This document shows positions 1 through 41,420 of a stretch of DNA of 41,420 bases, piece after piece. The notes below the pieces were generated by a model. The model searched no databases and was not told the DNA's origin. It worked only from the letters and a program-made list of their open reading frames with translations. A program made the translations under genes and the position numbers. The stretch covers positions 1 through 41,420 of the forward strand of contig DF237156.1 in assembly GCA_000708835.1 (NCBI GenBank), in the 5' to 3' direction. The stretch's first letter is position 1; the number at the start of each line of letters is the position of its first letter. The DNA is from Klebsormidium nitens. Its lineage: Eukaryota > Plantae > Klebsormidiophyceae.

Positions 1-59
1 CCCATCGGACGGCCGAGAGAGTTGGGTGGGATTTGAGACTCGCGCCGCCCCAATGTTAC

Positions 60-420
60 CGCGTGACCGCGCTTCTACAGCCAAGGCGCGCGGCCGTGGC
101 GCATGTGCTCCGACCGAGTCCCTGGCCGGACACGAATCAAACGGCCGCGCGTGGCACCAAAAACATGTGTGGCCGCGGATCAGCCGACGCGCGGTCAAGA
201 GCCGCCTTTGTTTTAGGTCGAGGCCAGGCTGAGGCGTGGATTGTCGCCGATCGGAGACTGCTGGTCTGTCGCGCGCGTCCAGGCGGCCGCACTCGCGCGT
301 CCAGCTTACGCGGCGCGCCGTTTGCGCGCGAGCAGATCCACCTTGCCACGCGAGCGCGTGCCCTGACCGTCGACCTCAAGCTGCCGCGCGACGTCCGAAT
401 GGCGGCGACCCAGAATCTCA
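60..420. promoter_or_regulatory. CGCG/GGCC-rich island (candidate unmethylated regulatory island)
   Basis: Dense CGCG and GCGGCC motifs, with GCGGCCGC at 283. No credible protein in the long ORFs that span it. Confidence 0.35.
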
Positions 421-537
421 CGGCTCGCCCGAGCATCTTGCCGGGATCAAACGTGCAGCCGTCGTTCGGCGCTTGCAACTTGAATCCAGAAGGTCTCACT
501 GAACTCGCCATATTGTCTACAAGTCAGCAACACTCCT

Positions 538-2115
538 CTATCGTTGCCCATTGCCTTCTGAAATAGAGATTTTATTTGCCCCCAGAAAGTCCATTTGACT
601 TCGCTTCGAAGATCGAATAGAGAAGCTGCTCGACGGATCAAGACAAATATCTATATAAAGGTTTTCGATTACCAAAACTGCCGTCTCCGTTTCCGTAGAC
701 TGCCGCGCCCTACAGCGGACTTGTCTCGGGAGCAGAGTGTAAACCTCCGGCAAATTTATTGCTGGAACGGCCTATACGTTGCTTGTCCGGGTTCGATCAG
801 ATTCTTGACCAGGCTGGCAGGCTTGAGAGAATGAGTGGTTACCTCCCGGTGAAAGTCGAAGTGAGACTAGCTGTGAGCCCAGAATCTTCGAAAATTCTTG
901 GATACAAAAGGAGAGGGCGCCAGTAAGGTAAGCGCGACTTGATTGGTAGATGTAAGGCGCTCTCAAGCCCAAGGGTCTGGTTGAAGTTCGTAAGCCCCGC
1001 GGAATGTTAAAATCATCTGTGAATCATTCGAGTCGAGGCATCAGCAGTTTCCATTGTCGATTGACTTTGCAAGTCAGATCGACGACTTCTTCGTTGCCCA
1101 ACTTATAGCGCTTGCTGACGCACCGATTAACATCGAAGTGTTACCCGAACCGATCGAAGTGGGCAATACATTCAGAAATCCCGTGCGACGTACTTCTAAC
1201 AGCGCCCTGCAAAATGATTGTAGGCGCCCGCTGTATGATGCTCAGAAAACGGTTTTTGAGCGAATTATCAGACAGCGCACACCCAATCTCATTAGGGACC
1301 CTCTTCACGTGGAGGCACCTTGGTAGTGACAGCCCGAACGGGCGGATATATAGAGAGCAGCATAAATTTCCTTCTGGAATCACGTTTTGGACTTCCGTGC
1401 CTGATGGAACGAACCTCGCCGAGCTCCTTTCATCCACTCCGATCGGCCATTCATCACGCAATTCTTTGTTAAAAATCAATGCGATCGACCCGGCTGCTCA
1501 TTCTAAGTAAGACGTCTCCTCAAATTTGGGCTCTGGTCTATAGTAAGAGGCGCCAAGCAGCTAGGTACTTCACGTTGTCGCGTATATCCGTCATCGCCAT
1601 AACAATTGCGGCGCGCCGCAGGGTCGCAGAGCCGTTGAGATGAGCCACGTGGCAGCACGATGCTCCGATCTGAGCGCGGTCGCGTCGCCGACGGCCGGCC
1701 GCAGGCCGGGCATCACAGGAGACAGCTTTGTAAACGACTGAAAACACAGTTGTGCTTAAACCCGGGCACATTGAAAGGAATTTAGACGCGAAAGCAAAGT
1801 CTTGCAAAAGTGCACTGTAGGTTGGAATCGAAACGATTTGCATCTTCTGTTGCATCTTCTGTTGAATTCTACGAAAGTCGGAACAATCTGGTCGTCTTTA
1901 CCATGTACAACCCTTGCATGGCCATAGTGGTTGCTGAAAAGGAGACGCGCGCTCTTAACAACCCGTGGTAGCCAGCGAAGAGACAAAAAATAACAAGAAG
2001 TAGATATTCGAAGGTTCATGTAAGCTTGTGTCAACGGCTCCTTCAACTGCATGCGCGCGGCCACCATAAAGCTGGGGAGAAGAAGTTTCACAACCCTTTC
2101 ACAACTGGATCGACC
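538..2115 (-). pseudogene. Decayed intronless ORF of unknown family (about 500 codons)
   Basis: One minus frame has only 3 stops in the 319 codons 541-1497 and 8 stops over 541-2115; about 15 and 25 are expected at 3/64. Track ORFs 538-753, 772-972, 1141-1479 and 1756-2091 share this frame, as do 2683-2943 and 3433-3840. The text reads protein-like (FNKELRDEWPIGVDE, LGNEEVVDLTCKVNRQWKLL). No family recognised. Confidence 0.5.
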
Positions 2116-5100
2116 TTATTCTCGCACCATTATATTTTAACCAGCCTCATTCATACATTTAGAATTACCAGAGTCTGACGACTATCTGAAGACTACATAC
2201 GCACTTGCGGCCTCATGTCATTGAGTAATCACCTTACGTTTGCCATTGGGCTCCTTGAACCCAAGGCAGAATCTTTCATTGCCGGAATCCGGACTTGCGG
2301 ACATTGAAAAAGGAGGTGTAGCTTCACGTTCCTCTCACCAGATTGCTTGCGGACAAGGAAAGGGGAGACGGGGGACTTGGTAAGCTTTAAGTACGAATGT
2401 AGCAACAATTTGCGTTTTCTCCGTGTGTTCTGTACGTATATATGATGGGGCAATCGGTTTGTTCAGTGGTCCTGGAAGATAGCTTTCATAGCCGAGGGTC
2501 TACGAGTTCCTTCTTCAATGCCAGAACAAACTGTGAGCATCTGAGGTTTTGAACCGTGATTGCACGCATATCTGCCAATGTTATGGCAACGAGACTTTTG
2601 GTTGCAGATTGGATTTGAAGACCAGCCCATGTCTCCGTCGAGCATGCCTTGGGACTCAATTCTAGCGTATCTTTGTTGCGTGTTAAGAGAGTCTTTTCAA
2701 TCTCGACTTAAAAAATAGTGAGAATGTTTGGACGTCTCTGCCCATCAATCTTGCGGGACGATAGGTTCGATTGTGCGACACCTCGAAGGTCTTCTCACTT
2801 GCGACGGATCCGTTATGTTTGATGACACTTGCACTAGGAAGTAAACGGTGAAAGGAAGCAACAAAGAAGACACGGTTTTTGAAGCACTTCATGAGATGGT
2901 TGATGTGAGCAGATTTGTGTCTTAGCTCAAGAAAATAGCTCACGAAGGGAAACTTCCCATCATTGTTCTGGAAGAATTAACACACCAGAAAGAGGGGGAC
3001 ACCCTCCTCTTGCGCAGGAAACGCGGCGATCCAAGTGGTCTTTCATTTGGGTACCCAATACGTGCAGCATGGGCCCAACCTCGACTCCGTCCTTGCCTTC
3101 CTCTTGGCGTGCTCATTCTTGGAGAGCGGTATCACATTAAATATAATGTCATAATAGATACAATATTTGTGCAGGCAAGTACGTATTGATCCTTTCGATC
3201 TCCCCTCTTACTACTACTTGCTTTCAGGACATGGGCCCCAACTGATCTCCATAGAATAGAAGGAAAATACATGACATATTCTCAAGTTTGCGGGGAAGAT
3301 TGATCAAGGGTATGAACGCTTTGAGGTTAAGAAAGGCGTCAGGCATCTGATCGACGTTGCTATGCAGCCTTGTATATTAAGGGGCGCCCGAAGTCGTGCC
3401 CATCAGATTTTTTGTCGGCCTGTGCGGCAGAGCTAGCGGTTGCCAAGAAGAGCCCACGATTGAATTGTAAGTTGCTGGTACCGTGACGTCCGTTGCAGCC
3501 AAATTTCTTTGACTCGAAAGTCAAAATCAATCTTCATTGCCACAAGAAGGATCCGCAACATGAGCCGTTCCGTGACAAGGCGGAGAAGCCGGTCGCGCGC
3601 TCGATCGAAGAGTTTCGAACTCTCGTTACTAGAGAGGGCATCTAGGAGTTGCATCGCCCCTACAGAACGACCGAAGCTCAAGCTTCTTGGCAGTAAGAAT
3701 TTGCTGTAGAGACAAAGAATCACGTGGGTCGAAGGCGAGCGAGCCATGGGGTGACATAGCCTACACACGGTCACGCGCCACGCCAACAAGCCGCCGCCGA
3801 GGAGGCCAGTCCATTCGACCGTCGGCAGGTGCTCAAGCACGGAGAAGCTCAGATGGTTTAGTCACCGGGCCGTTTCATGAAATTGTGCTAAAGGAATGGC
3901 TCATGCGGGTTGCTTGGATCATACATTAATGACCACGTGCTTTGATTCTGATAAAGTTAACGACTAGACGTGCACGCCCCGGCAAAAACCAGAGAGCGCG
4001 AGAGGCTGGCCGAGTCGTGCGCAGGAAAGGCACCCGCGCCGCGGCGCGGCCGCGTGAAAGTTCGCGGCTGTCGACTATCGCCAGAGCCCGTTCAGGCCAC
4101 CTTTTTCGCCACACGACTGTGTCCCACCCTGCGACGGTGATTAATCTTAAAAGCACTCGTAGTCTCAAGTCTCAAGATCGTCGAACTTTCTCCTTTCGGA
4201 AACCCACGGTCGCGAACTTTCATCTCCACAGAGGCCGTATCAAGTGAAGGAAGCCGTCATGAGGGGGCTCTAAGAGGTTTCTTCTGCTCTGAAAGTGATG
4301 TTACTGTCATGATCGTGACGTCAGATTGCTATCCCACATTCAACTTGGTCCGTTGCCAGGCGACCTTCCATCTTCATCGCCACGGACGAATTCAGCGATC
4401 TCGCGAGAATTTACAACAAGAAGACATGCTCAACGGGACGCGAGAATCAAACGCATGCTTATCCTGATTACCCACCGCACCCCGGATCGAAAGGACCCTG
4501 AGCGGTACCGGTTGCCTGAAAAGTCGCATTCAAGGTCGCCCTAAAAATCGACAATTCTCGAGCTTTTCACCGAGGCAACAGGCAAAGCCTGATCGACCAG
4601 GAAACAGAAACGTGGATCATCGTGTGGCGAAATATCCTTGAGTCTTGAGCCATGAAGGGCATTGTCCGGATCCCCAAGTTGATGGCGTTTGGATTGCCGG
4701 CGGCCGTCAAGTCGATTAGCTGCCTGCCTACGTGTGCGGCCGGGACGCGACCGCACGCTACACCGACGATCAGTTTCGGGGCTCTTGAGCCGGGAGGAGA
4801 TTCGGCACCGTGCACCTGATACTGGTTTCAGAGATCCATCAAATTATGCGTTGCTACGTACCACCTACATTCTCATCTTCGGGAAGACTTACATCTAGGA
4901 TAGCAACCCGAAGACAAAAGAACGTATCCTACACGAACGATAAAAGCGGAAGCACTTGCACGAAGAAGAGATTATATTATCTTGCTCATTCGCATCGCTT
5001 TTGGTGTGAGCGGCTGCCGGACTGATAATTCTTTATCGTAAATACAGTCCGCAGATTAACAAGATGGATCGAAGAAAGTGATTGGAAGGATTTTTTTTCG

Positions 5101-8100
5101 AAAGCAGGTTGAAAACGCAAGGTCCGCAGTCCATGTCGTTGCTGGACTGAATTGGACAACGCCTCGAGTGGCATCACCGGGAAGGAACGAAGAGCTCCAG
5201 CTGACTAGATAGTCAGCCAGCTTGCTGCATCATCACCATCACATGGCGCTTCCCAAGTGGAGAGCCTCTAATCACTCGATATTTGTAGAAAGTAAAACCA
5301 GGAGGTACCATTGGTATAATTTTACAGTGCATGCTAGCTCACCTACACGCTAGCCTTCGAATAGAATGTTAGTGTTCGACATTAATTCTCTACATGGCCA
5401 TGTCAGAAAACCTGCTCGCCTGCCTTGCGAACACCTTCGAAAGAGCAGAATCACAGAAGGGACGTGTCGTGGCGTCAGATTCCGACTATCCCGTTTGTCT
5501 CTGACCTGGAAGCCAAGCTTTCCGCAACAATCATTACCACAGCCGCATGTACAATTAGACTCATGTAGCTAGCTAGATAATGAACTGGTTCGATGCCGCT
5601 TACAGGATGATGGAAGTTCCGAATCTGGGCCACCGTTTTAAAAGACGACGAACAAGAGAGTTGAACTAATATGACATCTGACAATCCGTTCCGGATGTAA
5701 AAGTGACGTGAGACACTGACGTCCGACCGCCCGTCTTGTCAACTACGTGCGCGGCCGTGGCCACACGCGACTGGCTATTGATTGCCACGGCATGCACTTA
5801 TAAAAGAATAAGAGCGACAGGACAAGCGAAGGGAGGTCAATCAATTGAAGATATCAAGGCAAAAGAACGGAGAAAAGCGACGGTCCCTGGCGGTAGTTGA
5901 GTACGATGACTTACCCCGGCTCGCAAGCTGAGGGTTTTCAGGGACATTACAAGGCGAGATAGACCCTTTAATTACTTGATGATCTGCACACTCATGGGAA
6001 GACAATTCGTGCTTGGAGAGACGTGGTTTTAAAACAAGCGATAAAGGAGCTTCAATCTTTCCCGATTGTAGAAGCGTCAGGGCCGCTCATCGCTATTACA
6101 TCAGCCAGGACTTGGTTGGCAGTCTAGCTAAGGGCTCTCTAGAACAGCTGTCCTTGCTCTGCGACAAGGTGGAGATCGAAAGGTGAGGCAGATGCTTTGT
6201 GTCCCCAGTGAGACATGCAGCATTGCAGATCTGACCTCGAAGAAGTGACTTCAGAAAGTCACGATTCCATGCGAGCGGCCCCCTTCTTTTTCGACCCGCG
6301 CGCGCGGCCGCGGCCGTACGAGAATGGCCCCAACAAGGACGGGTCGAAGACAAGTAAAAGCAAAAGCAAAACGCAACGGGAAGCGAAGGGAAGCGAAGGG
6401 AAACAAATCGAAGGGCCCCAGCAGTTGGTCGTGACTCAAGAAGCGTTGCGGACCAACTTTTTTGAGATATATCGCGTTTACAGAGTCTCCTTAGCGGCTG
6501 TTGCATGAGAGTACAGTAAAGCCAACTCCGACAGCTTGGCCGCGCCGGACAAACATTCATTGATTCGTAAGCACGAAACCTGACTCTCAAAGATTTGTAT
6601 GCACACAGCGAAATCATATTTCTTTCAAAACTTTGATAAGTTCTTCACGAGCAATCATTTAGTATTTTGCGCACGACTTAGCAGCCAGAAAAAAGAAGAG
6701 GGCGCGGAAGTGGAGCATCTGCGCGCGGCCGCCTGGCGTCTTGTGAGGTCAAATCTTTGCATGAAAACATGTATGAAATGTGCGGCGTGTGCAGGACGGA
6801 CGCGAGCGCCTCAATCCCCGGCCCACTTGACGCACCACTTTCGATCTTTGACCATTTATCTTTCATTGCTTATCCGCACGTCAGGTTTACAGGTTTCTAA
6901 AGCGACTGACCGGCGTGCAGGCTGTGCCACATCGATCACGACCATGCAAGAAAACCTTTGGTAATCCGTGGGAGCAAGAGCATGCTCGGAAGAGCCGATT
7001 GCGCACCAAAATAATCGCGCACAGCGCAACGTGGCCGCGTTCATTTGCATTAGCAACCCTCAGCTTCACATATAGCTTCGACTTTACACCCGCCCCTTAA
7101 AAATAGCGAATCTATCAAATAAACCGTCGAAACCCATCGTGCTGAGATGATCGTCTTGTCGACAGGGAGAGAATGTTGCAGTACATTTGTGAAGCTCAAC
7201 CAGCGCATTTGCAGCGAGTCTCAGTTTGAAGGCGGCTGCCGCCGCCCATGTTTAATGGTTGTTGTTTCGTCGATCGAAAGCTTCACGATTGTTACGAATG
7301 TGACGGTCTGGTCTGGTCAATTAGATGGCAGGATACAATATCCTCGAAATGCAAGAAGACGAAGTTCGTGCAGGTGCATGACAGAGGGGTGACCACTTGA
7401 GGACACCTCGTTATTCCAAAAGCGGCCAATTATCTCTCGATAAAGGTCCGTCTGACAATCTGGATCGAATAGACCAGGCCCGGCGTTTGGCTCTTAGGAC
7501 GTTGATGCGGTGGTAAGGGCTCATTCATATATTAATGTACCTTGGCGGAGCCAGGTTTTTTTTTGATAGGTAGCCGCCGCCGGCGTGGAACCCGCAACAT
7601 CCTCACATCCTAGCATGGTCCTGTTTATGTAACCAAGGGTCTGACCCAGAACTAAGATGAGAACCTAATTAGGAAGCAGGGAGCAAAAAGGTAATTGAAG
7701 GCTTTTGGTTTGACACGTATGGCTGCAGGCTGTCACGGTGTCACCGGCCTACCATACTGACAAGCTACGGTAGCCTTGCAGCTAGGTAGTAGTAATCGCA
7801 AGTGTTCGGCGGATTAATGATTACCACCTGATTTATACCACGTGCATGAACATATCAGTTCTCAGCCGTCGATCATTTGAGTCTTGCAATATTCGACGGC
7901 GGATCGAACTGCTTCACGTGGCAGCCCATCGAATACCGGTATGTAGGTGACTCGTGAGTGCATCGTACGGGTGTACGGCTGTCCATGCGGGGCACACAAG
8001 TCTGCATAATGCAGCATACCGTAACTGATACCTACTGTAAGCTGTAGCTTCTCCAACATGGCTTTGTTTAAAGCAAAGCACAGAAAGGTGCATGTTGTGT

Positions 8101-8700
8101 CTACTTCAAGCTGCCACGCACCTGTGGCCCTTCGTAATTCGCGTGAGGTGCTGCACGCTGCCAAGGGTGCCCCTTGACCCTGCTGGACTTTCAGAGGGCT
8201 AGAAAGGAAGCGAGTCCTGGCTTACCGCGCAAACGGCATTCACTACCAAGATTTTGGCTGAAAGTGCTCTTCTGAGATATCTTAGCAAAGCTGGGCCAAA
8301 GTTGGGTGTAAGGATCTGATGCTATATGTAGGTGGAAAGTGAGCGGCGAGGAGTCGTTCAGGTGTTCAGGTCCTTGCTTGAGACTCAACAGCTGCTTGCT
8401 TGTTTGGCAGCTCGACTAGCTCATGCTGACACAATTCGTGGTCAAGAACAAAAGTAGAGAGTTGCTGCAGCATAGCTTCTGTAGTAGCTTGCAGTACCAG
8501 CTTAGACACCAGCTCAAACCTGAGCAAAGCAAGGATGTGTAGGCATGGTAACAAGCAAAGACTAAGCATAATGCATCCAGAAAGAGCTAAACCAACAGCT
8601 TCTCTGATTTCCCCCTACATCAGCCCTGCAGGCATTGTTTTGCTTCTAAGTTTCTTAGGAAGAGGTATCGCAGACTAGGTAGAGACCGCACCTCGACCAG

Positions 8701-11700
8701 GTGCTCCTCTTCCTCCGCCGATCTCTGCTGGAGAATGCCCCTTGGTGTTCCTCCAATCAGACATTCAGCACGCCAAGCAATCTGCTTGCTCTTCCAGTGA
8801 GTCATTATGATTTCCAGAGTTCTCCTCTTAACAACAATTGTGCAAATGATGTGGTCACCAATTGCATCAGAAGTTGGTGTGTGCAGTCTGAGCTTGAGCT
8901 TAAGTTTTATGATAGGCTTTCGAGCTGGTCCTAGAAAAGAGGCTGCTTACTTTAAAGAAGCCCGGCAACGTTCATTCCTCAACCTAGATATCATTCAATA
9001 CTGGAGAGTCCTTCTTTACTACAAACTGGGTCCATCAAAACAGTGGGAAGCTCCCTTCCCTTATGAAGTTGGCTGGTGACCAGGCAATTCCTCAGTGGCC
9101 TGATATTGAACATTTGAAACGCACAGGTTTTACCTGCTTCTGTCCAACGGGACTGCTGCTTAGTAACGACACTAAACAACAATAAGCTGGAGGCACCCTA
9201 CACTCAGCGGCTTCCTTGATGCTTCAGGCACGGCGGCCACCATTGGGACTGGAGACCTTCCCACAAATTGCTGCAACCAGATTCGGGCAGCGTTCTTCCA
9301 AGCAAGAACACGCTATGCAAATGACACTGGCCGCCTGCTTCTTCCACAAGCATCAGCAGATGCATGCATCCAGGTCGGCCAGCGCGATCGTCCTGCTCAT
9401 CGCCTCATTCCTTATCAATATAGATTGGAACATGATCATATTCAGTTGGAGAGCATTCCAGATGCTGTTCTCTTGTTGATGTTTTATAGTCAGGCTATCC
9501 AGCATTCAGGTCCGTTTCAAAGCTTAGGGCTGGGATATCTGTCCCAGTTAGGGCCCAGCTGACCAACTGCTATGCTTGTTGGTGCCGACTGCTTATTGGC
9601 AGTTCCTGTAGAATGTGGACGAGTGTCATCATTTCATGCATTTAGCAGTCGGAGGATATTGTTCTTTTCTGGATAGCATACGGAATACCTTCTAAAGTTG
9701 GATTATTGGTCTTTTGGATCAGAGATGCTTTCTTGAAGGGTCTAACAAACTAGAAGTCTGGTAGATTCTTCTAGCAGGAATTTGTGTGTATGCTCAGAAG
9801 CTAATTCTCTAATCTCAACTCGCAGAACTTCACTGCTTCTTTCTTCGCGGCTGGGATTCTTGTCCCCAGCGACTGCAATGTTACCAGTGGAGCACTCTCC
9901 GAGGAATCAGGCATGGCTTGTGGAAGCAACCTCACTACTGTCTACAAATTTTGGTCTGCAACAAACCGCACTTTTCCAGGTGCGTCCACTGGGTGAAGGT
10001 TCCCTTAACCATTTCTTAATCGTGTTCTTCCTTATCAATTAGAGTGGCAGCAAGTCAGAAAACTTGATCATTTCGCATAACGCTTTTCTACCGGTGCAAG
10101 TAGCATGGATATATGGGGCATCAAGGGCGCATATGTAGCCAAGGAGCTCTGGTCGAGATATACTGCCTTACGTGTGTCTTTCAATTGTGATGTCAAGGGG
10201 AGTGAATGCTCATGAGCCAGTAACCTCAATCAGATGCAACAGAGCATATTGAACTGACCTCTGGTCTTGGGCAAGAGGCGAATCTGATGTGTATCTGACA
10301 GTAGGATCCGGGTCAGAAAATGCAGTTTGAGGTCTGAAGCTCTGCACAAGCAGTATTGTATAGCTGGTCATGCATGAGCTACGGTTGCCTCACTCCATTG
10401 GATGTTGTACCAGGTACGGTTGGGGCCAGCTGCTATGCGGTTCAAGGAACCAATTGCGGCCTCTGCACCACCCTGATCACAAATAAGATCATGTCCCTTG
10501 GAAGCAGCACCGCCGCTTTACTCAGCACACCTGCTTGCCAGGGTGAGGTCGCTTACTGACAGCGAGGCCCACAGGGAACCACGTTAGCTAAGACAATTGA
10601 TTGACGGAAAAGGTCCTAATCATAAAGTTGCAGACTCGAATATTGAAACGCTAGAGGACAATAAATGACTAAACTGCTGAACCGACTGAAGTGAACTCAC
10701 ATCGTTTCAAGCCTGTTTCATTCCCCTCAACCACCTTCCAGGGCTTTTGAACAAGGAACTTCTGAGCTCGCACGTGACATATAACGCAGCAACGTATACG
10801 TGCCTTCTCATCGCCTTGCAGACCTCGCCCAGATTGCAATGACCGCAGCGGCCTACCCGGTCGCTATTGCCAACGGAATATCCCAGTGTCTGCATGCGGT
10901 CGATATTGCTCCCATCATACCAGCGGCTAAGTGCACGGCTATTGACTGGGAGGTCCAGAACTTCACCGCGGTCGCTCTTAGCTGTGGCCCAGCTCAGATC
11001 CGCCCGGATCGTTGCTGCGACCTTATTGTCGGATCATTCGGCCAACAACATGGGTTTTATTTCCGCAACACGGGGCGTACCCTGGAGCAGGTACGTGCAA
11101 GCTGTCCTTTTGCTGTGACTGATTTGTTGCCTATTGGTCGGGAGAAAAATATCCGACAATGAAGCTTTTGAGTAAGCACAGAAGCTTTGGCTGCTCACCA
11201 AGCTAGGAACGAAACTCTTGGCAAATAACCTGGCAGCTTCTAACCAGCCGATAAGCTGCCATGGTGGCGTGCCAAAGCTCCCTGTTGCGTCACGGGTCGT
11301 GTCGGATTGAGGAATTCGAAGCTGAATCGATACAATCAACTTTCAAGTTTCTAGATTCCGTGCAAAGAGTTTGCAAGTTTCACGCTGTGCTTCTTTGCCC
11401 GGGATGCTATGCATAAAACAGTTGCTGGCAAGGTTGACTTTGACATCAATTGGCAGATTGCTTCGTATTAAGTCGTTGGCGGCCTGACCTGGCAATCGGT
11501 AGGAATAGATTAGCCCAGTTGAGCACATATGAGCGGACCCGCCTAACAACTTGTGCATCCGATGTCTTCCTCTCATGCCCCATTTTTGATCTCGGTCGTT
11601 GCAGGACCAAGTTCAGGTCTGCTGGTCGGAATTCCAGAAGGCGCTCGTGGCGAACGGCGTTCCGCTTACTTCTTTGGATACATGCAGCCACATAACGGCT

Positions 11701-14700
11701 GCGAACCATCTCATGAGCGTTGGCTGCTACAACTATACCACCAGCTACCAACGAGTTCCGAGCCAATACCTGGATCAAATTGCCACCTCCTGCAACGGCT
11801 CTACCCGCGACTGCGGCCAATGCAGGCCGACATTCATAAGAGTCGCCAGGGAGCTTGCGAACACCAACGATGCAACCTACGTCACCAACTGCATACTCAC
11901 TCTAGGACTGCAGTTCTCTTCCTTGATGTCTGGCATCGAAGAGATTACTGCTTGGGAGAATTGCTACTATCGATTCCCACCCCCGTTGGCAATTCTACCT
12001 TTCATCTCCCCAAGCGCCGACCACGTCGTGAAGTGGGCTCTAGTGGGTGTACTCACTGCTGTTGGAGTGGTTGTCCTTCTTTTCGTCCTAGCAATTCTCG
12101 CTGTCAAGCGTTATCCTCTCCGCAAGGCTCGGTTTAACCATAAGCTGGCAACGCTCAGCCGCATATCGTCAATCAGCCTAAAAGCCTTACAGAAGCGGCT
12201 GCAAATATACAGCAAGAGGCAACTAGAGAAGGCGACTAAGAACTTTGATGAGAGCCAGCTTTTGGGCAGTGGGGCTTCCGGAAAAGTGTACGTTGGTGAG
12301 CTCGATGGAGAGGTGGTTGCAATCAAGGTAGCAATCATGAATGTCGGGAAGAACGGAGTGAAGGTGAGGCTGAACAGACGGTTGTAGTCCTTGTGTTTAA
12401 CGACGGTTGAATCCAATTCAGAAAAGCCTCTCTCTGCAGGGCACTGGTTTCTTTCAGGGCAGGCAATATGATCGAAAACGGAAAATGTTTGTGGAAGCAT
12501 TGACACGCCACCTCGCAATACGATTGAAAACGGGAATGTTGTGGGAGCTTGGAAATGACATCTCGAAGAATTAGAAAGGTGTTGTTCTTCCTCCCGCTCA
12601 TAGAACCCGCTTGCCCAGAATCTCAGCGCGGGTGCTTACAATCGTGCAGGAAGCTTGGAACGAAATTGCGACGCTAGCACAATACCGGCATCGTCACTTG
12701 GTGTTTCTTAAGGGTTGCTGCATCTCGGAACCCCACTGCAGGTGAGCGGTTCAAGTGCCTGAACTCATGTTGACACTACGTAGCAGAAGCAGTGATGTAT
12801 ATTGATTGGTCGAATTGAAAGCTCGCAAGCGAACGCTTCATCAAGCGATGCTTGTAAGCAGGACAGTCTCTTCGTCGAAATGATTGGTCAGGTCCTCAAT
12901 GTGCGGATTTCGCCTTCACGCTTCGTGTGAGCATCATCGACAGGCCTACAGATGGTGGGGTTTTGGACGAATTGTTGCTCAGGGCAACGGCTTTTCTTTG
13001 CATGCAGAGGCGCCCGTGCAAAGCCGGACGGCTTGCACATGCGTGTGCTCGTCACGTAAGCCCTTCAAAATGGCGGTCAATTGGAGACGGTTAAGTGCAG
13101 ATCTCTTTCTGCTCGATGATCTCTTTTGCAGCCTCGTCTACGAGTTCGTGGAGCAAGGCAGTCTGGAAGGCCATTTGTACCCGCAGCAGCCGAGGAGCGG
13201 TCTGGATCAAGCCCGCTTCCTGGACTGGCCAACTCGCGAGAAGATTGCACTCGGAACTGCTCGCGGGCTGATCTACCTTCACGATGTTAGTCATCCAAAA
13301 GCTGTTGAGTTTGTTATCCAAGTTCAGGCCTGGACAGAAAGCAGAATCAGCATCTCCACTATACGTTCACTAGATGCCACAAAGTTTCATGCTTGTGTGC
13401 TCACTTACGCCGCGCGTAGTGCTTTGTAATGGTTGAAGCAGGGTTTTGCATCTATTACTTTTTTGCCTGAACCTGGCAATGCACGAAGACTTCGCAAACA
13501 GTCAGGCTTTTATAATCTATTGTTCCGCGGTCGGGATAGAATAGTAGAAGCTGGTCAAAGGGCGCTTAGGAGTCTCGGGCTGTCAATTGAGCCTCACCTT
13601 TGTCTCCGAAGACTCAGGACGGTTTCGCTTCCAAACCCGGTTGAGTCCAGGAACCTCAGCGGCTTTCTTATTTAGCCAGTCTAATCTGGTTGAAGGGCGG
13701 CTAATCGTGGCTCACCAGGCTTAGTAAGTGACGGTTGCTTCCCAAAGAAACACAGATCCGGAATAAAGGAGATGCATGGAAGTTTCTTCAGCCGACCAAA
13801 ACACAACGACTCCGTCCCGATACTTTCGCGCTTCCGTGCTCCAGGACTGCAATCCACAGTGCATACACCGTGACGTGAAACCGAGCAACATCTTGCTCAC
13901 GGGCGACTTCGAAGCGAAGCTTTCTGACTTTGGCCTCGCAAAGATGGTGGATACGGACGCCACACACATCACGACTGGTGAGTAGCATACAGAGTCCCCT
14001 TGCACTTCTCAAAAAACCCCATTGCACTTTCCTCAGGGGCAAGTGAAACTCACAGATTTACTGTTCGGCGGCACAATGAAACTCGGATTCGCACAAACAA
14101 CGGTGAGAGTTACCGAAAGCAACTGAAGACACGAAACCAATCAATTTGCCCGGGCACGAAACAGGATGGGTTTCAAAACCTGACCGTGCGACATGTTTTG
14201 GAGCCATGCGGGAAAGGAAGTCCGGCACCAAGAATCTGCGTTAAGCAGGAAAAGCGAACAGCGGTCGGTTCAGTATGCCGTCTGCGTACTCTCGCAAAAG
14301 AACGTCGCAGCTCGGATGAGCCTTCTAATCTCGATCGATCAACATGTAAAGCACTTAACGAAAAAGCTGAGCAGGCAGCTCCCTGACTTTCTGCCAATGG
14401 AAGCTGTCTTTTTTGGGGTTAGTAAAGTTTCTAGGAGTCTATCCTTCCTACGAACATTGACCACAAAGTTTGTGTTTCCGCAGCGGTCGCGGGTACATCT
14501 GGCTATCTAAGCCCGGAGTACGTGGCTACCGGAAAGCTGACGGAAAAGAGTGACGTGTACAGCTTTGGGGTAGTACTGCTGACGTTGGTGGCAGGGAGGC
14601 GGCCCACCGTTCAGGGCGCTCCCCCAGACGAGGCAAGCGTTCCGCTCTAACTTTCTTCGCTCGTTCTGCTCTATCCGCTCATTCCGCTCATTCCGCTCGT

Positions 14701-15763
14701 TCCGCTCGACTCGTTCCGCCCATGCGCCACGACTATGCGCCGATTTGAAACGACACTAATCCCAATCCCATCCATGTTTCGACTCGGATCTGACGCACAA
14801 TTGTAGTCTGATCAGTGCTTGCGGCACCAGTGTAGCTGATTTTTCTGTTGCTCCTTATTGAGTCAGGTATTCTTGACGGAGTGGGCATGGTCGCTGGCCG
14901 AACGGAACGAGCTTGGATTGCTGGCCGACCGACGATTTTCATCGCAAGAACAAGAGGAGCATGCGGAAGGCATGGAGCGGATGACCCGGGTAAGCTACGT
15001 GGGGTCGTCTCGACCACACGGCGCCTTAATTTCCCCTAGGCACATGCCCAGAAATCTCCTTAGCATTAAAAAGGGTTTTGGATACAGCAAGACATTAATA
15101 AGATCTCAAATGGTTTCTCCAGTCGAGTGTCAACTGTTGATCGTTCAAAAGCAAAGTCGAGTGCAAACCTGCATTTTGTAAAGTGTAAAAGCCAGACGCC
15201 CCTGTCGAGGTAGCCTTCGGAGGTCCGCGCGAGCTTTTCGCGAGGTCCTTTGTCTGATCTGTTCTGTCGTCTGTGATTTGTTACCTCGTACTTTGGAGTT
15301 ATCTTGACGTCGAGTCCGGCCGCCGATCGTGGACGCTCTTGAATGTCACAAAATAACCTCCAGTGTCGTCCTTTCGGATGCCCGGGGTTCCAGACAGTCC
15401 GTAACCCGATTGGTAACCGAGGAGGTTCCACCTCAAGCTTTGTTTACCCTGCTCATCGTGTTTTTTGTCGAGATCGAGTCCTCAATTAATCCTGAGACGC
15501 ATCCAATCACGCATTCTTCCGGACCGCAGATTGGCCTGCTGTGCGTCCACATCACCATCAGCATCCGGCCCAGCATGCAGCAGTGCGCGAACATGCTCTT
15601 GCGGTTCACGGACGTGCCCCGGCTTCCACGGCGCCCCATGACCCTCTACACCATCTCGTCACTCGCATCTTCCGCCGAGTCGAGCAGCGCCACGATAATC
15701 TCGTCGTGGCAAAGAAGCTCGGATCGGACGCTCGGATTGGTGGAAACAGGCTCCTCTGCCTGA
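8701..15763 (+). CDS. Receptor-like Ser/Thr kinase (RLK/Pelle) with two tandem SPARK-type Cys-rich ectodomains, TM helix and RD kinase; 5' end (signal-peptide exon) unresolved
   Basis: Hand-built exon chain: 8701-8796, 9228-9373, 9826-9979, 10414-10542, 10822-11090, 11605-12363, 12650-12741, 13132-13285, 13845-13977, 14484-14632, 14867-14989, 15530-15763. All introns end in AG and start with GT, except 14633 (GC). Phases are consistent at every junction. Total is 2438 nt = 2 + 812 codons including the stop, with no internal stop. Kinase motifs: [65 protein letters not shown]. Confidence 0.92.
8736..10889 (+). other. SPARK-type domain 1 (12 Cys, split over 5 exons)
   Basis: Spliced translation: [102 protein letters not shown]. 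The pattern C-C-CC-C-C-C-C-CxxC-C-C matches RKF3/URK-2-type ectodomains as I recall them. Most of it is absent from the ORF track. Confidence 0.8.
10932..11964 (+). other. SPARK-type domain 2 (12 Cys)
   Basis: [45 protein letters not shown]|[42 protein letters not shown]. Same cysteine order as domain 1, with several N-x-S/T glycosylation sequons. Confidence 0.85.
12034..12106 (+). other. Single transmembrane helix of the RLK
   Basis: [24 protein letters not shown] followed by the basic stretch KRYPLRKAR (positive-inside). Confidence 0.9.
14633..14866 (+). other. Probable GC-AG intron in the kinase gene
   Basis: The exon ends GAG|GCAAGC, a strong donor consensus apart from GC, and joins in frame to VFLTEWAW at 14867. 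An in-frame but poor GT (GTTCCG, 14639) is an alternative donor. Confidence 0.6.
14674..14709 (+). repeat. 9-bp tandem repeat (TCCGCTCRT) x4 with degenerate flanks, intronic
   Basis: tccgctcat tccgctcat tccgctcgt tccgctcga; related copies occur across 14641-14720. Confidence 0.85.
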
Positions 15764-17708
15764 TATAAGGTTCACAATTATCGTGGGGGGGATATAGTAG
15801 CGTTGTAACTCTTGCAATAAGAGTACATTTTTGAATTAGTCAAAGTGAAAATGGGTTCGAATAGTCAATGGTGTAACGGCCAAAAGCCCTTTTTAAACGG
15901 TTTTTAGTGCTAGCTTCCAATGACCGAGCTGAGCATAGTGTTGGTATCGAACATGGTTTGCTCAGAGCCACGGCTGCAGTCAAAGTAGGTCATATAATTA
16001 AGAGGGTTAACCCATAGACAAAGTACCCCGAAGAACACCAGAGAGTGCTTTGCACAAGTAGAGGTTGCCTTTATCAGTCGCTCGGACTTTCCGGCGCGGC
16101 GGCAGCAAGACGTTGGCTCGAGGCCCACTTACGGTCCATCAGAGTTACGCGATCATGATCCTCATTACCACATCAGCTCTTAGCTAGCCCAATCACGTCA
16201 TGAAGCAACCGCGCGCAGCCACGGATTGCACCGCCCGGACTTGGCGGCTTGCTCCGACGGCGATCACGCGACCAGACAATTATGTGTTGAGCAGAACTCG
16301 GAAGAAGGGTCCCCGTCATGCATGCACAGTTGCTGCACGCAGGGCGCGGTTGCGGCTCGGTCAGACTGAGATGGAAGTCTACCGCGGAACCCTTAGAGCT
16401 TGTATATGTTCCCACTTTTCGGCCTTCCTCATGATTAGCTTTCAAAGAACGGATCAGCACCTGCAATTCCCTAGCCGGCACATTCCACAGCACGACTTGA
16501 TATGTGCATCTGGAAACAATCGGTCATCATTCCATCATCGACCATAGATGTGCTGTCGTCCGAAGCGTGTTGCCGGTTCCACCCATGACCTCCCGTCCTC
16601 CTGTGCTCGATGCGCGATGCGATCGGCCACTCTTGAACGCGACCGTTCCCCGGTTCCGTGAGAACCAAGCCCGGCGGTCGAGCAGGCGGCCAAGAGACCT
16701 GCGCCGCGAGCTACAATTTCGACTGGGTTCTCTGTGGTACAATAAGCGGCAACAAGTGTGCATCAGGCGTGAACAAACGGTACCCATTGGAAGATAGATT
16801 GTCGGAAATTTGCCGCCTGGATTTCATGGGGTTTACGGAGACAAGTGAAGCTGGTCCCTCAATTCTGGTAAAAGTGGGCTTGCCGCGCGCGGGGGAAACA
16901 GGTACACTTAAAGTGCACACCAAGTCCGCAAGTTTGTACCGCTAAACGGTTTATTTTGACTCAATAGGGCAAGCACACTTTGAAAAAGGAATCTGGTGCA
17001 GCTCCATCGCCCACAGCCATTGCCCGCTGCGCAAACAGAAGGTTGATTCAACGCAAGCCGTGATTTTGCAAGGATAGCAGCCGTCAGCAGGGTAAATATG
17101 CCCTACTCTAGATCTGCGAACAGGCTGGCTCGACAATTTTTGTTTGCTGCCGTTTGCGACGTCAGGACATTGCCAGAGCTCGGGCGTCACTCCCCGGAAG
17201 CCAAGCGACTTTCCATCTTCGTCAACACAACTCTGATCTCCAAGGGATTCCGAGACTACTCTATCTCAATCACGAGACGCAGGATTTCAAACGCCTGCTA
17301 TCCTGATTGCGTCAGTCGCATTCCCGTACCGGAGAAGAAGCCTGGGGAGCTGTAATGCCCCGACAAGTCCAGCGCTTTCTGGCGGCTACAAACAGACGTG
17401 GACTATTGTTTGACGGTTACTTGACGATGTATCTTCACTGCTCTTAATTCCTCGTTAACGTTGCCCCCGCATCGCGCGGCAGACCACAAATTGGAGTTGT
17501 TCGGTTGCACGGCGGGGTAGCTCTTTCAGGCACGTAGCCTGCCTACTTGCGCCCGCGGCCGAAGCCCGGCCGCGCGGCATAACAGGGCGTACCTCAAACG
17601 AATTTCCGGGCGATCCAAAATTGAAGGTTTGGATGTTAGCTCGAGAATGGGGTGGCTAGAAAAGGGATGCAAGCGAGCCATCGCAAGTCAATGCGGCGTT
17701 AACGTACG

Positions 17709-18674
17709 TTACAATCTTTGATCATCAAATGAGGACCAGAAGAGTTGCAAAAAGGAAACAGCAACCACCGTAGAGCTCGCAGAACTAGCACTGGCGCGCA
17801 CAGGAACATCGCGCGCTCGCGCACCTACGAGGCGCCCGCATCCATCTCGTGATTCAAAGCTCCTCCAGTGAGTTTGACATCCACAGCTCGGTCCATCGAG
17901 ACAGCTTCGAATCAGCTTTAGAGCAATTTGGAAAGTGACTCGCAAGCGAATCCTGCCGCCTCTTTTCTCAAGACGACAAAATGAGCGACGTACCGAAACC
18001 GCAATCTTGTAGACCTGGCCTCGCAAACGCGTGTCTGACGACTGTGCAATGGCATACACTACTGGGCTCGTTACCCATAAGAGCGTCATCATTGCCGAAA
18101 TACGAATCAACTCGTACGCATGAAAACGACTCGGGCATCCAAGAAGGAGGAAAGCAAAGAGTTCCTTATTTGTCAATCTGGAAGTCCTCAAAGTCTTTTT
18201 CTCAGTTCGTCAATCAGCAGTGACCCTGATGAAGGAATCCGACTTAATGGTATCATGATTACAAACCGTACAACGTGGAATCATTGATTGGAGGCTTGCA
18301 AGTTTCCTTTCTCAAGGTGTGAGGAGTTGTCGCATAAGTAATGAAGTCACATAGGAGACAGGCCGTGTAAGGCACGAACTCACGTTCTTATGGCGAGCAA
18401 CGCCACTGTCTTGTTCCAGCAGTTCTATGTCGGGCAGAGTCCGAGTCCCTTCTGCATTTGGCAAGCATCGGAACACTCCAGAATACTTTGACTGGGACGT
18501 TAGGCTTGCTTTCCTCACCGCCAGCTTCTCATGCAACCCCTTCGGACGTTTATCCAGGTTGGACGTAGTACTCCCATGAAATACCACCTCAAAGGCAGTT
18601 TTACAAACCAACGTGCAAAACGGATCAAGAAAACCCAAACATGTAAGCAGCAATTCTTTGAAATTTGAGTGCAG
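17709..18674 (-). pseudogene. Decayed intronless ORF of unknown family (about 320 codons)
   Basis: ORFs 17709-18191 and 18312-18653 are in one frame with only two internal stops (18210, 18312). Strand is uncertain, because it could be the antisense shadow of a decayed + strand gene. Confidence 0.4.
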
Positions 18675-21394
18675 CTAAGTGACGGTCACTCTGGGCTTAC
18701 TCTGGACTTACCATTCCCTGTCTGCGCTTGTCGCACGCATTTGTGACCCGTGATCAGAAGCGAGCGGTATTGGTTTGCTCACCGATCGAATAGAATGTAC
18801 GAGTAGAGAATGCGGCCTCAGCAGCAACAGTCGTTGCGTTTTGTACTGAGAAGGGACGAAAGTTAAGTGTTTGCTCATCGAGTCTCGTTCTTCAATGCCA
18901 CCTCATTACAACAATTCGTTTGATTTTAGCGCAGATTTTTCAGTACAGCCCTAGCTCAGCCCACAAAGTCGGGGGACTGAAAGTCGTAAAAGTAGACGCA
19001 GAGCAGGATGTACGGTTGTTCCTAAATCTGCTACAAACAATAGTCACGGTGCTTCGTGGAGAAACTGACGGCAATCCCCAAAGGGCTTACGGCAAACCGC
19101 TTTCCTTCTGACGGCCATTCGTGTGAGCTCTCATAGACCATCTTACGCATCTGAACTCGTACTGGACGAAGCAAATGAGGATCACTTGGTTGGTAGAGAG
19201 CACAGGTGTCATGTAGCAGGACTATATATATTCGATCGAAGCTCGTGACATATGTGTTGCCTAAAAGCAAACTCGAAACTTGGCGTCACGTCTTGGACCC
19301 GTATCCATTCATTGCAAACCGGTGCGTAGGATATCGAACAAGACGTGTAATACTTGACATTGTAGTACGTCCACTGCAAAATCTGACAGCAATACTAGAG
19401 GGCTAGCTAATCTAATTACCACCTTTCACAGGGCAGCAAGGAGTGACCCGTACCCACCTCCAGTTCTATGCAAGGCATGACTCGGTCGTCAAAGTGAAAA
19501 CCAGGATCGCGCGTGCGCGCTGCCCACTTAGACCGGCTTCTGAACGAACCGATTGCCTTAATTTCCCCTTTTGACGATTCCAACTTTTCACAAAGCGGAC
19601 AAGTAGAGAAAGCACGAAGAAGTCGGCGTCAGATACGTGCACGATCTCTTCTGAGTTCCAGCCGACTCAAATGATGGTGTCATCTTGGCCTACTGAGCAC
19701 TACTTCGCTGCCGTCAGCTGAACTCCGCCCATTGGGCGGCTGACTAAAAGGATGACATAACTCCGCACGTGAGTCGAAAGCCAGTCGGCCGGAGAAACAT
19801 CGGTAATGACCCATTGATTTCAGGCACGATCCTTGTAATTGTACTGAAAAACGGCCATAAAAAAAGCCCCAGTCGTCGAGCCTCAAGCAGCGAGAGAGAC
19901 GATGACCGTTTGCAGTCATCACAGCCAACAATGATCATATCATAGGCACGCTTTGACTTTTAGGCTTGGGAAAGGATTTAGAGCGCTTGACCAAGGACCC
20001 AATCTAATCATACGCGATCAAGGACCCGAAAAGAAACTGAACGGCTCTATCAAGCACCCATTTAGCGTGGGGATCCAAATTTTGGTGTTGTACTCCAAGC
20101 GTCAATCTGACGTGCACCTTTTCAGGCCTCGTCAGAGAATCACACATGGCCCGGGGCCTGATCAGCCCGTCTCTTCATACCAAACGTTAAGTCGATCTGC
20201 GAAAGAAACTCTGGAAGGATCGTCAAAATTGTTATGGGAACGACCAGAAAGCGATGCAAAAGCAGCAGCAGGTTTGCTGCGCACTTGTAGAACTGGACAT
20301 AAATGGCGAATTCGTTCTCGCTTGGTCGGCTTCTCGGCTGGGCTGCGATCGAGTCTCAGATTTTTGTATTGGTCAAACAAGACCTAGCTCTCCCTCCGAC
20401 CAGAGCATTAAAGCTAATGGCAATCGAACCGCCAAACAATTGCAAGACGTCAATGCTCCGCTGAGTGGGTTCCTGGTTGACGCGAAGCCATGCGCTGATG
20501 CGCACAGTCCAAATTCCAGCCTTAATTTCATTCACGATTAAGAGACAGGCTCAGATTTTCTCCCACAGAGTATGAATAGTGAGCCGCAGAGCAGCTATGG
20601 CGTCCGATCCAAGACGAGCTACTGCGTACTCCTGGTCAAGCGCGACCCAGTACAGGCCCGAAACTTCTTTCTTGCCTGCGAACACGTACTACGCCCATGT
20701 CAAGATAAGTCGGTATAATGAGTGACTCTTGACATGGGCTTTTGGTTCTTGAGATCCGACGGCCTCGCCTGGCCCATGAAGGGCTCACTTATGTCGAGTA
20801 GACTGTGCAATTTTGCCTTACGAGCCTCAAATTTTGTGTCGCTATGCTTATGATCAATGAGAATTATGAAATGCAGGCGGTTCGATTACGAGCGACCAAG
20901 TCTGTCCGCAATCAAAGCAGATATTGAAACAGCGCATGAAAGGCCAAGACGACGTTCTTACGATTTAGCCTTCGCTTTTCTCAAAGTGACCTCGTTTTTG
21001 GGAGATGACCGTGGATCTTCGAAGAGCAGAATAGCGGGAAGTGTGATAAAGCTGAGAAGGTCGATTGGATCGTCGCGCCGATCAACATGCTGGAAGTCAA
21101 ATAGGGTGCCGGCCCGCTCAAGATGTTTTGAAGGACGAGATTGTGATCTAGTTTGACCTCAGACGACTGCTAACATGGGTTCTCAACATGCGCCTCAGCC
21201 AATGAGCGTCCTGTGATCGGACGTCCTTTCACCACCTAGATTCGGAACCTGACTGCATGGTACGTATAAACAGCCTGTTTCCCAGGCGCCGGCCCGGCTA
21301 GCCGGTTGATTTCAAAACGCGTAATTTGGCATCTGGCGACCCAGTGCGCCGCTTCGGACTTCCTGCACCTCTCCCCGTGCACGTCCGCATCAAC

Positions 21395-21550
21395 ATCGTC
21401 CCGCGCGCGCGCGCACAGTGCGGCGCCGCGCCTTGCGCTACAGCTGCCACGTGTTACGCCAAGTACGCGCGCGAGGCGCGCGTAGGCCATATGGGCCCAA
21501 CTCAGTCGCCGCGGCCGCTTTCCGGCCGCGTTTGCGCGATCGCGCGCTCT
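21395..21550. promoter_or_regulatory. CGCG-rich island (candidate regulatory island)
   Basis: cgcgcgcgcgcgc run, GCGGCCGC at 21511, and TGGGCCCA (site II/TCP-like) at about 21492. Confidence 0.35.
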
Positions 21551-24500
21551 AGACAAGTCGTACTAGAACCAGAGCCAGCCTTGCGCAGCTTCTCATGCAA
21601 CAAACCATGAAATGACTCCAGCAGCTGGAGGAAGAGCACCGTAAACAAGCTTCTCTATCCGCACGAGAGAAGCGGCAAAGATCGTACTCTGCCCGTTAAA
21701 AGAACAGTTTGAGTATCAGGATCTCGGCTTCGTAGAGAGACGGTTCTTTGCCACGGTTCCATAAATAAAAGACATGCTTTTTGCAGGGACGGGCAGAAAA
21801 AGATCGGCTGCAAACGAATGCACGCGCCATGCCGCCGGCACTCTTCCACTTTTCAGTAGCGGACTCCGTCACAGGCGGGCGGTCCCTGTGTCGAGATGCA
21901 GGCGGCCGGTCAACTTGCTGCGCCGACAAACTTTTAGACAATACGTCAATTCTTTAGCATGTGAAAGTACGTGTTTCACAACAATAAATCTGTGTCAAAG
22001 TTGCGAATGTCTGTTTGGGTTCCTGGCCAAAAGCTAGCCGTTGAGTCACGGGTGCGCGCGGCGGTCAGAGTAGAAGCCAATGATCTGTATCTGCAGTGAC
22101 TTGCTAAAAGTCGGCAGATTTCACTTCACTGCCTTCTCTAAATTTTCAAAGCGCTTTCAGATTCTTCAAAGGTCTAATAAAAACAAGAGCAGTTTGCCCA
22201 CGGCACCGATCTTCGAGAGGGCTGGTAACTTTGATAGAATGGTTGTCTTTGGTGTATATAAAAAGGAGAACGTATGTTGTGCACTTTGAAAGATTGTTAA
22301 AACGAAGGCTGCAAGCAAAGCTGGCATCGTTCTTCACCTTGAGCACTGACTCGCAGTCAAGCGCCTCCTTCCGGAATCATTGCCAGGAATGAGAAATTGT
22401 ATTGCGGCTGGAGAAGATTTCTCGTATACTTAGTCGCCTGACTCGGTAACGACTAAGTACTGCGGAAATTGCCCATCATTCAGTTTCACCCCTCAAGCAA
22501 AGCAAGGCCAAGGCTTGTGTCGTAGCATCAAGCCACCGCAGGCTCGTAAATTTTGATTTAATCCCCACGTCGTCTTTATGCGGTCTTGTATGTAACTACA
22601 CACAAAGAACCGTATCGTTTGGCATCTGCAGGCGCTTGTTAGTGCGTGGGCCTTGCGGCCCATGAACAAGCACTCTCTCTGCATCATGGCCATCTGAGCA
22701 CCATCAAGCGGAGGAAGCAACATCAAAGAAACACCGTTGTTGCAACCTACCCTGCCCAAAGCCAAATTGAGCTGGGGCCTTTGACTCCTTCAATGTTTGG
22801 TGCGCGGAACGTTAACGGTGAGATTACACTTCAATACTTAAGCAGTGTCCTACGATATTGAATGAGATCTCGTTTGTACTACGATGATGCATGGCAACCG
22901 GGGTCGGCCACGTGTCCCGTGACCCGTGACCCAAAGTGCAACTGTCCTCAAGGCTTGTCCAGCCTGAGCCCCGAATCTGAACTCTTGCACAGTGATAGAT
23001 CAGTGTAACGATGTGAAAAGGGGCCCTAGCTGCCAGTCCAGCGGCTCTGATCCGACCGGAGCCTCTCGGGGCAATGCAGCTTTTCGGGCTTCCTCCTGCA
23101 ATAAAATCAGGGACATTGCAAGCTAGTATGCATAGCACGCGGCCGATCTTGCGCTTCGGTGTGTCTCGAGGATAAACACTTCTTGTCGACCCTCCTTAAT
23201 TAGGTTGCGGTGGCGATTAAATCGTAGATTCGCTTGGCTTCCGGACTAGACCAAGCTGTCTCAGAGAGGATTTGATGTCACCATAGCAGCAACTTGCCTT
23301 CTTGAAGTTCGTCCTGGACTGCCTTGTAGTCGGAGTCAGAATTGTTCGATATGTAAGAGCGCCACCACGCCACAGATCCCTTCGAGGCACTGCCGGTTGT
23401 TGACGTTGATCATGTATTTTGTCGATCACTCTGATTATGTGGACCCATGAGCTACGCTTCGTCCATTGATATGTATCATTGGTGGATTTTTGCATTTGAA
23501 GTGCCGTGAAGAAATAATTTCTGTGAGAAAATATTGATTTGTCTCACGGATTGTGGCGTAAAGCGACAGGTTGCGCCTGATGCCGCTCTCTTTCCGTTTC
23601 CACCAGTCGTTTGATTGAGCAGCCCACATGCTTCGCTTTCCTGTTTGGACGTCATCTGAAGGTGACATCTCGTCGCAAGACTTCACTAAAATTGGCTCGC
23701 TCTCAAGGCGAGACACATTGAACAATCGTCTTTGAAGAAGACTGCGCGAAAGATGGACACATATCAAAAACATCAGGACGCCACTTCGATCTGCACAGAG
23801 GTATCTAACTGAGCGGGGCCGCTTTCTGGTTGTCAGACAGCAGATATCGCATGGGGTTTGAAAGCCGCAAACCGCAGACAAGTACGAGCAGTCAAAGAGC
23901 ATACTCACGAAGACTTGTGCGAGCGTCCGATGGCAATAAGAAATTTGAAGCTCCACTCCTTGTTGAGATAAAATTCCGTACGTTCCAGACGGCCGTACTA
24001 TGGAAAGGATAAGAAGACTTCTTCAACAGGTCCACTTACGGCTGTAGCAGCCATCCTAACACACGCAAGAAGGAGCCCAGCTTAGCATCACACGTCGGAG
24101 AAGTCCCTGGGACCTGGTGACCAAGAAAGTCACGCCCGTCACTGCCAGGGTGGCTGGAAGAGAGCATCCGCACATTCGCCTGGGTGTCAAAAGGAGAGAG
24201 CTAGCCGGCATTTTGTCAGGCTGCCGGCTCCGTCAGATTGCAGAGATTCGAAGGACTCATGTATACCTGAAGGTTGCCCGCAAGTTGCGGCTTTCATTTA
24301 CTACATTGGGCGACCCAAAAGTTCTTCACTCAGACCAAAGGAATTGGAAGGGAAGACCTCGGTTGACCCAGCTCACTCTTCCACACGCGCGCGCGCGGCT
24401 GCTCGCTGTCGCGGGCGCGCAGGCGGGCACTGTGCGTGCAGGGCGCGGCCCCCGTCGGTCGGCGGCGCTTGCATGCTGCTCATACCGGCGCCGCTATCAA

Positions 24501-27500
24501 TTCCCATCTTTTCGTAGCCATTGACAAAGATTTTACGCACTTTCTGAAGACCTTTGCAACATACCAATGTGTCGGTTTGGGGGAGGGTACATACTAGGCG
24601 TCAGCAAACGTCGCGCGCCGCGGGTTTGCGCCGTAAGAAAGCAGAGTCAATGATTGGGAATGCAAACGGCTAAATTGGGTCTTCATACAGGTTTTGCACG
24701 AGGAATTACCAATCGCTACAAGCAGACCCAAAGCTATACAGGCCAAAATACAATCGTGTTTGGCCCGCAGATTTTCGATCCTTTCAAACGTTGGGATGCG
24801 ATGGCCGCGTTGGCGGGTCATCCGTCTGGATGACCTTTTCCAAAGCCGCCAATCTGGTTGCTGGACCTCGACGACTCGTTGAACTGCACAGTTCAGCAGC
24901 TGAGAAGCTGTTAAGAAGGCCGACTATTTCGAGATTGGGGATGGACAATAGTGAATTGGCATCAGCAGAAGGAAGGCCAAAACACGGAGTCTGGCGCTGC
25001 AAATATGTCACACGCCATGTTTTCCTTCGACTTCATTTGCCGCATCTCAGCGTCGAGCCATCTGTGGATCAGAGATGATGTTTGATTCAAGAAGATTTGT
25101 CAGTTTGGACGCTTTTCTTCCTAGTTCACGAAGTTACATCAACGTTAGAACCAGGGTCTATATGTGCCAGCCTTGCCAGATCCCGATAGCTAAATGGACC
25201 CAATCACTCCGTTTGGCTCAAGGGTGTCTCAGGAAACGTCACTATAAATGATAGCCCGGTATAAGATTGTTGTGAGGCCACTTCGATCTTAAACCTATTC
25301 AGGTTTTCAGGCTATTTTGGTCTTAAACGTTGTGTCAGACCACTTTGATCTTAAAAGCTGAATTTCTGAGATCAGAACGGCCTCAGCAAACGATCTTAAA
25401 CCGGGTTTTGATTTATAGTCGAAACGTCTGTTCATGAGTCCTCCATGTGCTTAAAACGATCTGGTGAGCGAAGCATTTGCTTCAGGACTTCGGTGGTCGA
25501 AGAATGCTTCAAAGACAGGTTATTAGACAAGCCAAAGGACCGGCGAAATCCTGGCGTCAGAAGATCAGCAATGATGCAGTGACCTTCTGGTCAAGCTCTG
25601 CTCGTGTCGTCCCCGCCAGTTGAACTGGTAGCAGTCCGTCGTTTTGACGAGAAAGGCGCCCCAAGGGGTTTCTTACTGTTCTTCTAGGGCCTGCATGTCA
25701 ACCGATTGTCTGCCTCCAAGCTGTGAAAAGTATGATCATAGACTTTGGCGGAAGACTCATTCCAACGATCAGTACGTTGGCTTGAAATCCAATAGCACGG
25801 CGCTTGTCTCGCAGGGCATGAACAGTGCCTTCAAGAACTCGAAGCAAGTTGGAACGGATGCGACATAGCAGCGCTACCCGGGTTGACTTCATATGGTAAC
25901 GTCGAGCTTCGCTTCCATATCAAAGTTATCTGGCGATCACTTCACTGTCCACACGTCAGGCCCATTTCTTGCGTTTGGATATTGTGCGCTGAATCCGCTT
26001 TGAGTTCAATCGGAGGGGTCCGAGTCAGCTGGTCAATACCAAACTGAGTCCCGCACACAAAGAGAGTTCGAACCTGACGATCACAAGCTATTTTTAATCG
26101 AAGTACTCAGATCCTAACAAAAGCAATGCTACTGGTACTGGCCCTGTCATCCACCGGAGGCCGCTATGTTCCATCCGGTGGATAGGCCTCGGGGTACGAC
26201 CCAGAGCCCTCGTTTGCAGCTCTCTATCCAGAGATTTGAAGGTAATTAACGTGGCTCATAGTTATTTTGGGCCCTATGCCATCGAATCAATTCAATCATA
26301 TTCAGTACGTAGGGCTTAGCGACCCCTACATCGTAAATACTCCTAGCTGGTGAGGACTCTTTTGCTATCGTCGACATTCTTCAATTTCTTTGAGAATGAT
26401 GGCATTTTTAGGTCGGCGTCTGATGAAGCACATCAGAGTGACGAGCAAAAAGGTCATCTTGGCTGGGCACCATCATAGCCGGCGCTTCCAGATCAAGGGA
26501 CCAGATCTAAACTGACGCATCTCGATTGCTTTTTTCCAACCAGCTTTTAGTGCGCGTGGCGATCGGCCCGGCTTTCAGAAGGGCTGATTAAAAAGATGGA
26601 TTTGATGGGCTGTTCCATCTATGTTTCTGGAAGACGGCTGGGAGGGAGCTCGCAAATGAATTTGCTCTTTTCCACACTTTCTGCAAAACCCCCTATGCGC
26701 AAGTGCAAAGATGATCCTTTCATTTCAACCCAACGAGCTTACGGCGGCCTCCACCCTTGCTGTATAACGCCATCTGATGACAGGCGTCCACGGTCTCATG
26801 GCTTCATCACCGTAGGTTAGCCAAGCTAGGCCACGAATCTCGTCAATGCCTAAGCACACACATTGGAACAGCCAAGCTCTTCTAAAGAATTGGGTCTTTC
26901 TGACTGCAATGGTGTCATCTCCAGTACCAGCCGGCTCACTCGAAAGTCTCCGGCGCTGTCTGACTACCCTGTGACTGACTACCTACGAGTCTCCGACTTC
27001 TTGAGCGCGCCTGAAATCATGTCGTCACGCGCGCGCAGAGGGGCGCACGCGCGCGCGTGGCGGCTGACGAGCAAGGTACCACGCGGCCACAGCGCGCGAC
27101 GGGCGAATTTGGGCGGCGTGTCCGCGGCTGAGCGCAGCTCGCGCAGCCGCGGTATACCAGCGGCAGAAAGTTATGCGTCTTTGATTTCCAGCGGAAGATT
27201 CTAAAGGCCCCCAGCCCAGCGAAGCTTTTCGTGCCACGTCGATGGCAATGGAAGTAGCAGCAGTACGATAACTTTGAGGAAGTCAGCTCCCTTATTTGAT
27301 CGAAGTCAAAGCGGTAAAAACCAGTTGTGCACGTACTAAAGTGAGATTCAAAACTGTTCAGCTTCGTAGTGGGAGATTTCTTGGGCACGGCGTCCTTTTA
27401 TTGGTGAAAACAAGTTCTGCCCAGGGACTCGAAATGAATTAAACTGGCCGAGAATACGATCTGAGTTCGGATGGCAACGGGAAGGAAGTCTAAATCAGCT

Positions 27501-29739
27501 CTCAGTATCCGCCTCCTTAACGAGGCAAGCGAAAGTAAGGTCATGCAGCTATAAAGTAGCATTTAGACAGAAGGCGAGCAAAGCTAGCGTCAGATCCCCT
27601 ACGATAAGCGGTGACTTGCAAGTCAAGCCTGTCCGTCAATCTTCATTGCCAGAGTTGCGTACTCAATTGCTGCTGACGTAGAACTGTTTCAGTACACCGA
27701 AGTCGCCTAGCTGCCTCGTGAAGGAATGAGTGATGCACGTCCAACTGCCCATCCACCTAATGGGCCCCTCAGCGGAATGACTTAGCAAGATTGCATCGGG
27801 GTCAAGCCACCAAACTCTCGTAGTCTCACCATACTCTGCCAGCTAACGCCTGATCTCAGTGATCTTCCTTTTCAGGAATCTAAAGTTTTATAGACTCAAA
27901 TCTGATTTGGCGTCTGTTGAAATCTACAAGTGCGCCTTCCGGCCCACAAAGTGGCAGTGACCCATCATGGCCTAAACCGCACGTCGAGCTAGGAAGCATT
28001 CCAGAAACACGGCTCAAAGTTTGTTTGCCCCGGCCCTTAGCCAGATTGAATGATGATCGGCTGATTGATCCAGAGCGCAACGCTCCGCAACAGATTTCCG
28101 CAACTTCGGCCAGTGCTGATACTCAGACTCCTTCACATTAGAACGTAGCTGAGCTTAAACGAACGGTTCAACCTGAAGGGCTAGCTCTATGAAATCTCTT
28201 CGCGATTGGCAAGCAAGCAATTCATAAAATGAAGCAACCCGGCTCGCCCACGTATCCTGTCAGCCACGCGTGTCACAGCTCTTGTCTTGCTCAGTTCCTC
28301 AATCCAACTACCTGGCAAAATTCTTCCGAGAGCGAGCTCAAAAACACTCAAGCCAGCCCAGCGCGGCTCTTCCCGGGCCGTCTCGGGACGGCGAGGCTTC
28401 ACTTTTGTCAAACTGTCAGGCGAGATACTAAAGACTTACAGCGTCGACCAAGGTTCTACGTCAGCACATGGATTGAAACTGAGACGTTGTCAATAAAGCC
28501 GCTCCGATTCTGCTGCAATTTCCTGCCACTGCCTCCAAAGACTGACCGTATGAAAGTGGACACTCGTGTATCAAGTCGCCAGCAGAGTAATGTCAGTACT
28601 CCGAATCCTGGGTGAGAGGACGTGAAGGCACGTGGCCTTGTGGCTCTCAGTAAGCGTATTCGAAGTCGATTCGCTTTTAACGTCTCATAGCTGACGCCAC
28701 TGTCTGGGAACCGAAAGAGCTGCCTGGCAAGTTGCCCTTTGAACGTGCGAACGGGCCCAGTCCAAACAAACTGGCGAAGAATTGTTGAGACCTCTTCAGA
28801 TGGTTTGCACCTTGTAAAGAGGAGAAGTCACAAGCTTTGGTTGGTTATCGAGCTCAGCCCTGACAAGTCAACAGCGCGCTCTCGCAGCCTCTGGCAAATG
28901 CAACGTGATCCGATCCATCGTTCATAATTCAACTCACGTATCATTAGCAGAGTAACTTAGTAACATTTACGAACTCTTAGAAAGAAGGAGCAGGCACGAG
29001 GGCAATATTACTCCTACTTCAGGCAGGGGGATTGAGCACGCGGTAGCTAGTTGGCATCAGGCAGAGTCCATCGAGCAGGACGGATGTTGACCGAGAGCGT
29101 CAAACGTATAACCTCGTCATTGCCGTACTGAAGCGTTCCCACCGAGAAGCGCCTAGTGGCAAATGTTTGCTGTAAGAGACTGTTCGTTATTTGATGGCAA
29201 ATGATCGTGAAACAGAAGAATCACGCGGCTCCTAAATCTGACGTTCTTCCTGCTTGTCGGCGCTCCAATTGAGCGCCGAAGATCCATCGAAAACCGGTAG
29301 ATCATTTTACCTTATTTCCACACTTCTCTCGCCCTGTAAGGAAACACAGCGAACCGTGGCGTTCTCAAGAAACGGCACAAGCCAATGCAGATTGGCGCAT
29401 GCCGAGCGCGCGTGAGTGCCTACTTTTGGCAAGCTGCGGCCGCGGCGGCCGGCCGCCGGTGCGCAATCGCGAACGAGCACTCAGCTCTCTGACAAAGCAG
29501 CAGGAACGTTGAAACTGATGCGCCGGGGAATGGACTTAATTTAACCTCAGCCTCACCCCACTTTTCGCACAATCAAGTCCGTCAGTTGACCTTGATCTAT
29601 TTGCCAATCTGGAAATTTGGGTTATGGTCAAAAAGCGGCCGCTTTATCTAGCAGTTAGGATCTCGAAGTCGCGAGAAAGGAGTATCTGGAAACGTGTGAG
29701 CAAACGTGCGCCTCGCGCGGCCGCCCGCCACTTCGAAGC

Positions 29740-30140
29740 AAAGCTCCTGAGCTGGAGCCCAGAGGGTTTGAAGTAGGTGACTTCATTGGCAAGGAGGTGC
29801 AAACCCGTCCCTTTCGGGTCGTGAATAACAATGGGACTCTGAAAAGAGACCTTTTGGGAGCTTTCAGCGCTCTATACCTTGACCTCCAAACTCAAACCTC
29901 GTGAAGAATAGGGAAAATGGTCAAAGCCAATCCCAAGGTTTAAATTGGGCAAGTCGCTGAATACAAGCGGCTGAGCTTGCTTGATCACTTCAACGAAGTG
30001 CTCGACTCTTCGTACGTGGTACCTCGTGCGAGCTGATACGAAGCGAAACGCGGCTATGGATAGGCAATACCCTTGCTCGGCTCAGGAAGCTGACGAGCTT
30101 CGAATTTCTGTTCAATTCTAACCTCTGCTCAGGTTATTAT
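29740..30140 (+). pseudogene. Possible decayed ORF fragment, unknown family
   Basis: PELEPRGFEVGDFIGKEVQTRPFRVVNNNGTLKRDLLGAFSALYLDLQTQTS*RIGKMVKANPKV*IGQVAEYKRLSLLDHFNEVLDSSYVVPRAS*. Protein-like composition, and the stops are TGA/TAA, each one C>T step from Arg/Gln codons. Confidence 0.3.
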
Positions 30141-30304
30141 TGCCACGTAGGAATTGGACCCTGCAAGGCCGGTTGATCGCATACCTGGTGACAGGTCCGA
30201 AATCGGAGAAACGGGAGACAAGAATTACTGCTGGCAAATTGTTTACGTCGCTCAGTCGTTTTCAAAAAGCAAGGAGTGTCCCCAAGGCGAGTAAGCGGAA
30301 GGGT

Positions 30305-30540
30305 TGAGTACCGGTTGAAAACCAATCTGAGTACGGGTTCAAAACCAATCTGCCGAACCAATCTGCCAATCTTCCGTTTAATTGCAAGAAGCTCATCCGT
30401 CGAGGGCTAGCACGGGCCGAGCGGGGCCGTCGACGCTGGCACGTGCCTGCACGCCCCGTGCATGCGCCACGCGGCCGCTCGCCCAACGGGTAAGAGTGAC
30501 CCACGAGCTACCGACGCGCGGCCGCGCCGCGCACGGACCA
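30305..30540. promoter_or_regulatory. CCAAT-repeat cluster next to a CGCG-rich island (candidate promoter)
   Basis: A 23-bp unit occurs twice (30305-30327 and 30328-30350, 2 mismatches), followed by shorter copies, giving four CCAAT motifs by 30370. The island that follows has two GCGGCCGC sites (30471, 30518). Function is inferred only. Confidence 0.35.
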
Positions 30541-31096
30541 GTGATAGAGCGCGACCCACAGTCGGGCAGCCGACGCCCAGTGCGCAGTTTTTGCAGGCCG
30601 CTGAGAACTTTCGCCCTCACCCCAGCTGCCAGCAGAAGAATCATCCGTTACCTCTGACAGCCTGGCAAAGCTTTCGTGTGGGGTCGCCGTCCAGATACTT
30701 ACAAAGCCTGCCTTTGCGGCCAGTGACTAATCTGAGAAGTCAGTTCAAATATACTCAGGGAGGTTCGGCCATCCGATCAAATTAAGCTGGCTGGAGGGTT
30801 TGGTCAATGCATGAGGAAGCAAAAACGTCATGGTCATGCCCATTGTAAAGCAGAGGCCACCTATAAGCGGCTCATCTGCACATCCGTCAGACTCTCAAAA
30901 GTAGGCGATAAATGGCCAGCAGGTCAGTAAGATCGTTCAATCTTCAATCTTGGAGCCACATTAACGTCTGACCTCGCCTGCTGACTTATACGACGACCTG
31001 CGCCTGTTGAAATTGCTCTTTGTGGGACCCTACCTTACGTCGAACCGAAGGAGAGCAAATTTGGAAATCTTCAATCTAGCAAGAGTAAGCTTTATA

Positions 31097-31237
31097 AGCA
31101 ATAGTAAGCTCACCAGCTTGAGACGGGTAGGGTTAGTTTGGGGGTTAGGGTGGGTTGGGGTGCGGAGCGGGTGTTTTTGTAAGTTAGGTTCTTAGTGGTA
31201 GTGTCGGAGCTTACTATTGCTAGCCCTTACTATTGCT
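31097..31237. mobile_element. MITE-like element with perfect 15-bp inverted repeats enclosing a G-rich telomere-like tract
   Basis: AGCAATAGTAAGCTC (31097-31111) is the exact reverse complement of GAGCTTACTATTGCT (31207-31221). A second partial copy, CTTACTATTGCT, lies at 31226-31237. The interior contains gggtagggttag...ggggttagggtgggttgggg. No clear TSD. Confidence 0.55.
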
Positions 31238-31302
31238 AAATTGAAAAGACATCAATATTGGCTCTTGAGGCCAGAAGATCAGGGGTCACAATAGCAGGAT
31301 CC

Positions 31303-31660
31303 CTAGTAACTCAACAGTCCGACGAACGTCGATACACTTGCATGGACGGTCCAATCTTTCCACAGGGACACTTTTTGAAAACGAGTTCCGTCATAGGAAA
31401 AGTATTGTATGGCATCAGCATCAAAGAGAACTGCCACTGGCCTTGTAAGCGATCTGTTACAAGCCAGAGAGACTCCGTCATAGCCACTCATAAACAGACT
31501 CTAGGTTTGGCTGATTGAGGATTCCGTTAAAGATTCTAGAGGGTCCGATGAAAACTTTAGATATCGTCCGGCATTCACACTCGTTGCACTCATGGTAAAG
31601 ACCACGTCCTCACAAAAGAGTTGCCCATAGTCCACCTGTCTCATAAAACCTCTATTGGTG
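31303..31660 (-). pseudogene. Possible remnant of a CR-type restriction-endonuclease-like domain
   Basis: The frame reads RGFMRQVDYGQLF...ESSISQT*SLFMSGYDGVSLACNRSLTRPVAVLFDADAIQYFSYDGTRFQK. The last part resembles, by eye, the P-x-x-(G/A)-I-L-x-D-G-x-x-F-x-F-x-x-(F/Y)-D-G motif of fungal CR-REase-like proteins. Weak. Confidence 0.25.
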
Positions 31661-33531
31661 CCGGCCCTGCCTCGTGTTACTTCTCAATCCTTGGGAAACA
31701 ATATGCTTCCCGGGGCGGCTGGTTAGAAATAATAGAGCGCCCACAAAACTCGACGCGGCAAGAAATACTCCGGCGAGATGTCTTCTCTTTCTCCAACACA
31801 TCCGCCGTTGATGGGCTTCCTTTTCGCATGTACCCACCTCCGTGTGTGGGCGCTGTATCACGGAGATGACGTTCAAACAAACGTAACACCACAGATAAGC
31901 AGCCGCCTTCAAGGAAAAGAGGAAAAGCTCAAATTCCTATGCTTTGAGGATGGGCAATTCGGAAACAAGTAGTCCGACTTAACCGCGTGCATCCTCGCAT
32001 GCATATCTGTGACACAAACGGTGCTTCAAAATGACCGGCCACGTTGCGGCTTTCCATCAGATGTGGCCTCGGCCGTTGGAGCTCGTCAGCTGTTGAACTT
32101 TACCAGGATTAAGTGCGCAGAGACTCAAGAGACCCCTAAACATATGCCAGGACTCCGTTCTGAAGAAGGTGAAAGTTACCTTACAGATTACAAGCAAACG
32201 ATGCCGAATCCTAACGCTGGCGTCGAAGAACTCCTGGGACATCTTACTGGCCAGCCGGTCATGTAATCGACTGTCATCATGGCCAGCGATATAATTCGAA
32301 AAAGAAAGCACGATGAAAAGAGATACTCAAACGGTCAACCCAGGATTCAAGGCGCCCCCATTTTGTGGACAATGACCTGACGCTTGGACATGGAGGTAAT
32401 GCTTCCGTACGTTCCATTTCTACTGACGGCGGCCACGCGTAAGTTGGCAGCTGATCTGTCATACGACACGCGCGTATTTTGCTGATATAGCGCGCGCGCG
32501 CGCGCCCTGCAATACAGGGCGAGCCAGCCCGGGGTGGCGTCAGGCCACAACACCAGGAGCATGACTCGAAAAGTCACGGCACTATGGTAGCCATCACTGC
32601 CGGCCGCATTCGAGTCTCGCTCGTGAGGAGCTCTTGAGTTGTGGAACAAACGGGAAATCATTATGAGGCACGAATCAGAAGCCTTGACCTGCCACTAGTT
32701 CCGGCAACGGATTCAACTGGCAAGCAATCACTTTCGTTCAGAGTACGTTAAGTTACCCGCAAACTTACGTGCAAACTGGCATGGGGCTCTCGGTGGAAAA
32801 GGCTGGGGGGCAGTTAAAATGAAACGGCACCTCAAAATGGTTAAAAGTATGCGTGAATGGCCAGCAATCACAGGACATGACAATCCATCATGGGTCCGGG
32901 ACCCAGCACTTCCAGGACGGCGCATTCTTGAGAACCCGACAATCCGTTGTGACTTGAACGCCAAGAACCATTCCGGATGAGCTTGAACGCGTTTCGCGAT
33001 CAACCAGCAGGACATCGGAAAGATGTTGGACCGACCCCAATGCGTCTCCGGAATGTATCCGTGATTTTATTATAGCGGATGTGTTAAAAGAATTCAACTC
33101 CGAGGTCTTTTGGAAGTGTTTCGGCGACAATTCTTCCGAAACAACTCCGAGACTGTCGCCACTGTCCGACCGGGTACGTTTCGGCGACGGTTCCGGTTTA
33201 TTATGGAGGAGCGGACACGCCGCCGAGACGTTATGGTTTCCGCGACTCGGATCTCCGGCATTTAATTTCATATTGACAATGATTAAAATAATCGCGTGTC
33301 GAACCGGGCACGTCAGATCTGCCCGGGGCATATTCAGAAATCACTCTATAGGGAGTCTGCGCGGTAGGGACTTGCAACTTTTTGGAAAAAACCATGATAC
33401 AATTTGGGCCTAGCCAGTACACTGCTTACAGGGCTGTAAGGATCTGCGCAGTCTGCACGCGATATGAATTTTTTCAATTCGATTTTGTGGAAAGTCACAA
33501 GTAGCACATTGCTTAACATGTCAGTCTGCTG

Positions 33532-33767
33532 TATGTCAGCGCTCGAGCGGCATGGGTTCGATTCTGGTTGCCGGCATTCCGCCGAATCGAACTTTTCATC
33601 TTTTGGTCCGCGCGGGCGTAATTTTCAGTCGTGTGACTCGGATACGCCGCGGAAATCTGCATCGACTCGGGGGCGTCTCGGAAATACCCACCTCTCTCCC
33701 CACGATGCGTTAACACCACGGAATCGAATCCGAGGCACTCCGGATTCGGGGTCAGAACTTTGTGATG
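33532..33767 (+). repeat. 236-bp direct repeat, copy A
   Basis: Matches 34210-34445 with 2 substitutions. Confidence 0.95.
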
Positions 33768-34026
33768 GACAGCACGAAAGAAAGGGACCCACAAACTTAG
33801 GCAGTGAGGTGACAGTAGAGCGCATTTCGAGTGGAGAGGAGCTCAACTCGTCGAAACCTGGGTTACATCTTTGCAGTCAGGCATTCTTTAACAAAGTTCG
33901 AAGGTTCGGCGGGTTTAAGCTGGGTGCTAGGGTCAACAAGCATGAATAGGCTTCAGTACGTTTGTCTTCGTCCTCAGACCAGAGGCATCGACGTCACTTC
34001 ATCGCTGATCGGGAAACGCCGGATCT

Positions 34027-34207
34027 NNNNNNNNNNNNNNNNNNNNNNNNNNNNNNNNNNNNNNNNNNNNNNNNNNNNNNNNNNNNNNNNNNNNNNNNNN
34101 NNNNNNNNNNNNNNNNNNNNNNNNNNNNNNNNNNNNNNNNNNNNNNNNNNNNNNNNNNNNNNNNNNNNNNNNNNNNNNNNNNNNNNNNNNNNNNNNNNNN
34201 NNNNNNN
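34027..34207. other. Assembly gap (181 N)
   Basis: Run of N. Confidence 1.
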
Positions 34208-34209
34208 AA

Positions 34210-34445
34210 TATGTCAGCGCTCGAGCGGCATGGGTTCGATCCTGGTTGCCGGCATTCCGCCGAATCGAACTTTTCATCTTTTGGTCCGCGCGGGCGTAAT
34301 TTTCAGTCGGGTGACTCGGATACGCCGCGGAAATCTGCATCGACTCGGGGGCGTCTCGGAAATACCCACCTCTCTCCCCACGATGCGTTAACACCACGGA
34401 ATCGAATCCGAGGCACTCCGGATTCGGGGTCAGAACTTTGTGATG
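34210..34445 (+). repeat. 236-bp direct repeat, copy B (starts at the gap edge)
   Basis: Matches 33532-33767, then diverges into TGTAAGG... at 34444-34446. Confidence 0.95.
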
Positions 34446-34534
34446 TAAGGCTTAGGGTTTAGAAGGCACGTGCATCGTCGAAGGATGAGCCCCAGTAAAG
34501 GATGAAGTTCCTTACAGGAACTAAAGAAATAAGC

Positions 34535-34926
34535 AGAAATAAGCACACCGCTTAATGAAAGGATGATGCTGGCACACCGCCAACGTCGCCTCGCCGCATA
34601 CAAGAGCAATAACACAATTGCTCAGGGAACTTCTGATTTGGCACCCATGGAAGAAGCTCTGCTTGGGGTTCTCACTGAGCCGCCATAACGCGGCTTCTCT
34701 CTCTTAAGGGAAACGTACAGAAAGTTGCCTCAGCAACTTTCAAGTCCGGCATAAGGCTCCAGTCGGAACTATGCTAGCCTCCAGTCTACGCAACATGCAA
34801 TCTATCATTGAGTCCGAGTCAAACGCAATCGTACGATTGAGTCAAATCCTAATCATCAACGGCTGAAATCTATCGCGCGCGCGCAGCTCCAATGTACTGC
34901 GGCACTGAGCCTCTACGGCATGACAG
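34535..34926 (-). repeat. LTR-like direct repeat (3' copy relative to gag)
   Basis: About 99% identical to 36569-36975. Contains the hairpin GAAAGTTGC-ctca-GCAACTTTC and the palindrome CAATCGTACGATTG. Confidence 0.85.
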
Positions 34927-35070
34927 CTGTCGTGCGGTACACTATCGTTGCGGCAACGTCTCGGCGCCATCGTGTCCTGCGCCTCATCTACGAATTGCAT
35001 CATACTAATCCAGCAACAACAATTTAGCTTGCTACCCCCCCCATGCTCGGCAGTGCCGTCTCGGCACAGC

Positions 35071-36140
35071 CTACTCCTCCTCCTCGCCCTCCTCGTTCAC
35101 CACCCGCCAGCGCTCCGCCAGGATTTGAGCCGCGTTGGCATGCACAACCCCTGCGCCCGCTGGGCTTGCGCGCCGTGCTTCCACCAGCCGTGCGTCTCGC
35201 AGCTCCTTGACCATCGCCTTGAGATCGAAGATCTATCTCCTCCCTTAGCTCGACAATCGTGATGTCACGAGGGTCAATCACCCCCGACCCCTGGGCCGCC
35301 TTCTTGCCGGCCCACTCCGGCTTCATGCTGGGGTTGCTCGACCAGCACGCCCCCTCTGCATGCCCCTGCTTTCCACACTTGCCGCACGTCGTCGTCCTGC
35401 TCAGGGTGCAGCGCGCCGCCACGTGATCAGGCTCCCCGCATCGGAAGCAGCCCGCCCCGTCACTGCCCCTCGCCACTCCCGCAACCGTCCCCCTAATGCT
35501 CGCAGCCGCATGCACTAACACAGGCGCCCCCACAAGCTCCGATGCCTGCCACCCCCTGTGGCCCTCAGCGTACGCCTGCGCCAGGTCGATACGCTCTGCA
35601 GTCTCAAATGCCTGGGCAAGGGTGTACACCCCCACAGGGCAGCGCATTGACGAACGTCAACGCCTGCTCCTTCTCAGTCAAGATCCCCGTCTCCTCCTGC
35701 AGCCTCTCCAACCGGCTCAGCAACATCCGGCAGGTCTCATCCTTCCTCATTGCCAAGTTCTGCAGCTCCCTCACGTGCGCAGCGCTTGCCGCCCCAAACT
35801 CCTTCTTGAAGAGTGTCACCAAGTCCTCAAATGGATCCCACTCCGCCATCACCTTTGCCTTCTGCTCCTTCGTTGCCCCCTCCTCCACCTCTGGCTCCTC
35901 CAAAATCTCCCACTTCTTCTTGCACCAAACCTGCAGCGCTTCGTTCTCCAAGTAGGCTGGAAGCTGCTGCAAGAACTCATGCGCTTCCAACTTCTTGTCC
36001 TTCGACTTTGCCTTTGCAAACGCTGCCTCCAATCTGTCATGGAAGTCATCCAGGGACATAGTCCCTGGGCGCCCGCTGTACAAGCCATATCGCCCTCCCC
36101 CCATCTCTGTCGCTGCAGACACCACATAACTGCCTGCCAT
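35071..36140 (-). pseudogene. gag: Frameshifted retrotransposon Gag (capsid-like region + 2 CCHC zinc knuckles + C-terminal coiled coil)
   Basis: MAGSY..YSGRPGTMSLDDFHDRLEAAF..LPAYLENEALQVW..FVNALP, then a frameshift near 35635 into VYTLAQAFETAERID..CFRCGEPDHVAARC..CGKCGKQGHAEGAC. A second frameshift near 35225 leads into FDLKAMVKELRDARL..EEGEEEE* (TAG at 35071-35073). Confidence 0.85.
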
Positions 36141-36568
36141 TCTTGCTAGAAAGCACCCCCCCCAGCTGAAATGCCCTCTACTTCGTCTATTCTGAGCTCA
36201 AGCACACCTGCTTTCAGCTCAAAACCCACAATTCTAGCTCAAACACACAATTTGAGCTGAACCCTAAATCACAATGCCCCCACAATGCGCTGACGCTCCC
36301 GCCTTGCGCACCCCCCCAAAGAAACGCACTCGCCTCTGTTGCTTGACAAGCCCACACAGGGCTGTCTTGCTCCACAGTCCTGGCTGCAGTAAGCCTGGAC
36401 AACACTTAGACCGATTCACAGCCTGTCAGACTCAAGAACCTGGACAAGGCCGCACTCAGCTTTCCAGACCTCCGAGCCTCCGCTTGAGCGCAACCTGAAC
36501 ACACAGGCTGCCTACCACAACTGCTGTTTGGATCTTGCAGGAAACAAAACCCTTAACTTTCTGTACGT

Positions 36569-36975
36569 AGAAATAAGCACACCGCTTAATGAAAGGATGA
36601 TGCTGGCACACCGCCACAACCGCCAACGTCGCCTCGCCGCATACAAGAGCAATAACACAATTGCTCAGGGAACTTCTGATTTGGCACCCATGGAAGAAGC
36701 TCTGCTTGGGGTTCTCACTGAGCCTCCATAATGCGGCTTCTCTCTCTTAAGGGAAACGTACAGAAAGTTGCCTCAGCAACTTTCAAGTCCGGCATAAGGC
36801 TCCAGTCGGAACTACCGGTATGCTAGCCTCCAGTCTACGCAACATGCAATCTATCATTGAGTCCGAGTCAAACGCAATCGTACGATTGAGTCAAATCCTA
36901 ATCATCAACGGCTGAAATCTATCGCGCGCGCGCAGCTCCGATGTACTGCGGCACTGAGCCTGTACGGCATGACAG
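36569..36975 (-). repeat. LTR-like direct repeat (5' copy relative to gag)
   Basis: See the partner copy. This copy may extend to TGTACG at 36562, which would give TG...CA ends. Confidence 0.85.
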
Positions 36976-37544
36976 GGTCGGCACCATGGCGTATTCGACG
37001 TCCCTATCCGATAGCTAGGCCGTGAAAACTATAGTCAGCACGGATATACACACTTGCCAACCATCTGAACACGGCAAAAGCATTATTTTGCCAATTAAAG
37101 GAATCTTTAGCGAGGATGTATGCCGTATCCGACCTTCATGGTGTCTTTCATTAATTATGCGGACGCGTGCCATGTGCACATGTACATGTACTCGTAAGTC
37201 ACGGTTTCTTGTCGCCGTGAAGGCGCTATACATGATTATGCGTTCAAAACTGCGAGCCATGCGCATGTCTACTGAGTCGCCGATTCAAGCAATGAAAGGC
37301 CCTCAATCTGCTCTGACAGTGAAGTGTATAATGTGTCATGCCTTTTAAAGAGAACACTTGTTGGCGATTAACCGTAATTCTTTTCACCCTTTTGGCCGTC
37401 CTTTCATACAAAGTGATATTTGGACGTCGACAATTTTGCGTATCTGCAACAACTTGTTATTGACGTCCTCATTCAAGTTGTAGCTTTTACTACGCGACTC
37501 GGATGCTTTGCTGCATGAGGGTGGGGGGTAGGGCGCCAAAGCAC

Positions 37545-40497
37545 CTACTCTCCTTCAGGCAATCCTTGCCCTTTCAACTGGTCTCTCTGCATCGCATGAG
37601 TGCCATCCGGTACCTGCTCATTAGCAGCCGAAATCTTCTTCTATGCGCACCTTCTTAACCCGCTTGCAAGGAGCTCCAGTAAATCAAGAATCCCGTACGC
37701 CTTCAAACCATGCTTTGGGTTGCGAGTGAACAGGGTTGCATTCACCCACTGGGTACCCGCGCAGATGAACGAGTCCCACCACGGAAGAGTTGCTTACATG
37801 GGCTTCACATAGGACTGAAATAGCTTCGTCGCGCGTCGGGCTAGCAGTTCGGCTCGGGCTGTCGCCGAGTCGTCGACTAGGGGCCCTGAAAAGCCTTGTG
37901 GATTTCCTGTTCGTCCATCTCCGCTCCCGCTTCTGCTCCGCACCGACGCCTCTATTCTAAAAACGACTTCGAGTAGCTCCCCCGCTGAGAAACCTGGACC
38001 CCCCGGCTGCCCCCCCGCTGGAGAACCTGGACAATATAGACCGCGGAGACGTTGGAAGTGGACGTGGGCACTGTCAAGCTGCTGATCTCCCCCCCTTTTC
38101 GGTTGGGTAATAAGAGGACTGGCTTCGGATTTCGCAGGGACGGAGTTCTGAACGTGGGAAAATGCCCTTCTGGAGCCGTGCGCGGCCCCAAAACCGGTGC
38201 TCTAGTACGCTTCTTTTGCCCCGTCGTTCCGGACCTCGTTCTGCTCAGCGGACGGCATTCAAAGGACGTTGGATCGACGTGCGAGATGTGCCAGCTGGAC
38301 AGAAACGTGGCAGCTTCTTTGCCGTCCATCTCGCAACCGCCAACGCCTCAAGGATCGTGTTAGTGGCGCTCGATTCAGATCCGTCGGTTGGAAACGGGAC
38401 TGCTGGGATTGTGGCAAAGGAAAAGGTGGAGGCATTCGTAGAGTATATTCAGGCTGCCAGAACAAAACGAAGCCCATTCGTTGAAAATTGGAGAGGGGAC
38501 CGAGGAGCCTTGCATGGTTGGCAATGAATCGGACAATTCTTGTGCGCTTGGAGCAGACTGGATATCGCCAATAGCGTGCGCAGGAGCATGGACGCAGGAA
38601 GAGACGGACACTTCTGACGTATCACAACGTAAAGATCAATGACTTAAGATGACATGGCTCACCGCAACTTTATGCAAACATGTGCCGCACATCACTCTCC
38701 AGTAATCGAAGGCTCAGGTGATAGAAGGCGATCGCTCGGCCTGGTCAGGATTGAGGGACTCTTCGAGGTCTTTAAAGCGGGCGTCTGGTGTCTCCCAAGA
38801 CATCTCTGACTCGCATTCCAAACTGCAGGATACGTTTCTCCATTGTCTCCTCTGGCACCTCCGGGTAGAGGCGCCGGCGACACTCCTGCATCTCTTGCAG
38901 CGACCAGTCGGGCAGCCGCCAGACCTCGCAGAACCTGCACCACCGATGCAGATCGGGTGAATCAGTGCAAATAGACGAAACTGCGACACTTTTAGAAGAG
39001 GCCTGCACACGGCCCAAAAGTAATATGATGTCGGGCGCTTTTGCAGACCAAAGGACTCGGTGACAGGCACGAATACGATCTGCTGTCCTGGTGTCCAAAC
39101 GCTTATACCAACCAGTGCCGTCAAGTGAAGTTGAGAAAGCGCACGGCGATTGAAACATGCGCCTGACTGCATCCGCAAACTTCCGTCAATTTTCCTAAAA
39201 CAAAAAACTGTTCGGTGGACATTTCTTTGAGCAAAGCTACCTCGCCACCTCGCCAGTCCTAAATTTAATCAAGAAAACCGTCTCAACATGTCAATCCGGA
39301 GATTACTTAATTCCCTTTGGCGAACTCCTTGTAGTCATCCACGTCGGAAGAGCACAACACGATGTAGCGACCGACGCCCCGGAACTGAGCCTCGGGGGCT
39401 CGTCCATCTTTAACACACCAAATGGAGCGGTCCTTGCTCAGGCCTGCAACAAGCGGAGCGGACACACTTCAGTCTGCTTAGCGTAAGAGCAGCGCTTGCA
39501 ATGAGGCAAACCTACGATGAGGGCCTTGAGCATGCGCTTTTTCAACAACTGTTTACAACCGTCACCAACTTGCCGCAGGGAATTTGTTTGCAATGAGCAT
39601 AAACATTTGTTAGAAAGCGTTGCTAGGCAGCTGTTTGAGAGGGTAAGCAGACTCCGTTTGCCGTGTGACAAATGTTTGACAGTACAGCAATCATGATGTG
39701 ATCCGCTTCTGTACTCACGTCGGATTGCTGGCCAGCCCTGTGTGCCTTCAGAGGCTATCTTGACTTGGATTGCAGACAAGTCCGAAAAGTCGAAGTAAAC
39801 GATTGTGTCCCCTTCGAACATGTCTTGGTACCTGCGAAGGCAGACTTGAGTTGTTGACACAGAATAGTAAGCACGTGCATCTCTGATGCGGAGGCCTGCT
39901 CAGCAAGTTGCTAATTACAAGTCAAGTAGGCAGCTACAGAGTCAGATACGAACGGTGCCTGTCACACACCTGTAAGTCACTTTCGCCTTTTTCTTGGCAA
40001 GATGGTGCAGAAGCAGGGGGGCGAAAGCGGACTTCCCAATCCCGGGAGAGCCGCTTAACACCACGCCAAATGAGTCGCCGAGAGCATCAAGCTTCTTCAG
40101 GACCAAAAGATAACACTCCCAAATCATGATGCTCTCGCTAAGGGCTGGAGGCACAACGTCTGCCAGGCCGGGTGGCACTTCGATGTAGCCGCTGGACGTG
40201 TCCACTGTTGCGATGAACTCGGCGTATGCTTGGAGCACTGGGCATAAAGACAGACTTGGTTTTGGTCGCAACAAAGCTGTGCTAGAAATGACAATCCTGA
40301 TGCAAGGGCAACCCACTGCATTCCACATAATAGCACCTAGAGCAAGCTGATCACACCAGCTTCCAAAAATCGAGCAAAGGAGGGGAGGTCACACTAATGG
40401 AAATCTGATTGGAGGCGCCCACCTTGAGTATCGGCAAAAGTCGCCCTCCATGCGCCTGGTTGGCATTCATCCGGAGGCTCCGGTAAGTCGTTCAACC
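37545..40497 (-). pseudogene. Crinkler/RHS (CR)-type protein: P-loop NTPase + restriction-endonuclease-like domain, spliced and disrupted
   Basis: In-frame GT-AG exons 40423-40497, 39970-40237 (IMIWECY..GVVLSGSPGIGKSAFAPLLLHHL), 39719-39831 and 39307-39443 (IWCVKDGRAP..YIVLCSSDVDDYKEFAK, ending in TAA). An exon from 38934 follows (WRLPDWSLQEMQECRRRLYP..QFGMRVRDVL, then frameshifts, SDRLLSPEP). The REase-like segment at about 37826-37545 reads YVKPM*ATLPWWDSF..TRNPKHGLKAYGILDLL. The motif order matches CR-NTPase then CR-REase as I know them. At least 2 frameshifts and 3 stops. Confidence 0.78.
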
Positions 40498-41420
40498 CTG
40501 CAATATATCAATCAGTCATGTAAGAAAGACAGATTGTGTCTTCCCAAAGAAAAGTGACACTTAGTAGAGTCACTCCCCTGCTTGCAATCACAAATTGTGA
40601 AAGAAACAAAGAAGCCAGAGGTCCCATTGCACCGGCCTAGAACAGACCCAGCTACTTTCTGGTCAAGCTCTACTAACATAAAATGGTACAACAATATGGC
40701 GATGCTACGAGGCAACTTTCTCACCTTGCACTCTTGCGGTGGTGACACGTCCCTTGCGCGATGACTCCTGCATGGCTGGTCTGCTCAAACGCGGTCTGGT
40801 CCTTGAGTTTCCGGGCAGCCCTGTAGGTGCGAGATGCAATATTTCGTCGATCTTTCGTATGCAAGCAATCTAAAGAGCTAAACTTCGGCTGTGGGAAACA
40901 ACAAGCCATGACCCTTCAGATCCAATAATGCGTATGTCCAGGTCATGAATGATAACCACCTCACATGCTGGCATAGCCGCAAATCCTTTTGTAGGACAGC
41001 AAAGCCTGTTGGCGCCACCCCTACTAGTAGCCACAGATTTGCTGCGCTGGTGCACAGAGGATGCGCCCATCCAACATCGCCCGTTTCCCACTGCCCCTGC
41101 ATCTGCCGTCAAGGCTCCAGCATACATGGCCGTAACGTCAGCAGAGCACGAGAGCACGGCCACAACAAAGCTTGCTGTGACTGGGATGCTCCTTCAATGT
41201 ACGAAATGCACTGCCAGATCTCCCCAAGAGGCTGAGCAATACAGAAACAAAACCAGACGGCCCTGCACAAGCCACTACATTGTCCGGCCGGTTGTCAAAA
41301 AGCGCACTACGATTTGCCCGGGGCCCGCAAGATACGGGGCTGTTCATCCAGCGGGGCCACGTCAAATGTACGGAATTGAACTGGCCAATGAAACAGGGGT
41401 GGTACATATACCACGTGGGT

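Follow-up and report, generated by a model that had tools for sequence, protein, structure and literature searches.

SPARK is the ectodomain of the ARK/KIN3-type symbiosis kinases, and the URK-2 clade of receptor-like kinases (RLKs) has been described as restricted to land plants. The land-plant SPARK RLKs (SPARK-I/URK-2 with ARK, SPARK1 and KIN3; URK-1; RKF3) share the SPARK cysteine pattern, the transmembrane (TM) helix and the RD kinase with the gene described here, but carry one SPARK each, whereas this gene has two. Two apparent exceptions among land-plant proteins, P0021 and P0024, with seemingly two to three SPARK domains, were rejected as true tandem ectodomains: TM and kinase pieces lie between their domains and they are therefore fused tandem gene models. 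The signature of the SPARK domain is an arrangement of 12 cysteines, and Klebsormidium nitens has 17 SPARK receptor kinases, mostly with two tandem SPARK domains, which form a separate monophyletic clade (Montero et al. 2021, PNAS, PMC8237591). Tandem double-SPARK RLKs have been known in K. nitens since 2021 and are the norm for the family; all eight paralogues retrieved here had two tandem SPARK domains (P0169 = GAQ89420.1, P0170 = GAQ89583.1, P0011 = GAQ86782.1, P0171, P0172, P0173, P0176 and, from K. subtile, P0175). The K. nitens paralogues are 827-885 aa long and collinear with the exon joins of our locus, as is P0175. An earlier note, made from the sequence alone, had supposed an algal or early streptophyte host, rightly so, as the window (the whole stretch of 41,420 nucleotides that was analysed) comes from K. 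nitens; its proposal of an undescribed architecture falls by its own reasoning, since double-SPARK RLKs in this species were already published (PMC8237591).

The locus at 8571-15763 on the plus strand, with 12 exons, is very probably (probability about 0.85) the K. nitens gene annotated as GAQ84805.1, a member of a Klebsormidium-specific family of double-SPARK RLKs. The database protein GAQ84805.1 (P0005, 656 aa) is 100% identical to the translation of exons 4 (from the Met at 10491) to 12, its residues 1-17 corresponding to 10491-10541; because its start Met lies within exon 4, it displays one SPARK. The six exons from 8571 to 12363, as read from the sequence, are all bordered by GT..AG in compatible phases (1,0,1,1,0), and none of the codons split at the exon joins encodes Cys. 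The features are as follows.

Exon 1, 8571-8796, plus strand: ATG at 8571, signal peptide (...AGIVLLLSFLGRGIA) and cysteines 1-2 of SPARK 1, with the codon of C1 at 8736; donor a/gtgagt.
In-frame TAG stop, 8676-8678, plus strand: in exon 1, between signal peptide and SPARK 1.
Exon 2, 9228-9373, plus strand: SPARK 1 cysteines 3-5 (CC...RYANDTGR...ADAC); kept in the related loci L001, L002 and L003.
Exon 3, 9826-9979, plus strand: SPARK 1 cysteines 6-7 (SDC...); collinear with P0011 119-154.
Exon 4, 10414-10542, plus strand: SPARK 1 cysteines 8-11 (ASC, CGLC, PAC).
Exon 5, 10822-11090, plus strand: last cysteine of SPARK 1 (10887-10889), linker of 14 residues, and SPARK 2 cysteines 1-4 from 10932.
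Exon 6, 11605-12363, plus strand: SPARK 2 cysteines 5-12 (the last at 11962-11964), TM helix, juxtamembrane region and kinase subdomains I-II (GSGASG, VAIK).
Exons 7-12, 12650-12741, 13132-13285, 13845-13977 (HRD, DFG), 14484-14632 (or -14638), 14867-14989 and 15530-15763 (including the stop), plus strand: RD kinase.

An additional in-frame ATG is present at 8535, upstream of the ATG at 8571. The donor of exon 6 (aag/gtgagg at 12363/12364) is confirmed by two sequences, P0005 and the K. subtile transcript P0177 (...KNGVK/EAWNEI), and P0005 maps at 100% to the parts of exons 7-12. The receptor kinase that the earlier note had assembled by splicing, with its tandem SPARK pair, TM helix and RD kinase, is borne out by the in-phase GT-AG exons, by Pfam matches and by conserved relatives. 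The part of that model that has to be revised is its 5' end: exon 1 was made to begin at 8701, which sidesteps the TAG at 8676-8678, whereas exon 1 of the relatives is unbroken from the ATG, and the model had no usable start codon and overlooked the premature stop.

SPARK module 1 extends over 8736-10889 and module 2 over 10932-11964. Both contain 12 cysteines in the same order (2+3+2+4+1 = 12 per exon in module 1 and 4+8 = 12 in module 2), share motifs (RYANDTGR, NYTTSY, GASC / ATSC and CGLC / CGQC) and are joined by the short linker between C12 and C1'; their intron positions differ, with four introns in module 1 and one in module 2. On all these points the sequence reading of the earlier note was reproduced. 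In an alignment of 30 SPARK modules, some of them from land plants, the cysteines of both modules fall into the conserved cysteine columns. The searches were run exon by exon or with natural database proteins. Against Pfam SPARK (PF19160, gathering cut-off 25 bits), exon 2 alone scored 27.3 bits (profile 34-71), module 2 (P0005:46-238, the window's own sequence) scored 38.6 bits (profile 9-152), exon 6 aligned to profile 66-152, and module 1 of the paralogues P0169, P0170 and P0011 scored 38-49 bits. Exons 3 and 4, taken singly, gave no significant match to the Pfam or the land-plant SPARK profile, and the C-terminal half of module 1 was therefore placed by collinearity with the paralogues; when aligned to the land-plant SPARK alignment (hhalign), exon 3 fell weakly into the expected register (E 0.021) and exon 4 gave no match. 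Exon 2 also resembles 11004-11084, a part of SPARK 2 (41% identity, E 0.003). The duplication is old, as had been claimed: modules 1 of all paralogues cluster together, being 47-65% identical to one another and 21-26% identical to modules 2.

The proteins that matched the ectodomain best (E 1e-134 to 1e-48) all had two SPARK domains and came from K. nitens or K. subtile; for exon 6, land-plant proteins, of which the best include proteins named RKF3, matched with E 1e-16 or weaker. Like the gene in the window, the K. nitens double-SPARK RLKs are composed of signal peptide, SPARK, short linker, SPARK, TM helix and RD kinase and have the same cysteine register in both modules, their identity to the window's ectodomain being 37-66% (83% between exon 5 and P0169). 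The TM helix is encoded at 12034-12105 and followed by KRYPLRK, and the kinase domain is complete, with G-loop (GSGASG), VAIK lysine, alpha-C Glu, HRD, DFG and an APE-like motif (SPE, as SPEY), as in an RD-type RLK/Pelle kinase. The kinase of P0005 matched Pfam Pkinase (E 1.5e-41) and PK_Tyr_Ser-Thr (profile 5-257/258), and Pkinase also matched individual kinase exons. The ancestral form, like that of the paralogues, would be a type-I membrane receptor whose N-terminus is directed to the secretory pathway by the signal peptide. Two 12-Cys, all-alpha modules with several N-x-S/T sites and probably six disulfides each would make up the putative ligand-binding part, a single TM helix would span the membrane, and the RD Ser/Thr kinase, whose catalytic motifs are all present, would, judging from its family, signal by phosphorylation.

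The three related algal loci share every exon and phase with the gene in the window, and nearly all of its splice sites. The counterpart of exon 1 is an unbroken open reading frame in L001, L002, L003 and the paralogue P0169 (MINT...), and identities (tblastn for exon 3) amounted to 76% (L003), 75% (L001) and 68% (L002) in exon 3, 88% to both L001 and L003 in exon 4, and 89% (L001), 84% (L003), 59% (L002) and 55% (P0011 195-283) in exon 5. The comparison of the window with L001, at a dS of 0.46, gave an overall dN/dS of 0.20, with 0.18 in the SPARK-1 exons and 0.16 in the kinase. The window's own branch has a ratio of 0.14, from 22 non-synonymous against 49 synonymous changes; 7 and 26 of these, respectively, fall in the SPARK-1 exons (ratio 0.09). 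Purifying selection acted on the coding sequence until close to the present, and the TAG is therefore either very recent or an assembly error.

The TAG distinguishes the window copy from the other K. nitens double-SPARK RLKs. It occupies the site of the tyrosine in a conserved D-Y-V motif: the window reads GAC TAG GTA, against GAC TAT GTA in L001 and L003 and GAT TAT GTA in L002, and DYV is found in P0169 and P0011. A single T-to-G change would have turned the conserved Tyr codon into TAG. Because of this stop, the database protein begins in exon 4, and the 656-aa entry would be counted as single-SPARK in a domain census. The reading that we favour, by a modest degree of confidence, is that the TAG copy is a young pseudogene or a non-functional allele. 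The orthologue is damaged in related Klebsormidium genomes, independently of the window's TAG: L003 carries three stops and a frameshift, the exon-2 donor GT is replaced by TT in L001, and the K. subtile transcript P0177 has a frameshift in exon 6, so the orthologue seems dispensable. An exact look-up of the 47-aa open reading frame of exon 1 found no record.

The gene might instead be intact and encode the full-length two-SPARK receptor, with the TAG either polymorphic in the culture that was sequenced or introduced in error during sequencing or assembly; we consider this possible though clearly less probable than a young pseudogene. Apart from the TAG, the roughly 2.5 kb of coding sequence carries no lesion, all splice sites in the window are intact, and the constraint on its branch is strong, in the SPARK-1 exons above all. 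Against an intact gene stand the independently damaged orthologues (L003, L001, P0177), and in no run of the species is the gene covered well enough to point to expression. Four runs contained any of the region, only as short (about 250 nt), unspliced contigs at a depth of 2-3; one of these contigs is wholly intronic and two read through donors. The four look like DNA, and so have no bearing on the exon 1-5 junctions either way. Another 20 runs labelled as the same species contained next to none of the region, and a search with P0169:1-400 found no K. subtile transcript with an open reading frame spanning exons 1-5. That the TAG is got round by some bypass other than error or polymorphism seems unlikely. 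Two such routes were considered: a mini-intron at 8665-8700 (36 nt) would remove the TAG in phase, but the introns of this gene measure 230-570 nt, and a join of 8547 to 8701 would skip it in phase, but the signal peptide would be lost; both were judged unlikely.

It is still less probable that the annotated one-SPARK protein of 656 aa, starting at Met 10491, is the true product and that the exons upstream of this start are dead remnants. GenBank carries this form as GAQ84805.1, and the TAG does prevent translation from the ancestral start; however, its start falls in the middle of the last segment of SPARK 1 and leaves a lone Cys12, it has no recognisable signal peptide, the long form is found in all paralogues, and the 26 synonymous versus 7 non-synonymous changes of exons 1-4 on the lineage mean that these exons were coding until very recently. 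A single-SPARK receptor made by skipping of exons 3-5 (9373 joined to 11605) is highly improbable, for although both boundaries are in phase 0 and the partial Pfam matches are complementary (34-71 in exon 2, 66-152 in exon 6), exons 3-5 are conserved together with their splice sites (dN/dS 0.09-0.33), the annotated protein has exons 4-5-6 joined, and both modules are kept in all paralogues and in the K. subtile transcript P0175.

Weak, convergent sequence and structure matches, with all scores under the safe levels of the tools, were found between SPARK and LLG1/LLG2 (PDB 6a5d, 6a5e), GPI-anchored, LORELEI-like proteins that act with FERONIA as co-receptors for RALF peptides. We suggest, tentatively and as less probable than the opposite, that the SPARK module and the LLG/LORELEI fold are distantly related. 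In a Foldseek comparison of both AlphaFold models with the PDB, the best match was no better than E 0.8, a profile of land-plant SPARK only gave nothing but noise against the PDB, LLG1 not being matched, and the literature searched contained no paper linking the SPARK and LLG families. The layouts differ: LLGs have eight cysteines, a GPI anchor and no kinase, a layout that the gene in the window does not have, with 12 cysteines per module followed by TM helix and kinase.

For the receptor family, the stop in the window copy together with the independently damaged orthologues fits birth-and-death turnover. At the level of annotation, the analysis adds that the two-SPARK gene is represented by GAQ84805.1 in a form truncated at its 5' end; a census taken from database proteins therefore under-counts the double-SPARK members. 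The sole point of wider reach here is the unproven resemblance to LLG1/LLG2. If this kinship is true, a SPARK receptor would amount to a kinase with an LLG-like binding module attached to it directly, the candidate ligands would be cysteine-rich peptides or CrRLK1L-type partners, and there would be a first structural handle on what SPARK ectodomains might bind, those of the mycorrhiza kinases included.

The gene was read in three frames across 8400-15800, which resolved 12 exons on the + strand. The introns measure 230-570 nt and are all of the GT-AG type, with the exon-10 donor as a possible exception.

Exons of the SPARK receptor kinase gene (window coordinates)
8571-8796, + strand: exon 1, with start codon and signal peptide
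9228-9373, + strand: exon 2
9826-9979, + strand: exon 3
10414-10542, + strand: exon 4
10822-11090, + strand: exon 5
11605-12363, + strand: exon 6
12650-12741, + strand: exon 7
13132-13285, + strand: exon 8
13845-13977, + strand: exon 9
14484-14632 or 14484-14638, + strand: exon 10, with alternative donors
14867-14989, + strand: exon 11
15530-15763, + strand: exon 12, stop included

The phases of exons 1-6 (1,0,1,1,0) allow these six exons to join in frame. In module 1, with its first Cys codon at 8736, the 12 cysteines come from five exons (2,3,2,4,1); module 2, separated from it by 14 residues, draws its 12 from two (4,8), the last Cys codon ending at 11964. Downstream come a hydrophobic helix of 24 residues (12034-12105), the sequence KRYPLRK and a kinase that has all catalytic motifs, making up a type-I receptor kinase. 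The exon model is sound: the six exons proposed in the earlier note do yield two 12-Cys SPARK modules, followed by a transmembrane (TM) segment and a kinase, and every shared motif it listed is present in both modules.

Exon 10 ends with two in-phase donors (14630-14640), GC at 14633 and GT at 14639. The GenBank model uses the latter (...PPDEAS|VF...). In P0177, the product of a Klebsormidium subtile transcript, the junction is PPDE|VFLTEW, as expected of a GC-AG intron whose donor is GAG|GCAAGC at 14633; GCAAGC is also found in L003, a contig of JGI metagenome 3300060284. Exon 6 is overlapped by an open alternative frame of 194 codons (11547-12134, frame 0); this frame, where the K. subtile ORF begins, is probably a compositional accident.

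Scanned exon by exon against Pfam, exon 2 matched SPARK (PF19160; cut-off 25 bits) at profile positions 34-71 with 27.3 bits and exon 6 at 66-152 with 20.5 bits, and exons 9 and 10 matched Pkinase. Since both 9373 and 11605 have phase 0, skipping of exons 3-5 to give a product with one SPARK was at first a real rival, but comparative data settled the matter. Three related loci turned up when exon 6 was used in a word search: L001 (a Logan SRR23617307 contig) and L003 (from a soil-type metagenome) are orthologues whose best match is the window gene, and L002, another contig of the same metagenome, represents a paralogous lineage. All three keep every exon in the same order, with donors, acceptors and phases conserved at nearly every boundary (except for the exon-2 donor of L001), and the orthologue exons share 75-97% amino-acid identity with the window. 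Between the window and L001, dN/dS was 0.18 for exons 1-5, 0.16 for the kinase and 0.20 overall (dS 0.46). On the window's own branch the ratio was 0.14 overall (49 synonymous, 22 non-synonymous changes) and 0.09 in the SPARK-1 exons (26 and 7). Introns could be aligned in patches only (~70-78% identity). On these data, exons 3-5 are genuine coding exons.

The joins of exons 1-5 are supported by comparative and paralogue evidence, not by transcripts. Among the sequencing runs, just four, all from one study, contained 5-6% of the sampled words, and another twenty labelled as the same species contained next to none of the region. Over 7600-13400 the four runs gave four contigs (~250 nt each, depth 2-3), none with a splice junction: two continue into intron sequence past the donors at 9373 and 9979, and a third lies wholly within an intron. 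The contigs behave like DNA.

An exon 6 profile drawn from three loci was compared with 1.84 billion representative proteins. Its best match was P0005 (GAQ84805.1), a 656-aa “Protein kinase superfamily protein [Klebsormidium nitens]”. From the Met at 10491, which lies in exon 4, up to and including exon 12, this protein and the window are identical; the window is thus from K. nitens, the earlier guess of an algal or early-diverging streptophyte is right, and an independent annotation agrees with the junctions from exon 4 onward. A word search with the P0005 ectodomain retrieved K. nitens paralogues of 827-885 aa (P0169, GAQ89420.1, 66% identical; P0170, GAQ89583.1; P0171; P0172; P0173; P0011, GAQ86782.1; and P0176), the kinase-less P0174 and P0175, which comes from a K. 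subtile transcript. In each of them a tandem pair of SPARK modules was recognised by a local HMM, and both modules scored above the Pfam cut-off; P0169 and P0011 are continuous across the positions of all proposed exon joins. In an alignment of 30 modules, modules 1 and modules 2 form separate clusters; the internal duplication is therefore older than the family expansion, in line with the old duplication suggested previously.

Domain order, cysteine pattern, TM helix, intact kinase motifs and selective constraint are direct observations; from what is known of the family, the N-terminus would be secreted, the ectodomain stabilised by disulfides and kinase signalling induced by a ligand. Published work names no ligand for any SPARK domain (PMC10226568; PMC11287157). 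AlphaFold models of the window's module 2 (pLDDT 65, pTM 0.58) and of module 1 of P0169, the closest paralogue (pLDDT 76, pTM 0.75), are both all-alpha, which fits the two similar folds expected earlier; Foldseek found no solved structural relative of either model. Of all PDB sequences, the GPI-anchored protein LLG1 (6a5d) matched SPARK module profiles best, its segment C-P-x-N-F ... C-x-G-P ... CC aligning to SPARK C1-C4, at a strength below the tools' safe level (E 0.18 with 18 sequences in the profile, 0.031 with 30). Signals from an exhaustive structural comparison (48,161 chains) were also below that level, and a land-plant-only profile did not find LLG1 in the PDB. The convergence of two independent methods on the small LLG1/LLG2 family is a lead only; no paper linking SPARK with LLG or LORELEI was found in the searchable literature.

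Elsewhere in the window, 35000-37000 has high G+C (0.62), strong negative GC skew (-0.33) and long overlapping ORFs on both strands. In one of these (35027-35647, - strand) Pfam detects a CCHC zinc knuckle (E 2.8e-4); the ORF may be what is left of a retroelement gag or a gene for a CCHC protein.

The SPARK domain was defined by Montero et al. 2021 (PNAS; PMC8237591), and double-SPARK receptor kinases of K. nitens were published in the same paper; the architecture, which the earlier note took to be undescribed, is already known for this alga. Of the land-plant proteins retrieved, those with an apparent two or three SPARK domains were rejected as tandem ectodomains: TM and kinase fragments lie between the domains, and they are merged tandem genes.

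What remains is a correction of the gene model and a premature stop. Exon 1 is a single ORF in L001, L002, L003, P0169 and P0011, with start codon, signal peptide, ...A-D-Y-V-E-T... and the first Cys; in the window, TAG replaces the Tyr codon at 8676-8678 (TAT in all three loci). The acceptor at 8701 chosen in the earlier note avoids this TAG but leaves no start codon or signal peptide, and the GAQ84805.1 model is 5'-truncated, showing one SPARK, because of it. Given the strong constraint on the window's branch, the TAG is either very recent or an assembly error. The L003 orthologue (6678-13850) is a multi-lesion pseudogene in a related alga. Exon 1 is intact (TAT); exon 5 has a stop at its end, exon 6 a frameshift as well as a stop (TGG to TGA, after VQVC), and exon 10 another stop (PTI*GAPP). 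L001, otherwise intact, has TT instead of GT at its exon-2 donor (1133-1134), and use of the next GT downstream would put the frame out; the change may be a real lesion or an error in the contig. P0177 (EP00243_P001871), a Trinity product of 522 aa compared with exon 6 at 11682-11878, shows that the K. subtile orthologue is transcribed and that its splicing between exons 6 and 12 agrees with the model. Over its first 64 residues P0177 reads exon 6 in the alternative frame, and it enters the SPARK frame near 11875, so the message is either frameshifted or mis-assembled. The distinct lesions across orthologues look as if one member of a large receptor family had been lost repeatedly in recent times.
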